Shown: piece after piece, positions 1 through 64,000 of the stretch
How positions within the stretch are numbered: position 1 is the first letter of the stretch
Layout of the letters: every line of letters begins with the position of its first letter
DNA from: Eubacterium sp.
GTDB lineage: Bacteria; Bacillota; Clostridia; Lachnospirales; Lachnospiraceae
Length of the DNA stretch: 64,000 bases
Direction of reading: 5' to 3'
NCBI GenBank assembly: GCA_017433825.1
Contig: JAFRGL010000005.1
Location: 58,797-122,796, forward strand
Program-made: the position numbers and the translations under genes
Notes under the pieces: model-generated
The model's input: only the letters and a program-made list of their open reading frames with translations
Database searches by the model: none
Told to the model about the DNA's origin: nothing

Positions 1-1097
1 CCGGTGAATTTGTTGAAGACCGGACCGTAGCCTAAGTAACAGCTGTTCTTGCTTTCCATTACCTCGGGGAAGAGGGGGTCAAAGCCGGCGCTTACGTCGG
101 AGGAGAGTACCTTGGATTTTTTGAAAATCCTGCGCAGGGCGGTTTCGCTTGCGCAGCCGCAGGCCTCCAGCAGTTCCCGGACAGCGTCCGCGAAATAGGT
201 GCCGGTCATGCCGGTGGCGCCGACGCTGCCGATCTCTTCCTTGTCCGCGAACAGGCAGGCGGTGGTATAGACCGGGTTTTCCTGGTCAAGAAGTGCCTTG
301 TAGGAGGTATAGGCGCAAACACGGTCATCCTGGCCGTAGCCTAGAACCATGCTCCGGTCAAGACCGTAATCCCTTGCACGTCCGGCAGGAACCACTTCCA
401 GTTCGGCAGAGAGGAAATCTTCCTCTTCGAAGCCGTATTTTTCTTTAATAATGGCCAGTACATTGGCTTTTACCGCGTCTTTTTCTTCGCCTTTAAGCGG
501 GGTGCTGGCGATAAGAAGGTTCAGGGCCTCGCCGGAAACGAATTCTCCTGCTTTTTTGCCCATCTGGCTCTTGCCCAGGTGGGGCAGCAGGTCGGTGATG
601 CCTAAAACCGGGTCACTTTCATCTTCGCCGATAACCACATTTATGACGGTGCCGTCTTTTTTCACGACCACACCGTGGATGGCCAGCGGGATGGTCAGCC
701 ACTGGTATTTCTTCACGCCGCCGTAGTAATGGGTGTCGAGGTAAGCCATCTCGTGGTCCTCGTACAGGGGGTTCTGTTTGATATCAAGCCTGGGAGAATC
801 CACGTGGGCGCCCAGAATGCGTAAGCCTTCGGTTAAGGGGGCGGTGCCCATACGGAAAATCATCAGGGATTTCTTCATCATGTCCGCGTAAATCAGCTGG
901 TTCGGTTCCGGCTTCATGCCTTTTTCAAGAACCTCGTCCAGGCTGACGGCGCCTTTTTCCTTCAGCTCGGCAATAACGCCCGCGACCGCTTCGCGTTCGG
1001 TTTTATTGTCGGAAATGAACTTTTTGTAGCCTTCACAGAAATCCGAGCAGGCAGCCGCATCAAAGCCTTCCTGCTTCCATAACATTTCTCTTTTCAT
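1..1097 (-). CDS. M18-family aminopeptidase (aminopeptidase I / aspartyl aminopeptidase-like); C-terminus runs off the window
   Basis: Absent from the ORF track because there is no stop inside the window. Manual minus-strand translation from the ATG at 1095-1097 gives MKREMLWKQEGFDAAACSDFCEGYKKFI...LRILGAHVDSPRLDIKQNPLYED...YGGVKKYQW...ITDLLPHLG...GYGQDDRVCAY...DKEEIGSVGATG, a layout I recognise from M18 aminopeptidases. Track ORFs 149..448 and 451..726 (+) are antisense artefacts. Confidence 0.75.
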   Translation of the reverse strand, partial: MKREMLWKQEGFDAAACSDFCEGYKKFISDNKTEREAVAGVIAELKEKGAVSLDEVLEKGMKPEPNQLIYADMMKKSLMIFRMGTAPLTEGLRILGAHVDSPRLDIKQNPLYEDHEMAYLDTHYYGGVKKYQWLTIPLAIHGVVVKKDGTVINVVIGEDESDPVLGITDLLPHLGKSQMGKKAGEFVSGEALNLLIASTPLKGEEKDAVKANVLAIIKEKYGFEEEDFLSAELEVVPAGRARDYGLDRSMVLGYGQDDRVCAYTSYKALLDQENPVYTTACLFADKEEIGSVGATGMTGTYFADAVRELLEACGCASETALRRIFKKSKVLSSDVSAGFDPLFPEVMESKNSCYLGYGPVFNKFT

Positions 1098-1307
1098 ATA
1101 GTACTCCTGTTCTGTATGCCGCTTTTGTGAAATGACCGGCCGCTTATGCCGTCTGCACAGCCGCATACCCGCTCATTATAGCAGTTTCCGGCAGGATATT
1201 CCATAGAGAATATTGTTTTTTGCCGTTATTTATTATAAACTGTATCATGAGTTTTTATATGCAACCCCGCAGGGATGACGGCAGTATTACAGAGGAGGGC
1301 TGAACAG

Positions 1308-2240
1308 ATGATTAACCGTCTCATGGAGGACATAAGAAAAAAACAGGCACCGATCGTGGTGGGGCTGGACCCCATGCTTTCATATGTGCCTGAAAAGATA
1401 AAGAAAGCGGCCTTCGAGGAATTCGGGGAAACCCCGGAAGGCGCGGCCGAGGCATTCTACCGCTTTAACTGCGGCATCGTGGACGCTACCTGCGACCTGG
1501 TGCCGGCATACAAGCCTCAGGCAGCCATGTACGAGCAGCTGGGACTTGCCGGAATGGCTGCATTCGCAAAAACAGTGAAATACTGCCAGGAGAAAGGCGC
1601 GGTGGTCATCGGCGACGTGAAAAGAGGCGATATCGGCTCCACGTCGGAGGCCTACGCAGTGGGTCATCTGGGCAGCGTGGAAATCGGCGGAAAGAAGTTT
1701 TCCGGCTTTAATGAGGATTTCATCACTGTCAACCCCTATCTGGGAAGCGACGGCATTAAGCCGTTCATGAAGGTGTGCAAAGAGGAGAAAAAGGGCATTT
1801 TCGTGCTGGTAAAGACCTCCAACCCCTCCAGCGGCGAGCTGCAGGACAGGCTTATCGACGGAAGGCCCCTGTACGAGCATGTGGGTGAAATGGTATCCGC
1901 CTGGGGCAGTGAGCTGATGGGCGATGCCTACAGCTACGTTGGCGCGGTGGTAGGCGCCACCTATCCGGAAATGGGCGCCGTACTGCGTAAAATCATGCCG
2001 AAGACCCTGATCCTGGTGCCCGGCTACGGCGCGCAGGGCGGACGCGGCGCGGATCTGGTGAACTTTTTCAATGAAGACGGCCTGGGCGCAATCGTCAATT
2101 CCTCCAGGGGCATTATCGCCGCCTGGAAGCAGGAGAAATACGCTTCCTTCGGCGCGGACAATTATGCGGAAGCCGCAAGGGCTGCGGTCCTGGACATGAA
2201 GGAAGACATAGGCGGCGCGCTGGCTGCGGCCGGGAAATAA
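1308..2240 (+). CDS. pyrF: orotidine 5'-phosphate decarboxylase (long, type 2 form)
   Basis: Motifs IVVGLDP, DVKRGDIGST and LVPGYGAQGG. Start moved to the ATG at 1308, in frame with track ORF 1275, because GAGGAGG lies 9 nt upstream. First gene of a pyr cluster. Confidence 0.9.
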   Translation: MINRLMEDIRKKQAPIVVGLDPMLSYVPEKIKKAAFEEFGETPEGAAEAFYRFNCGIVDATCDLVPAYKPQAAMYEQLGLAGMAAFAKTVKYCQEKGAVVIGDVKRGDIGSTSEAYAVGHLGSVEIGGKKFSGFNEDFITVNPYLGSDGIKPFMKVCKEEKKGIFVLVKTSNPSSGELQDRLIDGRPLYEHVGEMVSAWGSELMGDAYSYVGAVVGATYPEMGAVLRKIMPKTLILVPGYGAQGGRGADLVNFFNEDGLGAIVNSSRGIIAAWKQEKYASFGADNYAEAARAAVLDMKEDIGGALAAAGK

Positions 2241-2276
2241 ACACTGAAAAACAACTGGTTTGCGAAAGAGATAAAC

Positions 2277-3059
2277 ATGAAAAAGACAGAAACCGCAAAA
2301 GTAATCTCCCAGGAAGAATTAGCTTCCGGGATCTTCAGCCTCTGGCTGGAAAATGAGAACACAGCCGCGGATGCGAAGGCCGGACAGTTCGTCAACGTCT
2401 ACTGTGCGGAGAAAAGCAGGCTGCTTCCAAGGCCCATCAGCATCTGCGAAATCGACAGGGAAAAAGGCCGCATCCGGCTGGTTTACCGGATCAAGGGCGA
2501 AGGTACGAAGGAGTTTTCCCGGCTTCAGCCCGGCGATACCGTAAAGATACTGGGGCCGAATGGAAACGGCTTCCCGCTGGAAGAAGCGGAAGGGAAGCTT
2601 TTATACCTGGTATCCGGCGGCATCGGCATCCCGCCCATGCTGGAGTGCGCGAAGGAAGCGGACAGCGCGGGTACGGTATCCGTGATGGGCTACCGGACGG
2701 CCGATACCTTCCTGACAGCGGATTTTGACCGGTACGCCAAATGCGTGATTTCCACGGATGACGGTTCCTTGGGGTATCACGGCAATGCAGTCCAGGCACT
2801 GGAAGCGGCCGCGGACACGATGATGCCGGAAATCATTTTCGCCTGCGGACCGAAGGTGCTGCTTGCGGCAGTGAAAAAATTCGCGGAGGAGGCCGGCATC
2901 CCCTGCTGGGTTTCCATGGAAGAGCGGATGGCCTGCGGCATCGGCGCCTGCCTTGCCTGCGTATGCGAATCCGTTGAAACTGACGAACATACACACGTGA
3001 AGAACAAACGCGTCTGCAAAGAAGGCCCGGTATTTGCTGCCGGGGAAATCGTGCTTTAA
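2277..3059 (+). CDS. pyrK: dihydroorotate dehydrogenase B electron-transfer subunit (FAD / 2Fe-2S)
   Basis: 260 aa. LPRPISI and RxYS-like flavin region (LVYRIKGEGT), GGIGIPP NAD site, C-terminal CGIGACLACVC cluster motif. Sits directly upstream of pyrD. Confidence 0.9.
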   Translation: MKKTETAKVISQEELASGIFSLWLENENTAADAKAGQFVNVYCAEKSRLLPRPISICEIDREKGRIRLVYRIKGEGTKEFSRLQPGDTVKILGPNGNGFPLEEAEGKLLYLVSGGIGIPPMLECAKEADSAGTVSVMGYRTADTFLTADFDRYAKCVISTDDGSLGYHGNAVQALEAAADTMMPEIIFACGPKVLLAAVKKFAEEAGIPCWVSMEERMACGIGACLACVCESVETDEHTHVKNKRVCKEGPVFAAGEIVL

Positions 3060-3072
3060 GGGAGGCTTAAAG

Positions 3073-3975
3073 ATGAATTTATCCGTAAATATAGCAGGCG
3101 TAACCCTGAAAAATCCCGTAACGACAGCCTCCGGCACCTTCGGTTCCGGCATGGAGTACGCGGATTTCGTGGATTTAAATAAACTGGGCGCCGTGATAAC
3201 CAAAGGCGTGGCGGACGTTCCCTGGGCGGGCAATCCCACGCCCCGGGTGGCGGAAACCTACGGCGGCATGCTCAATGCCATCGGCCTGCAGAATCCCGGC
3301 ATCGACGTCTTCCTGGAAAGGGATCTTCCCTTCCTGAAGCAGTTTGATACCAAAGTCATCGTGAATGTCTGCGGGCATTCCGAGGAGGAATATTTCCGCG
3401 TAGTGGAGCGTCTGGCGGACGCGCCGGTGGATATGCTGGAAATCAACATTTCCTGCCCGAACGTGAAGGCGGGTGGCATCACCTTCGGCACGGACCCGAA
3501 GGCTACCGAGCACATCACCGCGGAGGTGAAAAAACGCGCGGCCCAGCCGGTTATCATGAAGCTGACCCCCAACGTGACGGATATTACCGTAACAGCCAGG
3601 GCGGCGGAGAACGGCGGCGCAGATGCCGTTTCCCTCATCAATACCTTAACCGGCATGAAAATCGACGTAAATACCAGGAGCTTCGTGCTGGCCAACAAGA
3701 CCGGCGGGCTTTCCGGCCCGGCCATCAAGCCGGTGGCGGTGCGCATGGTTTACCAGTGTGCGCAGGCGGTGAAGATTCCGATTATCGGCCTTGGCGGCAT
3801 TGCCACGGCGGAGGACGCCCTGGAATTCATCCTGGCCGGCGCGACGGCGGTGTCCGTGGGTACGGCCAACTTCTACAACCCGAACGCCACGTCGGAAATC
3901 ATCGACGGCATTGCGGATTACATGCGGAAAAACGGCATTGAGGATATTCTGGAGCTTAAAGGCGCGGTCCGCTGA
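3073..3975 (+). CDS. pyrD: dihydroorotate dehydrogenase, class 1B catalytic subunit
   Basis: MNLSVNIAGVTLKNPV..ASGTFG..., NISCPNVK active-site motif, GGLSGPAIKP, GIGGI. Start set at the ATG at 3073, with GGGAGG 7 nt upstream and immediately after the pyrK stop. Confidence 0.92.
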   Translation: MNLSVNIAGVTLKNPVTTASGTFGSGMEYADFVDLNKLGAVITKGVADVPWAGNPTPRVAETYGGMLNAIGLQNPGIDVFLERDLPFLKQFDTKVIVNVCGHSEEEYFRVVERLADAPVDMLEINISCPNVKAGGITFGTDPKATEHITAEVKKRAAQPVIMKLTPNVTDITVTARAAENGGADAVSLINTLTGMKIDVNTRSFVLANKTGGLSGPAIKPVAVRMVYQCAQAVKIPIIGLGGIATAEDALEFILAGATAVSVGTANFYNPNATSEIIDGIADYMRKNGIEDILELKGAVR

Positions 3976-4046
3976 GAATGACGGACTGCAGTATGTAAAC
4001 TTAAACGGCCGGATTGCCGGCATATGATATGTAAAAAGGAGAACCA

Positions 4047-4733
4047 ATGGAAGCCTACAAACAGGAATTTATTGATTTTATGGTGGAGAGCAATGTGCTC
4101 AAATTCGGTGATTTTACGCTGAAAAGCGGCAGAAAATCCCCCTTCTTCATGAACGCGGGCGCCTATGTGACCGGCACCCAGCTCCGCAGACTGGGGCAGG
4201 CCTACGCAAAGGCCATTCATGACCGTTTCGGCCTGGATTTCGACGTTCTTTTCGGGCCGGCCTACAAGGGCATTCCCCTGTCGGTCATTACCGCGGCAGC
4301 CATCAGCGAGCTGTACGGCGTTGACGTGAAATACTGCTCCAACCGTAAGGAAGCAAAGGACCACGGCGATGCGGGCATCCTTCTGGGAAGCCCTGTAAAA
4401 GACGGCGACCGTGTGCTCATCATCGAAGATGTGACAACCTCCGGAAAATCCATTGAGGAAACCGTTCCGATCCTGAAAGCCCAGGCGGACGTGAAGATTG
4501 TGGGCCTGATGGTTTCCCTTAACCGCTGTGAAAAGGGCAAAGGGGAGAAGAGCGCGCTGGAGGAGGTGTCCGAACTGTACGGCTTCCCCACTGCGGCCAT
4601 TGTGACCATGGCCGAGGTGACGGAGTACCTGGAAGGCAGGGAGGGCTCGCCTATTGATGCGGAAAGAAGGGCGCAGCTGGACGATTATTACAGGCAGTAC
4701 GGCGCTGCAGGCGCCTGGAAGTTTAAGGCATAA
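4047..4733 (+). CDS. pyrE: orotate phosphoribosyltransferase
   Basis: FGDFTLKSGRKSPFF and the PRPP-binding motif VLIIEDVTTSGKS. Position within the pyr cluster. Confidence 0.92.
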   Translation: MEAYKQEFIDFMVESNVLKFGDFTLKSGRKSPFFMNAGAYVTGTQLRRLGQAYAKAIHDRFGLDFDVLFGPAYKGIPLSVITAAAISELYGVDVKYCSNRKEAKDHGDAGILLGSPVKDGDRVLIIEDVTTSGKSIEETVPILKAQADVKIVGLMVSLNRCEKGKGEKSALEEVSELYGFPTAAIVTMAEVTEYLEGREGSPIDAERRAQLDDYYRQYGAAGAWKFKA

Positions 4734-5050
4734 TGAAGGGCAGATACCGTTATTCCATCCGGAAAGAAGAAGACCATGCCGGCAGCCGGCGCACGCTTTT
4801 CTGCGCGCTGGCTTCTTTGGCTGCCCTGGCCTGCGGAATCGTGCTTTCCTTTGTCAAAAGAGGAAACGGACCGGCGTATGTAGGCGCTTTGGGGCTTTGT
4901 TCGATGATTCTGGCTGTGTTCGGCCTGTTTTCGGGGCTGCAGCAGCTCAAGGGAGAGAACAAGGGCCGGAGAAACCCGCTTGCCGGGACTTTGCTGTGCG
5001 GTGTGATCTTCATTGCCTGGCTGGTGCTGATTGTGGCGGGGATCAGATAG
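4733..5050 (+). CDS. small predicted membrane protein (about 3 hydrophobic segments), function unknown
   Basis: 105-aa ORF whose ATG shares one base with the pyrE stop (TAATG). Three hydrophobic stretches (LFCALASLAALACGIVL, ALGLCSMILAVFGLFSG, LLCGVIFIAWLVLIVAG). I recognise no family. Confidence 0.45.
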   Translation: MKGRYRYSIRKEEDHAGSRRTLFCALASLAALACGIVLSFVKRGNGPAYVGALGLCSMILAVFGLFSGLQQLKGENKGRRNPLAGTLLCGVIFIAWLVLIVAGIR

Positions 5051-5135
5051 CCTTCCCTTCCGGGAAAGGTGCCGGCTTTCAGCCGGCGGATGAGGGCCCT
5101 CTCCCAAGGAGAGGGCAATTATACGGAGAAATAAG

Positions 5136-7166
5136 ATGAGTGACGAAAAATTCGATTTATTCATGGGGAGAATCCGGGAGATTCCGGAGGAGAAGACGGT
5201 TCCGGAACCTTTCCGGGATTTCTTTGTGAGGGAAGCCCGGTATATTCAGGCGGTGCTTGCGGAAGCGGAGAAAATGAAAGCTTCCGACTTGTCTTTTGAA
5301 GAACTGCAGGCGGGAAACCTTCTGGTGTACGAGGACATCCTGCCGGAAAACTACGGTGCGAGCTTCGGCAACCCCGCTTATGCCTGCCATGTGCTGGGAA
5401 AGGAATACGGAAAGTATCTCGGCTTCCTGTATACGGAGATTCAGGGGCTGTACGCATTTGCGCTGGAAGACCGGATGTTTGACATCTGCGCGGTGCTGGA
5501 GCTTTTCCTGCAGATGTACGGTGCTTTTGAGGATGCGGAACTGCCGGGCTGCGGCTACCTGAAGGAAATGGTGTATTACTATAATTATGATTACTGCAGG
5601 GAATTCCTGGCGGACAGGGTGGCCGAAACCGTCGACCCCTCCCTGGATTTCGCTGTACGCATCATTGATAATTCCGACCTGACAGACCTTCGGTATCTGT
5701 ATAAATACGGCGAATATATCAGTGAAAATGAGATGAAAACCGCGGAATTCCTGAATTCCCTGCCGGAGGAGGAAATCGAAGCAATGGCCCGCACCTTTAC
5801 CGAGGGCTACCGAATCGGTTTTGAAGTGACGGGCAAGGATATTTCCATCAAGAAGACGGTCAACATCCGTTACCGTATCGGCTTTGAACGCATGGTGAAA
5901 GCGGCCATCCGGCAGTTTGGGGAAATCGGACTGTCTCCGGTGATTTACCGCACCGCGCAGCACCGGCTCAATAAAAAGTCGGCGGATGTGGGATATTTCG
6001 GCGGGAAGCCGAACCGGCAGTATGATTATGACCACAGAAATGACGAGGCTTTGTATCTGGACGAGAAATTCGTTACCCGCAAGCTTTCCGCATACCGGGA
6101 GGGCTTTGAGGAGCAGAAGGCAAATGCGAAGCTGCACGGCGGTCCGGCTGTAATTGACGTGTTCGGCGAAGCGCCTTTTTCACCGGCGGCCTGTCCGGAC
6201 GCCTGCGCCTATACCCCTGCCCAGCAGGAATTGAAGCTGCGCCTGGATACCGAAACCGGACAGATTACCAACCGGTATATCATCGGCAGTGAAAGAAGCT
6301 TTACGATTATTGCCTTCCCCGGCCCGGAAATCGGAGAGAATTTTGAAGAAATCTTCAAAGAGACAGTCCGGATCAATACGCTGGACTACATGACCTACCG
6401 GAACATCCAGCAGATTCTGATTGACGCCCTGGACAAGGGCAAGGCTGTGCGTATAAAGGGCTGCGGGAAGAATGAAACCGACCTGACGGTGCAGCTGTAC
6501 AGGCTGTCCGACCCGGCGCGTGAGACGATTTTCGAAAACTGTGTAGCGGACGTGAACATCCCGGTGGGTGAAGTCTTTACCACACCGGTGCTGAAAGGCA
6601 CGGAAGGCCTGCTGCATCTGCCGGGCGTCTTCCTGGAAGGACTGCAGTTTACGGATTTGCGGCTCACGGTCAAAGACGGCATGATTGCGGATTATTCCTG
6701 CGCAAACTTCGATTCGGAGGAAGAAAACCGGAAATATATTGAGGAAAACATTCTTTTCCGGCATCCGACGGTGCCCATGGGCGAATTTGCCATCGGTACC
6801 AACACCACAGCCTACGAGGTGGGCAGGCGTTACCATATCGAAGGCATCCTGCCAATACTGATTGCGGAGAAAACCGGTCCGCATTTTGCTTTCGGCGACA
6901 CCTGCTACAGCTGGGATGAGGACAATATGACCTACAACCCGGACGGCAAGGCCATCGTGGCCCGGGACAATGACTGGTCCATTTTAAGGAAAACTGATAT
7001 CAGCAAGGCGTATTTCAACTGTCATACGGATATCACGATCCCCTATGATGAACTGGCGTATATCAAGGTAATCGGTGAAGACGGTTCGGAAACCGCCCTC
7101 ATCGAAAACGGCAGGTTTGTGCTGCCGGGCTGTGAAGAGCTGAACGGGCCGCTGGAGAGGGCCTGA
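5136..7166 (+). CDS. M29 (aminopeptidase T / PepS)-like protein with a long N-terminal extension
   Basis: The C-terminal half (e.g. VNIPVGEVFTTP, EFAIGTNT, HFAFGD) resembles thermophilic-metalloprotease M29 aminopeptidases. I do not recognise the N-terminal ~350 aa. Confidence 0.5.
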   Translation: MSDEKFDLFMGRIREIPEEKTVPEPFRDFFVREARYIQAVLAEAEKMKASDLSFEELQAGNLLVYEDILPENYGASFGNPAYACHVLGKEYGKYLGFLYTEIQGLYAFALEDRMFDICAVLELFLQMYGAFEDAELPGCGYLKEMVYYYNYDYCREFLADRVAETVDPSLDFAVRIIDNSDLTDLRYLYKYGEYISENEMKTAEFLNSLPEEEIEAMARTFTEGYRIGFEVTGKDISIKKTVNIRYRIGFERMVKAAIRQFGEIGLSPVIYRTAQHRLNKKSADVGYFGGKPNRQYDYDHRNDEALYLDEKFVTRKLSAYREGFEEQKANAKLHGGPAVIDVFGEAPFSPAACPDACAYTPAQQELKLRLDTETGQITNRYIIGSERSFTIIAFPGPEIGENFEEIFKETVRINTLDYMTYRNIQQILIDALDKGKAVRIKGCGKNETDLTVQLYRLSDPARETIFENCVADVNIPVGEVFTTPVLKGTEGLLHLPGVFLEGLQFTDLRLTVKDGMIADYSCANFDSEEENRKYIEENILFRHPTVPMGEFAIGTNTTAYEVGRRYHIEGILPILIAEKTGPHFAFGDTCYSWDEDNMTYNPDGKAIVARDNDWSILRKTDISKAYFNCHTDITIPYDELAYIKVIGEDGSETALIENGRFVLPGCEELNGPLERA

Positions 7167-7177
7167 CAGAAGCGGCA

Positions 7178-7208
7178 AAGGCTTCCCCGGAACGGGGAAG
7201 CCTTTTTA
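7178..7208. terminator. bidirectional intrinsic terminator hairpin
   Basis: AAAGGCTTCCCCGGAACGGGGAAGCCTTTTT is a perfect GC-rich stem flanked by an A-tract and a T-tract, lying between convergent genes. Confidence 0.65.
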
Positions 7209-7236
7209 CGTTAATAAAAGATCTTTCTGCGGAATT

Positions 7237-9192
7237 TCAGATATTGCAGCAGATATTGTAGGTATCGAAATTTGCTTTTTTGATGTTTTTCACTTCCGAC
7301 GCATCACCCAGAATGTAGACTTCGGGGATGAGTTCGCGATAGGCCTCAGCTTCCGGCCGGGTGCTCTTCATGCCGAAGGCATCCACCACGAAATCAGCCG
7401 GAAGTACGTTTTCGGTCCAGTTCCTGTCCTCCACCTTTACGCCTTTTTTCTGTATGGCCTTTACCTTGCAGTCGCCGATAAGCTTTACATGGTTGTCGGA
7501 AAGCAGCATCAGAAGCATGGTGCGGGTAATCATGGAAAGGCCGGAGGCAAATTTTTCTGCCGGAAGCATGTCGACCACAGTGACGTCGCAGCCGTCATAG
7601 GCCAGCTGCAGCGCGCATTCACAGCCGGAAACGCCGCCGCCGCAGACCACCACCCTGCCGGAAAGCTCCCTGTGGGTTTTGTCCACATCCAGCACGCTTC
7701 TGACATTTGCATTGTCAATGCCGGGGATGGCAGGCCGTACCGGAAACGAGCCTGTGGTCACCACTATGGCGTCCGGATTTTCCGCCATGACGAGCTTGGG
7801 CGTGGCTTCGGTATTCAGGCGGATGTCAGCGCCGCAGTACATGGTGGTGCGCACATTCCAGTTTACATAACGCTTCAGATCGTCCTTGAAATCCAGATTG
7901 CAGATATCGTGCAGCAAACCGCCCAGACGGTCTTTCTTTTCAAAGAGAACCACGTCATGTCCTCTTTGCACCAGGGTATTGGCTGCCATCATACCGGCCA
8001 TGCCGCCGCCCACGACGACTACTTTTTTCTTCTGCCGGGCAGGCTGCACCTGCGCGTAGTTCCGGCTCCTGCAGATCTGCGGGTTTACCGCGCAGCGGGT
8101 GTAGGCTCCGAAGGTTTCGGCACAGCCCCAGCATCTTAAGCAGGGACGCGCGTCCTCCGGATGACCTGCCCAGGCCTTGTTCAGCATATCCGGGTCCGCC
8201 AGAAGCCCCCTGGCCATGGCAATCATGTCCGCGGAACCTTCCGCCAGAATCTGTTCCGCCGTGTCCACGGTATTGATGCCGCCTACAGTGACCACCGGGA
8301 TATGAATGTCCGGGCATTCCTTCACCGCACGGGCATATTTTACATTGCAGCCCTTTTCGCGGTAGTAGGGCGGCATGGTATAAAACTGTGCCCGGTATTC
8401 CACGATAAGGCCTGCGGAGACGTGCACGAGGTCAATGTATTCCTGCGCGCGTTTGATAAATTCGATGGTTTCGTCAATTCGCATACCGCCTTCCACGATT
8501 TCATCGCCGGAAATCCGCATTTCGATGCCCATTTCCGGGCCTACGGCTTCCCGGACAGCCCTGCAGACCATTAAGGGGAAGCGGAAACGGTTTTCCATGC
8601 TGCCGCCGTACATGTCATTTCTCTGGTTGGTGCGGGCGGAGAGAAACTGGCCCAGAAGATTGCCGTGGGCGGCGTGAATCATCACGAAATCAAAACCAGC
8701 CTGCTGACAGCGGCACGCCGCGTCCACGAAAGCTGCGATAACCTGCTCGATGTCATGCTGGTCCATAACCTTGATATACTGGTTCTGCCCTTCAACCGGG
8801 AAATTGGAGGGGGCGATGCCATAGGGGTAATCATGCAGCCGCAGGTCCGTGCCCAGGCCGGAGTGGAAGAGTTCCACCGACATTTTCGCGCCGTAGATGT
8901 GGGCAGCCTCTGTAATCCGGTGCAGGCCGGAGAGCATGGAATCTTCGCTGACATTGACCTCGGAATCGTATTCCCGGGCGAGTCCCCGGTCCACCGGTGT
9001 CGCGCCGATGGTGATAAGGGCGCACCCGCTTTTCGCCTGTCGTTCCACGAAATCCACGTAATCCTGGGTAATTTCACCGTTTTTGGTGACCATGTTGCTG
9101 ACCATCGGGGACCATTCGATGCGGTTCTTCAAGGTATGGGCCCCCACCTTAAGGGGCGTAAACACATATTTGTAACTGTTGAATACCGGCAT
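7237..9192 (-). CDS. NADH:flavin oxidoreductase (Old Yellow Enzyme TIM barrel) fused to an FAD/NAD(P)-binding domain; 2,4-dienoyl-CoA reductase / enoate reductase family
   Basis: 651 aa. N-terminal OYE-like barrel (LKNRI..., HAAHGNLLGQFLS, FPL). CxxCxxC...C cluster motif CLRCWGCAETFGAYTRC. Two dinucleotide folds (VVVVGGGMAGMMAA and VVVCGGGVSGCE). Confidence 0.85.
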   Translation of the reverse strand: MPVFNSYKYVFTPLKVGAHTLKNRIEWSPMVSNMVTKNGEITQDYVDFVERQAKSGCALITIGATPVDRGLAREYDSEVNVSEDSMLSGLHRITEAAHIYGAKMSVELFHSGLGTDLRLHDYPYGIAPSNFPVEGQNQYIKVMDQHDIEQVIAAFVDAACRCQQAGFDFVMIHAAHGNLLGQFLSARTNQRNDMYGGSMENRFRFPLMVCRAVREAVGPEMGIEMRISGDEIVEGGMRIDETIEFIKRAQEYIDLVHVSAGLIVEYRAQFYTMPPYYREKGCNVKYARAVKECPDIHIPVVTVGGINTVDTAEQILAEGSADMIAMARGLLADPDMLNKAWAGHPEDARPCLRCWGCAETFGAYTRCAVNPQICRSRNYAQVQPARQKKKVVVVGGGMAGMMAANTLVQRGHDVVLFEKKDRLGGLLHDICNLDFKDDLKRYVNWNVRTTMYCGADIRLNTEATPKLVMAENPDAIVVTTGSFPVRPAIPGIDNANVRSVLDVDKTHRELSGRVVVCGGGVSGCECALQLAYDGCDVTVVDMLPAEKFASGLSMITRTMLLMLLSDNHVKLIGDCKVKAIQKKGVKVEDRNWTENVLPADFVVDAFGMKSTRPEAEAYRELIPEVYILGDASEVKNIKKANFDTYNICCNI

Positions 9193-9443
9193 ATCATTCT
9201 CCTTTGACTGTAAAGAAGTCCTCCGCAGGGCGGAAGGGGTATGTATTTCTTACATTCATTATACAGGAACACCGATGGTACACGCAACAGCGTATAATAC
9301 ATTTCAGGCAGCCCTAAGGGGTGTTTTCGGCATGGAAAATAAAACTTTTCGGTAATTTCGGACGGTCAGGCATTGCCATTTTCCCGAGAATGATTTAAAC
9401 TTAAACCAAATAACCTTCGAAAATCGAAACAGGGAGATTAACT

Positions 9444-10748
9444 ATGGATTACAAGGAATTATACGAGTCTAAAAAGACTACCATTGCTGAGGCGCTTAAG
9501 CTGATTCAGTCCCACGACACCATCGTAACCGGTACCGACTCCAACGCGGCCGTCAGCACATTACAGCAGCTGCACACCATCGCGGACAGGGTTGAGGACG
9601 TATGGGTCATCAAAGGCCAGGACAGAAATTACCAGTTCATGTCCGACCCGGCCATGAACGGCCACATCAATACCACCGGCCTTATCATGGGCGGCCCCTC
9701 CAGGGAAGCACAGAAGGTATGGAACTATCAGTTCATGCCCGCCAACCTGCATGACTGGATTGTAAGATGGAACCAGGTCCGTCCGATCACCGTTCTTCTG
9801 ACCGCGGCGACCCCCATGGACGAGGAAGGCAATCTGTATATGTCCACCTGCCTTATCAACGAGGCTTTTGCGCTGAAACAGGATACCTTAAGAACCATTA
9901 TCGTCCAGGTTAACCCGAAGATGCCCAGACTGAAACCGGAAGCCGGCAAAATCCACATTTCCCAGATTGACGCCATCATCGAGCAGGAAGAAGACCTCTG
10001 GTCCGTTCCATCACCCGTTCCCTCAGAGAACGACAAGATCATCGGCGGCACCGCTGCGGAATTCATCCATGACGGCGACTGTATCCAGGTAGGTCTCGGC
10101 GGCACGGCAGACATGGTAGCCCTGGCCCTGCAGTCCAAGCATGACCTGGGCCTGCATACCGAGCTTTTCACCCCCGGCATCGGCAAACTGATCCGCATGG
10201 GCGCCATTAACGGCTCCAGAAAGACCATCAACAAAGGCAAACACGTAGGTACCTTCGTTATCGGCGACGCGGAACTGTATGAGGATATGAATAAGAACCC
10301 GGATTACATGATGGTTCCCGGCCAGTACGCAAACGATCCGTTCATCATTGCCCAGAACGACAACATGGTTTCCATCAATACAGCCCTTGAGGTTGACCTT
10401 TTCGGCCAGGTATGTTCCGAATCCATCGGTTCCACCGAGTATTCAGGCACCGGCGGAGCAACTGACTTCGCTTACGGCGCACTGCATTCAAAGGGCGGCC
10501 GCGGCATTATTGCCATGTCCTCCACCGCGAAGAAGGGCACCATGACCAAGATCAAAGCCCAGCTTACTCCCGGCGCTGCCGTTACCATCAGCAGGAACTT
10601 GGTTGACATGATTATCACCGAGTACGGTGTTGCTTACATGAGGGGCAGAACCCTGACTGAGCGTGCCTACAACATGATCGCCATTGCCCATCCGGATTTC
10701 CGTGAGGAGCTGACCCAGCAGGCGAAGAAGCTCGGCATGATTCCGTAA
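9444..10748 (+). CDS. acetyl-CoA hydrolase/transferase family protein (4-hydroxybutyrate / butyryl-CoA:acetate CoA-transferase-like)
   Basis: 434 aa. Motifs GIHTELFTPG (catalytic Glu region) and SGTGGATDF, characteristic of family I CoA-transferases of the Cat/ACH1 type. Confidence 0.8.
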   Translation: MDYKELYESKKTTIAEALKLIQSHDTIVTGTDSNAAVSTLQQLHTIADRVEDVWVIKGQDRNYQFMSDPAMNGHINTTGLIMGGPSREAQKVWNYQFMPANLHDWIVRWNQVRPITVLLTAATPMDEEGNLYMSTCLINEAFALKQDTLRTIIVQVNPKMPRLKPEAGKIHISQIDAIIEQEEDLWSVPSPVPSENDKIIGGTAAEFIHDGDCIQVGLGGTADMVALALQSKHDLGLHTELFTPGIGKLIRMGAINGSRKTINKGKHVGTFVIGDAELYEDMNKNPDYMMVPGQYANDPFIIAQNDNMVSINTALEVDLFGQVCSESIGSTEYSGTGGATDFAYGALHSKGGRGIIAMSSTAKKGTMTKIKAQLTPGAAVTISRNLVDMIITEYGVAYMRGRTLTERAYNMIAIAHPDFREELTQQAKKLGMIP

Positions 10749-10802
10749 GTTATTTACTATACTGCGGGCGGGGCGAATTTGCACCGTACCTGCACATATA
10801 TC

Positions 10803-10838
10803 AAAAAGCATGGCTGCATTTTCGCAGCCATGCTTTTT
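10803..10838. terminator. bidirectional intrinsic terminator hairpin
   Basis: AAAAAGCATGGCTGC-ATTTTC-GCAGCCATGCTTTTTT between convergent genes. Confidence 0.7.
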
Positions 10839-10871
10839 TCGCTGATACGCATTATTTCCGGCCTGAAGCGT

Positions 10872-11777
10872 TTAATCCAGGCGGAGTTTCAGATGATAAC
10901 CTGATTCGCAGGACATGGAGAAACAGTATTCGCCTCCGGACAGCCGGATCGGTATATCCTCCCCGTGGAATTCAGTCTCTGTCCGGGAATATACAGCCTC
11001 TCCGTTTTCATCTATGACCTCGAAGGTAATGGGAGAGGGGGCTTTCAGATCCAGGTCCAGATAATAGTTGTCCGGGTATCTGACAGTGACGGCACCGAAG
11101 CGGCTGTCAATAACCGGCTCGTCAACATCGCCGGCCCGCATATCGGTGGTAGTAGTGGGACGCGTGACAGTCAGCGCGACGCTGGACAGAGCACCGATAA
11201 TGATAACGGCAAAAAACAGGGTCACAAAGAGACTGTCGCCCTTTCTGCTGCGGCTGGCTGCGGCGTTTCGCATAATGCCGACGCCGCGCAGCAGAACCAC
11301 GCATTCCACGGCAAGAGTGGCAAACATGACAATTGCCGGAAGCTTCGGCGCCCGGATAACCTGGACCAGGTAAAATACCGCCAGAATACCGATGATTATG
11401 CTGATAACCAGGGCAAGACGGACCCAGCGGCGGTTCATTTCCAGCATGGATTCCCTGTCCGTAAAGATTTCGTAGGCTTCTTCGGGAAGGGACGGATCGT
11501 AAAGCTTGCGGAAATAATGCCAGCCGTTGAAGGTGGAGTTCACATATTCCCATCCCTGCTCCCGGAAGGTTTCGATATAGCGGCCTATATCGTCGATTTT
11601 TCCGTAATCCAGCTGATAGCGGTAACGGACGTGCTCGTTTTTCACAAACTTGCTGTGGAGGCCATAACCTCTGACAAGCTGCCAGCCCTCCTCGGAGGCC
11701 CGGTTTAAATCCTCCACTTCCTTTTCGTAATTCCAGGCAGAATAGATTTTGAACGAATACCTGTATTCCCTGCCCAT
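10872..11777 (-). CDS. DUF2812-type membrane protein (usual partner of PadR regulators)
   Basis: The N-terminus (MGREYRYSFKIYSAWNYEKEVEDLNRASEEGWQLV) is the pattern I associate with DUF2812. Two or three TM segments mid-protein. Lies 3 nt downstream of a PadR gene. Confidence 0.7.
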   Translation of the reverse strand: MGREYRYSFKIYSAWNYEKEVEDLNRASEEGWQLVRGYGLHSKFVKNEHVRYRYQLDYGKIDDIGRYIETFREQGWEYVNSTFNGWHYFRKLYDPSLPEEAYEIFTDRESMLEMNRRWVRLALVISIIIGILAVFYLVQVIRAPKLPAIVMFATLAVECVVLLRGVGIMRNAAASRSRKGDSLFVTLFFAVIIIGALSSVALTVTRPTTTTDMRAGDVDEPVIDSRFGAVTVRYPDNYYLDLDLKAPSPITFEVIDENGEAVYSRTETEFHGEDIPIRLSGGEYCFSMSCESGYHLKLRLD

Positions 11778-11780
11778 ACG

Positions 11781-12092
11781 TTACACCTCCTCCGCATTGG
11801 CCAGCATCCGCTGAAGCCTTTGTATTTCAGCCCTCAGGGCTTCCCGTCCGGCATCGGTCAGCTGGTACAGCCGCCGGCGCTCCAGACCGGGCTCATCTGA
11901 CATGATTTCCCGGATCCACCCTTTTTTTATCATGTTGCCGGTGGCACCGTACATGGTGCCGGACCCGATGGTAACGTCTCCCTTCGAAAGCTTCTCCGTC
12001 ATCTGCATGATGCCGTAGCCGTGGTTTGCGCCTTTTGCAAGGCACAGCAGGATGTAATAATAGCTTTCGGACATTGGTTCGATTTTTTTCAT
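11781..12092 (-). CDS. PadR-family transcriptional regulator
   Basis: 103 aa. The winged-helix pattern YYILLCLAKGANHGYGIMQ...GTMYGATGNMIKKGWI...RRRLYQLTDAGREAL is typical of PadR. Confidence 0.85.
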   Translation of the reverse strand: MKKIEPMSESYYYILLCLAKGANHGYGIMQMTEKLSKGDVTIGSGTMYGATGNMIKKGWIREIMSDEPGLERRRLYQLTDAGREALRAEIQRLQRMLANAEEV

Positions 12093-12102
12093 TTATATCA
12101 CC

Positions 12103-12156
12103 TCACGATATATCGCCTTGCGACTGTATCGTATCACGACATATATCGGGTGTCAA
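12103..12156 (-). promoter_or_regulatory. candidate padR promoter with two copies of a TCACGA(C)ATATATCG box (possible autoregulatory operators)
   Basis: On the minus strand: TTGACA (12151-12156), 17-nt spacer, TACGAT (12128-12133). The box TCACGACATATATCG (12134-12148) fills the spacer. A second copy, TCACGATATATCG (12103-12115), lies just upstream of the ATG. Confidence 0.45.
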
Positions 12157-12228
12157 CATACTTATCAGAACTATAATAAGACTTATATGAAATATAAAAT
12201 ACACCGGAAAGAAGCGGGAAACGGCATG

Positions 12229-12258
12229 AAAAAACAGCTTCAGCGGACTGAAGCTGCT
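12229..12258 (-). terminator. intrinsic terminator downstream of the HD-domain gene
   Basis: Minus strand reads CAGCTTCAG-TCCG-CTGAAGCTG followed by TTTTTT. Confidence 0.65.
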
Positions 12259-12286
12259 GCGTTTGTTATATAGAAAGGGAATAACC

Positions 12287-12856
12287 TTAACCGGCGATTT
12301 CATCCTCCACGGCCTTCATTGCTTCCAGCGCCTGGGAGAGCAGGTCGTCCAGTTCCCAGCCCAGCTGAGCCGCACCTGAGCGGATGATGTCACGGGAACA
12401 GCCGGCGGCAAAACGTTTGTCCTTGAATTTCTTCTTCAGGCTGGAAAGCTCCATGTCTTTGCAGCTCTTCGACGGCCGCATCAGGGCGGCTGCGCCGATA
12501 AGCCCGGTGAGTTCATCCACGGCAAACATGATCTTTTCCATTTCGTGAACCGGTTCCACATCGGAACAGATGCCGTAACCGTGGGAGCAGACGGCGTGCA
12601 CCAGCTCCGGCGAAGCGTCAATTTCCGCCAGAAGTTCCGGCGCCTTTTTACAGTGCTCCTCCGGATACTGCTCAAAATCCACGTCATGCAGCAGGCCGCA
12701 TAAGCCCCAGAATTCCTCATCTTCCCCGAAGCCTTTTTCCCGGGCAAAATAGCGCATGCAGGCTTCCACCGTCCGCGCGTGGGTCAGATGAAACTGTTCT
12801 TTATTATATTTGGTCAGCAGCTCCCAGGCCTGTTCTCTGGTAATATTCGCGTTCAT
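12287..12856 (-). CDS. HD-domain metal-dependent phosphohydrolase (small HDIG-like protein)
   Basis: 189 aa. HARTVE...LLHDVD supplies the H...HD signature. GGAGGAAG RBS upstream. Confidence 0.75.
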   Translation of the reverse strand: MNANITREQAWELLTKYNKEQFHLTHARTVEACMRYFAREKGFGEDEEFWGLCGLLHDVDFEQYPEEHCKKAPELLAEIDASPELVHAVCSHGYGICSDVEPVHEMEKIMFAVDELTGLIGAAALMRPSKSCKDMELSSLKKKFKDKRFAAGCSRDIIRSGAAQLGWELDDLLSQALEAMKAVEDEIAG

Positions 12857-12975
12857 TTTACTTCCTCCAAATTATTGCTGGTTCGAACCTTTGAGCCCTA
12901 GTATATACAACTATTTCCGGGATAGCAAGAAAACTTGCTTATTTCTTCCCTTCAAAGGTTAATTCCCGGTGGGAG

Positions 12976-13167
12976 GTAGAAGACTGCCGGGGATACAGTC
13001 AAGATAATTCTACCCAATAAAGCCAAATCTGCCCGAAGGGTAGAAGAATGCCGGGGGTACAGTCAAGATAATTCTACCCAATAAAGCCAAATCTGCCCGA
13101 AGAGTAGAAGACTGCCGGGGATACAGTCAGGATAATTCTACCCATCGAAGCGATAACCCGCCGTAGA
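12976..13167. repeat. tandem array A: three 64-bp units plus a degenerate fourth starting at 13168
   Basis: Units start at 12976, 13040 and 13104, an exact 64-bp period. Each unit is GTAGAA-N26-TTCTACCC-N24. Units 1 and 2 differ at only a few positions. The arms form an inverted repeat (GGGTAGAA / TTCTACCC, perfect at 13038-13079). Confidence 0.9.
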
Positions 13168-13207
13168 GTAGAAAATTAGAAGTGACAGGCCGCCGTCTGC
13201 CGTCTGA

Positions 13208-14062
13208 TTATCTGAAGTGGAAATCAAGAAGCCGGTCGACAGCTTTAATATTAAGCGGATGGCGCCGGGTTTCATGGGTGAGAATCAGTCTGTCGCCCGG
13301 AAATATTCCGTTTTCTTCGTATAAAGCAATCCGATCCACCGCGCTTTCACTGTAATAGGAGTCGTCCATCATTCCGAGGTGCTCAAGATAGATTTCCCTC
13401 CTGCGGCGGAGGTCCAGAATCGTAAAATCCGGGTGGATTATTCCCCCTGATTTCAGGGTAAGGGGACATTCATATTTGTAGGGGAGTCCTTTACGGATTA
13501 AAAGATTGGCAAGGATGACTTCGGATTTGGAACGGACCCGCTCATCCCTTTCCGTGTAGAATTCCAAAGCACCATCGGAAAACGGCTTCGGAGTGAATCC
13601 GGTATCCATCCACTGCTTCAGGAACAGTTCATCAGGAACGATTACCGCCCGAATCAGGGATTTTCTGTTATCCGGCAGGTACTTATAAACTGCCTCTGCG
13701 GGAATGTCGGGAAGCTGCTTTTGAAACGTTTCGAGTGCTTTTAATTCCTCCCGTGCGGCAAAAAGCACCTTCCTGTCATACCCTTTTTGTGCCAGCTGGT
13801 GAATAATATCTGACTTTGTTTTGTTAAGATAATTGCAGGAAGGGGAGCCGCCGCGGATAATCTGGAAATAATAATCATGATTTCCCTTTGTCTGGATTTT
13901 AAGAAAACCATCCGGTTTACCGGAAAGAGATTCAGCTTTGACTGCAATCAGCTTCTTCAGATAATTTATCCTGGAGCCGATAAATGAGTAGTCCGGCGGA
14001 CCGGCTGTTCCGGTTTCCGAAAATGCATTTCTGCCTGTTCGGGGATTTAAGTCAGGGTTCAT
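13208..14062 (-). CDS. hypothetical protein with a C-terminal restriction-endonuclease-like (PD-(D/E)XK / Vsr-DUF559-like) motif pattern
   Basis: 284-aa ORF with AGGAGG upstream. C-terminal region RSKSEVILANLLIRKGLPYKYE...IIHPDFTILD...EIYLEHLGMMDD fits an E...PD...ExH nuclease-fold pattern. This is pattern recognition only. The gene is visibly AT-richer than its neighbours. Confidence 0.5.
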   Translation of the reverse strand: MNPDLNPRTGRNAFSETGTAGPPDYSFIGSRINYLKKLIAVKAESLSGKPDGFLKIQTKGNHDYYFQIIRGGSPSCNYLNKTKSDIIHQLAQKGYDRKVLFAAREELKALETFQKQLPDIPAEAVYKYLPDNRKSLIRAVIVPDELFLKQWMDTGFTPKPFSDGALEFYTERDERVRSKSEVILANLLIRKGLPYKYECPLTLKSGGIIHPDFTILDLRRRREIYLEHLGMMDDSYYSESAVDRIALYEENGIFPGDRLILTHETRRHPLNIKAVDRLLDFHFR

Positions 14063-14173
14063 ATGATGCCTCCTTGAAAATATTATTAAGAATGAATTCT
14101 TTTAAAAAACGATATTGAAATTAGGTAGATAAGCGATGTTTTCTCCCCCCGCAGGGCAGAAACTAGGAAAAGG

Positions 14174-14365
14174 GCAGAAAATTGAACAGAGAAAAAGCAG
14201 GAACATTCTCCCCTGTGAGAGGAAAAATATGAAAAAAGTAGAAAATTGGACAGAGAAAAAGCAGGAACCTTCTCCCCTGTAAGAGGAAAAACATGAAAAG
14301 GGCAGAAAACTGGACAGAGAAACAGACAGAAGGTTCTACCCTTCAGGGTGGAAATCGGGGAAAGG
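14174..14365. repeat. tandem array B: three 64-bp units plus a partial unit from 14141; same architecture as array A
   Basis: Units start at 14174, 14238 and 14302, an exact 64-bp period. Each unit is G[C/T]AGAA-N26-TTCT[C/A]CCC-N24, in the same orientation as array A. Confidence 0.85.
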
Positions 14366-14400
14366 GGAGGAAATACGAGGAAGAAGCCCGGCAGAGAAGC

Positions 14401-14430
14401 ATAAAAGCGGCTGCATCTGCAGCCGCTTTC
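14401..14430 (-). terminator. intrinsic terminator after the tRNA pair
   Basis: Minus strand reads AAAGCGGCTGCA-GA-TGCAGCCGCTTT followed by TAT. Confidence 0.7.
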
Positions 14431-14439
14431 GTTATTGCG

Positions 14440-14513
14440 TAGCGAGAGGGGGATTCGAACCCTCGACACTGCGGGTATGAACCGCATGCTCTAGCCAACT
14501 GAGCTATCTCGCC
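14440..14513 (-). tRNA. tRNA with CAT anticodon (elongator Met, or Ile2 if lysidine-modified); CCA not encoded
   Basis: Manual cloverleaf on the minus strand: GGCGAGA-TA-GCTC-AGTTGGCTA-GAGC-A-TGCGG-TTCATAC-CCGCA-GTGTC-GAGGG-TTCGAAT-CCCCC-TCTCGCT-A. There is one A:C mismatch in the T stem and a G1:U72 pair. It lacks the initiator features (no 3 x G:C at the base of the anticodon stem). Confidence 0.85.
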
Positions 14514-14520
14514 GTATATA

Positions 14521-14593
14521 TGGGGCCTACAGGGCTCGAACCTGTGACCCTCTGCTTGTAAGGCAGATGCTCTCCCAGCTGAGCTAAGACCCC
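14521..14593 (-). tRNA. tRNA-Val (anticodon TAC)
   Basis: Minus strand: GGGGTCT-TA-GCTC-AGCTGGGA-GAGC-A-TCTGC-CTTACAA-GCAGA-GGGTC-ACAGG-TTCGAGC-CCTGT-AGGCCCC-A. All stems pair. Confidence 0.92.
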
Positions 14594-14621
14594 GTCACCT
14601 GTCCTTAACAGGCAAAACAGA

Positions 14622-14650
14622 TTATATTATCAAAGGTAAGGATTTGTCAA
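14622..14650 (-). promoter_or_regulatory. sigma-70-type promoter for the tRNA-Val/tRNA-CAT unit
   Basis: Minus strand: TTGACA (14645-14650), then either a 17-nt spacer to ATATAA or a 15-nt spacer to TAATAT. It lies about 30 nt upstream of the tRNA-Val 5' end. Confidence 0.6.
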
Positions 14651-14825
14651 CAAAAACTTTCATCACTTTTCCGCTGACTGTGACGATTCTGTGAAATCCG
14701 ATAGAAATGATAAAAATACACAAGAAAAAACTTGATGTTTTGTTCAAAATGTTGTATGCTATCCATTACATAACTGAAAGTATGCCCTGTATACAGTCTG
14801 TTTTGCATAGAAAAAGGGGAAAAAC

Positions 14826-16937
14826 ATGGCAGAATTTATCAAGCTGAATGAGGTGTTCGGAGAAAATGTTTTCAATGATGCCGCCATGCAGCAGCGACTT
14901 CCCAAGAAAATATACATGAAGCTTCGGGAGATCATCGAATCCGGCGGTGAACTGGACAGTGAAACCGCGGACGTGATTGCTCATGAGATGAAAGAGTGGG
15001 CCATGGAAAAAGGCGCCACCCATTATACCCACTGGTTCCAGCCACTGACCGGTTTCACGGCAGAGAAGCATGATTCCTTCCTCGGCACCCCGCTGGAGTC
15101 CGGCAAGGCACTGATGTCTTTCTCCGGCAAGGAGCTGGTAAAAGGCGAGCCTGACGCTTCCTCCTTCCCCTCCGGGGGCCTGCGCGCCACCTTCGAGGCC
15201 AGGGGCTACACCGCCTGGGACTGCACCTCGCCCGCCTTCGTCCGTCAGGACGCCGCGGGGGCAACACTTTGCATTCCCACCGCCTTCTGTTCTTACAACG
15301 GAGAAGCCCTGGACGAGAAAACACCGCTTCTGCGTTCCATGCAGGCTCTCAATACCCAGACCATCCGTCTGCTGGCCCTGTTCGGCAAACACGTCAGAAA
15401 GGTGACGCCGAATGTAGGCGCGGAGCAGGAGTACTTCATTGTCAATGCGGAAAAGTTTAAGAAAAGGAAAGATTTGATTTATACCGGACGGACTCTGTTC
15501 GGGGCGATGCCGCCGAAAGGGCAGGATCTGAACGATCATTATTTCGGTACCATACGGCAGAAGATTGCCGGTTTCATGAAGGACGTCAACTATGAGCTGT
15601 GGCGCATGGGCGTTCCTGCGAAGACCCAGCACAATGAAACCGCGCCGGCCCAGCACGAACTGGCCCCGATATTCACCAAGGCAAATGTGGCGGTGGATCA
15701 CAACCAGCTCATCATGCAGACCCTCAAAAGGGTGGCCTCGGCCCACGGCTTCAAATGCATCCTGCATGAGAAGCCCTTTGCAGGCGTAAACGGTTCCGGC
15801 AAGCATAACAACTGGTCCCTGACCACGGACGACGGCACAAACCTTCTCGATCCGGGCAGGACGCCTCATGACAACATCCAGTTCCTGCTGATTCTGTCCT
15901 GCGTCATCAAGGCGGTGGACATGCATGCGGGACTTTTGAGGGAGTCGGCCGCGAACCCCGGCAATGATCTGAGACTCGGCGCGGACGAAGCGCCGCCGGC
16001 CATTATTTCCGTCTTCCTCGGCGAACAGCTGGAGGACGTGGTGGAACAGCTGGTATCCACCGGCACCGCCACCAGGAGCATTAAAGGCGGCGTGCTTTCT
16101 ACCGGCGTTTCCGGACTGCCTGAGCTGAACAAGGATGCCACGGACCGGAACAGGACTTCACCCTTTGCCTTCACCGGCAATAAATTTGAGTTCCGCATGG
16201 TGGGTTCCCAGGATTCCGTCGCCGGCGCGAACATCGTGCTGAATACCATTGTGGCGGAAGCCTTCTGCGAAGCCTGCGAGGTGCTGGAGAAGGCAGAGGA
16301 CTTCAATGCGGCCCTCCACGAACTGATCCGGGAGAACTTCAGCAATCACCGGCGCGTGATTTTCAACGGCAACGGATATTCGCAGGAATGGAGAGAGGAA
16401 GCGGCCCTGCGCGGACTTCCCAACCTGCCCACCATGGTTTCTGCCATTCCGGAGCTGACCCGTAAGGAAAATGTGGAAATGTTCGGCAGGTTCGGCGTAT
16501 TTACCGAAAACGAACTGAAATCCCGGGCCGCGGTGAAATACGACGTCTTTGCCAAGACCAGGAGCATTGAAGCCAAGGTCATGATCAATATGGCCAGGAA
16601 ACAGATTATCCCGGCAGTCATCCGCTATACCAGTACGCTGGCGGAGGACATCAACCAGCTGAAGGCCGCGGGCTTTGACGATGTGGACGTGCAGAAAACC
16701 CTGCTGACCCAGATTAACCAGGGACTGAAGGAAAGCTTTGACGCCCTGGTGGCCCTGGAAGAAAAAGACAATGCCGCTTCGGCGGTTACCGACGGAAGAG
16801 AACTCGCAGAATACTACAGTACCGCCGTTGTACCGGCCATGAATGCACTGCGCACGCCCATTGACCGGCTGGAGATGCTGGTAGACAAGGCTGTCTGGCC
16901 TATGCCGTCATATGGTGATTTGATGTTTGAGGTTTAA
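14826..16937 (+). CDS. glnN: glutamine synthetase, type III
   Basis: 703 aa, the length and sequence ([18 protein letters not shown]..., [21 protein letters not shown]) typical of GSIII. The 386-aa antisense ORF 14766..15926 is rejected. Confidence 0.9.
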
Positions 16938-16965
16938 GATATTTACCAAGTCGAGAGGTAAGAAG

Positions 16966-18054
16966 ATGATTTCCAATCAGATAATACAGAATACCGTGGA
17001 AGAACTGACGAACACCACCAATGTCAGCCTGGCTGCTGTCGATAAGGACGGAAGGCTCCTGGCCTCCACTTTCTATGAAGGGGCGGACACCATCATCGCT
17101 GCCGCCAGAAAATACATAGAAGACGGTGAAGCGCCGGAAGAAGGGAACTATTATTTCTTCAAGGTAGCCGAAGACAGGAACCTGGAATTTGTGGTTCTGG
17201 CAGATGCGGAAGCCGAGCTGGGAGACATGATTGGCAGCATTGCCGCATTTTCCCTGACCGAGCTGACAGCCGCCTATAAGGAGAAACACGACAGGGAAAG
17301 CTTTATAAAGAACCTGCTGCTGGACAACCTCCTGCTGGTGGATATCTATAACCGGGCGAAAAAACTGCATATCGAAACAACGGCCAGAAGGGTGGTCTAC
17401 ATCCTGGAGGCCAATCCCGCGGGCGACAAAGGCATTATGGACGACATCCGGGAGCTTCTGGGAAGCAAGACCGGAGATTTCGTCACCGCGGTGGATGAGA
17501 CCGGCGTCATTATCATCAAAACGCTGGAACCCGGGCAGGAGCATGCCCAGGCAGAGAAGACTGCCAGGGAAATCATGGAAGCCGTAAAAGGCGGGCAGGA
17601 CGACGAGACCCGCATTGCCTACGGTACCGTGGTAAATGAGATCAAGGATATCTCCAAATCCTACAAGGAAGCGAAGATGGCCCTGGATGTAGGCAAAATC
17701 TTCTTTGCGGAGAAGGATATCATCGCCTACAGCTCCTTAGGCATCGGCAGGCTGATTTACCAGCTGCCCATTCCCCTTTGTAAAATGTTTATCCGTGAGA
17801 TTTTTGCTGCGAAATCCCCGGATGAATTTGATGAAGAAACCATAAACACCATCAATAAGTTTTTTGAGAACAACCTGAATGTGTCAGAGACCAGCCGTCA
17901 GCTGTACATTCACAGAAATACCCTGGTATACAGACTGGACAAGCTTCAGAAGATGACCGGCCTGGATCTCAGGGTGTTCGAAGATGCGATTACCTTCAAG
18001 ATCGCGCTGATGGTCGTGAAATACATGAAATACATGGAGACCATGGACTATTAA
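16966..18054 (+). CDS. PucR/CdaR-family transcriptional regulator
   Basis: C-terminal PucR-type HTH (NLNVSETSRQLYIHRNTLVYRLDKLQKMTGLDL). Start set at the ATG at 16966, with an AGAGG RBS, in frame with track ORF 16927. Confidence 0.8.
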   Translation: MISNQIIQNTVEELTNTTNVSLAAVDKDGRLLASTFYEGADTIIAAARKYIEDGEAPEEGNYYFFKVAEDRNLEFVVLADAEAELGDMIGSIAAFSLTELTAAYKEKHDRESFIKNLLLDNLLLVDIYNRAKKLHIETTARRVVYILEANPAGDKGIMDDIRELLGSKTGDFVTAVDETGVIIIKTLEPGQEHAQAEKTAREIMEAVKGGQDDETRIAYGTVVNEIKDISKSYKEAKMALDVGKIFFAEKDIIAYSSLGIGRLIYQLPIPLCKMFIREIFAAKSPDEFDEETINTINKFFENNLNVSETSRQLYIHRNTLVYRLDKLQKMTGLDLRVFEDAITFKIALMVVKYMKYMETMDY

Positions 18055-18104
18055 GTCCGTACGCGCGAAGGAGAAGATATCGCAAAAAAGACAGGAGGAA
18101 ACGC

Positions 18105-18788
18105 ATGATCACATTGGAAGGCGTTACAAAAAGCTACGATGCGGGCCATCCGGCGATAGACAACATTTCCCTGCATATCGACAAGGGTGAATTCGTCTTC
18201 GTCGTGGGAGCTTCAGGCTCCGGAAAGTCCACATTCATCAAGCTTCTTCTGAAAGAACTTGATGCCACAAAAGGAAGCATCACCGTTAACGGGCAGAAGC
18301 TTGACACACTGAAACCGAAACAGATTCCCAAGTACCGCAGGGGACTGGGCGTCGTATTCCAGGATTTCCGTCTTTTAAAGGACAGGAATATTTACGAAAA
18401 CGTTGCCTTTGCCCAGCGGGTCATTGAGAAGCCAAACCGTACCATCAAAAGAAGGGTTCCCGAAGTGCTGACTCTGGTCGGCCTGGCGGACAAATACAAA
18501 TCCTTCCCCCTTGAGCTGTCAGGCGGTGAGCAGCAGCGCGTGGCCCTGGCCAGGGCTTTGGTAAACCGGCCGGACATCCTGCTGGCAGACGAGCCCACCG
18601 GCAACCTCGATCCGAAGAACTCGGCCGAGATTATGAAGCTTCTGGAGGAGATCAATATCCGCGGAACGACGGTAGTCGTGGTAACCCACAACAGGGAGAT
18701 CGTAAATGCCATGCGCAAGCGTGTAATCCGTCTTCGGAAAGGCGTCATTATCAGCGACGAAAAAGAAGGTGTTTACATTGAGGATTAG
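18105..18788 (+). CDS. ftsE: cell-division ABC transporter ATP-binding protein FtsE
   Basis: Walker [10 protein letters not shown], signature LSGGEQQRV, Walker [13 protein letters not shown]. 227 aa, followed by ftsX. Confidence 0.9.
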
Positions 18789-19698
18789 TACAGTAGGCTA
18801 CAGCGCAAGACAGGGTATTAAAAATATCGGAAGAAACAAGATGTTCTCCGTAGCGTCCATTGCTACAATGTGCGCCTGTATCTTCCTTTTCGGCCTTTTC
18901 TTCTCGATTGTGCTGAACTTCAGCTTTATCCTGAAGAATATCGAAACAAATGTCGGCATTACCGTCTTCTTTGACGAGGGACTGCCTCAGAGTGAAATCA
19001 ACAAAATCGGCCAGGACATCCTCAATCAGGTGGACGTGGTTAAGGAATGCAATTACATTTCCGCCGACGAAGCCTGGGCTTCCTTCGCCGACCGTTATTT
19101 CGACGGCAATGAAACCGCCGCGGAAGGCTTCAAGGACAACAAGGACAACCCGCTGGCCAATTCCGCCCACTACGAGGTGTACGTCTACCAGATTGAGCAG
19201 CAGAATGATCTGGTGGAAATGATCAAAGCCATGCCGGGGGTCAGGGATGTAAAACAGTCGGAGCAGGCCTCGAAGGCCCTGACCGCCGTCAATAAGATGG
19301 TGGCCACCATCTCCGTCATCGTTATCTGCGTACTGCTGGTGGTATCCGTCTTCCTTATCGGCAATACCGTTGCCATGGGTATTGCGGTCAGAAGGGAAGA
19401 GATCGCCATCATGAAATACATCGGCGCCACGAATGCCTTCATACGGCTGCCCTTCTTCCTGGAGGGTATCATCATCGGCTTTATCGGCGCGGCTATCCCG
19501 CTGGTGGCCCTGTATTTCCTGTACCAGAAGGCAGTGGAATACATCCTGCACCGGTTCTCCGTCATCGGTGATTTCATGAACGGCCTGATGCCGGTCAACC
19601 AGGTGTTTATCATCCTGATTCCGGTAGGCCTGATTCTGGGTATGCTCATCGGTTTCATCGGAAGCTCGATTACCATCCGGAAGCATCTGAATGTCTGA
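18769..19698 (+). CDS. ftsX: cell-division permease-like protein FtsX
   Basis: 309 aa. One N-terminal TM, an extracytoplasmic domain, then three C-terminal TMs. Overlaps the ftsE stop. The exact start (GTG 18769 or TTG 18778) is uncertain. Confidence 0.85.
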
Positions 19699-19764
19699 TA
19701 TCAGCCGAAGGAAGTGCGAAAGCACTTCCTTCACGGTTTATTGAAAGAAGTCTGATTGGGAAAC

Positions 19765-20934
19765 ATGGACAACGAAGAATATACAGAAGTTAAGAAAAGC
19801 AGGAGAAAAACGGCTGGCGCTTTTATCCTCGGCGTTATTGTGGCGCTGGCGGCCGGCATACTGATTAATCTCGTGCATGCCCGGTCCGGAAGTCCGGACA
19901 CGCCTCATTCCCGGGAATCCATACAGAAAATCCAGGCCATCGAGGATGTGATTGCAGACAAATACATGGGGGAAGTGGATAACCAGAAGCTGACAGATTA
20001 CATGATGCTGGGCCTGGTTTCCGGACTGGAGGATCCGTATTCCACCTATTATACGGAAAAGGAATACGAGATGGTGCAGCAGAACCAGAACGGCGTATTC
20101 AAGGGCATCGGTGCCACCATCACCCTCCGGGAAGAAGGCTATCATGAGATTACGGACATCATTCCCGGCTCCCCTGCGGAGAAGGTTGGCCTTGCCGCAG
20201 GTGACATCATCCTTTCCGTGGACGGCGCCCCCTGCGCGGGACTGACCCTGACGGAAGTGGTCTACAGTATCCGGTATTCGGAAGATGACGTGGTAACCAT
20301 TGTGGTTAAGAGAGGGGATGAGGAATTGTCCTACGATATCACAAAGGATTATATCAATGATATTTCCGTCCGTTATGAGATGCTGGACGACAATATCGGC
20401 TATCTCAGGCTGACTGCCTTCAACGGCAATACGCCGGAACAGTTCGCCGACGCGATGAAAGACCTGTTAAAGGTTCAGAAGGCGGAAAGGCTGATTATCG
20501 ACCTTAGGGGCAACCCCGGCGGACTGCTGTCCAGCGTCTGCGATATCTGCAACCAGATTCTGCCCGAAGGGCTTATCTGTTATGCGGAAGACAAAAAGGG
20601 CAACCGGGAAGAATACTACAGTGACGGCGAAAACGAACTGAAGCTGCCCTGCGTGGTACTGATTAACGGGGACAGCGCCAGCGCTGCGGAAATATTCTCC
20701 GGCGCCGTCCAGGATTACGGTAAGGCCGTGCTGGTGGGCACCACGTCCTTCGGCAAGGGCATCATACAGAATGCCTACAAGCTTTATGACGGCAGTGTTC
20801 TTAAGCTGACCATTGCCCACTATTATACGCCCAACGGCCGTGATATCCACGGTGTGGGAATTGAGCCCGACGTAACAGAAGAAGACCCGGAAAAGCAGCT
20901 GGATGCCGCCATCCGGGAAGTGAAAAAGCTGTAA
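19765..20934 (+). CDS. S41-family carboxy-terminal processing peptidase with PDZ domain
   Basis: PDZ region (GSPAEKVGLAAGDIILSVDG), S41 motifs IIDLRGNPGG and LINGDSASAAEIFSGA...GKG. N-terminal TM anchor. The start could instead be the TTG at 19756. Confidence 0.85.
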   Translation: MDNEEYTEVKKSRRKTAGAFILGVIVALAAGILINLVHARSGSPDTPHSRESIQKIQAIEDVIADKYMGEVDNQKLTDYMMLGLVSGLEDPYSTYYTEKEYEMVQQNQNGVFKGIGATITLREEGYHEITDIIPGSPAEKVGLAAGDIILSVDGAPCAGLTLTEVVYSIRYSEDDVVTIVVKRGDEELSYDITKDYINDISVRYEMLDDNIGYLRLTAFNGNTPEQFADAMKDLLKVQKAERLIIDLRGNPGGLLSSVCDICNQILPEGLICYAEDKKGNREEYYSDGENELKLPCVVLINGDSASAAEIFSGAVQDYGKAVLVGTTSFGKGIIQNAYKLYDGSVLKLTIAHYYTPNGRDIHGVGIEPDVTEEDPEKQLDAAIREVKKL

Positions 20935-20951
20935 ACATAATATACAGGCTG

Positions 20952-21002
20952 AAATCAGGAAAACCGCCGCATTTGATGTAAAATGCGGCGGTTTCCTGAT
21001 TT
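20952..21002. terminator. long bidirectional terminator hairpin between the S41 protease gene and uvrB
   Basis: AAATCAGGAAAACCGCCGCATTT-GATGTA-AAATGCGGCGGTTTCCTGATTT, a stem of about 22 bp with one bulge. Confidence 0.8.
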
Positions 21003-21009
21003 ACTGCCT

Positions 21010-22986
21010 TCAGTGCAGGTATTTCCTGCATTCCAGCATCTGGTCACGCAGCTCGGCGGCTTCCTCGAAATTCAAATCCGCGGCAGCTTTGCGCATCTGC
21101 TTTTCGATGCGGGCAATCAGCTTTTCCAGTTCCTTGCGGCTCATGGACTCCGGATCCTTTTCCAGGTTTACGCTGGTTGCTGCGATTTCTTTCTTAATGC
21201 TGATAAGGTCCCTTACCGCCTTCTGGATGGTGGTGGGGGTTATATTGTGCTCTTTATTGTATTCTTCCTGCAAAGCGCGCCTTCTGGCGGTTTCGTCCAT
21301 GGCGTATTTCATGGAATCGGTGATATTGTCTGCGTACATGATAACCCGGCCTTCCGAGTTCCTGGCAGCCCGGCCGATGGTCTGGATGAGGGAGGTGCCG
21401 GAACGCAGGAAGCCTTCCTTGTCCGCGTCCAGGATGATGACCAGGGCGATTTCGGGAATGTCCAGGCCCTCCCGCAGCAGATTGATGCCCACCAGCACGT
21501 CGAATTCGTCCAGACGCATGTCACGGATAATCTTCGTACGCTCCAGGGCGTCAATATCGGAATGCAGGTACCGCACCCGGAGGTCGGCGCCTTTCATGTA
21601 ATCGGTAAGGTCCTCCGCCATCCTTTTGGTCAGTGTGGTTATCAGCACCTTGTGGTGTGCGGCGGTTTCCTTGCGGACTTCTCCGATAAGGTCGTCAATC
21701 TGGCCTGCGGAAGGCCGTACCTCCACGGCCGGGTCCAGAAGGCCTGTGGGCCGGATCACCTGTTCTGCCCGCAGCAGCTCATGGCCTTCCTCGTACTCAC
21801 CGGGGGTGGCGGAGACAAAGAGCAGCTGGTTGATGCGGTCTTCGAATTCCGGAAAGCTCAAAGGCCGGTTGTCCAGGGCGGAGGGCAGGCGGAAGCCGTA
21901 ATCCACCAGGGTGGTTTTCCTGGAACGGTCGCCGGCGTACATGCCGCCTATCTGGGGCACGGTCTTGTGGGACTCGTCAATGATAATCAGGAAATCGTCC
22001 GGGAAGAAATCCATCAGCGTGTAGGGCGGTTCCCCCGGCTGCAGGCCGGACAGATACCGGCTGTAGTTCTCGATGCCGGAGCAGACCCCGGTGTCCCGCA
22101 GCATTTCCACGTCGAAGGACGTCCGTTCCTCGATGCGCTGGGCTTCCAGCAGCTTGTCTTCGTGTTTGAAGTATTTCACCCGTTCCGCCAGTTCCTCTTC
22201 GATCTCGTCACAGGCTTTGTTGATGGTTTCCTGGGGCACCACATAGTGGGAGGCAGGGGCGATGGCCACATAGTTCAGATCCGCCAGCACCTGGCCTGTC
22301 AGGAGGTCCGTGGTGCAGATGCGCTCGATTTCATCCCCGAAGAATTCAATCCGGACGGCAGTTTCGCTCCTTTCCGCGGGCACCACTTCCAGCGTGTCGC
22401 CGCGGACCCGGAAGGTACCCCGGTGGAAGTCCATTTCATTCCGCTCGTACTGGATGTCGATCAGCTCCCGTATTACCTCATCCCTGTCTTTTTCCATGCC
22501 GGGACGCAGGGAAATGATCATTTTTTCATAGTCCTTCGGGCTTCCCAGGCCGTAAATGCAGGAAACCGAACTGACCACGATGACATCCTTCCTTTCCATT
22601 AAAGAAGAGGTGGCGGAAAGCCTGAGCTTGTCGATTTCGTCATTAATGGAAGAATCCTTGGCAATATAGGTATCCGAAGAAGGTACGTAGGCTTCCGGCT
22701 GGTAATAATCATAATAGGAAACGAAATACTCCACCGCGTTTTTCGGGAAGAATTCCTTAAATTCGCTGTACAGCTGCGCCGCCAGGGTTTTATTGTGGGC
22801 AATAATCAGTGTGGGCACATTTAAGGCAGCGATTATATTGGCCATGGTGAAGGTTTTTCCGGAACCGGTAACACCCAGGAGGGTTTCAAACTGGTTGCCG
22901 GACTGAAAGCCTGCCACGAGCTCTTTTATGGCCTCCGGCTGGTCGCCGGTGGGCTTATAAGGCGATACAAGTTCGAAATGATCCAT
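21010..22986 (-). CDS. uvrB: excinuclease ABC subunit B
   Basis: 658 aa. [13 protein letters not shown] Walker A, helicase motifs (DESH, TATP-like SATPG), C-terminal UVR domain ([12 protein letters not shown]). The 539-aa antisense ORF 20983..22602 is rejected. Confidence 0.96.
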
Positions 22987-23043
22987 AGCAGTCTCCTTTC
23001 AGTAAGACTCTAACATGAAGGCAGAAAAACGGCAATATTTTTC

Positions 23044-23072
23044 TTGACAAGGATTGGCCGTATTAGTATAAT
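23044..23072 (+). promoter_or_regulatory. consensus sigma-70 promoter of the str operon
   Basis: TTGACA (23044-23049), exactly 17 nt, then TATAAT (23067-23072), about 95 nt upstream of rpsL. Confidence 0.8.
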
Positions 23073-23168
23073 AATCGGGCGTGCATGCGAATGCACTGTT
23101 TTTTAGTGTGCGCAAAACAAATTAAAAAAAGCAGCCTGCACAACGAGAAAAATAAGGAGGAATCAGGA

Positions 23169-23585
23169 ATGCCGACTTTTAACCAGTTAGTACGTAAAGG
23201 CCGTGAGACATCCGTCAAAAAGTCAACCGCGCCGGCTTTGCAGAGAAGCTTCAACTCTCTCAAGAAGAAATCCATGGATATTTCTTCCCCGCAGAAGAGA
23301 GGCGTATGTACTGCCGTTAAGACCGCTACACCGAAGAAGCCGAACTCAGCGCTCCGTAAGATCGCCAGGGTACGTCTTTCCAACGGTATTGAGGTTACAA
23401 GCTATATCCCCGGCGAAGGCCACAACCTTCAGGAGCACAGCGTTGTCCTCATCCGTGGCGGCAGAGTAAAAGACCTTCCCGGTACCCGTTACCACATCAT
23501 CCGTGGTACGCTGGATACCGCAGGCGTAGCAAACCGCAGACAGGCCCGTTCCAAATACGGCGCCAAGAGACCGAAAAAGAAATAA
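23169..23585 (+). CDS. rpsL: 30S ribosomal protein S12
   Basis: [13 protein letters not shown]...[10 protein letters not shown]...[12 protein letters not shown]-like sequence. Start at the ATG at 23169, after AAGGAGG. The longer track ORF from 23085 is rejected. Confidence 0.96.
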
Positions 23586-23720
23586 TACAAACTGATTGGA
23601 AATAAGTATCACGGTTATGGTTGCCCGTTTCGGCGGTGGTTCCGACCTGAAAAAAGGCTGCTTTTAGGTATAAACGGAAAAACCGGCGCAAAACACATGC
23701 CAGGCTTCATTTCAGAATGA

Positions 23721-24254
<534 letters not shown>

Positions 24255-24266
24255 GGAGGTTAACCG

Positions 24267-26381
24267 TTGGCTGGAAGAGATTATCCGTTAGAGCGTACGC
24301 GTAACATCGGTATTATGGCTCATATCGATGCAGGCAAGACCACTCTTACCGAACGCATCCTTTACTATACCGGTGTTAACTACAAGATTGGGGATACTCA
24401 CGAAGGCACGGCCACCATGGACTGGATGGAGCAGGAGCAGGAAAGGGGTATCACCATTACCTCTGCTGCAACAACCTGTCACTGGACACTCCAGGAATTC
24501 GGTAAGAACAAACCGGGGGCACCGGAACACCGCATTAACATCATTGATACGCCCGGACACGTGGACTTCACCGTAGAGGTGGAACGATCCTTACGCGTAC
24601 TGGACGGCGCTGTCGGTGTTTTCTGTGCCAAAGGCGGTGTAGAGCCTCAATCTGAGAACGTATGGAGACAGGCTGACACCTATCATGTTCCCCGTATGGC
24701 ATTCATCAACAAGATGGATATCCTCGGGGCTGATTTCTACGGTGCAGTAGAACAGATTAGGACAAGATTAGGCAAGAACGCCATTATTACCCAGCTTCCC
24801 ATCGGCAAGGAAGATACCTTCAAAGGCATTATTGATTTGTTCGAAATGAAGGCTTACATCTACCATGACGACAAGGGAGACGACGTGGAGGTCACAGACG
24901 TCCCGGCGGAAATGGCGGACGATGCCGAGCTTTATCGCTCAGAGCTGATTGAGAAGATCTGCGAGCTGGACGACGATTTGATGGAACAGTTCATTATGGA
25001 CGAGATTCCGGATGTGGCCGACCTGAAGGCAGCACTCCGCAAGGCTACCTGCGAAAGCAGGGCGGTGCCGGTATGCTGCGGCTCTGCATACAGGAACAGG
25101 GGCGTTCAGAAGCTTCTGGACGCGGTTATCGAATACATGCCCGCTCCCATTGACATCCCGCCCATTGAGGGCACGGACCTGGACGGCGAGCCCATCGTGC
25201 GCCATTCCTCTGATGAAGAGCCTTTCTCCGCTCTGGTATTTAAAATCATGACTGACCCCTTCGTGGGCCGTCTGGCATATTTCAGAGTGTATTCCGGAAC
25301 CATGAATTCCGGTTCCTACATCCTGAATGCCACAAAAGACAAGAAGGAACGTGTGGGACGTATCCTTCAGATGCACGCCAACAAGCGTGCGGAACTGGAA
25401 AAGGTTTACTCCGGCGACATCGCGGCCGCTATCGGGTTCAAATTCTCCAGCACGGGCGACACCATCTGCGACCCCGCCTCTCCGGTTATCCTGGAGTCCA
25501 TGGAGTTCCCGGATCCCGTTATCGAGCTGGCCATTGAGCCCAAGACCAAAGCCGGTCAGAACAAGCTGGGTGAAGCCTTATCCAAGCTGGCCGAAGAAGA
25601 TCCCACGTTCCGGGCTTCCACGAATCCCGAAACCGGCCAGACCATTATCGCCGGCATGGGCGAGCTGCATCTGGAGATTATCGTCGACAGGCTTTTGCGT
25701 GAATTCCACGTTGAGGCGAACGTAGGCGCTCCCCAGGTTGCTTACAAGGAGACCATCACCGCAGAGGCGGACGTGGACAGCAAGTATGCGAGACAGTCCG
25801 GCGGCCGCGGCCAGTACGGCCACTGCAAGGTGAAATTCTCCCCCATCGATGCCAACGCCGAAACCACTTACGAATTCGAATCCACGGTGGTGGGCGGCGC
25901 GATTCCCAAGGAATATATTCCTGCAGTGGGAGAGGGTATCGAGGAAGCCATGCGGTCAGGTATCCTGGGCGGATATCCGGTCGTGGGTGTTCATGCCAAT
26001 GTTTACGACGGTTCCTACCACGAAGTGGACTCCTCGGAGCTGGCTTTCCATATCGCAGGTTCCCTTGCTTTCAAGGAAGCCATGGCAAAGGCCAAACCCG
26101 CATTGCTGGAGCCCATCATGAAGGTGGAGGTTTCCACGCCGGAATCCTATATGGGTGATGTAATCGGCGATATCCAGTCAAGGCGCGGCCGTATCGAAAG
26201 CCTTGACGACGTGGGCGGCGGAAAGATGGTGCGTTCCTTCGTACCGCTTTCGGAAATGTTCGGCTATGCCACCGACCTGCGTTCCAAAACCCAGGGCCGC
26301 GGAAACTATTCCATGTTCTTCGATCACTATGAAAAAGTGCCGAAGAATGTACAGGACAAGCTGCTGGATTCCGGCAGATAA
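24267..26381 (+). CDS. fusA: translation elongation factor G
   Basis: [26 protein letters not shown]. 704 aa. TTG start after AAGGAGG. Confidence 0.96.
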
Positions 26382-26522
26382 GGAAAGGCAGACTGAAGCC
26401 TTACCAAATACAGTTTTTGCTTGCATAACAGGGGAAAATCAAATATAATGTTTCCCGCAGGCTTTTATCAATTAAAACAATATTCTATTATTTAAAGATT
26501 CCCTAAGGAGGACAATTCAAAA

Positions 26523-27716
26523 ATGGCAAAGGCTAAATTCGAAAGAAGCAAACCCCATTGTAACATTGGTACCATCGGCCACATCGACCATGGCAAAACC
26601 ACCCTTACCGCTGCCATCACCAAGACCCTGCATGAGAGACTCGGACTTGGCCAGTTTGTAGCGTTCGATGCTATCGACAAGGCTCCCGAAGAGAAGGCCC
26701 GTGGTATAACGATCTCCACCGCTCATGTTGAGTACGAAACCGCTAACCGTCACTACGCTCATGTAGACTGCCCCGGACATGCTGACTATGTAAAGAACAT
26801 GATCACCGGTTCTGCTCAGATGGACGGCGCTATCCTCGTTGTTGCTGCTACCGATGGTGTTATGCCTCAGACCAAGGAGCACGTTCTCCTTTCCCGTCAG
26901 GTAGGCGTTCCCTACATCGTAGTATTCATGAATAAGTGCGATATGGTTGATGATGAAGAGCTTCTCGAGCTGGTTGACATGGAAATCCGTGACCTCTTGA
27001 ACGAGTATGACTTCCCGGGCGATGACACCCCGATTATCCAGGGTTCCGCTCTTATGGCTCTTGAAGACAGCTCAGGCGTTTGGGGCGACAAGATCCTTGA
27101 GCTCATGGACGCTGTTGACAGCTGGGTTCCGGATCCCGTACGTGACACCGACAAGCCGTTCCTTATGCCCGTTGAGGACGTATTCACCATCACCGGCCGT
27201 GGTACCGTTGCTACCGGCCGTGTAGAGCGTGGCGTTCTGCATGTAAACGAGCCCGTTGAAATCGTTGGTATCAAGGAAGAGCCCAGAGCCACCGTATGTA
27301 CCGGTATCGAGATGTTCCGTAAGCTGCTTGACGAAGCGCAGGCCGGCGACAACATCGGCGCCCTTCTTCGTGGCGTTCAGAGAACCGAGATTCAGCGTGG
27401 TCAGGTTATTGCCAAACCCGGCACCGTTACCTGCCATAAGAAATTTACGGCTCAGGTTTACGTTCTGACCAAAGATGAAGGCGGCCGTCATACCCCGTTC
27501 TTCAACAACTATCGTCCGCAGTTCTACTTCCGTACAACGGACGTTACCGGCGTTATCTCCCTGCCGGCCGGCACCGAGATGTGCATGCCTGGTGATAACG
27601 TAGAGATGACCATCGAGCTGATTCATCCCATCGCTATGGAGCAGGGTCTTACCTTCGCTATCCGTGAAGGCGGACGTACTGTAGGATCAGGCCGTGTTGC
27701 TTCCATCATCGAGTAA
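26523..27716 (+). CDS. tuf: translation elongation factor Tu
   Basis: [45 protein letters not shown]. 397 aa. Confidence 0.98.
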
Positions 27717-27738
27717 TACGTTAAAACCTAAATAAAAT

Positions 27739-27775
27739 AAAGGCTTTCAGGGATATCCCTGAAAGCCTTTTTTCA
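27739..27775 (+). terminator. intrinsic terminator of the str operon
   Basis: AAAGGCTTTCAGGG-ATAT-CCCTGAAAGCC followed by TTTTTT. Confidence 0.85.
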
Positions 27776-27798
27776 TCTCCGAAAGAGCGCCGGATGAA

Positions 27799-27829
27799 AG
27801 AAAGCCCGGCTTTTTCAAACCGGGCTTTC
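27799..27829 (-). terminator. intrinsic terminator for the minus-strand S41 lipoprotein gene
   Basis: Minus strand reads GAAAGCCCGG-TTTGAAAAA-GCCGGGCTTTC followed by TTTCAT. Confidence 0.6.
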
Positions 27830-27864
27830 AATGCAGTGTTTTCTTTCTGCAGATTCCTTACAGG

Positions 27865-29715
27865 TTACTTAAGGTTGTTGATGTATTCTGTAAGTGCCTT
27901 TCGATCAAAGAAGGAATCTGCTTTGGAGAAAGCAATATCAGGTTCGATACCTTGATCAATATTATAGAAAGAACCATTTTTAACGGTTGCCAGCTGTTTT
28001 GTCCCGGACATCTGGAAAATGGTTCCGGAAGCGGAGGTGCAAGGCAATACCACACAGGATCCCCCGCCGGAACACTGTCCAATCAATGTCACCTGACCGG
28101 ATGCTTTGAAGGCTGCGGGTACCAGGTTGCCGCATGAGAATGAAACTCCGGATTCCAGACAGTACAGGTTATATTTCATAGAATTCAGAAGGCTGTCATT
28201 TCCATCAATGGTGCCATCAAGATTGATATCTGCCATATAGCTCATGATCGTCTCTGATCCTGTTTTGACATCCCGAACAGCAATGTTTGCTTCTCCAAGG
28301 AACCAGCTGATGACGAATACTGCTGCAGTTGCTGCCCCGCCGCCGTTCATGGAAAGATCGAGCACGACGTTTTCGACAGGGCTGCCTTCCCGTCTGATCT
28401 GCTGGTTTGCATAGCTGATGAGCTGTATGGTATCCTTAGCCGGATCGATTTCTTTCAACTCATAATACTTATCTAAATCCTCATATTCCATGGTAAAGCC
28501 ATTGAAGGTTATGAAAGCAGTATTGCCGATTTCTTCATATCCGGGCACACCCTCCGGGTAATACTTGTTGCTGGCAGCAGCGAACATGATCTGTGAAAGG
28601 AACTTGGCCTTGGTGGATTTGCCCATGGAACTGAACAGCTGCATGTTTATTTCTTCTGAATTGTCCCCGCTCATCCACGAATTCTTGGAGAATGCACTGT
28701 GTCCATCATCCATATACTCCAATGTAAGCTTGATCATTGCATTATCAAACTCCACAGGATCAGTATTGTGGTAGAGACCATTCAGTTCTGCGCCGTTATA
28801 CTGCACCATGCTCCGGAAGCTTTTAATGTTATGCTCCTCTTTAAGGCCATAGAAATTATCCAGCAGCAGCATCAGCTCATTGGAGTTAAATGCTGCATAT
28901 TCCGGACTCATCTCCTGAGGCTTTGCTGTGTACATTTCGTTAATAAAATCCGTACCATAAGCGGCGCAGATGAGTTTTTCCCCGTTAAAAACCAGATAAA
29001 TGTACTGCTCGCTTAACAGAAGATCATTCATGGTCTGCAGGGGAACATAACATTCGTCGCCTTCGGAGATCATGTCTATGTTATAATCAGCAAGTGAGAT
29101 TCTGAGGAATTCGCCAAACTGGTTGAAACTCGCTGAAGAAGCCCGGAACATTTTCGAGACACCGGAGTTCTGCTCTCCTTTGCCGGGTTCAGGAAGATCC
29201 ATCACCGTCACTAAAGCTGTCGCACCGGCATCATTCGTAAAATTGCTGCCGGATAAAGTAATAGTATCCTCTTTGGTGTTGAAAACCAGATAGCTGTCAT
29301 TATCTGAACGCGTCACCGTGAAGGTGTTCTCAATTTTCCCCGGAGTAATAATTGAATATTCAATCTCACCTTTATTTATAGCGCTGAACAGTTCAGTCAT
29401 CATTGGAATATAGTCAGAAATCCTGACATACGGGATGTCGCCGCCGTTTATAAAAAACAGGGTCATATCGCTTTCAACGGGCTCTTCTGAGTCATCAAAG
29501 CAGCGCTGCATTGGATATGTTTTTCCTTCAATCGTATAAGATACGGCTTCTTCATCATCTGGCATTTCTGACTGAACCGGTTCAGACGCTGTTTCCCGGG
29601 CAGACTGCCCGCTTTGGCCCTCATTAATTGAAGCAGCCTGGTCAGCGCCGCATCCGGCCAAAGATAAAGCCATTACAGCAGTTAAGGCTAATGCCAACAC
29701 TTTATTTAGTTTCAT
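27865..29715 (-). CDS. S41-family peptidase-like lipoprotein
   Basis: Start at the ATG at 29713-29715 (MKLNKVLALALTAVMALSLAGCGA, a lipobox), with GGAGGA 8 nt upstream. S41-like motifs VVLDLSMNGGG and GVSFSCGNLVPAAFKASG. The gene is clearly AT-richer than both flanks. Confidence 0.75.
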   Translation of the reverse strand: MKLNKVLALALTAVMALSLAGCGADQAASINEGQSGQSARETASEPVQSEMPDDEEAVSYTIEGKTYPMQRCFDDSEEPVESDMTLFFINGGDIPYVRISDYIPMMTELFSAINKGEIEYSIITPGKIENTFTVTRSDNDSYLVFNTKEDTITLSGSNFTNDAGATALVTVMDLPEPGKGEQNSGVSKMFRASSASFNQFGEFLRISLADYNIDMISEGDECYVPLQTMNDLLLSEQYIYLVFNGEKLICAAYGTDFINEMYTAKPQEMSPEYAAFNSNELMLLLDNFYGLKEEHNIKSFRSMVQYNGAELNGLYHNTDPVEFDNAMIKLTLEYMDDGHSAFSKNSWMSGDNSEEINMQLFSSMGKSTKAKFLSQIMFAAASNKYYPEGVPGYEEIGNTAFITFNGFTMEYEDLDKYYELKEIDPAKDTIQLISYANQQIRREGSPVENVVLDLSMNGGGAATAAVFVISWFLGEANIAVRDVKTGSETIMSYMADINLDGTIDGNDSLLNSMKYNLYCLESGVSFSCGNLVPAAFKASGQVTLIGQCSGGGSCVVLPCTSASGTIFQMSGTKQLATVKNGSFYNIDQGIEPDIAFSKADSFFDRKALTEYINNLK

Positions 29716-29985
29716 TATAAAGTCCTCCAAACTGTTTAACCCACCCGCTCTGTCATGGCTTGCTTTTTTCTTCCTGCGGTGAGTTTTTATAAAGCTTCCT
29801 GATTCCCTTGTCCTTCCTTAACAGGGATACTCATATTAAATTATATTTTATACCAGTTATATGCATATCCGCAAGAAATATCTGCTGTTTTAAGTGATTG
29901 TGAGATTCAAAAACCGGTTAGACAATTCCCGGATAGTATGCTTAAATAGCATGTATAAAGAAGGAAACTTTCAGAGGGGTAACCG

Positions 29986-30501
29986 ATGATCTCAATTATT
30001 GTGGCGCGTTCGGAGAATAATGTGATAGGCAAAGGCGGCCGGATTCCCTGGAAGATCAAAGGGGAACAGCGGCAGTTTAAGGAGCTGACCCGGGGCAGTG
30101 CGGTCATCATGGGCCGGAAATCCTATGAAGAAATCGGCCATCCGCTGCCGGACAGGCTTAATATTGTGATATCCTCGACGCAAAACTTTACCGGGGATAA
30201 CCTGATAACCGTGAAGTCCCTGGCGGAAGCCTTAAAGGCAGCCGGCAGCCGGGAAATCTTTGTGGCAGGCGGGGCAGGACTGTTCGAAGAAGCCCTGCCG
30301 CTGGCGGATAATCTGTATATCACGGAAGTCCATCTTACCGTCGAGGACGGGGATACTTTCTTTCCGGCATTTGATCCGTCGGCGTTTACCCTTGAAACCG
30401 GGGAAACAAAAACCGGGGAAATGCTGTCTGCGGAAGCGGAATCCATTAAAAGAGAGGCAGCCTATACAAGAACCGTCTACCGGCGGAAAAGCAAAGAATG
30501 A
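29986..30501 (+). CDS. folA: dihydrofolate reductase
   Basis: MISIIVARSENNVIGKGGRIPWKIKGEQRQFKELT...VIMGRKSYEEIG...VAGGAGLF, the classic DHFR pattern with a short C-terminal extension. Confidence 0.9.
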   Translation: MISIIVARSENNVIGKGGRIPWKIKGEQRQFKELTRGSAVIMGRKSYEEIGHPLPDRLNIVISSTQNFTGDNLITVKSLAEALKAAGSREIFVAGGAGLFEEALPLADNLYITEVHLTVEDGDTFFPAFDPSAFTLETGETKTGEMLSAEAESIKREAAYTRTVYRRKSKE

Positions 30502-30521
30502 TTTAAAGGGAGGAAAAACGA

Positions 30522-30689
30522 ATGAAACTGCTGCATGTAACAATTCAGACTGATAAATTTGAGAAGGAAGTGGAATTCTACCGGGAGATTGCGGGCCTTG
30601 AAATCGTAAGGGACATGCGGCCTTCAGGAAGAAACATGGTGTTTCCCGCAAACGGGGATGGCGAAACCAAGATTGAAATGTTCGTGTGA
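30522..30689 (+). pseudogene. 55-codon N-terminal fragment of a VOC / glyoxalase-bleomycin-resistance-family gene
   Basis: Below the track length cut-off. ATG at 30522 after GGGAGG gives MKLLHVTIQTDKFEKEVEFYREIAGLEIVRDMRPSGRNMVFPANGDGETKIEMFV*. This matches the first beta-alpha-beta-beta-beta module of VOC proteins, which are normally about 120 aa. Confidence 0.4.
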
Positions 30690-30701
30690 GAAGGCGCAGA
30701 C

Positions 30702-31535
30702 ATGCTTCCGATTTGTATTTGTGCGGCGTTTCTTTATATTTGCCGGCTCCTGGCCATAAAGCCGGCGACATCACGGAAACAGAAGCTGTGGCCCTTTTCT
30801 TTAAAACCGGTGGCGCACCGGGGGCTTTTTTCAAACCCGGAAATACCCGAAAACTCCCTGCCGGCCTTTAAAAGGGCCGTGGATGCCGGTTTCCCCATTG
30901 AACTGGACGTGCAGCTGACCACGGATGACAGGCTGGTGGTTTTTCATGACAGCACGCTTAAAAGGGCCTGCGGGGACGAACGGAAGATCTTCGAGGTTCC
31001 TTTTGAAGAACTGCAGAAGCTTTCACTTTTCGGAACACAGGAGAAAATACCGCTGTTTTCGGAAGCTTTGGAAGTTATCGGCGGTAAAGTGCCGCTGGTG
31101 ATGGAGATAAAGCCGGACGGACGGTATGAGGAAACCGCAAGGCTTGCAAGTGAAATGCTCAAAAGCTATAACGGGACAGTCTGTCTGGAGTCTTTTAATC
31201 CGAAGGTCCTGGCCTGGTACCGCAAAAATGACCCGGAGATGCCAAGGGGGCTTCTGGCTACCGACTTTTTCAAAGAAGAAAACGACCAGAAGGGATTCGT
31301 GAAATTCCTCCTGACCGGCCTGTTTTTGAACTTCCTGGCCGGGCCGGATTTTATTTCCTACAATTATCATTTCCGTAAGAACCTTTCCTTCCGCCTGTGC
31401 AAAGTGCTTTACAGGCCGGCAACCGCCGCATGGACCATTAAGAGTGAAAAGGAAAGACGGGAAGCGGGAAAAGAATTTGACATCATTATCTTTGACAGTT
31501 TTATGCCTGAAATCCCGGAAGGAGACCAGCAATGA
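30702..31535 (+). CDS. glycerophosphodiester phosphodiesterase family protein with N-terminal TM segment
   Basis: AHRGLF..PENSLPAFKRAVDAGFPIELDVQLTTDDRLVVFHD is the GDPD signature. Confidence 0.85.
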   Translation: MLPICICAAFLYICRLLAIKPATSRKQKLWPFSLKPVAHRGLFSNPEIPENSLPAFKRAVDAGFPIELDVQLTTDDRLVVFHDSTLKRACGDERKIFEVPFEELQKLSLFGTQEKIPLFSEALEVIGGKVPLVMEIKPDGRYEETARLASEMLKSYNGTVCLESFNPKVLAWYRKNDPEMPRGLLATDFFKEENDQKGFVKFLLTGLFLNFLAGPDFISYNYHFRKNLSFRLCKVLYRPATAAWTIKSEKERREAGKEFDIIIFDSFMPEIPEGDQQ

Positions 31536-33076
31536 AACAGCAGGAGAAGATAAAAAAAGGAACCTTCACCTTCGCCGACGGTCCCAGACAGCAGGACAGG
31601 ACCGGTACATATTATTACAGCGACGATTATTTCAGGCGGAATGCCGCCATATTGAACCCGCACCTGCGCACCATGTCTTATGCGCTCTGCATGGCCTGCT
31701 TTCCTTCCATGGAGGCGGAAAACTACGACCGGGTTTACCGGAACGCGGAAAAGCTGCTCGGCGAACTGGGCTTTACGGATTTTACCCCGAATGAAGACTA
31801 CAAAAAGAAACCCTCGGCGGATACACTGGGGATTCTGGCGGCCCACAAGGTAATCCGGGACGGAGATGAGGATTATTCCCTGATTGTCATAGGCCTTCGC
31901 GGTGCGGGATACGGCGATGAATGGGCCTCCAATCTGGTGCTGGGTGAAAAAGGGTCCGCGGAAGGCTTTGAGAAATGCATGGTTTACGCAGATTCTTTCC
32001 TGTGCCGGTATCTGGAGGATATGGAAGACAGGCTGCAGCGCAGGGTAAAATACTGGATTACCGGCTTTTCCAGGGTGGCTGCGGTGAGCAATCTTTTAGG
32101 CGCCAGGATTGACCGGTACGCGCCGGCCTATCGTACGGAAACGGGAGATATTTACGTCTATACCTTTGAAGCGCCCGCAGCGGCCTCCAAGGACGACAGG
32201 CGGCCGTTTCCCTCTATTCACAATACGGTAAATCCCCATGACCTGGTGCCGCGGCTGGCTCCTTCCGTGTGGGGATTCCGGCGCTACGGCACGGACGATA
32301 CGGTATTTCCGGACATCCATTCCGAGGAATACCTGGATAAAATCGGGGAAGTGCAGGAGAGGGTGAAGGCCCTGAATCCCACGCTGCATTACGATCCGGA
32401 GGAATTTAAGACCACTTACCGCAAAGGGAAACAGTTCCTGCCGGTGAAAGACGTGCAGGGGGAGAAAAGGAAAAAGTTCGACGAATGGTGGTATCATGCC
32501 CGTCAGGATGAATTTCTGGAACGGTTCATGGATTTCATCGGGAAAAGGATTTCCCACCAGGAGGACGGGGACGATCCTACAGACCGGGAACGCCGGGTGC
32601 GGTTCGCAAAAAGCTACCAGAGCGCCTTTTCCGCCGTTGCGAAAACGTATCTGGGCGGAACGGCAGAAGAGCGCTCAGCCATGCTTTCCGCGGTGAAAAC
32701 CATTTACGAAGAGGATCTGCCCACCAGCAGGCTTGCCTACCTTCTGTTCAAACTCTGGCAGAACAGGGAGTTCAGCTACAGGCAGGTGGGGATTTACATC
32801 AAGGCGATCGTACACAGAAGGCTGGATAAAACGCCGGAGGCAGGCCTGGACAGCCAGGCGGTTTCCGAATTCTTCAATGCAGTTGAGAATTTGCTGTATT
32901 ATGCCGTCAAATGCCTTTCCTACGACGTAAGAAGACATCATTTTTCCTATTTTACGACACTTCTGACCAACGCACACCGGATTGCCATGGGGCATTATCC
33001 GGAGGTGATCATGGCCTGGCTGCAGACCCTGGACGATTATTACCATCTGGATATGACGGGCAGGCTGGAAATGTGA
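31532..33076 (+). CDS. hypothetical protein, possibly a lipase-like alpha/beta hydrolase
   Basis: 514 aa. Its start overlaps the GDPD stop (ATGA). YWITGFSRVAAVSNLLG resembles a G-x-S-x nucleophile elbow following a beta strand (LIVIGLRGAG). Weak, pattern only. Confidence 0.4.
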   Translation: MKQQEKIKKGTFTFADGPRQQDRTGTYYYSDDYFRRNAAILNPHLRTMSYALCMACFPSMEAENYDRVYRNAEKLLGELGFTDFTPNEDYKKKPSADTLGILAAHKVIRDGDEDYSLIVIGLRGAGYGDEWASNLVLGEKGSAEGFEKCMVYADSFLCRYLEDMEDRLQRRVKYWITGFSRVAAVSNLLGARIDRYAPAYRTETGDIYVYTFEAPAAASKDDRRPFPSIHNTVNPHDLVPRLAPSVWGFRRYGTDDTVFPDIHSEEYLDKIGEVQERVKALNPTLHYDPEEFKTTYRKGKQFLPVKDVQGEKRKKFDEWWYHARQDEFLERFMDFIGKRISHQEDGDDPTDRERRVRFAKSYQSAFSAVAKTYLGGTAEERSAMLSAVKTIYEEDLPTSRLAYLLFKLWQNREFSYRQVGIYIKAIVHRRLDKTPEAGLDSQAVSEFFNAVENLLYYAVKCLSYDVRRHHFSYFTTLLTNAHRIAMGHYPEVIMAWLQTLDDYYHLDMTGRLEM

Positions 33077-33098
33077 GATAAAGTGCCGGAAATATAAG

Positions 33099-33133
33099 AG
33101 GGACGGTCCTGTTTGAAGGAACCGTCCCTTTTC
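33099..33133 (+). terminator. intrinsic terminator
   Basis: GGGACGGT-CCTGTTTGAAGGA-ACCGTCCC followed by TTTTC. Confidence 0.6.
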
Positions 33134-33139
33134 ATAATC

Positions 33140-33589
33140 TTATTTATGGTATTTTTCATTGGCGTTTATCTTGAATGCCCGGTAAAGCTGTTCCAGAAGG
33201 ATTACCCGCATAAGCTGGTGGGGAAAGGTGAAATCCGAAAAGGAGAGCCTTATGCCTGCGGCTTTCCGGACCGTATCGTCATATCCGTCCGAGCCGCCGA
33301 TGATAAAACAGATGTCCGGCCGGCCGGAAAGGGCAAGGCCGGATATTTCTTTTGCAAAATCCACGGAAGAAAACCGCCTGCCTGTGATATCCAGGGCGAT
33401 GACCGTGGCATTTTTGGGTATTTTAGCTAAAATCCGGCTGCTTTCTTCATGCACATCGTCTGACCGGCTTTCGGGCAGTTCAAGGATATTCATTTTCGCG
33501 AACCGGGACAGGCGCTTCAGGTATTCGGCCTGCGCGTCCTTCCAGTATTTCTCTTTCAAAGTCCCGATGCACACGACGGTGATGTTCAT
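33140..33589 (-). CDS. rlmH: 23S rRNA (pseudouridine1915-N3)-methyltransferase RlmH (SPOUT)
   Basis: MNITVVCIGTLKEKYWKDAQAEYLKRL..., IIGGSDGY..., LSFSDFTFPHQLMRVILLEQLYRA. 149 aa. Confidence 0.9.
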   Translation of the reverse strand: MNITVVCIGTLKEKYWKDAQAEYLKRLSRFAKMNILELPESRSDDVHEESSRILAKIPKNATVIALDITGRRFSSVDFAKEISGLALSGRPDICFIIGGSDGYDDTVRKAAGIRLSFSDFTFPHQLMRVILLEQLYRAFKINANEKYHK

Positions 33590-33731
33590 AAAAAAGCCTC
33601 CCTTTTGATGGTTTACGGCTTATATTGTACGCGGCCCTGCGGCAAAATGCAACGCTGCGCTGCTTGCTTTTTACCGGCCTTGCGTTTATGCTTATGATAC
33701 CTGAAAAATGATGCCAAGCGAGGTTGCAGTC

Positions 33732-34550
33732 ATGGCTGAAATAATTGAAGTAAAGGATTTGTCCATACCTGAACTGGAGCTTTATGCTTCCCGTTCCGAA
33801 GTGAGGCTGTACCGGTATTACGAGCCTCTTCCGGGGCTTTTCTCAGCGGAAAGCTGCAAGGTTATCCGCCGGGCGCTGGACGCGGGATACGAGCCCGTCT
33901 CTTTCCTTTTTGAGAAAAATGTGTTCGAAAAAGAGGGAAAAACACTTGCTGCTGATTATCCGCAGGCGCCGATTTACGTTACGGACGAGACGGTGATGAA
34001 GGAAATCACCGGTTACAAGCTGACGGGCGGGGCCTTAAGCCTGATGAAAAGGAGGAAGCTTCCCTCCCTTCCTGAAATCATTGCCGGCAAAAGGAGAATT
34101 GCAGTGCTGGAGGATGTGGAGAATCCCGCCAATGTAGGAGCCATCATCCGTTCCGCCGCCGCGCTGGGCATGGAAGCGGTCATCCTTACGAAAAGCTGCG
34201 CGGACCCTTTGTACCGCAGGTCGGCCAGGGTCAGCATGGGCAACGTATTCCTGGTGCCCTGGACCATGGCGGAAGATTCCGCGCATATTCTTTCAGCGCT
34301 TCACGAAGAGGGCTTTTACTGCCTGGCCATGGCTTTGCGTGAAGATTCCGTATCCCCCGCTGACGAAATAATAAGAAGGCAGGAAAAAACCGCCGTTTTC
34401 CTCGGCGCGGAAGGGGAAGGACTGACGGAAGAGACGATTGCGTCCTGCGACAGTACCGTGATGATTCCCATGTACCGGGGCGTGGATTCCCTGAATGTGG
34501 CGGCAGCCTCCGCTGTCATTTTCTGGGAAATCTGCAGAAAACAGGGATAA
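33732..34550 (+). CDS. TrmH/SpoU-family RNA 2'-O-methyltransferase
   Basis: SPOUT motifs LEDVENPANVGAIIRSAAALG, FLGAEGEGL, IPMYRGVDSLNVAAASAV. The start is probably the ATG at 33732, in frame with track ORF 33708. Confidence 0.85.
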   Translation: MAEIIEVKDLSIPELELYASRSEVRLYRYYEPLPGLFSAESCKVIRRALDAGYEPVSFLFEKNVFEKEGKTLAADYPQAPIYVTDETVMKEITGYKLTGGALSLMKRRKLPSLPEIIAGKRRIAVLEDVENPANVGAIIRSAAALGMEAVILTKSCADPLYRRSARVSMGNVFLVPWTMAEDSAHILSALHEEGFYCLAMALREDSVSPADEIIRRQEKTAVFLGAEGEGLTEETIASCDSTVMIPMYRGVDSLNVAAASAVIFWEICRKQG

Positions 34551-34672
34551 AATGCCCGGATTTCCTGAATATCCTTTTTCAGCATATATTTCCATGGTTT
34601 TCAATAGAGATATAATATTGCTGTTATGAATATTATGTGGTATGCTGTTGAAAAACTATAAGGAGGCTGTCT

Positions 34673-35167
34673 ATGGATGACACAAGGATATTCCGGGTGA
34701 TTGCGAATTACCGGGAACTGATGAAGAAGAACAAAAAGAGTATCGAATACCTGCTGGAGATGCTGCATTCCGGCAGGCATGACGAGGGACTGGTGCGGCA
34801 GGCCACCTTCCGGCAGGGCACCGCGTCCGCAAAGACACAGCCCTCCGGGGTTGCGGACCTTTCCGATACCTTAAGCCGATACGAGAAGCTGAAGGAATCG
34901 GAGACGGAGCTGACGCTCAATATGCTGAACCGGCTTTTTGAAGAGCGGCAGGAAATGAGCCGCATCTATGTCTGTTTCCAGGTGCTGCCGGAGCCTTATA
35001 AAAGCGTGCTGTCCGGCATCTATGTTTCCGGCCGGACGGTGGCCGAGGTGGGGGATGAACTGCACCGATCCCGCAAAAGCATCGAGGAATACCGCAAAAA
35101 AGGGGCGGAACTTATCCGGAAGAACTATAACAGCGCCCTTTCCAACGAAGAGCTTCTGATTTCCTGA
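34673..35167 (+). CDS. small sigma-70 region-4-like HTH protein (ArpU/RinA/DUF1492-type phage late-gene-activator-like)
   Basis: 164 aa. C-terminal LPEPYKSVLSGIYVSGRTVAEVGDELHRSRKSIEEYRKKGAELI looks like sigma region 4. There is no region 2. Confidence 0.5.
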   Translation: MDDTRIFRVIANYRELMKKNKKSIEYLLEMLHSGRHDEGLVRQATFRQGTASAKTQPSGVADLSDTLSRYEKLKESETELTLNMLNRLFEERQEMSRIYVCFQVLPEPYKSVLSGIYVSGRTVAEVGDELHRSRKSIEEYRKKGAELIRKNYNSALSNEELLIS

Positions 35168-35500
35168 AACTTCCCAAAGTTTTCATTTCTGCTTAAAGAT
35201 ATCTGTATTTTGTATTGAACAGGATCCGGCCGGGTGTTATAGTACACTTGAAAAGCTGAGCCGGACATCCCGGCTTTTCTTATTTCTTCAGGCCTGTCAT
35301 CATCACATTTTTCCCTGCATTTTACCGGAAAACAAAGAATTTTATTTTATATTAAAAGGCTTTGATTTTTGGTCAAAAAATACTTAATTTACAACGAAAT
35401 ATATTTCATTTAAAATAAGATCAGCACAGCCGATGAGAATAAAAGGCTTCTTTCTGGCACAAAAAGGAGGAGCCCGGGGCTTTGCCGCGGGCAAAAAGAA

Positions 35501-35701
35501 ATGGCAGCAGACGAAGAATTCAGGCTGACATGGGCAGCTGCACGGGTGAACAGAGGTTATACGCAGGATGAGGCCTGCAGGCTTATGGGGATTACAAAAC
35601 CGACACTGATCAACTGGGAGAAGGGGGCTACCGAACCGCGGTTTTCCCAGGCCCAGCGTCTTGCCAGACTATATAAAGTGTCTCTGGATCTCATAAAATG
35701 A
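35501..35701 (+). CDS. XRE-family (Cro/C1-type) HTH transcriptional regulator
   Basis: 66 aa. RGYTQDEACRLMGITKPTLINWEKGATEP is the HTH_3 pattern. Confidence 0.8.
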   Translation: MAADEEFRLTWAAARVNRGYTQDEACRLMGITKPTLINWEKGATEPRFSQAQRLARLYKVSLDLIK

Positions 35702-35755
35702 AAAATAATCTTTACAATTTATTGCGGAAAATGTTAATATGTTAACACAAAAGTA

Positions 35756-35786
35756 ATACAGCTCATTATGAGCTGTATTTTTCTTT
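35756..35786 (+). terminator. intrinsic terminator between the XRE gene and the Bsp-repeat gene
   Basis: ATACAGCTC-ATTAT-GAGCTGTAT followed by TTTTCTTT. It lies inside the 5' extension of track ORF 35768, supporting the downstream start at 35828. Confidence 0.6.
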
Positions 35787-35827
35787 CCAAACAGTCTGAT
35801 TCGGCTTTATGCCGGGAAAGAGGAAAT

Positions 35828-38566
35828 ATGAGAAAGACAGCAGGAATAAAAAAGACGGCGGCACTGATTCTCGCGGCGGTACTTGCACTGCCGGCGGGTA
35901 CGTTTGCGGTATCGGCTGATGAAGATACGCAGACCGAGAATGAGGCATCGTTTAAAACAGCCGCGCCGTCTGTTTTTGCCGAGGATGTTTCCGGCGATGA
36001 GAGCGCCTTCCGGCTGAAGCTTGACAACTACGGGGCGGATAACGCAGGCAGCCTTCGCGCCGGTGTCTGGAGTGATGAAAACGGCCAGGATGACCTGGTC
36101 TGGTACGGCATGTCTGAAGCGGAAGGCTCCTATACCTGCATGATAGAAATCTCGAACCACAGTTCTGCCGGACGGTACAGTGCTGATATCTGGGATTTTT
36201 CCGGATCTCCCTCTTACGTGGCAGGAACCTCCTTTACGGTGACCAGTATTCCCCGGCCTTCCTATGCACTGGAGGATGAGAACGCGGCGGCAGGCACCTT
36301 CCGGATAACGGTTTCCGGACTGAATACCCGAGCGGTTTCCCAGGTACGGATTCCCACCTGGTGCGCATCCGACCAGTCGGACATTGTGTGGTATACGGCA
36401 CAGCAGTCCGGCGGCACGTATTATGTGGATGCGGATATCGCATCCCATGCAAACCACAGGGGGAGATATACATCACATATTTACGTGTTTTACAATAACG
36501 GACAAACCGAGGTCTTAGGCGGCCTGTATGCGGACATGTCCGAACCGGAAAACAAGCCGGAATTTTCTTCGGAGGGCGTCACCGCCGAAGCGGACCCTGT
36601 TTCCGGTGAGTTCACGCTGACCGTGGCGGCGCCTTCCGCCACATACGGCATCGGACGGCTGCGGATAGCGGTCTGGACGGCTGCGGACGGCCAGGATGAC
36701 CTTATCTGGTACACGGCTGAGAAGAGCGCGGACGGCAGTTATGTGGTGAAAAGCAGTATTTCCGCCCACAACGATGAGGAAGGAAAATACAACTGCCATG
36801 CCTACATTACCGACACGAAAGGCAATACGGGCTTTTGCGGCGCGGCGGAGATGACCGTCACTCTGGAAGAGGAACAGGAGAGTTCCGAAAAGGGCTTCCG
36901 GCTTGAGGATGAGAACGCAGCGGCAGGCACCTTCCGGATAACGGTTTCCGGACTGAACACCCGCACGGTTTCCCAGGTGCGGATTCCCACCTGGTGCGCT
37001 TCCGACCAGTCGGATATCGTGTGGTATACGGCACAGCAGTCCGGCGGAACCTACTATGTGGACGTGGATATCGCCTCCCATGCAAACCACAGGGGAAGAT
37101 ATACATCCCATATTTACGTTTATTACAATAACGGCAAAACGGAAGTCTTAGGCGGCCTGTACGCGGACATGACCGAACCGGACAACAGGCCCGAGTTTTC
37201 TTCCGAAGGCGTTACCGCCGAAGCGGATCCGGTTTCCGGTGAGTTCATACTGACTGTGGCAGCACCTTCCGCCTCATTCGGAATAGAACGCCTGCGGATA
37301 GCGGTCTGGACGGCAGCAGACGGCCAGGATGACCTTATCTGGTATACGGCAGAAGAGACTGAAGACGGCAGTTATGTGGTAAACAGCAGCATTTCCGCCC
37401 ACAACGGGGAGGAAGGAAAATACAACTGCCATGCCTACATTACCGATAAGAAAGGCAATGCCGGCTTTTGCGGCGCAGCGGAAATGAACATTGTGCTGGA
37501 GGAGAACCCTGACGAAGTCTTCCTGCTGGAGGACGTAACAGAAGGCGGTCTGTCCCAGATAGATTACCGGATTGTGGTTCCCGCAAAGAATTCATTCAGG
37601 CAGCTGCATGATTTCAGGGCTGCGGTATGGTCCGTGGAAAACGGCCAGGATGACCTGGTATGGTACCCCCTGGCAAAGCAGGGCAATGCCGGCTATATCG
37701 GAACCTTCTCCACGGCGGATCATAAATCCGCAGGGCGGTACTGTGCGGATGTCTATGCTCTCAACAGCACGGGTTCCCATGTATTTATTCACAGCTTTTC
37801 CTTTGAAGTGGATGGTATATCCCCCTCTGTACTTGCTGCGGAATGTGATGAGAACGGCAATATTTCCGTGGCTGTTACCGGCCTGGACTGCCCCTCCGGC
37901 ATTACCCTGGTGCGGGCGGCCGTATGGTCGTCGGCCAACGGCCAGGATGATATTGAATGGCTCAAGCTGGAGCTTGATGAAGAAGGCGCCTATGCCGGAC
38001 AGACCTCCGTAACGAAGCACCGTTACAATACGGGAAACTATCTGATTCATGTGTATGCGGACAACGGCGCGGGCATACGCGGCTTTACCTGCGGTTCAGA
38101 GCTGGAGGCTTTCTTTACCTTTGATTCCGACTCCCTGGCCATGCAGGAAGCGGCCATGAAGCTGGACGAGATAGGCTGGGATCTCAGATCCGCATACAAC
38201 TGGGCTGTGGGCATCATCTACACCAGCAATCCGGGACTGCCCGAAGCGATACCGGAAGGCCGGTCACACCTTGAAACCTATGCCACCTACGGCTTTGAGC
38301 ACGGTGACGGCATCTGCTATGTTTACGGCGCGGTTATGACCTGCATGGCAAGGGCATTGGGCTATGATGCCTACTTTGTCGAAGGCCAGGTACGTTACAG
38401 GGACGGCAGCTTCGGCCCCCACGGCTGGTGTGAGATTGACATCGACGGCACCACCTACGTCTACGACGCGGAGTTCCAGCACAGTTATCCCGACCGGAAC
38501 GGCTTTGGATTTACCTACGGTACGTCCGGAACCTGGAAATACGCCAACTGGCATCGGGTGGAGTAA
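35828..38566 (+). CDS. secreted protein: signal peptide, 7 GBS-Bsp-like repeats, C-terminal transglutaminase-like (papain-fold Cys-His-Asp) domain
   Basis: Start MRKTAGIKKTAALILAAVLALPAGTFAVSADE. Seven repeats follow the pattern xVW(S/T)xxNGQDDLxWY...G.Y...I..H...G.Y..H.Y. The C-terminus carries GDGICYVYGAVM (Cys), GPHGWCEI (His) and YVYDAE (Asp). Confidence 0.8.
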   Translation: MRKTAGIKKTAALILAAVLALPAGTFAVSADEDTQTENEASFKTAAPSVFAEDVSGDESAFRLKLDNYGADNAGSLRAGVWSDENGQDDLVWYGMSEAEGSYTCMIEISNHSSAGRYSADIWDFSGSPSYVAGTSFTVTSIPRPSYALEDENAAAGTFRITVSGLNTRAVSQVRIPTWCASDQSDIVWYTAQQSGGTYYVDADIASHANHRGRYTSHIYVFYNNGQTEVLGGLYADMSEPENKPEFSSEGVTAEADPVSGEFTLTVAAPSATYGIGRLRIAVWTAADGQDDLIWYTAEKSADGSYVVKSSISAHNDEEGKYNCHAYITDTKGNTGFCGAAEMTVTLEEEQESSEKGFRLEDENAAAGTFRITVSGLNTRTVSQVRIPTWCASDQSDIVWYTAQQSGGTYYVDVDIASHANHRGRYTSHIYVYYNNGKTEVLGGLYADMTEPDNRPEFSSEGVTAEADPVSGEFILTVAAPSASFGIERLRIAVWTAADGQDDLIWYTAEETEDGSYVVNSSISAHNGEEGKYNCHAYITDKKGNAGFCGAAEMNIVLEENPDEVFLLEDVTEGGLSQIDYRIVVPAKNSFRQLHDFRAAVWSVENGQDDLVWYPLAKQGNAGYIGTFSTADHKSAGRYCADVYALNSTGSHVFIHSFSFEVDGISPSVLAAECDENGNISVAVTGLDCPSGITLVRAAVWSSANGQDDIEWLKLELDEEGAYAGQTSVTKHRYNTGNYLIHVYADNGAGIRGFTCGSELEAFFTFDSDSLAMQEAAMKLDEIGWDLRSAYNWAVGIIYTSNPGLPEAIPEGRSHLETYATYGFEHGDGICYVYGAVMTCMARALGYDAYFVEGQVRYRDGSFGPHGWCEIDIDGTTYVYDAEFQHSYPDRNGFGFTYGTSGTWKYANWHRVE
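36269..37534 (+). repeat. intragenic tandem duplication, 2 x 633 bp (211 codons, two Bsp-like repeats each)
   Basis: The copy starting at 36269 (CTGGAGGATGAGAACGCGGCGGCAGGCACCTTCCGG...) recurs at 36902 (CTTGAGGATGAGAACGCAGCGGCAGGCACCTTCCGG...). The proteins read RLEDENAAAGTFRITVSGLNTR(A/T)VSQVRIPTWCASDQSDIVWYTAQQSGGTYYVD... in both. DNA identity is high by eye, with scattered substitutions. Confidence 0.9.
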
Positions 38567-38599
38567 CCGGGAACGGCATCTGGCTTTTATAAAAAACAC

Positions 38600-38631
38600 A
38601 CGGACGGCAGTAAGTTCTGCCGTCCGTTTTG
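38600..38631 (+). terminator. intrinsic terminator after the Bsp-repeat gene
   Basis: ACGGACGGCAG-TAAGTT-CTGCCGTCCGT followed by TTTT. Confidence 0.8.
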
Positions 38632-38683
38632 CATAGAAAGGGGAAGCATAAGCCTGAACGGGAAGAGAGAGAAGGAAGGGCTT

Positions 38684-39199
38684 ATGAGCAAGAACAAACC
38701 AGTATGGAGGTTTCCGGCGATTATCCTGACTGCAGCGCTTATGGCGCCGGGCCTGGTGAACGTTTCCCGGGCAAATGCTTTTTTTGCCGATGCGGACAGC
38801 GCGGTAAACAACCTGGGCTTCGGCATCAACACCATTGTGCCGGAGGAGGAGTTTGAAGAACCGGAACCGGGACAGGAAACCTGCAAAAATCCAAAGGCTG
38901 TCAACACGGGAAGCGTTCCCTGCTATGTGAGGGCAAAGGTATTCCTGTCCGATTCCCGCATTGCGCTGGACTATGAGGATTATCTCAATACCGGTGCCTG
39001 GCGGAAGGAGGACGGATGGTATTATTATAACGGCATTCTTCAGCCGGGGGAGACAACCCCGGCTCTTTTTGACCGGATTTTACTGATGGAGGATATACCG
39101 GAAGAGGTGCAGGAGGCACAGCTGAACGTCGTTTTCGCCTCTGTACAGTCAGAAGGCTTTGATGACGCTGCCGGGGCTTTCGCGTCCCTGGCGCATTAA
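38684..39199 (+). CDS. TasA/CalY (camelysin, M73)-family protein with SipW-type signal peptide, paralog 1
   Basis: N-terminus ...LTAALMAPGLVNVSRANAFFADADSAVNNLGFG parallels the TasA-type A-x-A-(Y/F)F-x-D cleavage region. Body motifs KNPKAVNTGSVPCYVRAKV and DGWYYYNGILQPGETTPALF. Confidence 0.7.
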   Translation: MSKNKPVWRFPAIILTAALMAPGLVNVSRANAFFADADSAVNNLGFGINTIVPEEEFEEPEPGQETCKNPKAVNTGSVPCYVRAKVFLSDSRIALDYEDYLNTGAWRKEDGWYYYNGILQPGETTPALFDRILLMEDIPEEVQEAQLNVVFASVQSEGFDDAAGAFASLAH

Positions 39200-39278
39200 T
39201 TGGCAGTGAATTTCCCGGCCGGTCCGGTTCCGCCGGACCGCCTCAGTCATCCGTCTGTCTGGCCAGCAAGGAGAAAAA

Positions 39279-39965
39279 ATGACAAAATCAGGAAAAATGA
39301 AAACAGGCATCCTTATCTGCGCAGCAGCTGCAGCGCTTTGCGTGGGCAGCGCGGCTGCATATTTTACGGACAGTGATACCGCCGTAAATACCTTTACCAT
39401 CGGAAAGGTCGAGCTTGACCTGCAGGAACCCGGTTACGTTCCGGAAACCGATATTACCCCCGGTGAGGAGATACAGAAAGATCCGCAGATTAAAAACACC
39501 GGCGTGAACGACGAATATGTATTTCTGACCGTGACCATTCCCTATGCGAATATTACGGTGGCGGAAGCCGACGGCACCAAAGGCGCAAAAGCGGACACCG
39601 AACTTTTCACTTACACCGTAAACAGCGGCTGGACCGAGCTGGGCGCAGCCGAAAAGAACACTTCTGAAAAATTCTATACCCATACCTATGTTTACGGCAC
39701 CGCATCTGCCTGCACGGCACTGGCTGCCAATGCCGTGACCCCCGCTTTATTCAATACCGTGAAAATGGTAAACGCGGTGGAAGACGAGGGACTGGAGAAT
39801 ACCTCCGGTCAGATTACCGTGACCGCCTACGGCATCCAGACGTCCAATCTGGGTCTGGACGGCAGTGTGACCAGTCCTTCCGATATTCTGAATATCGTCA
39901 GAAAGCAGGCCCCCGCATCCACCAAGACAAATGAAGACGCAGTAACCGATATCGTCGGAAACTGA
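39279..39965 (+). CDS. TasA/CalY-family protein with SipW-type signal peptide, paralog 2 (probable major subunit)
   Basis: ...AAALCVGSAAAYFTDSDTAVNTFTIGKVELDLQEP..KDPQIKNTGVNDEYVFLTVTIPY is a textbook SipW-cognate signal plus camelysin-like core. AAGGAG RBS. Confidence 0.78.
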   Translation: MTKSGKMKTGILICAAAAALCVGSAAAYFTDSDTAVNTFTIGKVELDLQEPGYVPETDITPGEEIQKDPQIKNTGVNDEYVFLTVTIPYANITVAEADGTKGAKADTELFTYTVNSGWTELGAAEKNTSEKFYTHTYVYGTASACTALAANAVTPALFNTVKMVNAVEDEGLENTSGQITVTAYGIQTSNLGLDGSVTSPSDILNIVRKQAPASTKTNEDAVTDIVGN

Positions 39966-40055
39966 ACCAACACACTATTACATTTACCTGACAGACTTAA
40001 ATGATCCTGAGGCGGCCGGGCAGAGCCGGTCCGGCCTGATTAACATGGAGTGCAT

Positions 40056-40652
40056 ATGAAAAGAACAGTAATAAAAACCATAACGGCAGTACTGCTGGCC
40101 TGTCTGGCCTTCGCCGCGGTGAAGGGAAGGGCAATGGCGGACGAATGCGGTATCTGCGATATTGAACTACAGGAATACGAACTGTCCGAAGACGGGGAAG
40201 AGATTCCTTATGATGATCCGAAGGACAGGCTGCTTCCCTTTGACACAGTCAGCAAAAGGGTTTATGTCGTCAATCACGGAAGCCCGGTAACAGTCAGGGT
40301 AAAGCTTTCGGAAGAAGATGCCCCGGAGGGCTTTCTGGAGGGCCTGGAAGGCATGCCTGAAGGCTGGGTGCTTAAGGACGACGGCTGGTTTTACTATGAG
40401 CGGAAACTGGATACCGGCGAAAGGATTCCCGTTATGGACGGCTTCCGCCTGGGGGACCTGGACCAGGAGACCTGGGAGCTTCAGACCTTCCGGCTGGTAA
40501 TAACGGCGGAAGCGGTGCTGGAATGCCCGAAGAAGACGGGGCCCTCCACCGGTGACGGAACGGATATGCGGACCTGGACCTGCGGCATTGCCGCAGGCGT
40601 TTCGGGGCTGGCGGCTGCAGCCTTCCTGAAAAGGAGGACCGGCCATGCATAA
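40056..40652 (+). CDS. TasA-like-core protein with a C-terminal sortase-type sorting signal (paralog 3)
   Basis: Signal peptide MKRTVIKTITAVLLACLAFAAVKGRAMA. The core (RVYVVNHGSPVTVRVKL...DDGWFYYERKLDTGERIPVMDGF) is homologous to the C-terminal half of paralog 1. The tail is GPSTGD, a hydrophobic stretch (CGIAAGVSGLAAAAFL), then KRRTGHA. ATG at 40056 after GGAG. Confidence 0.55.
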   Translation: MKRTVIKTITAVLLACLAFAAVKGRAMADECGICDIELQEYELSEDGEEIPYDDPKDRLLPFDTVSKRVYVVNHGSPVTVRVKLSEEDAPEGFLEGLEGMPEGWVLKDDGWFYYERKLDTGERIPVMDGFRLGDLDQETWELQTFRLVITAEAVLECPKKTGPSTGDGTDMRTWTCGIAAGVSGLAAAAFLKRRTGHA

Positions 40653-41133
40653 AAGAAAGAAAGACAGAATCCTGAAAGGCATCCTTTTTGCCGGCTTTCT
40701 GGCAGTTTTGGCCCCGGCCTTCATCTTCCTTAAAGGATATGTCATCCTTTCCGGATCAATGGAGCCGGCTGTAGGCACCGGAAGCCTCTGCCTGGTCAAC
40801 AGGCTCATCCCCTATGACATGATCGAACCCGGGGATATCATTGCGTTTACCACATCCCTGTCCGGGACGGCGGTACACCGGGTGGCGGGTTTTGACGGGG
40901 AAGGGCTGATTACAAAAGGAGACGCGAACCGTATGGAAGACGGAGAACGCGTCGGAAGAGAAGCCTATCTGGGCAAGGCCGTACTGGCCATACCTTATCT
41001 GGGCAGAATCCTGAACGTGTTCGGCAATACCTTCGGCAGAATACTGCTGGCGGGCGTCTGCCTGTTCGCGGCAGGTTTGATGATACTGACAAGTCAATCC
41101 GGAAACAGGAGGAAAGGAGCGGCGGAAACATGA
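40645..41133 (+). CDS. sipW: signal peptidase I, SipW (archaeal/ER, S26B) type
   Basis: ILSGSMEP (Ser), AVHRV (His), ITKGDAN and a C-terminal TM segment. 162 aa. Overlaps the upstream stop by 8 nt and the downstream start (ATGA). Confidence 0.85.
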   Translation: MHKRKKDRILKGILFAGFLAVLAPAFIFLKGYVILSGSMEPAVGTGSLCLVNRLIPYDMIEPGDIIAFTTSLSGTAVHRVAGFDGEGLITKGDANRMEDGERVGREAYLGKAVLAIPYLGRILNVFGNTFGRILLAGVCLFAAGLMILTSQSGNRRKGAAET

Positions 41134-43679
41134 AAAACGGAAAACTGAAAAAAAGGCTGTCTGCCGCTGTGCTGGCAGCTTTACTGATCTTATCCTGCGG
41201 CGTTTATGCCGCGGAAACCAAATCCGGGGACGGACAGGAAGAATACCGTTCCGGAAGCACTGCAGAGGAGGAGATTTCTGACGTAAGCACTGCGGAGGAA
41301 GAACTTTCGGCGGGAAACTCTGCGAAAGAAGGAAACCCTGCAGGAAGCACTGCCGGAGAAACGGTTCCGGAAAACGTGCGGGACGCGGAATTTCATGAAG
41401 AAGGAGAAGCCGGGGAAGGGGCGGAAGGAAAACCTGAAGACAATCCGGCAGCAGGGACAGAGACTGTTCCGGAGCCGGAGGAGACACGGGGGGATTTCGC
41501 GGAGGAGCCGGAGGAGACACAGGAGGATTTCGCGGAGGAGCCGGCAGAAACCGGCACCGTCCGGTTTACCGTTACCTCTGCCACGCCGGCCTACAGCTAC
41601 GGGGAAGATGAATACTACTATACTTATGAGGGGCTGGGCTATGACTACGGCTGGCTGGGACATCATTTAAGTCCGGCAGGAGAACTGAACGGAAGCAGTG
41701 CATACTGCATTACACCGCAGCTTCCGGTTCCCGCTTTCGGACAGTATACGGCGGAGCTGACGGAGAAAGAAAATGACCTCTTTGTCAAGCTGCTGTACTA
41801 CGGCTGGCAGGGGCCGGGGGATATTACCGGGGACTATTTCATTTCGGGAAATGACCGGCATACCCTGACGCATCTGGCCCTGTCATACCTGTACAATTCC
41901 GAAAGCATATCTTTCGCCAATGACACGGGCGTCTCGCTGGCACAGCAGTTTACCCGGCGTGTACAGGAACTGCCGGATATTGAAGGCAAAGCGCTTATTG
42001 TCCGGGAAACCGGTACGGGCTTCGCGCTTATCAGGCTTACGGAAAGCCCGCAGAACGGCCTGCCGTCGGTGCCCGCGCCGGTGCTCCGGATGGCCGGACC
42101 CATCGGAAGCACCGTCCGGGTGGTTTCCGAAGCAGGGGCAGGCTATTATTACGATTACGTGGGATACGGTGACGGCAGCGGCAACGGAATAGACCGCTTT
42201 ATCTATCTGAACGGGGACGAAACCTACTGCGTTATGCCGCAAAGGCATCAGCCCGCCACCGGCAATTATCCGTCGTCCCAGACACAGAGAATCACCAATG
42301 ATCTCCTGGTAAACCTTTTGTATTTCGGCTATCACGGGCCGGGGGATATAACCAACAATCCCGCCTACATTCCTTCAAACACGCAGAATGCCCAGTGGAG
42401 CAGGCATACGCTTACCCACATTGCGCTGACGAAGGCCTACGAGGCCGTATACGGCGGCAGTTCCTGGAGCTACGGCGTCAGCAGTTCCGGCATAGCCAGG
42501 GTAAATCAGTTTATCGCGGAGGTACAGGCTAAAATCGATGCCGGAAAGGGTGTGAAGGGCTATGCGGTTTCCTTCAATGACGGCCTGACCTACAACGGCA
42601 ATCCAACCCAGACCACCGTAACCCTTATCAGCGCAGTCTACCCGACGGGAAGCGTTGAGCTGACAAAATCCTCCGCAAATCCCGGACTGACCGGAGGGGA
42701 CGGGCGTTATTCACTGGAAGGGGCGGTGTATAAGCTGTACAACTATGCCGAATACAGCGTTACTGCCGACACCCTGACGCTTTCCGTGCTGGGGTCGGAA
42801 AACCCGGTTTACCGGGCGGCTTTCTGGGATGTAACGGCAGGCGGTTCGCCGAAATGGCGCACCATGAGCTGGTCCGGCGGACGGTGGACGCTTGACATTG
42901 ATATTTCCGGCTGCGCCGAACTGGACAGGATAGCGGTTCATTTCTATGACGGTTCCGATTCCCGGTATCTGTGGGGCTGGAACAGTTTTATTAAAGATCC
43001 GGAAACATACGGGCAGACACAGGAAATCTATTCGGAGAAATATACCCTGACCACGGATGCGGAGGGAAAGGCAGGCCTTGCGTCTGCCGTAACCAATACC
43101 TACATTCTGAAGGAGGAGAGCCCCTCCCCGGGCTTTTTACTGGATGAAACGGAATACACGCTGCAGGTGCAGGGCAATACCGTGAATACGGTAAACGTGA
43201 CAGAAGAGCCGGTACCGGAGGAAGAACCGGAATGGACCAGGCTTACGCTGGTGAAGACTGTCTTCGCGGAGGAGTTCTGGGCAAGCCACGGGGATTCTCC
43301 CTTTACGGCAGAGGTGACCGGTACCACCGCGGACGGTGACACCATCACCCTGACCCACACCTTTGTCTTTACCCGGCAGATGATGGAAGAGGCCGGGCCG
43401 GAAGGGCCGGTTTCGCTGACATTTACCTGGGAGAAGCTTCCGCCAGGGGTCTACCGTGTCCGGGAATTTATCACGGACAACCGGTATAAGGGAACCGTAA
43501 CCGGACCGGACGGAGGTCCCTCCGGAACAATCCCCTCAACGGAATATTATCCTGCATACGCAGACGTGGATCTGACGGACAATCCGGAAGGGGAGACCGT
43601 ATATCTGACCAACCGGAAGAACAGCTATGACAGGCTGTCCCACATCACAAGCATTATCAATGAACTGAAAGGGCCTTGA
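41130..43679 (+). CDS. large secreted adhesin/pilin-like protein: acidic repeats, two tandem Cys/His modules, SpaA/Cna-B-like domains; no recognisable C-terminal anchor
   Basis: Signal peptide MKNGKLKKRLSAAVLAALLILSCGVYA. 33-bp acidic repeats (EPEETRGDFAE x2.3). Duplicated module with YC(I/V)(T/M)PQ ... LLY(Y/F)G(W/Y)(Q/H)GPGDIT ... RHTLTH(L/I)AL. Cna-B/SpaA-like strands (GSVELTKSS..., YILKEESPSPGFLLDETEYTLQV). Confidence 0.7.
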   Translation: MKNGKLKKRLSAAVLAALLILSCGVYAAETKSGDGQEEYRSGSTAEEEISDVSTAEEELSAGNSAKEGNPAGSTAGETVPENVRDAEFHEEGEAGEGAEGKPEDNPAAGTETVPEPEETRGDFAEEPEETQEDFAEEPAETGTVRFTVTSATPAYSYGEDEYYYTYEGLGYDYGWLGHHLSPAGELNGSSAYCITPQLPVPAFGQYTAELTEKENDLFVKLLYYGWQGPGDITGDYFISGNDRHTLTHLALSYLYNSESISFANDTGVSLAQQFTRRVQELPDIEGKALIVRETGTGFALIRLTESPQNGLPSVPAPVLRMAGPIGSTVRVVSEAGAGYYYDYVGYGDGSGNGIDRFIYLNGDETYCVMPQRHQPATGNYPSSQTQRITNDLLVNLLYFGYHGPGDITNNPAYIPSNTQNAQWSRHTLTHIALTKAYEAVYGGSSWSYGVSSSGIARVNQFIAEVQAKIDAGKGVKGYAVSFNDGLTYNGNPTQTTVTLISAVYPTGSVELTKSSANPGLTGGDGRYSLEGAVYKLYNYAEYSVTADTLTLSVLGSENPVYRAAFWDVTAGGSPKWRTMSWSGGRWTLDIDISGCAELDRIAVHFYDGSDSRYLWGWNSFIKDPETYGQTQEIYSEKYTLTTDAEGKAGLASAVTNTYILKEESPSPGFLLDETEYTLQVQGNTVNTVNVTEEPVPEEEPEWTRLTLVKTVFAEEFWASHGDSPFTAEVTGTTADGDTITLTHTFVFTRQMMEEAGPEGPVSLTFTWEKLPPGVYRVREFITDNRYKGTVTGPDGGPSGTIPSTEYYPAYADVDLTDNPEGETVYLTNRKNSYDRLSHITSIINELKGP

Positions 43680-43767
43680 AAGAGGCCTTTTTTTATTGCA
43701 CCTTTCCGGGAACATGCGTACAATATAATACCAGGAAGCCTTTTACGGGGCGGAAAAGGAGAAAACC

Positions 43768-44361
43768 ATGAAAAGAGAACTGGATGCGGATTTAATCAGA
43801 CCGGAAAAGCTGCTTTCCTCGTCGGATACGGCAGGAATCGGTACGGACGGGTGTAAAAACTGCTGCGCCTGCTGCAGGATGCGGGGAAGCGCGATTGTCC
43901 TGGACGCATGGGACGTGCAGCTTTTGAAAAACGGGCTGAATTTCTCCTTTGAAGGCCTGCTGGCTGAAAAACTGATTACTCTGGCGGTCATTGACGGGGT
44001 GGTGCTTCCCTGCCTCCCGGTTAAAGAGGAAGAGGACGAGTGTCTGTTTCTTAAGGAAAACGGCCGGTGCGCAGTCTACGATTTCAGGCCGGGCATCTGC
44101 AGGATGTTCCCCCTGGCAAGAATTTACCATCCCGACGGAAGCTTCTCTTATTTCCTTCAGGATGGAGAATGCGAAAAGCCCGGCGGGGCGGAAATCAGGA
44201 TTTCCGCCTGGCTGGGCTATGAAAACGTGAAAGAATATGAGTCTTTTGTCCGGACGTATCATGACGCCCTGGTAAGGCTGCGGAATGAATGCGCGGCCTG
44301 TGAGAAGACGGAAGATGCCGCCCGGCTGCAGATGGATTTCCTGCAGGAATGGTTTTTCTGA
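43768..44361 (+). CDS. YkgJ-family cysteine-cluster protein (CxxCxxCC zinc/iron-chelating domain)
   Basis: CKNCCACC near the N-terminus and CLFLKENGRCAVYDFRPGICRMFP in the middle, the UPF0153 pattern. Confidence 0.8.
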   Translation: MKRELDADLIRPEKLLSSSDTAGIGTDGCKNCCACCRMRGSAIVLDAWDVQLLKNGLNFSFEGLLAEKLITLAVIDGVVLPCLPVKEEEDECLFLKENGRCAVYDFRPGICRMFPLARIYHPDGSFSYFLQDGECEKPGGAEIRISAWLGYENVKEYESFVRTYHDALVRLRNECAACEKTEDAARLQMDFLQEWFF

Positions 44362-44377
44362 TATAAACAGGCCGGGA

Positions 44378-46327
44378 TCAGATATCCATGGCCCGCCAGA
44401 AGCCTGTGGAAGTGGCGTCCACCACTTTTCCGGCCTTTACCGCATCCCCGATCTGGAATACGCGGGGAGCAGTGTTATAGAAGCCGTCGGCCAGCGCGCG
44501 GTCGGCCTCCATGCCCGCGGCCAGAAGGATGCTGTCCGCTTCCAGGAAGATTTCCTCCCCTTTTTCATTTTCACACAACAGACCATTGTCTGTAACCTCT
44601 ATGGCCCGGGTACCGGTAAGTATCCGGACTTTGCTTTCTCTGAAGTACATGTTCATGGCATTTCTGTGCATGAAATAGGCGTCCTTCGCCCAGTCATCCT
44701 TCATTTCCACGATCGTAACGTCCCTGCCGCACATATCCAGGTAAATACCGGTTTCGCAGCCGATAAGCCCGCCGCCTAAAATGACGGTTTTCTGTCCCAG
44801 GTCAGGCTCTTCGCCGTGCAGGGCGGAAAGCCCTTTGACAATGGGCTTGCCGATGCCGGGAATATCCGGAACCACCGGCTTTGCGCCTGTTGCCGCAATG
44901 ACCACATCCGCCTGCAGCTTCTCCGCGTCTTCCGGCGTCATCGGGCTGTTCAGATGGATGTTTACGCCCGCTCTTTCTGCGAGACGGGCAAGCACTTCAA
45001 TGTAGTTCCACATATCCTGCTTGAAGGGAATGTATTTCTCGGAAAGCAGCGCGCCGCCCAGACGGCCGTTTTTCTCATAAAGGTCCACCCTGTGGCCCCT
45101 TTTTGCTGCCTTTAAGGCCGCCATCAGTCCGCCCGGACCGCCGCCGATGACCGCAACCTTCCTGGAAACAGGTGCCAGGGTTTCGTATTTGTTCTCCAGC
45201 TCGCTGCCGATGACCGGGTTGAAGGCGCAGCAGTAGGTGCGGTTGGTCAGATAGTTGAAAAAGCAGGTGTAGCAGCGGCAGCAGCCGATGATTTCATCCG
45301 CCCTTCCTGAAAAGGCTTTTTCCGGAAGATAAGGATCCGCCAGGGACTGACGGGCGACTTCTACGATATCCGCCTTGCCGGAGGCGATGATTTCCTCCAT
45401 CTGGGCCGGGGAATTCAGGCCGCCCAGGGCCGCAACCGGGGTTTTGACGTGTCTTTTTATTTCCGCGGCATACCGGACGTTGACGCCGTGATCCTGGAAC
45501 ATGGAGGGATGGGTGATGGTGAAGGCGTCGTCATCCTCATGCACGCCGGCGGAAACGTGGATGATGTCCACTTTGCCGTCCAGTACCTTCGCCATTTCCA
45601 CACCTTCCTCGATGCCGTAGCCGCCTTCGATAAGTTCGGAACCGCTCATGCGGAATTCGATCAGAAGGTCAGATCCGCAGGCTTTCCGGATTTTTTCTAT
45701 GACCATCAACGGAAAGCGCATCCGGTTTTCCAGGCTTCCTCCGAAGCGGTCTGTACGCCGGTTCATGGTCGGTGACATGAACTGGCCTAAAAGCCAGCCG
45801 TGCCCGCCGTGCACCAGCACCATGTCAATACCGGCTGACTTGCATAAAAGGGCAGCGTTTGCGAAACAGTCGCTGACGCGTTCGATATCTTCCTCCGTCA
45901 TGGCGGTTACCTGCAGCCCTTCGGCGTTCAGTTCGTCGTTCGGTCCCAGGATAAGGCCCTGGTGATGGTCGCTGTGGCTTCTGGCGCTGGCGTATTTGCC
46001 GCCGTGGGCCAGTTCCACCACGGCTGCGGCATTGTGCCGGTGTATGGCGTTGGCGTATTCCTTTAAGGAGGGGAGGGACATGGGATCGTACAGGGTGATT
46101 TCCTTCGTGTGGGTCCTGCCCACCGGGTCTACGATGCCCAGTCCGATGCAGGTGGAGGCCAGGCCGCCCCTGACCCGGTTTTCATGAAAGGCGATGTCCT
46201 CCTTGCGCATATGGCAGTCGGGATCCAGCTCCGGGTTGGACATAGGCGCACCGAAAATCCTGTTTTTAAACGTCACTTTTCCGATGGTAAGGGGCCTTGC
46301 CAGATTCGGGAAATATTTGTTCTCCAT
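44378..46327 (-). CDS. second OYE-type NADH:flavin oxidoreductase fused to an FAD/NAD(P)-binding domain (2,4-dienoyl-CoA / enoate reductase family)
   Basis: 649 aa. FKNRIFGAPM, HGGHGWLLGQFMSP, cluster motif CCRCYTCF...YCC, VAVIGGGPGGLMAA and VILGGGLIGCE. Paralog of 7237..9192. Confidence 0.85.
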   Translation of the reverse strand: MENKYFPNLARPLTIGKVTFKNRIFGAPMSNPELDPDCHMRKEDIAFHENRVRGGLASTCIGLGIVDPVGRTHTKEITLYDPMSLPSLKEYANAIHRHNAAAVVELAHGGKYASARSHSDHHQGLILGPNDELNAEGLQVTAMTEEDIERVSDCFANAALLCKSAGIDMVLVHGGHGWLLGQFMSPTMNRRTDRFGGSLENRMRFPLMVIEKIRKACGSDLLIEFRMSGSELIEGGYGIEEGVEMAKVLDGKVDIIHVSAGVHEDDDAFTITHPSMFQDHGVNVRYAAEIKRHVKTPVAALGGLNSPAQMEEIIASGKADIVEVARQSLADPYLPEKAFSGRADEIIGCCRCYTCFFNYLTNRTYCCAFNPVIGSELENKYETLAPVSRKVAVIGGGPGGLMAALKAAKRGHRVDLYEKNGRLGGALLSEKYIPFKQDMWNYIEVLARLAERAGVNIHLNSPMTPEDAEKLQADVVIAATGAKPVVPDIPGIGKPIVKGLSALHGEEPDLGQKTVILGGGLIGCETGIYLDMCGRDVTIVEMKDDWAKDAYFMHRNAMNMYFRESKVRILTGTRAIEVTDNGLLCENEKGEEIFLEADSILLAAGMEADRALADGFYNTAPRVFQIGDAVKAGKVVDATSTGFWRAMDI

Positions 46328-46551
46328 ACTGTTTTTCCTTTTCTTTTTATTCCGAAATGCTGTACAGTTACTGCTGTTTTGAAAGAATTATACTGCTTTT
46401 CTAAAAGCGTATAAAGGTCCGGCGTTGAAATTCTATGTCATATTTTAACAATTGTTTTGCGGGCCGATAAGCGGTATACTATTATAGGTTTAGTATATGC
46501 TGTCCGTAATAAGCGCACTGCCCGGTTTTCCCGGGCGAAAGAGAGAATGAA

Positions 46552-48198
46552 ATGAAAAGGAAGCTGTTTCTTCTTTTCCTGATAATGCTTCTTCCGTTTG
46601 CCGCTGCCTGCAGCAGCAAAGAGGAGGAAAAAGATAATACGCCTTCATCCGAAGCGTCATCGGCATCTGAGGTTATTCCCGAAGGGGAATACCGCGGTTT
46701 TGTGGACGTCATACCGCCGGCAGCGGGCCTCCCCGTATCCTGGATGGATTCGGATGCTTTTTATGCCAAGCTGAACAATGACCAGCTGGTTTTCAAAAAA
46801 GCGGTCTGGACCGTCACGGATGAGAACGGCAGGACGAAGGAAATGAAGGATGACGACGTCTTTGTTCCCGGAAAAGTACTGGACGCGCGGGCTTACTTTT
46901 ACAATCCCGGCGTAACACCCAGAAAGCTTGACGTCCTTACGCCGCTTACCGGGGAATATTTCGTGGAGCTTCTGTCGACGGCGGAAGGGGACTGGTGCGT
47001 GCACTGGCGGTTCCCCGCCGATATGGAAATGCCTGAAGCGGTGCTTCTGCAGATTCCCGCGCCAAAGGCAGGCGGGGAAAATACCGAACAGAAGAACCTT
47101 GTGGCTGTCTGGCAGGGCGAACAGCTGTCAAACGTGTCCGCCTCCTGGAAGAAGGCGGAAGACAGGAATTACGATAAGGCACAGACCATGGCGGAAGGAG
47201 AAGCCTTCGGAAATACGGGCATTTACCAGACCACCTTTGCGGTGAAGGCGCCTGCGGACGCCTCTCTTTCCGGCGTATACTGCTGCGCTTCCTGCGGCTA
47301 TATCACGAGGCTTGACGACACCGAAAACGGCATCTGGAAAATCACCGTCCAGTTCGACATGGATAAAGCGCCTTTCGTGCAGAAAAGCCTGCCAAAAGCC
47401 ATCCTGGAAGAGCTGGAGAGCAATGTGCCCATCGCAGATATCCGGATTGACAATCCCAGGGTTACGAAAAAAGACGGGCCCTTTGCCGTTGAGACAAAAG
47501 TGGAATCCGGGACCGTGAAGAACGTACGCTGGTATCTGGGTCCGGACTGCACAGGCACTGAAATGACTGTAAACTCCTGGAAGTATTCCTGCGAAGGGTA
47601 TTCCGCCTGGTACCGTATCGAAATGAACATGACAGGCAGGCTGGTTGCCGCCGAAGAACTGAACGTATCGGTAACGGAAGGCAGAGTGTTCCGGGTGGAT
47701 CGGATTGACGGCAAGACCCTGGACGTGTTTATCAACTATTCCTACATCCATGAGCTGGAAAGGGACGAAAAGGAATCAGTACCGGCTTCCTGCGACCATG
47801 AAGGTACGGACGTGATGCACTGCGCCAACTGTTTTGCGGAAATCCGCCAGCCGGTGCCGGTGATTCCGCACGACTATATACAGACCGATTACAAGGCCCC
47901 TGACTGCACAAACGGCGGCTATGCCGCGGTGAAGTGCTCCCGCTGCGGATATTCCTATACGGTGAACTATCCGGCAAACGGCCACTCTTACAAATATGAA
48001 TCCGATGAATCCGGCCACCGGAAGGTCTGCAGCGTCTGCGGCGACGTGGCGGAAGAGGGCGCCCACCAGATGGTGCGCGACGGCGATACCGGCATCGAAA
48101 CCTGCACGGTCTGCGGCTACAGCATCCAGGGCGAACCGGACCCGAAGCCTACGGAAGAACCCGGCGGCGGTGAAGAGCCGGGAAGCGAGGAACCGTAA
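46552..48198 (+). CDS. hypothetical lipoprotein with a Cys-rich (4 x CxxC-type) C-terminal region and an acidic Pro/Glu tail
   Basis: Lipobox LLPFAAAC. C-terminal CDHEGTDVMHCANC, CTNGGYAAVKCSRCGY, HRKVCSVCG, ETCTVCGY. I recognise no family. Confidence 0.6.
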   Translation: MKRKLFLLFLIMLLPFAAACSSKEEEKDNTPSSEASSASEVIPEGEYRGFVDVIPPAAGLPVSWMDSDAFYAKLNNDQLVFKKAVWTVTDENGRTKEMKDDDVFVPGKVLDARAYFYNPGVTPRKLDVLTPLTGEYFVELLSTAEGDWCVHWRFPADMEMPEAVLLQIPAPKAGGENTEQKNLVAVWQGEQLSNVSASWKKAEDRNYDKAQTMAEGEAFGNTGIYQTTFAVKAPADASLSGVYCCASCGYITRLDDTENGIWKITVQFDMDKAPFVQKSLPKAILEELESNVPIADIRIDNPRVTKKDGPFAVETKVESGTVKNVRWYLGPDCTGTEMTVNSWKYSCEGYSAWYRIEMNMTGRLVAAEELNVSVTEGRVFRVDRIDGKTLDVFINYSYIHELERDEKESVPASCDHEGTDVMHCANCFAEIRQPVPVIPHDYIQTDYKAPDCTNGGYAAVKCSRCGYSYTVNYPANGHSYKYESDESGHRKVCSVCGDVAEEGAHQMVRDGDTGIETCTVCGYSIQGEPDPKPTEEPGGGEEPGSEEP

Positions 48199-49569
48199 AT
48201 GACACCGGAAGAAGAATACAGACACTTAAAGGAAAATGCGGCGGACAAGGTCATGCGCCTGGTCCAGGATCAGCTGGTTTTATATCTGCCGTACCTTAAC
48301 CGGGCCATCTTAAGGCTTCCGTATTTCCCCTGGTACCCGGAGGATAATGAAGAAGTGGTGATGGACGCCTGCGGCACCGACGGAAGAAGGGTAACGGCCG
48401 AACCGGACGAGGTGATCCGGCTTTACAAAACGGACCGGACAAGGCTTCTGCGCAGCTATCTGCACATGATGTTCCACTGCATTTTCTGCCATCCGTTCCA
48501 GTACGAAATGCTGAATATAAAGGCCTGGGATTTCTGCACCAACGCGGCCGTGGAAAATACGATACTGGACCTGAATATCGGCGAGCTGGCCCTGCCGGAT
48601 GATCAGGAACGAAGAAGATTCCTGGCAAAAGCAGCCGGCTATGTGAAGCCGCTTACGGCTGAAAAGCTGTACCATTATTATTACAAGAACCAGGACATAC
48701 GGGAAAATGATCTGGAATACGCGCCGCTTTTTGCCCTGGACTGCCACGAGCTGTGGCTTTCCGAGGACAAGATGGCGGGCAAGGACCGTTTCTCCAAAGA
48801 CGCACAGTTTGATTTCAGCATGCATGAAACGGAAGCCATGTGGCAGGACGTGTCCAACCGGATCCAGCTGGACGTAAAAGCCGTGGCCAGGAGGCAGGAG
48901 CTCCTGCCCGGTTCCGCCATCGACAACATCAAGGCGGTGTATAAGGAGAAGAGAAGCTATACCGATTTCCTGAAGAAATTCATTGCCTTAAAAGAAGAAA
49001 TCAAAATCAATCAGGATGAATTCGACTATATTTATTATACCTACGGCATGAAGCTGTATGGCAACATGCCGCTTATCGAGCCGCTGGAATATACCGACAG
49101 CAGTAAGATCCACGACCTGGTGATAGCCATCGATACCTCCGGCTCCTGCCAGGGCAGGGTGGTGAGAAGCTTTTTAAACAAAACCTACACCATCTTAAAG
49201 GACAGCAGCGTCTTCTTTTCGGATTTGAACGTGCACATCATGCAGTGCGACAGCGAGGTGCATTCCGATGTGAAGATAACCTCCCAGACCGAATTCGACG
49301 AATACATCATGAATCTGAAGGCGGAGGGCTTCGGCGGCACGGATTTCCGGCCGGTGTTTGAACGGATAGAAGAGCTTCAGAAAAGGCATGAATTTTCGAA
49401 TTTGAGGGGGTTGATTTACCTGACCGACGGGCTGGGCACTTTCCCGCAGGTGAAGCCGGATTACCCGGTAGCTTTTATTATTATTGAAGATGACAGGCAG
49501 AAGGCAAAGGTGCCTGCCTGGGCCATCCGGCTGGATACCACGCTGGAGGACCTGGAGAAAAGGAGATAA
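48199..49569 (+). CDS. vWA-domain protein with a DUF2201-type N-terminal putative-metallopeptidase domain (motif degenerate)
   Basis: N-terminal pattern TDGRRV...YLHMMFHCIFCH...AWDFCTNAAVEN matches the DUF2201_N layout, except that HExxH reads HMMFH. C-terminal MIDAS-like motifs VIAIDTSGSC and IYLTDGLGTFP. The ATG abuts the upstream TAA. Confidence 0.72.
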   Translation: MTPEEEYRHLKENAADKVMRLVQDQLVLYLPYLNRAILRLPYFPWYPEDNEEVVMDACGTDGRRVTAEPDEVIRLYKTDRTRLLRSYLHMMFHCIFCHPFQYEMLNIKAWDFCTNAAVENTILDLNIGELALPDDQERRRFLAKAAGYVKPLTAEKLYHYYYKNQDIRENDLEYAPLFALDCHELWLSEDKMAGKDRFSKDAQFDFSMHETEAMWQDVSNRIQLDVKAVARRQELLPGSAIDNIKAVYKEKRSYTDFLKKFIALKEEIKINQDEFDYIYYTYGMKLYGNMPLIEPLEYTDSSKIHDLVIAIDTSGSCQGRVVRSFLNKTYTILKDSSVFFSDLNVHIMQCDSEVHSDVKITSQTEFDEYIMNLKAEGFGGTDFRPVFERIEELQKRHEFSNLRGLIYLTDGLGTFPQVKPDYPVAFIIIEDDRQKAKVPAWAIRLDTTLEDLEKRR

Positions 49570-49571
49570 CA

Positions 49572-50957
49572 GTGAACATCAGAGAAGCAAAGGAACAGAT
49601 TAAACGGTCGGTAAGCATTTATCTGATGAAGGATGAGTGGGGCAATTACAGGATCCCCCTGTCCAAACAGCGGCCCATTTTCCTGTACGGCGCGCCGGGC
49701 ATCGGCAAAACCGCCATTATGGAACAGATTGCGGAAGAACTGGATATTTCCCTGGTGGCCTATTCCATGACCCACCATACCAGGCAGTCCGCCTTAGGCC
49801 TGCCGTTTATCGTGCACAAGGATTACCAGGGCCAGTCCTACGATATTTCCCGGTACACCTTAAGCGAGATCATTGCTTCCGTATATGAGAAAATGGAATC
49901 CTCCGGCAAGCAGGAGGGCATCCTCTTCCTGGACGAAATCAACTGCGTGTCGGAAACTCTCGGACCGTCCATGCTGCAGTTTCTGCAGTATAAAATCTTC
50001 GGCAACCACCAGGTGCCGGAAGGCTGGGTCATCGTAACCGCCGGAAACCCGCCGGAGTTCAACCGTTCGGTGCGGGAGTTCGACGTGGCCACCATGGACC
50101 GCCTGAAGGTGATGGTGGTGGAGCCCGAATATGACGCCTGGCGGTATTACGCCGTCCAGCGCAATATCCATAAGGCCATCCTGACCTTCCTGGACATCAA
50201 GAAAGACGATTTCTACGATATCCAGACCACCGTGGACGGCAAAACCTACGTGACGGCAAGGGGCTGGGAGGATTTGTCGGAGGCCATTTATCTGTATGAG
50301 GAAAAAGGCTATCCCGTGGATGAAACCCTGATTTCCCAGTATTTAAGGAACAACCGTATCGTGGGCGAGTTTGCCGCCTACTATGAGCTTTTTGCCAAGT
50401 ACAGGAACGACTACCACATCGCGGATATCCTGGCAGGAAATGCGCCTGCGGAGGTGGGTGAGCGGGCACGGGAAGCGGGCTTTGACGAGAAAATTACCGT
50501 AACCGGCCTTTTGCTTGAAGCCATCATCCCCTGGATGAACCGGAATATCTGGCTGCAGGATGATTTAAGGAAGAGGATGGCGCAGCTGAAGGAGAAAAAG
50601 GCGGCCATCGCCAAAGGCGGCACCGTGGATGAGAAGAACGCCTTCCTGCGCAGGAAGCAGATTTTTGACGACGACGTGCGCCTTATGAAGACGGAAGCGG
50701 CGGAAATCAGCGAAAAGCTGTCCAACATTTTCCGCTTTGTGGCTGAATATTTCGGCGAGGGCAATGAAATGCTGATCCTTATTACCGAGCTTACCGTCAA
50801 TTACGGAAGCGCAAGGTTCATCGCCGAAAAAGGCTGCGAGGAGTACTTTGCCTACAGCAAAAAATTCATGATGTATGACAGGAACAAGGAGCTTAAAAAG
50901 GAGCTTCAGAGGATAGAAGAGCTGGGCGAGGCAGCCCGGCCGGTGTTTGAGGTATGA
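49572..50957 (+). CDS. MoxR-like / AAA_5-type AAA+ ATPase
   Basis: Walker A YGAPGIGKT, Walker B ILFLDEINC, sensor region VIVTAGNPPE. GTG start 2 nt after the upstream stop, with an AAAAGGAG RBS. Confidence 0.8.
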   Translation: MNIREAKEQIKRSVSIYLMKDEWGNYRIPLSKQRPIFLYGAPGIGKTAIMEQIAEELDISLVAYSMTHHTRQSALGLPFIVHKDYQGQSYDISRYTLSEIIASVYEKMESSGKQEGILFLDEINCVSETLGPSMLQFLQYKIFGNHQVPEGWVIVTAGNPPEFNRSVREFDVATMDRLKVMVVEPEYDAWRYYAVQRNIHKAILTFLDIKKDDFYDIQTTVDGKTYVTARGWEDLSEAIYLYEEKGYPVDETLISQYLRNNRIVGEFAAYYELFAKYRNDYHIADILAGNAPAEVGERAREAGFDEKITVTGLLLEAIIPWMNRNIWLQDDLRKRMAQLKEKKAAIAKGGTVDEKNAFLRRKQIFDDDVRLMKTEAAEISEKLSNIFRFVAEYFGEGNEMLILITELTVNYGSARFIAEKGCEEYFAYSKKFMMYDRNKELKKELQRIEELGEAARPVFEV

Positions 50958-51865
50958 CGGAAGGATACACGGAAGACGGCCTTTATACGGACGGATACGG
51001 ATATTACGCGGACCTGCCCGAAGGCAGGACGCTTGCCTCTGTGGACATGGAGGACGACAGGGAAGCCTATGACGTGGCGGAAGGCACGGTCCGGATTGCA
51101 GCGGACGCCTTTGACAATACGGAATGGCTGAAAACGGTCGGCATTCCTTCCTCCGTAACGGTCATTGAGGAAGGCGCGCTTTCAAACGGCAGGGGCTGGG
51201 CGGACCCGTATAAGGGTATCGAAACCATCCTCCTTTCCCCGGAAAACAGGGTGTATTTCATAAAAGGGGATTGCCTGTGGGAGAAAACGGAAAACGGCCT
51301 GAAGCTGTTCCGGTATCTTGCGGAAGATAATGAAGCGGTTATCCCGCAGGGGACCGCGGCGATAGCAAGGAAAGCCTTTTTCAACCGGAAACTGTCATTT
51401 GTACGGATTCCGGATGAAGACGCGCGCATCCGTTTCCCCAAAAAACACGGGTTTTATCTGGAAAACCTGCTTTCCTGCCTCGGGAAAAACGGCTTGATGT
51501 ATGATTTTTCGGATTACGACCACTTCATAACCACGGATTATTTCAACTGCACCAAGCTTATGATGCTGACGGATAGGTTATCGGCGCCGTTAAGGCTGGA
51601 AGACGAAACCGCGGAAGGCTTCCGGCAGCACGTTTTAAGCCATGTGAAGGAAACCGCCGAGGCCATCATCCGGGAGGACGGCATCGAAACCCTGGAAGCA
51701 CTGGCGGACTGCGGCCTTGTCACGGCGGAAAACGCGGATGAATTCATCGAACTGTTCAACAAAGCGGGAAAGACGGCGCTTTTGTCTTACGCCATGAACT
51801 ATAAGAATGAACATTTCCGTCAGACGGACGCCTTTGGTTTTACGGATGACGAGTGGGAAATCTGA
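50954..51865 (+). CDS. cytoplasmic BspA-type leucine-rich-repeat (LRR_5-like) protein
   Basis: VAEGTVRIAADAFDNTEWLKTVGIPSSVTVIEEGALSN... and VIPQGTAAIARKAFFNRKLSFVRIP fit the 'IP.sVt.Ig..AF' BspA-type repeat. No signal peptide. The start overlaps the ATPase stop (ATGA). Confidence 0.6.
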   Translation: MTEGYTEDGLYTDGYGYYADLPEGRTLASVDMEDDREAYDVAEGTVRIAADAFDNTEWLKTVGIPSSVTVIEEGALSNGRGWADPYKGIETILLSPENRVYFIKGDCLWEKTENGLKLFRYLAEDNEAVIPQGTAAIARKAFFNRKLSFVRIPDEDARIRFPKKHGFYLENLLSCLGKNGLMYDFSDYDHFITTDYFNCTKLMMLTDRLSAPLRLEDETAEGFRQHVLSHVKETAEAIIREDGIETLEALADCGLVTAENADEFIELFNKAGKTALLSYAMNYKNEHFRQTDAFGFTDDEWEI

Positions 51866-51988
51866 AGAGGCGTTTTTTACGGAAAACGGAGAAATAAACG
51901 GCTTTATTTTTCCGAAAAAGACGGTTGACTGCCGCGTCCGTGCGAAGCACAATAGTACAATACTATAAATATATAATAACGAGGAGTT

Positions 51989-52321
51989 GTGAAAATGAAG
52001 AAACTTGGCGGTATTTTTGCGGTAATTATGGCCTGCGTATGCCTGGCGGCCTGCGGAGGCTCGGTTAAAGAGACCGTGGATACGGTAAAGGAAAAGATTG
52101 AGCAGGTTGTGAACAAGATTGAAGAAACAGTCGGCGATATCGTGAAGGAACTGCCGGAGAAGGCCGGCGAGTACGCTTCTGCCATCAAGGAGAAGATTGA
52201 GCAGCTGAAGGAAGAATACAAGGACAATCCCGATATGCTGCAGGAGAAGCTGAACGGCCTTCTGGAGAAAGTGAAACAGGGCGTTGAGGGCATTAAAGAG
52301 GCCTTAACGGACAAAAACTGA
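51989..52321 (+). CDS. small lipoprotein, Lys/Glu-rich helical
   Basis: Lipobox CLAACGG. The remainder is a charged, coiled-coil-like sequence. 110 aa. Confidence 0.55.
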   Translation: MKMKKLGGIFAVIMACVCLAACGGSVKETVDTVKEKIEQVVNKIEETVGDIVKELPEKAGEYASAIKEKIEQLKEEYKDNPDMLQEKLNGLLEKVKQGVEGIKEALTDKN

Positions 52322-52361
52322 TTCAAAAGCGGGAAATAATCATTTAGAGGAACAGCATAAA

Positions 52362-52907
52362 ATGAGCGAAATCACTGATATTATCAAAGAGCATCTGGAA
52401 AGGTATCCGGAGATGGAAATCGGCGACCTTTTCAAGCTGATTTACCAGAATGAATACGGCGGAGGCTTTGCGGCTTCCAATCCGGAACTGTCCTTAAGGC
52501 AGATAGAAGCCGACTACGAGAAGATCAATTCCTCCAGAAGGAAACCGAAAACCGACCTCATCGAGGATATCGGAAACGGCTTTGTCCGTGTAAACTTAGG
52601 CGCTCTCAACCCGGAAACCTTCCCGCTTGAGAAGCTGAACGAAGCCTGTATCGCCACGGCGGAAAAATACCGTGGGAACAGGCAGGCCCTGCGTGACAAA
52701 GTAAAGGAAGTGCGGGATCATTTCGCGGAATTTGATTTTGAATTCGAGGAGGTGACCTTCGTGCTGTTTTCATCTGCCATGGAGGAAGCCTGCTATCCGC
52801 CCATTGACCACAGTGAAACATACCGGGTGCTCTACAAGCCTGCCTACCGGGTGGTGAAAAAGGAACTGCTTGAAGACATTATACCGGAGGCAGAGTCTGT
52901 AAATTGA
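52362..52907 (+). CDS. hypothetical protein
   Basis: 181-aa ORF with coding-like composition, running into the antiporter gene start. I recognise no family. Confidence 0.5.
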   Translation: MSEITDIIKEHLERYPEMEIGDLFKLIYQNEYGGGFAASNPELSLRQIEADYEKINSSRRKPKTDLIEDIGNGFVRVNLGALNPETFPLEKLNEACIATAEKYRGNRQALRDKVKEVRDHFAEFDFEFEEVTFVLFSSAMEEACYPPIDHSETYRVLYKPAYRVVKKELLEDIIPEAESVN

Positions 52908-53857
52908 TACTGATACTTGTACTGTTAGTTGTAGGAATCGTGCTTATTGTAAAAGGCGGTGATTTCTTTGTTGACGCCGCCAGCTGGATTGCCGAGGTTT
53001 CCGGCATCCCGAAAGTCATCATCGGCGCCACCATTGTCAGTATTGCCACCACGCTACCGGAGCTTCTGGTCTCGCTTCTGGCGGCGGCCCAGGGCAAGGT
53101 GGATATGGCCATCGGCAATGCCGTAGGTTCTGTTACCGCCAACTTAGGCCTTATCATGGCCATCGGCCTTATCTGCATACCCGCGATTGTCAGGCGTAAG
53201 GAATACGCGCTCAAATCCGTATTTATGCTGGCCGGCTGCGCGCTGGTGGTTTTATGCGGCAGGACCGGCGAGGTGAAAACCTACATCGCCGTCGTCATGC
53301 TGGCCATCTGCGCCCTGTTTTTTGTGGAAAACATTATCAACGCGAAAAAGGCCGTGAAGGCCGGTGAGGAAACCAGGCCCCCGAAACCCACATCGAAGAC
53401 GACGGCCGTTAACGTGCTTAAGCTTATCGGCGGCGCGGCCGGCATCATCATCGGCGCAAATCTCCTGGTCAACAACGGCAGCGAGCTGGCGCGCCTTTTA
53501 GGCGTATCGGAGCGTATTATCAGCGTTACCATCGTGGCTGTTGGAACTTCCCTTCCCGAACTGGTAACCACCATTACCGCCGTCGCCAAGAAGCAGTCGG
53601 CCCTTTCGGTGGGCAATATCATCGGCGCGAACATCATTGATTTGACGCTTATCATGCCTTTGTGCAGCGTGGTCTCCGGCAAGAACCTTCCGGTATCCGC
53701 ATCCGTGGCGGCTCTGGACCTGCCGATTTCCCTTATCGTCGGCGCCATTGCCCTGATACCCATGCTGATAGCCTCCAGGTTCCGCAGGTGGCAGGGATTC
53801 GCCCTTCTGGCTGTCTATATCGTCTACCTGGTGCTGACCTGCACCTGGGTGCATTAA
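52904..53857 (+). CDS. CaCA-family sodium/calcium exchanger (YrbG-like)
   Basis: Two alpha-repeats, GNAVGSVTANLGLIMA and GNIIGANIIDLTLIM, with about 10 TM segments. TTG start. Confidence 0.85.
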   Translation: MILILVLLVVGIVLIVKGGDFFVDAASWIAEVSGIPKVIIGATIVSIATTLPELLVSLLAAAQGKVDMAIGNAVGSVTANLGLIMAIGLICIPAIVRRKEYALKSVFMLAGCALVVLCGRTGEVKTYIAVVMLAICALFFVENIINAKKAVKAGEETRPPKPTSKTTAVNVLKLIGGAAGIIIGANLLVNNGSELARLLGVSERIISVTIVAVGTSLPELVTTITAVAKKQSALSVGNIIGANIIDLTLIMPLCSVVSGKNLPVSASVAALDLPISLIVGAIALIPMLIASRFRRWQGFALLAVYIVYLVLTCTWVH

Positions 53858-53871
53858 GGAACTGACATTAC

Positions 53872-53897
53872 GAAATTTTTAGATCCGCCGTACAGGC
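53872..53897 (+). terminator. possible intrinsic terminator
   Basis: GATCCGCC-GTACA-GGCGGATC followed by CTTTAT. The T-tract is weak. Confidence 0.45.
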
Positions 53898-53920
53898 GGA
53901 TCCTTTATAAGGAGGGGAAA

Positions 53921-54814
53921 ATGGTAGGATTTATCGGACTGGGCATCATGGGAAAGCATATGTCGGCAAACCTGCTTTTTGCAGGCGTGCCGCTCATGGT
54001 CTGTGATCTGAATGAGGAGGCAGTGCGTTCGGCGGAAAAGCTCGGCGCGGTGCGGGGAAGCTATGCCGACATCGGCAGAAACTGCGGGATTATTATCCTG
54101 TGCGTTCCAAGCGGCGATATTTCAAAAAGCATCCTGTTCGGGGACGGCGGCGTTTCTGCAGCAGCCGCTGCCGGTACGGTTGTCTGCGACATGAGTTCGG
54201 TCATGCCGCAGGAGTCGGTGTACTGTTATGAAAAACTGAAGGAAAAGGGCATCGGGTTTGTGGACGCGCCCATGTCCGGCGGTGAGCCGGGCGCTGCAGC
54301 CGGAACCCTTGCCATTATGTGCGGCGGCAGCGAAGGAGATTTCGAAAAAATGCGGCCGTATTTTGATATCCTGGGGTCTTCCGCGCTGCTGGTGGGCGGA
54401 CCCGGGGCGGGTTCCACCGCAAAGCTGGTCAACCAGATGATTGTCAACAACACCATTGCCGTGGTATCGGAAGCTTTCGTATTCGCGGCAAAATCAGGCG
54501 CGGACCCGGAAAAAGTATATAAGGCTATCCGGGGAGGCCTTGCGGGAAGCGCGGTTATGGACGCGAAAATCCCGTTGATTCTGGAGCGGAATTTCAAGCC
54601 CGGCGGGCCGATACGCATTAACCTTAAGGATATTAAAAACTGTGTGGAGGCCGCCCATGCGGCGGAAGTGCCCATTCCCTATACGGCACAGCTGTATGAA
54701 ATCATGCAGTCCATGAAGGTGCATGACATGATGAACATGGACCACGGCAGCATCGTGCGGTATTTTGAAGAGCTGGCAGGCGTTGAGGTGAGGAAAAATG
54801 AAGATACCGTTTGA
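53921..54814 (+). CDS. beta-hydroxyacid dehydrogenase family NAD(P) oxidoreductase (3-hydroxyisobutyrate / tartronate semialdehyde / L-threonate dehydrogenase-like)
   Basis: MVGFIGLGIMGKHM Rossmann motif, DAPMSGGEPGA, and the family-typical K in GSTAKLVNQM. Confidence 0.85.
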   Translation: MVGFIGLGIMGKHMSANLLFAGVPLMVCDLNEEAVRSAEKLGAVRGSYADIGRNCGIIILCVPSGDISKSILFGDGGVSAAAAAGTVVCDMSSVMPQESVYCYEKLKEKGIGFVDAPMSGGEPGAAAGTLAIMCGGSEGDFEKMRPYFDILGSSALLVGGPGAGSTAKLVNQMIVNNTIAVVSEAFVFAAKSGADPEKVYKAIRGGLAGSAVMDAKIPLILERNFKPGGPIRINLKDIKNCVEAAHAAEVPIPYTAQLYEIMQSMKVHDMMNMDHGSIVRYFEELAGVEVRKNEDTV

Positions 54815-56222
54815 TTCCGTAAACATCCTTCTGCCTGCGGACGAAAAGGAAGCAGACCTGATGCTGGCCGAAGAGCTGGCATTATCTGATAAGAAAATCG
54901 TTGTGCTGGACGACGATCCCACAGGGGTGCAGACCGTCCATGACATTTCCGTTTATACGGCCTGGGATGAGAAAAGCATGCTGGAAGGCTTCCTGGAGGA
55001 CCGGCCTTTGTTCTATGTTCTGACCAATTCCAGGGGGCTTACGAAGGCGGAAACCGCGAAAGTGCACCATGAAGCGGCAAAAGCGGCCGCTGCGGCGGCA
55101 GAAAGCACCGGGAAAGATTATTTCTTCATCAGCAGGAGCGACAGCACCCTGCGCGGGCATTTCCCCGATGAAACGGAAATCCTTGCGGAAGAATATGAAA
55201 AAGCCACCGGCAGGATTATCGACGGTGAGGTTATCTGTCCGTTTTTCCCGGAAGGCGGCAGGTATACCCTGAACAATATCCACTACGTACGGTACGAAGA
55301 CGAGCTGGTTGCTGCCTGCGAAACGGAATTCGCAAAGGACAAAACCTTCGGCTACACGTCGCTTACCATGCCGGAGTATGTGGAAGAGAAGACCGCCGGC
55401 CGTTTCAAAGCGGAAGACGTAATCTGTATTTCGCTGGAAGATATCCGCGGCAAATGCTATGATAAAATTAAAGACCAGCTGCGGGGAGTTGAAAACTTCG
55501 GCAAAATCATCGTGAACGCGGTCTGCTATGCGGATCTTAAAATATTCTGCGCCTTGCTGTACGCGGTCATGCGGGAGGGCAAAACCTTCATGTTTCGTTC
55601 CGCGGCAGGCCTGGTAAAGGTGATGGGCGGCATAAAAGACAGGCCGCTCCTTACCAGAAAAGAGATGGTGCAGGCGGAAAACGGAAACGGCGGCGTTATC
55701 GTAATCGGCTCCCATACCGCGAAGACCACCGCGCAGCTGGAAAACCTGAAAAACGTTCCCGGCATCCGGTTTATCGAACTGGACGCCTCCCTGGTGAAGG
55801 ACTTTCCGGCGTTTGAAAAGGAGACTGCCCGCTGCATTGCCGAAGAGGAAGCGTGCATCAGGGCCGGCCAGACGGTCTGCTGTTATACGACGCGGACGCT
55901 TGTAACGGCGGATACCGGTGATGCGGAGGACGAACTGAAGCTTTCGGTGAAGATATCCGACGCGGTGCAGTCCCTGGTGGGCAGGCTTACGGTTACGCCC
56001 TCATTTATCATTGCCAAGGGCGGCATTACCTCCAGCGACGTGGGCACGAAGGCCTTAGGCGTAAAAAGGGCGGATGTCCTCGGACAGATTCTGGCGGGCG
56101 TGCCGGTGTGGAAGACCGGCAGCGAAAGCAGGTTTCCGGGAATTCCCTATGTCATTTTCCCGGGAAATGTAGGCGGAGACAGTGCGCTAAAAGACGCAGT
56201 GCAGGTATTTATCGGACAATAA
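54798..56222 (+). CDS. four-carbon acid sugar kinase family protein (DUF1537, OtnK/DtnK-like)
   Basis: VVLDDDPTGVQTV, LTNSR and SRSDSTLRGH are the N-terminal DUF1537 motifs. Overlaps the upstream dehydrogenase gene by 17 nt. Confidence 0.8.
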   Translation: MKIPFDSVNILLPADEKEADLMLAEELALSDKKIVVLDDDPTGVQTVHDISVYTAWDEKSMLEGFLEDRPLFYVLTNSRGLTKAETAKVHHEAAKAAAAAAESTGKDYFFISRSDSTLRGHFPDETEILAEEYEKATGRIIDGEVICPFFPEGGRYTLNNIHYVRYEDELVAACETEFAKDKTFGYTSLTMPEYVEEKTAGRFKAEDVICISLEDIRGKCYDKIKDQLRGVENFGKIIVNAVCYADLKIFCALLYAVMREGKTFMFRSAAGLVKVMGGIKDRPLLTRKEMVQAENGNGGVIVIGSHTAKTTAQLENLKNVPGIRFIELDASLVKDFPAFEKETARCIAEEEACIRAGQTVCCYTTRTLVTADTGDAEDELKLSVKISDAVQSLVGRLTVTPSFIIAKGGITSSDVGTKALGVKRADVLGQILAGVPVWKTGSESRFPGIPYVIFPGNVGGDSALKDAVQVFIGQ

Positions 56223-56237
56223 AGGAGAAAACCGGAG

Positions 56238-57467
56238 ATGAAAATGAACTTTCCCCTGATTCTGGACGGCGCCACCGGCACAGAGCTGGCCAAGGCCGGC
56301 CTTACAAATGATACGGCCTCCGAGCTTTGGATGCTGGAGCATGAAGACGCGGTGCTGGAACTGCAGTCCGGCTACGCCGAAGCAGGCTCGCAGGTCTTAT
56401 ATACGCCCACCTTCGGTTCTTCACCGGTAAGTCTGGCCAAGCACGGGCTTAAAGAGCGGACTGCGGAGCTGAACATGCGCCTTTTTGAACTGACGAAGAA
56501 GGCATCCGCCGGACGTACGCTCATAGGCGGCGATATCGGACCCGGAGGCCTGATGCCCAGGCCTTTCGGACACCTTGGCTTTGAAGAACTGGCGGAATCC
56601 TTTGCAGAGCAGGCAAAGGCGCTTGATGAAGCAGGCGTGGATCTTTTCGCGGTTGAAACACAGATGAGCATCGCGGAAGCAAGGGCGGCTTTCCTTGGCA
56701 TCCGCAAGGTCAGCGACAAGCCCGTATTTGTATCCTTTACCTGCGGCAAGGACGGCAAAACCTTAGACGGAAGCGACATGCGGGCAGCCCTTGTGACTTT
56801 GCAGGCCATGGGGGCAGCTGCCTTCGGCCTGAACTGTTCCTGGGGCCCGGAAGAGATGCTGCCGGTGATTCAGTCCCTGGCGCCTTACGCGGCAGTACCG
56901 CTGATTGCCAAGCCGAACGCAGGCCTGCCCCAGTTTGTGGACGGGCAGGCGGTATATGACTGCACACCGGAAGAATTTACCGCTTACACGGCAGATTTTC
57001 TGGCAGCAGGCGCGGTCATCCTGGGCGGCTGCTGCGGCACCGACAAAACCCACATGAAGGCGCTGGCGGAAAAAGTGCGGCAGTGCGGCGACGCCTTTGC
57101 CCTGCCGGAAGGGGACGGACAGGTATACTGCTCCTGTGAAAAATACGCCCTGGCCGTAACGGAAGATATGACATTTATCCCGGCATTCTCCTGCGGTGAG
57201 GATTTCGAGGAGGTCCTGGATGATGCGGCGGAAGAAGAAGGAGACGCCTTAAGGATTGTGATTGACGGCAGTACGGACTTTGACGCTTTCGAAAACTGCC
57301 AGTATATGATCGCAAAGCCGGTCTGCTTCGAATCTTCTGATGCCGCCGCCCTGGAAAAGGCCCTGCGGCTGTACCGCGGACGGGCCATGTATGAAGGCGG
57401 CCTGCCGGAAGAAGCGCTCGCACCGCTAAAAGAAAAGTACGGGCTGATTGACCTGGCCGGGCTGTAA
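56238..57467 (+). CDS. homocysteine S-methyltransferase-domain protein (MetH N-terminal-like) with an extra C-terminal region
   Basis: LILDGATGTEL, NCSWGPEEM and GGCCGTDKTHM (Zn-binding Cys residues) are the Hcy-binding domain pattern. Confidence 0.8.
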   Translation: MKMNFPLILDGATGTELAKAGLTNDTASELWMLEHEDAVLELQSGYAEAGSQVLYTPTFGSSPVSLAKHGLKERTAELNMRLFELTKKASAGRTLIGGDIGPGGLMPRPFGHLGFEELAESFAEQAKALDEAGVDLFAVETQMSIAEARAAFLGIRKVSDKPVFVSFTCGKDGKTLDGSDMRAALVTLQAMGAAAFGLNCSWGPEEMLPVIQSLAPYAAVPLIAKPNAGLPQFVDGQAVYDCTPEEFTAYTADFLAAGAVILGGCCGTDKTHMKALAEKVRQCGDAFALPEGDGQVYCSCEKYALAVTEDMTFIPAFSCGEDFEEVLDDAAEEEGDALRIVIDGSTDFDAFENCQYMIAKPVCFESSDAAALEKALRLYRGRAMYEGGLPEEALAPLKEKYGLIDLAGL

Positions 57468-57505
57468 GGCAGGATTCCGGTCCTGTGCTTTACTGCGGTG
57501 ACGTA

Positions 57506-57535
57506 TTGACAGACAGGCAGGTCTGTCAGTATTAT
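57506..57535 (+). promoter_or_regulatory. promoter candidate with an embedded perfect 8-bp inverted repeat (possible operator)
   Basis: TTGACA (57506-57511), 18 nt, TATTAT (57530-57535). The palindrome TGACAGAC-AGGCAG-GTCTGTCA spans the -35 element and the spacer. Confidence 0.55.
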
Positions 57536-57603
57536 AAAAGAAAGCAACAATACGTAAAAAGAACATTTCATTATAGCTGCAAACAAGAACGGAGAAGAAG
57601 ACT

Positions 57604-58350
57604 ATGCTGCATTCATTTACACGAAACCACAATGATTTATCCACGGATGCCGGATTCCAGTTCGAATTCTACTGTGACTGCTGCGGGAACGGGTTCAAAT
57701 CCACTTTCCGGGAATCCTCCACCTACGGCAAACGGAAAACGTCTGAGAGCGTGGGAAGAAGCGCAGGCTTCTTAAGCGGCCTTTTAGGCGGGAAACTGGG
57801 CGATTTAGGCCGGGCTGTGGAAAGAGGGGCGGACGTCTTAAGAGACAAGCTGGCCGATATGAGTCCGGAATGGCGAAAAGAACAAGAAGCAGCCTTTGAC
57901 GAGGCGCAGGAAGAAGTAAGGCCCATGTTCCACAAATGCCCTTCCTGCAACAAATGGGTCTGCAATGACTGCTGGAATGAAGAGGAAGGCCTGTGCGTTG
58001 AGTGCGCACCCAGGGAAAGCGCCTATGTGGCAGCGGCCAGAAACAGGGCCATGCGCCGGAATATCGACGAGCTGGCGGACAGTGAGACTGTATGGCACGG
58101 GAAACTGGAAACACGAACCACCATCTGCCCGAACTGCGGCAAGCCCGCAGGAACCGGCAAGTTCTGCAACAACTGCGGCGCGCCTCTTGGTACCAATACC
58201 TGTCCGAACTGCGGTGCACAGGTGCCTTTGGGCGTTAAATTCTGCGGCGAGTGCGGTACGAAGATTGAGACAAAAAACATCTGTCCGAAATGCGGCACGG
58301 AGAATCCTCCCGGAATGAAATTCTGCGGGGAATGCGGAAGCAGGCTGTAA
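57604..58350 (+). CDS. multi-zinc-ribbon protein
   Basis: N-terminal CDCCGNGF and CPSCNKWVCNDCWNEEEGLCVEC. The C-terminus has three units of CP(N/K)CG-x8-9-(K)FC(N/G)(N/E)CG. Confidence 0.65.
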   Translation: MLHSFTRNHNDLSTDAGFQFEFYCDCCGNGFKSTFRESSTYGKRKTSESVGRSAGFLSGLLGGKLGDLGRAVERGADVLRDKLADMSPEWRKEQEAAFDEAQEEVRPMFHKCPSCNKWVCNDCWNEEEGLCVECAPRESAYVAAARNRAMRRNIDELADSETVWHGKLETRTTICPNCGKPAGTGKFCNNCGAPLGTNTCPNCGAQVPLGVKFCGECGTKIETKNICPKCGTENPPGMKFCGECGSRL

Positions 58351-58351
58351 G

Positions 58352-59359
58352 ATGGATGCCGCGTATTCCTGTGAAGTCGCTTTTTCGGGCATAAGCAAGA
58401 GTGCAAAGGCCCGGATCGGAGCCGACAGTATCATGGTCGAGGCCGCCGGAAGGAAATATTTCATTGACTATGCCGACATTGACGATTTCAGGCTGCTGAA
58501 CTATCATCTGTTTATTTATACGAAAAAGGGAGAAATCGAATTTTCAAAGCTGGGCAGAGATACGGAGAATTTCTTCGAAAAGCTCTGGCTTGCCTATGAC
58601 GCGAAAAGCCGCGCCAGCCTGTTTCTCAAAACCGAACCTCTCGTGGAGCGGGAGGGGGATTACGCGTATACTGAGGACGGCGTAAACCATATCGGCAAGG
58701 CAAAAATCGCGCTGTATGAAGACAGCCTCTGCATCCTTCCCCATGACAGCGGCGCAAGAAGGATTCCCTTGTGTTTCGTGAAGGATATCAATTCAGTCGG
58801 ATATAACCAGCTGCTGCGGCTGGATACCGGTGAGGAATACCGCATCGGACGGCTCGGGTATGACACGAAGGTGTTTTTCGATAAGACGGAAAGCTTTTCA
58901 AAAGCGGCGGTAGCCGCGTGGAAATCGGCCCATGAAAAACTGGAGGCGGAGCTTTCCGACAGGCTGGCGGACCGGAAAGAGGAATACGGTGTATTCAAAA
59001 GCCTTCCGGGAAGTGTCTGTACCGGCCTGTTTGCCCCTTACGAACCGGAGTTTTATTTTGCCTGTATCGGGAAAGGAAAAGCCGCGCTGGAGTTTGTCAT
59101 CGGCGAAAACGCGGCCACCTACCTGTACACCTTCGATACCGATCCGGAGACTTTTCAGAAGAGTCTGGCGCATGCCTGTGAGGCGGTCGGCAGAAACCGG
59201 GAGGTGATTTATCTTCCGGACGAGGAGCTTTCCGAAAAACCCCTGTACCGGATGGCCGTGGAACGCAGCCGTCATTTGCGGTTCCTGCGCAGCTGCAGCG
59301 CAGGACGCGTGATCCACACCGCGGGGTGGGAGAAGAATATCCGGGCGTTTTTTGTATAA
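58352..59359 (+). CDS. hypothetical protein with an internally duplicated N-terminal module
   Basis: 335 aa. Its start is 1 nt after the upstream stop. Two similar ~90-aa modules (IMVEAAGRKYFIDYADIDDFRLLNYHLFIYTKKGEIEFSKLGRDTENFFEKL and LCILPHDSGARRIPLCFVKDINSVGYNQLLRLDTGEEYRIGRLGYDTKVFFDKT). Confidence 0.5.
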   Translation: MDAAYSCEVAFSGISKSAKARIGADSIMVEAAGRKYFIDYADIDDFRLLNYHLFIYTKKGEIEFSKLGRDTENFFEKLWLAYDAKSRASLFLKTEPLVEREGDYAYTEDGVNHIGKAKIALYEDSLCILPHDSGARRIPLCFVKDINSVGYNQLLRLDTGEEYRIGRLGYDTKVFFDKTESFSKAAVAAWKSAHEKLEAELSDRLADRKEEYGVFKSLPGSVCTGLFAPYEPEFYFACIGKGKAALEFVIGENAATYLYTFDTDPETFQKSLAHACEAVGRNREVIYLPDEELSEKPLYRMAVERSRHLRFLRSCSAGRVIHTAGWEKNIRAFFV

Positions 59360-59400
59360 TGAACATATAAATCTGTAAAGCATGTAAAAAGGACACGGAA

Positions 59401-60180
59401 ATGGATTTAAAAGGATATACAGTATTTATCACCGGCGGTTCCTCAGGGCTGGGCTTTGAAATGGCGAAAGCTTTGCTGGGGGAAGGCGCGACGGTTGCGA
59501 TAGCGGCAAGACCCGGCGCACGTCTCGACAATGCCTTTGCCGCTCTGAAAGAAACAGGCGGCGATGTGTATGCGGTGCCCATGGACGTGCGGGATGAGGA
59601 AGCGGTAAAAAAGGCCGCTGCCTGGACGGAGGAACATTTCAGACATCTGGACATGCTGGTGAACAATGCTGGCGTGGGCAACAACGTGGGTGCGGGCCCG
59701 GACGCGGAAGGACGGACGCCCCAGATTTTCGACATTCCCACGGAAGCCTTCAGGACCATCGTGGAAACCAATTTCTACGGCTATTTCCTTGTGACGAAAG
59801 CCTTTACACCCATGATGGTCAAAGCCGGACGCGGCCGTATCGTGAATGTATCCACCAGCGATGCCACCATGACCATGAAGGGCCAGATTCCCTACGGGCC
59901 TGCACGCGCGGCGGCGGAAGCCATGTCGAAAATCCTCTCGCAGGAGCTTTGTGAGTTCGGCATTACCGTAAATGTCCTCTGCCCCGGCGGTGCCACGGAT
60001 ACCGGCATGGCTACGGACGACATGAGGGAAATGTTCCGGAAGATGGGCAGGACCATGCTGCCTGCCTCCATCATGAATGAAGCGATTCTGTACCTTGCCT
60101 CACCGGAGGCGGAGGGCTTAAACGGCGAGAAGATTATCGGAAACCGTTTTCATGAATGGCTTGCGGAAAGAAAACAGTAA
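59401..60180 (+). CDS. short-chain dehydrogenase/reductase (SDR)
   Basis: ITGGSSGLGFE cofactor motif, NNAG, and Y-x3-K region (YGPARAAAE). Confidence 0.85.
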   Translation: MDLKGYTVFITGGSSGLGFEMAKALLGEGATVAIAARPGARLDNAFAALKETGGDVYAVPMDVRDEEAVKKAAAWTEEHFRHLDMLVNNAGVGNNVGAGPDAEGRTPQIFDIPTEAFRTIVETNFYGYFLVTKAFTPMMVKAGRGRIVNVSTSDATMTMKGQIPYGPARAAAEAMSKILSQELCEFGITVNVLCPGGATDTGMATDDMREMFRKMGRTMLPASIMNEAILYLASPEAEGLNGEKIIGNRFHEWLAERKQ

Positions 60181-60204
60181 AAAATGAACAACCCGGTCTG
60201 TTTC

Positions 60205-60234
60205 GGCTGCCGCTTTCTGCGGCGGCCTTTTTTT
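60205..60234 (+). terminator. intrinsic terminator after the SDR gene
   Basis: GGCTGCCGC-TTTCT-GCGGCGGCC followed by TTTTTTT. Confidence 0.7.
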
Positions 60235-60251
60235 ACAGTTCCATCCGGTAC

Positions 60252-60280
60252 TTGACTATTGCACTACGGTAAAGTAAAAT
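60252..60280 (+). promoter_or_regulatory. promoter candidate for the J-like/TPR-Hsp70 unit
   Basis: TTGACT (60252-60257), 17 nt, TAAAAT (60275-60280). Confidence 0.5.
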
Positions 60281-60324
60281 GAAATAAGAATAATTATCAT
60301 TTTATAAAAGAAGAGGTACCTTTC

Positions 60325-63300
60325 ATGGCAGCAAAGTTTACCGAATTTGAAATAAGGACGATGTTTTCCATCCTGGACATTGACCCTACCAAAGACGAAA
60401 ATGCCATCCGGGACGCATACCGCAAACGGCTTTCCTTTACCAATCCGGAGGATGATCCCACGGCTTTCATGCAGCTTCGCGGCGCCTACGAACGCGCCTT
60501 GGTTTACGCGAAGACGGAGGATGAAGAGCCTAAAGCGCCGGCTATTTACGACGATACGCCTGCCGGGCAGTGGGTGCATAAGGCGGACGACATTTACCGC
60601 AGCTTTGCGGACCGCGTGAATCCGGAATGCTGGGAAGAGCTTTTCCATGACGATTATTTCCAGTCCCTGGACGGCGAACAGGAATGCATCGACCGGATGC
60701 TGGTATTCATGACCCGGCATTTTTATTATCCGACGGCTGTCTGGAAGGTTTTTGACAAATACCTTGGCATTACGGCAAATACCGCTGCCATCCGGGAGAA
60801 AATCCCGGCCCCCTTCGTCAACATGCTGGTGAGCAAATGCCGCAACGGCGAACAGATCTGCTTTGATTATTTTAAAGGCCCTGACAACGGGGAATATGAC
60901 CTTTTCCTGAGCCTCCTGATACAGTGTGAAGGCTCGCTTTATACCGGCCACCCGGAGGAAGCAAGGCGTCTTATGGCGGAGTTGGAAGAGCGGAATGTGT
61001 ACCATCCGGCCAAGAAGCTGGTTAAAGCCAACCTGCTTATCCACGACGGAAAGGTGGAGGAAGCCCTGGACATCTTAAAGGAACTGAAGGAGGACTATCC
61101 TTCGGACCGGATTTACCGCGGCAATTACGCCCGTCAGTGCTGGGAACACGGCCGGAAGGAAGAAGCGGCTTTTCTGTATGAGGAAATCCTGAAAGACGAG
61201 CCGAACCATTACCAGGCGCATCTGTCGCTTGCCTGCTGGTATTATGACGCCGGTGATTTCAAACAAGCGAAAAAGCATGCCGAAAAGGTCTTAAAAACCG
61301 GCGGGGATGATAACTTTGAGGAACTGCTTCATAAAATCAACGCCGCCCTTATTCCGGCTTACAAAGAGGATTTTGAAAAGTCCGGCGATACGGACGCCGC
61401 CCTGGATTTAGGCTGGTGTTACCTGCAGGACAGAAGGCTTATGGAAGGCCTGCACTTTGTCAAATCCCTGGAGGAAAAAATACCGGAGAAAAGCCGGGTG
61501 GTTTATCATTCCCTGATGGCGAAGCTGTATTACGAGAATGTGGAGTATGACGCCTGTATAGAGGAGACGAAGCTGTGGCGCGAGGAACTGGCAAAGAAGA
61601 TTCACGCGGATTCTGATGATGCGGAAGAGAAAAGGGAAGACGAGCAGCGCATGCGGCAGACCTATCTTCTGACAGCCCTGGCCCTGGAAGCCAAAGGCCA
61701 TAACGAAAGCCGGTTTTACCGGGAAGCCCTGGAGGAAATCGAAAAGTACGAAAGCCTCTATGAGAAGCATGACGATCTCTCTTACGAAAAGGCGGAGATT
61801 TATTATTCCATGGGGGATTACGACAGAGGCCTGAAAACCGCCGAATACCTGGTGGAGGAGCGGCAGTTCTTCCTGGGCCTTACCGTGAAGCTCAAATGCT
61901 GCATGCGGATGGGCGATGCCGCGGGCGTGGTGTCTTCCAGCAGGCCCTTGTGGCATTTCTATCCGACATACGCCAAGGGCTACGAGGAGGTGGCCCGGGT
62001 GTTCCGGGATTTCAAGAGGAAGCAGGAACTGGACGAAGTGCTTGCCCAGGCGGAGAAAAACAAGGTCAAGAGCATTGTCCTGGACGCCTGCGCCTACGGT
62101 GTGGACAAAGAGTACCCGTCAGAGACGGAAATCGGCAGAAGATGGCAGGAGTTCGTGAGCACGTATTTCCAGCCCTTCGAAAAAAACCACGACAGGAAGC
62201 TGTATAAAGAGGGCCTGCCCGTGGGCATCAGCCTGTTTTACGATTTCCCGTCCACGTCGGTCTTGAACATCCTGGCCCTGTTCCACATGGAAGCCGGCAA
62301 CCTGGACGAGGGCGAAAAGCTCCTTATAAAGGTCCTGGAAACCGATCCCTATGACGAAGGCGCGCTGAACAACATGGGCCTGATTTACAAGTTCAGGGAG
62401 AAATACGATGAAGCCGTGATATGCCTGAAGAAGGCGCTGTATTTCGCGAAAAGCCAGCTGCCGGTGAATGCCAGCAGGAACTTAAGCGGCGTTTATGAAA
62501 GAATGGGCGAATACCGGCTGGCTGCCGAAATCAATGACGAGCTGCGGGGCAAAGTCCTGCGTTCCATCAGGACCGCCTATTCCAACCAGGAACGGATCAG
62601 GCTGATTTCCGAAGACAGGAATGCCTTGAAGGATACCGCCAGGTTTGAGGCCCTGGACGGACGTCTGGATGACGCGCTGCGGATTATGGACGGTTACGGC
62701 AGGAATACGGACCTGGCCATGGACCGGATTGCCGCCTGTGTTTTCGCAGGGCAGTACGCGCAGGCCGCGGACGAAGCGGCGAGGGCTGCGGAAAACATCC
62801 TGAACACACATTATGATGTCGCGATGGTACGGTACAAAGTACATCTGGAAGGCATCGAAAGCGCCCTGGCTTATCTGGAGAAGATTTACCCGAATCTGAG
62901 AAATGACGCCGAAAGGCTGGAGGCTGCGGAGAAAAAGGCGTTCCTGCTGCTTTCCATGCCGGGTGCGGAAAACGAAAGGAAAGCCGCTTTTGCGAAAATG
63001 AAAGAGCTGGCCGAATCCGTGGTAAACGCCGAATTCGGCAACGTCCTTGTTTTTTCGACACGGTTCCTTGCCTGGCTGGATTTCCTTTCCGCCGCCGCGT
63101 CGGATGACGTATCCGCCATGGAACAAGCACTTGAAAGGATGAAAGCCGAACCCCGGTGCAGGAACTGCCGCGAACGCATGTGCGTACGCCTGGAAACGGC
63201 AAAAGCCATGCTTTTGGAGAAAAAGGAAGAGACAGAAAAGGCCCGGACGGTGTATAATAAGATCCTGGAAATAATGCCTTACGATTTGTATGCTGCCGTC

Positions 63301-63327
63301 AGGCTGAAAGGAATTGAAGATAAATGA
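60325..63327 (+). CDS. 1000-aa protein: N-terminal J-like domain with a non-canonical HPD position, followed by many TPR-like repeats
   Basis: FSILDIDPTKDENAIRDAYRKRLSFTNPEDDPTAFMQLRGAYERAL aligns with J-domain helices I-III, but HPD is replaced by NPE. The rest is helical-repeat sequence with TPR-like A/Y/L spacing (e.g. LSLACWYYDAGDFKQAKKHAEKVL). Confidence 0.7.
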   Translation: MAAKFTEFEIRTMFSILDIDPTKDENAIRDAYRKRLSFTNPEDDPTAFMQLRGAYERALVYAKTEDEEPKAPAIYDDTPAGQWVHKADDIYRSFADRVNPECWEELFHDDYFQSLDGEQECIDRMLVFMTRHFYYPTAVWKVFDKYLGITANTAAIREKIPAPFVNMLVSKCRNGEQICFDYFKGPDNGEYDLFLSLLIQCEGSLYTGHPEEARRLMAELEERNVYHPAKKLVKANLLIHDGKVEEALDILKELKEDYPSDRIYRGNYARQCWEHGRKEEAAFLYEEILKDEPNHYQAHLSLACWYYDAGDFKQAKKHAEKVLKTGGDDNFEELLHKINAALIPAYKEDFEKSGDTDAALDLGWCYLQDRRLMEGLHFVKSLEEKIPEKSRVVYHSLMAKLYYENVEYDACIEETKLWREELAKKIHADSDDAEEKREDEQRMRQTYLLTALALEAKGHNESRFYREALEEIEKYESLYEKHDDLSYEKAEIYYSMGDYDRGLKTAEYLVEERQFFLGLTVKLKCCMRMGDAAGVVSSSRPLWHFYPTYAKGYEEVARVFRDFKRKQELDEVLAQAEKNKVKSIVLDACAYGVDKEYPSETEIGRRWQEFVSTYFQPFEKNHDRKLYKEGLPVGISLFYDFPSTSVLNILALFHMEAGNLDEGEKLLIKVLETDPYDEGALNNMGLIYKFREKYDEAVICLKKALYFAKSQLPVNASRNLSGVYERMGEYRLAAEINDELRGKVLRSIRTAYSNQERIRLISEDRNALKDTARFEALDGRLDDALRIMDGYGRNTDLAMDRIAACVFAGQYAQAADEAARAAENILNTHYDVAMVRYKVHLEGIESALAYLEKIYPNLRNDAERLEAAEKKAFLLLSMPGAENERKAAFAKMKELAESVVNAEFGNVLVFSTRFLAWLDFLSAAASDDVSAMEQALERMKAEPRCRNCRERMCVRLETAKAMLLEKKEETEKARTVYNKILEIMPYDLYAAVRLKGIEDK

Positions 63328-64000
63328 TAGTAGGAATTGACCTTGGAACGACAAACAGCCTTATCGCCTGGTATTCGCCGGAAGGTCCGAAGATTATTCC
63401 CAACAGGCTGGGCAAAAACCTGACGCCTTCCGTCGTCAGCGTGGACGAAGAGGGAAATGTATATGTGGGGGAAACGGCGCAGGAAAGAATGAGCCTGTAT
63501 CCGGATACCGTGGTTTCCGCCTTTAAAAGGAGCATGGGCACCGACCGTGAGTATACCCTTTCCGGCCGCAGGTTCCGGCCCGAAGAGCTGTCCAGCTTTG
63601 TGCTGCGCTCCCTGAAGGAAGACGCGGAAAGCTTCCTCGGGGAAGAAATCACCGAGGCTGTCATTTCCGTGCCCGCGTATTTCGACGATAAAAGGCGGAA
63701 AGCCACCAAGCGCGCCGGCGAGCTGGCGGGCCTGAAAGTGGAGCGGATGATTTCCGAGCCCACGGCCGCGGCCATCGCCTACGGCATTTACGAAAAGAAG
63801 GAATCCACCAAGTACCTGGTGTTTGACTTAGGAGGCGGCACCTTTGACGTATCCGTGCTGGACCGCTACCATAATATCCTCGAGGTGCGGGCTGTCGCCG
63901 GCGACAATTACCTGGGCGGCGAGGACTTCACCCGCATGCTGGAGAAGATTTTCTTAAGGAAATGCGGCCTTTCCCAGGCTGAACTGGATGAAAAGGAGCA
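63324..64000 (+). CDS. Hsp70-family ATPase (DnaK paralog, HscC-like); C-terminus runs off the window
   Basis: Not in the ORF track (no stop in the window). The ATG at 63324 overlaps the upstream TGA (ATGA). Sequence MIVGIDLGTTNSLIA..., AVISVPAYFDD, ISEPTAAAIAYG and VFDLGGGTFDVS carries the Hsp70 actin-fold signatures. Confidence 0.9.
   Translation, partial: MIVGIDLGTTNSLIAWYSPEGPKIIPNRLGKNLTPSVVSVDEEGNVYVGETAQERMSLYPDTVVSAFKRSMGTDREYTLSGRRFRPEELSSFVLRSLKEDAESFLGEEITEAVISVPAYFDDKRRKATKRAGELAGLKVERMISEPTAAAIAYGIYEKKESTKYLVFDLGGGTFDVSVLDRYHNILEVRAVAGDNYLGGEDFTRMLEKIFLRKCGLSQAELDEKE

Follow-up and report, generated by a model that had tools for sequence, protein, structure and literature searches.

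What would a tight set of three small secreted proteins, a signal peptidase and one large secreted protein build on the surface of a Lachnospiraceae bacterium? The question is raised by a locus in a 64,000-nucleotide stretch of Eubacterium sp. DNA (the window), where open reading frame (ORF) calling places five genes at 38684-43679, all on the + strand and in the order P1-P2-P3-sipW-BIG. They make up a single, tightly packed cassette, in which three TasA-family paralogs are accompanied by an ER-type signal peptidase of their own and by a large, secreted protein that resembles adhesins. We consider it probable that this cassette encodes a SipW-dependent TasA/BsaA-type surface fibre with several subunit types, a wall-anchored base and its own large adhesin. 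The features on which the argument draws are as follows.

About 38600..38627, no strand assigned: GC-rich hairpin, probable transcript boundary (11-bp stem with 8 GC pairs)
38684..39199, + strand: P1, small TasA/BsaA-family subunit, 171 aa (ORF; profile matches; signal peptide)
39279..39965, + strand: P2, candidate major subunit of the Peptidase_M73/TasA/CalY/BsaA family, 228 aa (PF12389, TIGR04088)
40056..40652, + strand: P3, anchor paralogue, 198 aa (ORF; profile and BLASTP matches)
40542..40649, + strand: C-terminal sorting signal of P3 (PSTGD, residues 163-167; hydrophobic stretch, 171-191; KRRTGHA tail)
40645..41133, + strand: SipW, ER/archaeal-type signal peptidase I, 162 aa (TIGR02228, motifs)
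41130..43679, + strand: BIG, secreted fibrillar-adhesin-like protein, 849 aa (ORF, domain matches)
41631..42440, + strand: two tandem TED_2 domains in BIG (PF20610, 1.9e-30, two stretches)
43026..43205, + strand: SpaA (prealbumin-like) stalk domain of BIG, residues 633-692 (PF17802, 4.3e-8)
43221..43676, + strand: C-terminal module (CTM) of BIG, residues 698-849 (alignment invariants; profile 2.5e-20)

The hairpin lies between P1 and an upstream gene of 932 aa, and we infer that it serves as a terminator. The P3 frame opens at a GTG (40050), but the ATG at 40056, which sits behind a GGAG, is more likely the start. P3 and sipW overlap by 8 nt (40645-40652), and sipW and BIG by 4 nt (41130-41133), exactly as an earlier note on this DNA had described. 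That note took the overlaps to imply stoichiometric co-expression, whereas start-to-stop overlaps of this kind suggest translational coupling, not stoichiometry. Its account of the parts, with three TasA-like paralogs, a dedicated SipW, a sortase-type signal on one paralog and a large SpaA/Cna-B-type protein devoid of an anchor, is borne out by the matches given below.

The three small proteins are mutually homologous by profiles built from 70-88 homologues, with the window sequences left out. P1 scores 8e-40, 4e-19 and 2e-19 against xp1, xp2 and xp3, respectively; P2 scores 5e-16 and 2e-14 against the P1 and P3 profiles; and P3 scores 2.5e-26 against xp3 (residues 11-156) and 3e-11 against xp1. 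P2 passes the cut-offs of both Pfam Peptidase_M73/camelysin (PF12389; 39.2 bits, cut-off 22.5; 8.9e-10) and TIGR04088, the model for SipW-type signal peptides (26, cut-off 19), and its 81 homologues are named in their sources as SipW-dependent or CalY proteins. P1 and P3 alone give BsaA-family matches below threshold only (P1 against TIGR04090, 7e-9). The BsaA model TIGR04090 gives 40 bits with a cut-off of 60, and none of the BsaA models attains its threshold, sequence identity to BsaA being insufficient. By sequence, P2 is the closest of the three paralogs to TasA, CalY and BsaA. The AF2 model of P2 has a pLDDT of 88 with a disordered N-terminal strand, and in a Foldseek search with it a TasA fibre ranked fifth (8aur_A; probability 0.98, TM 0.28, E 2e-3), a weak match near which cohesin and integrin β-sandwiches also score.

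Both P1 and P2 carry what looks like a donor strand at the N terminus, FFADADSAVN42NLGFG after the signal peptide of P1 (38780-38824) and Y28FTDSDTAVN37TFTIG in P2 (39360-39404). N42, E55 and K68 are at least 90% conserved in the P1 family (70 sequences), and N37, E50 and K67 of P2 show no variation among 69 sequences and conservation of 90% or more among 88. This Asn/Glu/Lys pattern resembles the covalent-lock triad of Clostridium perfringens BsaA, for which mutagenesis demonstrated donor-strand exchange and an N35-E56-K74 isopeptide triad (PMC11580942). SipW itself passes TIGR02228 (69.8 bits, cut-off 51.85; 2.3e-19), scores 3e-36 against the xsipw profile made without the window sequences, and contains three motifs (SGSMEP with Ser at residue 38, VHRV with His at residue 78, and KGDAN from residue 91). 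By analogy with the family, all three small proteins would be exported by Sec and then processed by SipW. P2 would polymerise by donor-strand exchange, its strand 28-42 entering the next subunit, with Asn 37, Glu 50 and Lys 67 probably locking the joint through an intermolecular isopeptide bond as in BsaA, whereas P1, with its matching residues, may be a minor or adaptor subunit.

P3 differs in ways that point to the base of a fibre. E40 and K67, in columns conserved across the family, are kept, but comparison of the N termini shows that the donor-strand Asn is absent. The protein has a single TasA-like domain and lacks the second domain of its 360-500-aa homologues; its BLASTP matches fall in the N-terminal halves of P3-like proteins (1e-15 to 1e-18). 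A donor strand is present in the majority of P3 homologues, so a role as terminal acceptor may hold for this species only. The C terminus is tripartite, with CPKKTG-PSTGD followed by 21 mainly hydrophobic residues and KRRTGHA, and in 70 of 73 P3-like proteins the C terminus likewise consists of [PV]x[KQRS]TG[DL], then a hydrophobic segment and finally basic residues, which makes a basal-anchor role plausible. The PSTG core is that of SPSTG, a peptide cleaved in vitro by C. difficile SrtB (PMC4155245). The commonest motif among the relatives, PVKTGD, is a putative sortase substrate; the similar NVQTG was left uncleaved by the same enzyme in vitro (PMC4155245). P3 would thus take the last donor strand through E40 and K67 and be attached to peptidoglycan by a sortase whose gene lies elsewhere. 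An insensitive search, in which the window was scanned for the TLxTC motif and phmmer was run with S. aureus SrtA, found no sortase gene in the window or next to the 80 related cassettes.

BIG has the layout of a fibrillar adhesin. A signal peptide (residues 1-27) and an acidic low-complexity linker (28-150) precede two TED_2 copies, one with its best Pfam stretch at residues 168-284 (Cys 193, T247-H248) and the other at about 360-437 (Cys 367, T429-H430). The two align with each other as an internal repeat (residues 186-255 with 360-437; 47% identity, E 2.7e-19) in a family marked by the motifs YC[LIV]xP and THxxA. Classical thioester domains have a Gln within TQxA(I/V)W, whereas BIG and its 13 TED_2 relatives have THxxA, so that thioester chemistry is putative here. 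We read BIG as two TED_2 heads on a stalk. Seven of the 13 relatives, when their sequences are read, end in xPxTG-type signals; a sorting signal was looked for at the C terminus of BIG and is absent, and no YPKN pilin motif was seen on reading its sequence.

In the place of such a signal stands the CTM, the last ~150 residues of BIG, with a β-rich core, invariant K709, E779, R785 and N828, and a tail, Y833DRLSHITSIIN844ELKGP, in which N844 is also invariant. A CTM profile made without the window sequences matches BIG at 2.5e-20 over residues 698-846. No family in Pfam, NCBIfam or the PDB reaches threshold with the module; its core matches SpaA and DUF5979 weakly, hhalign against SpaA repeats gives a probability of 0.5%, and the single-sequence AF2 model has a pLDDT of 53. 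The CTM is C-terminal in all but 2 of ~22 representative proteins and in nearly all of 80 proteins from GTDB, beneath varied heads (TED, TED_2, VWA or unknown), and in none of the 80 do the last 42 residues match a sorting-signal pattern. It is a previously uncatalogued module that stands where a sortase signal normally sits. The likeness of its tail to donor strands appears modest: scored with donor-strand matrices, the tail Asn ranks first in 10-15 of 76 proteins (~1.5 expected by chance), and in the window BIG it ranks 11th to 35th among 36 Asn sites. The second invariant Asn could simply serve an intramolecular bond.

The CTM is tied to the cassette well beyond the window. Five further metagenome contigs carry the same five genes, with proteins 93-99% identical to those of the window, and a scan of GTDB genomes with the CTM alone as query returned 80 loci, all in Lachnospiraceae. 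In 70 of them sipW, P1, P2 and P3 share one strand and fall within 4.8-8.6 kb; of the remaining ten, nine are interrupted by contig ends, and just one lacks the cassette despite sufficient upstream sequence. Three contigs found through P2 homologues (L006, L007 and L009), in which the large gene after sipW ends in a CTM, independently support the link. The cassette is therefore conserved across many gut Lachnospiraceae, its recurrence far beyond chance, and the architecture that the earlier note had proposed to look for elsewhere is a real conserved unit.

How new is this arrangement? In most C. perfringens strains the characterised bsa operon runs sipW-bsaA-bsaB(LPXTG)-bsaB'-bsaC, the last gene encoding a VWA protein of 70 kDa, and a sortase gene adjoins it (PMC11580942). 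Like our locus, it combines a SipW of its own with several TasA-family paralogues, one of them bearing a sortase-type signal, and it encodes a large accessory protein that is secreted and has an adhesion-type domain. Here, however, the gene order differs, BIG has two TED_2 domains, SpaA and the CTM where BsaC has VWA, and the operon has no adjacent sortase gene and no two-component system. The same 2024-25 preprint reports that BsaA/TasA paralogues are often encoded together with LPxTG and SpaA proteins, signal peptidases and sortases in one operon, and it considers that heteropolymers might form by donor-strand exchange (PMC11580942). The earlier claim of an undescribed composition was thus too broad, although the fixed cassette and the CTM do appear to be new. 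The Bacillus systems (B. subtilis tapA-sipW-tasA and B. cereus sipW-tasA/calY) likewise have SipW-processed subunits of the same superfamily. As summarised in PMC9715654 (see also PMC10151520), TasA fibres are built by donor-strand exchange, with TapA supplying the starting strand and tying the fibre to the cell; exchange fibres with an accessory protein are what we propose here. In Bacillus the TasA fibres are held together non-covalently and the N-E-K triad is missing (PMC11580942), in contrast to the pattern in P1 and P2, and these systems have neither a sortase-signal paralogue nor a large adhesin, TapA being unrelated to BIG. The note's description of SipW-system fibres as non-covalent is outdated for the BsaA branch, with its intermolecular isopeptide bonds.

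With sortase pili (SpaA/RrgB type) and thioester-domain adhesins, BIG shares a TED-type head on a SpaA stalk, and P3 recalls their basal pilins with a wall-sorting signal. The note saw features of SipW-dependent fibres and of sortase pili mixed in one operon; a true hybrid of the two does not hold up, given the failure to find a sortase by the insensitive search and the features missing from BIG; polymerisation would proceed by TasA-fold strand exchange, not by sortase transpeptidation. Archaeal threads (Saci_0406/0405) and chaperone-usher pili are also filaments built by strand complementation and reinforced by covalent isopeptide bonds, and Saci_0405 is a special end subunit that donates a strand but accepts none (PMC9715654), a logical counterpart of a donor-only BIG. 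Their folds and lineages are unrelated, however, the secretion and assembly machinery is different, and there is no sortase-type anchor.

The closeness to bsa raises an alternative that we regard as unlikely but take seriously, namely a matrix operon in which P2 forms the extracellular fibres of a biofilm matrix, P3 has a modulating or tethering role that P1 perhaps shares, and BIG, like BsaC, is a matrix protein or adhesin that is secreted independently and merely co-expressed. The CTM would then be a specialised stalk or folding domain, linked to the cassette by co-regulation or a shared export need (SipW or another route). Pellicles are weakened, but no more than that, when bsaB or bsaC is deleted, and neither BsaB nor BsaC is needed for BsaA to polymerise, even when E. 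coli is the host (PMC7395162). Secretion of BsaC, as a free monomer, requires type IV pilus proteins (PMC11580942). In strain 13, BsaC was recovered as a free 70-kDa protein, BsaB has no covalent link to BsaA ladders, and BsaA oligomers behave as membrane-anchored, not wall-anchored (PMC11580942); by analogy, this behaviour would count against an anchored fibre with an adhesin here. The weak SpaA and DUF5979 matches of the CTM core and the weak donor-strand likeness of BIG's own tail fit the matrix reading too. It sits less well with a module that stands in for the sorting signal on otherwise typical wall-anchored adhesin architectures and is linked almost absolutely to the cassette, while the conserved signal of P3 favours a cell-attached over a shed structure.

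In a more direct arrangement, the groove of sortase-anchored P3 would take the BIG tail and display the adhesin on the wall itself, with P1 and P2 forming a separate fibre or extending from the P3 donor strand where there is one. The window P3 is acceptor-only, BIG is potentially donor-only, and their genes are adjacent or parted by sipW only in 58 of the 70 complete cassettes. Yet such a display offers no clear gain over a sorting signal on BIG itself, as in many TED_2 relatives, and does not account for the strict co-occurrence of P1 and P2; we think it improbable. We give very little credence to P1, P2 and P3 being metalloproteases of the camelysin (M73) type, or ribosomal peptides that carry a SipW-like leader. 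The Pfam family is named Peptidase_M73, and two homologues are named 'predicted ribosomally synthesized peptide with SipW-like signal peptide' (JGI), but the M73 name likely reflects misidentification of CalY as a peptidase (PMC11580942), no HExxH motif was seen on reading the three sequences, and the proteins are β-rich domains of 170-230 aa, not short peptides.

We therefore return to the anchored fibre with its own adhesin. In BIG, the LPXTG-type signal would have been replaced by a CTM genomically tied to the cassette, and that the CTM joins BIG to the fibre is a tentative proposal, for which we put the chances at slightly short of even. By the route that we find most appealing, its terminal strand, with invariant Asn 844, would fill the otherwise empty acceptor groove of the distal subunit, much like a natural tag and catcher. 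If the strand does plug the distal subunit in this way, BIG would be the tip adhesin of the fibre.

The locus reads as a five-gene operon on the forward strand (38684-43679), in which three paralogues of the TasA/BsaA family (P1, P2 and P3) are followed by a SipW-type signal peptidase and a large secreted, adhesin-like protein (BIG). The features are:

~38600-38627: GC-rich hairpin, 3' of an upstream gene of 932 aa
38684-39199, + strand: P1, ORF of 171 aa
39279-39965, + strand: P2, ORF of 228 aa
40050-40652, + strand: P3, ORF opening with GTG at 40050, 198 aa from the likelier ATG at 40056
40645-41133, + strand: SipW, ORF of 162 aa
41130-43679, + strand: BIG, ORF of 849 aa
BIG residues 1-27: signal peptide (Sec)
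BIG residues 633-692: SpaA domain

The overlaps of 8 nt and 4 nt between the last three genes, as described in the earlier note, are borne out by the ORF coordinates, and the ATG preferred for P3 has a GGAG ahead of the codon in our reading of the sequence. Because the hairpin follows the 932-aa gene, the operon probably begins anew at P1. A second hairpin resembling a terminator, within P1 (39042-39064), was discarded as no better than chance. The GC content of the operon does not differ from that of its flanks.

Among the three small proteins, P2 is recognized by curated models. It scores above the cut-offs of PF12389 (Peptidase_M73; 39.2 bits, cut-off 22.5) and TIGR04088 (SipW-type signal peptide; 26 bits, cut-off 19), and below those of TIGR04090 (BsaA; 40 bits, cut-off 60) and the TasA equivalog model (28 bits, cut-off 450), making it a member of the family rather than an orthologue of TasA or BsaA. 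P1 and P3 alone reached no curated family model and gave only sub-threshold BsaA-family matches. Custom profiles were built for each class from 70-88 homologues, with every window sequence left out. P1 matched its own class at 8e-40 and the P2 and P3 classes at 4e-19 and 2e-19, P2 its own class at 3e-59 and the P1 and P3 classes at 5e-16 and 2e-14, and P3 its own class at 2.5e-26 and the P1 class at 3e-11. Judged by these profiles, which are the only tie of P1 and P3 to P2, the three proteins are mutually related, and the TasA/camelysin-type homology first proposed for them holds. The signal region of P1 contains an A-F-F-x-D motif by eye with no match to TIGR04088, and the signal peptide of P3 is ordinary-looking.

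The AlphaFold2 (AF2) model of P2, computed from a 69-sequence alignment, has a pLDDT of 88 and a disordered N-terminal strand. Foldseek ranked the TasA fibre (8aur_A) fifth (E 1.9e-3, probability 0.98, 237 columns), at a TM of just 0.28, and β-sandwiches from cohesin and integrin score similarly, so the predicted fold is supportive of a TasA-like structure but not decisive. A profile search of PDB sequences with the P2 family returned nothing useful. The peptidase, encoded in the same operon as P1-P3, exceeds the cut-off of TIGR02228 (69.8 bits, cut-off 51.85) and contains the motifs SGSMEP, VHRV and KGDAN; since it falls below the cut-off of the Bacillus SipW equivalog (56.6 bits, cut-off 190), it belongs to the SipW type without being an orthologue.

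P3 ends in a sorting-type signal, CPKKTG-PSTGD (PSTGD at residues 163-167), followed by 21 mainly hydrophobic residues (171-191) and KRRTGHA. A motif of the form [PV]x[KQRS]TG[DL] with a hydrophobic stretch and basic tail is present in 70 of 73 P3 homologues (for example PVKTGD, APKTGL and SPKTGD), and the signal is thus a conserved feature of this gene class. SrtB of Clostridium difficile cleaves SPSTG in vitro and does not cleave NVQTG (PMC4155245). The window P3 motif, GPSTG, shares the PSTG core and is near but not identical to the former, whereas the PVKTG type of the homologues resembles the latter. A motif scan and a phmmer search with SrtA, both insensitive, found no sortase gene in the 64-kb window or beside 80 related loci. 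The homologues are 360-500 aa in length with two TasA-like domains. Window P3 is trimmed, having neither the second domain nor the N-terminal FSDxxxVxNHIxxGD strand carried by nearly all homologues, and retains the conserved Glu 40 and Lys 67. A metagenomic variant of 176 aa (P0003) has a further internal deletion, indicating that the P3 gene varies within the species. Word-index homology searches with BIG and with P3 returned same-species proteins only.

BIG contains a 123-residue acidic linker with 31 Glu and two tandem copies of the TED_2 domain (106 bits, cut-off 27, 1.9e-30), visible as an internal repeat in which residues 186-255 and 360-437 are 47% identical. Both copies keep the family cysteine (C193 and C367). 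BIG and 13 relatives read THxxA in place of the classical TQxA(I/V)W motif; the TED_2 members read (BIG and the related proteins P0085-P0203) share YC[LIV]xP...P..G.Y, and the T-H of their (L/I)THxxA is invariant. BIG is placed by model in the thioester-domain family, but with T-H at the classical Gln site any thioester in this subfamily is putative; it may not form, or may involve a different partner residue. Sorting signals of the xPxTG type terminate seven of the 13 TED_2 relatives. BIG has no sorting signal and ends instead in a C-terminal module of ~150 residues (CTM; residues 698-849).

Searching the full library by HMMER with residues 150-849 of BIG returned 471 matches, from which ~20 proteins with their best match in the C-terminal part of BIG were fetched. 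In all of these except two (P0137 and P0161) the CTM match reaches within a few residues of the protein end, and the heads that precede it are unrelated, comprising classical TED, TED_2, VWA with a DxSxS motif, and unassigned regions. An alignment of 25 modules has eight invariant columns (K709, G721, F725, F747, E779, R785, N828 and N844 in BIG numbering), of which N844 lies in a terminal tail with the consensus SH(T/N)xxVxNxI. The CTM matched nothing to threshold in Pfam, NCBIfam or the PDB, the weak matches being to SpaA and DUF5979. We do not call it a SpaA domain, since hhalign against six SpaA repeats gave a probability of 0.5%; the 'CnaB-like triad' suggested by K709, E779 and N828 is a pattern only. 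A profile search of PDB sequences returned nothing useful, and a single-sequence AF2 model of residues 697-849 had a pLDDT of 53, too low to use.

One genome per GTDB species was scanned with the CTM alignment alone (a 10-sequence subset), yielding 106 confirmed stretches, of which 80 loci were kept; the scan pattern fails to match BIG, so the window's own species is absent from this set. Almost all loci are titled as Lachnospiraceae or relatives, with Blautia, Fusicatenibacter, Dorea, Mediterraneibacter, Marvinbryantia, Lacrimispora, Jingyaoa and Cuneatibacter among the genera. By profile search, the CTM gene is accompanied in 70 of the 80 by sipW and P1-like, P2-like and P3-like genes, on the same strand and within a block of 4.8-8.6 kb. 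This survey of CTM loci confirms the operon and shows it to be much more general than a single window. Nine of the ten loci without a full cassette are truncated by contig ends, and contigs found independently through P2 homologues carry the same cassette. The most common order is sipW-P2-P1-P3-CTM (46 loci); that of the window, P1-P2-P3-sipW-CTM, occurs once in the set and also in two further loci (L006 and L007).

The CTM proteins of the 70 cassettes are ~590-1390 aa in length and are encoded by the last gene in 67. A sorting-signal pattern is found in the last 42 residues of none of the 80 CTM proteins, whose bodies consist of SpaA/Cna_B stalks with variable heads, and the tail Asn could be located in 57, with the protein ending 2-26 residues beyond it. 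A CTM protein from a Blautia sp. MAG (L087, 6599-10477) is the sole one with >6 kb of upstream sequence yet no sipW or TasA-like genes near; its genome carries a full cassette on a separate contig (L072), for whose fibre the protein may serve as a reserve adhesin. A variant locus occurs in two Clostridiales MAGs (L010, 8146-13420, and L011), where a TED_2/TEDa_beta/SpaA/TQ adhesin of 603-623 aa has its own APQTGD sorting signal. Its gene overlaps the start of a P2-like gene, followed by P3-like, sipW, a second P2-like and P1-like genes, and the large proteins encoded downstream terminate in leucine-rich-repeat-like regions instead of a CTM.

Carriage of the cassette by mobile elements has little support, as neither the CTM nor P2 matched a plasmid, and only one of 2.9 million viral contigs matched. 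Several cassettes found through P2 homologues (L006-L009) adjoin tyrosine integrases, serine recombinases or resolvases, an SSB gene or a Phage_lysozyme2 protein, a hint that integrative elements carry some of the copies; the window flanks show none of these genes and look chromosomal. The upstream 932-aa gene (35768-38566, + strand), parted from the operon by the hairpin and conserved in same-species contigs only, encodes a secreted protein with seven GBS_Bsp-like repeats (1.3e-142), a C-terminal transglutaminase-core domain and long near-identical internal duplications (FRLEDENAAAGTFRITVSGLNTR... is present twice). Located 3-4 kb upstream of the operon are a 164-aa protein matching sigma-70 region 4 only (34673-35167, + strand) and a 66-aa XRE-type HTH protein (35501-35701, + strand). 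Just upstream of related cassettes are sigma/DUF4367 pairs (L009), a 475-aa sigma-domain protein (L012), a LexA-like S24 protein (L006) and an Rrf2 protein (L007), differences that suggest regulation may be lineage-specific. A downstream trio (46552-50957, + strand), kept in same-species contigs, appears unrelated to the fibre operon; its first member is a Cys-rich protein of 548 aa that has many CxxC pairs and a signal like that of lipoproteins (…AAACSS), and the remaining two are a DUF2201 protein and an ATPase of the AAA (MoxR-like) type.

The closest characterized system is the bsa operon of C. perfringens, which produces the BsaA fibre. In strain 13 the order is sipW-bsaA-bsaB-bsaC, with regulators behind; the pellicles of bsaB and bsaC mutants are fragile, and BsaA polymerizes without BsaB or BsaC (PMC7395162). 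In most other strains the operon reads sipW-bsaA-bsaB(LPXTG)-bsaB'-bsaC and adjoins a sortase gene, BsaC being a 70-kDa VWA protein, and BsaA/TasA genes often share operons with LPxTG, fibronectin, SpaA, signal-peptidase and sortase genes (PMC11580942). The composition seen here, with sipW, a major TasA-family subunit, a sorting-signal paralogue and a large secreted protein, matches that description (PMC11580942). Consequently, the statement in the earlier note that no system of this composition had been described was too strong, and its reading as a novel mixture of SipW-dependent fibre and sortase pilus is partly supported: the architecture recurs, but its composition was already described in kind. 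The sortase-pilus side of the hybrid found no backing, since sortase-assembled pili differ from this locus, where no pilus sortase was found nearby, no YPKN pilin motif was seen in BIG, and the tip-like BIG is without a sorting signal. The TasA/TapA fibre of B. subtilis shares SipW with this locus, as well as the fold and strand exchange predicted here, but its subunits are joined non-covalently, and both a sortase-signal paralogue and an adhesin are lacking. Archaeal threads offer a functional parallel in combining strand complementation with isopeptide bonds and a donor-only cap protein. The full-text literature searched holds no description of the Lachnospiraceae cassette or the CTM. The system is most likely a BsaA/TasA-type SipW-dependent fibre, set apart by a fixed Lachnospiraceae cassette of at least five genes and by an uncatalogued CTM on interchangeable adhesins.

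How such a fibre might assemble is suggested by conserved residues. Mutagenesis of the BsaA triad N35/E56/K74 shows an intermolecular isopeptide lock between strand-exchanged subunits, and heteropolymers formed by donor-strand exchange were raised as an idea (PMC11580942). N37, E50 and K67 are invariant in the P2 family, and N42, E55 and K68 are at least 90% conserved in the P1 family, a pattern that matches the BsaA triad in residue order and spacing, on which the likeness was judged rather than on an alignment. E40 and K67 are conserved in the P3 family (window numbering), and the donor Asn is present in most members but not in window P3. The pattern points to a fibre built by strand exchange from several kinds of subunit, probably with covalent locking, in which P2 would be the major subunit, P1 a minor subunit or adaptor, and P3 the wall-anchored base, window P3 serving as strand acceptor only. 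An argument from donor/acceptor 'valence', which started from P3 having lost its donor strand and second domain together, was dropped because the second domain of P3-like proteins has no conserved Glu or Lys.

BIG has no TasA-like body and so could only donate a strand. An attractive and testable hypothesis is that the CTM tail with N844 would plug the free distal acceptor site, making BIG the tip adhesin. It draws on indirect evidence, namely the replacement of sorting signals by the CTM, a near-absolute genomic linkage and a modest likeness to donor strands. The tail pattern (hydrophobic-x-N-x-hydrophobic) is like V33-x-N35-x-F37 of BsaA. When tails were scored against donor-strand position matrices, the tail Asn came first in 10-15 of 76 CTM proteins, with ~1.5 expected by chance, whereas the window BIG tail failed (rank 11 to 35 of 36), so that this test is weak evidence for mimicry, with enrichment in the family and failure for BIG itself. 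Alternatively, N844 could engage in an intramolecular bond of the CTM. If the CTM tail instead couples to the fibre, we can conceive, tentatively and with more doubt than conviction, of a third Gram-positive pilus route in gut Lachnospiraceae that unites SipW-processed TasA-fold strand exchange, a self-catalysed isopeptide lock, a sortase-signal base and CTM-plugged adhesins. TED, VWA and other heads would then be interchangeable, and the Asn strand of the CTM would be a natural covalent tag for a Lys/Glu acceptor site.

Few commensals of the human gut are as abundant as Blautia, Dorea, Fusicatenibacter, Mediterraneibacter and their relatives. The cassette, with its variable adhesin heads, is a concrete and testable candidate for an organelle by which they would attach to mucus, food particles or each other, and would give roles to the accessory genes bsaB and bsaC of C. 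perfringens. Should the CTM prove to tag TasA-fold subunits by self-ligation, Gram-positive surface fibres would have a new principle of assembly, and protein engineering might gain natural tag/catcher pairs.
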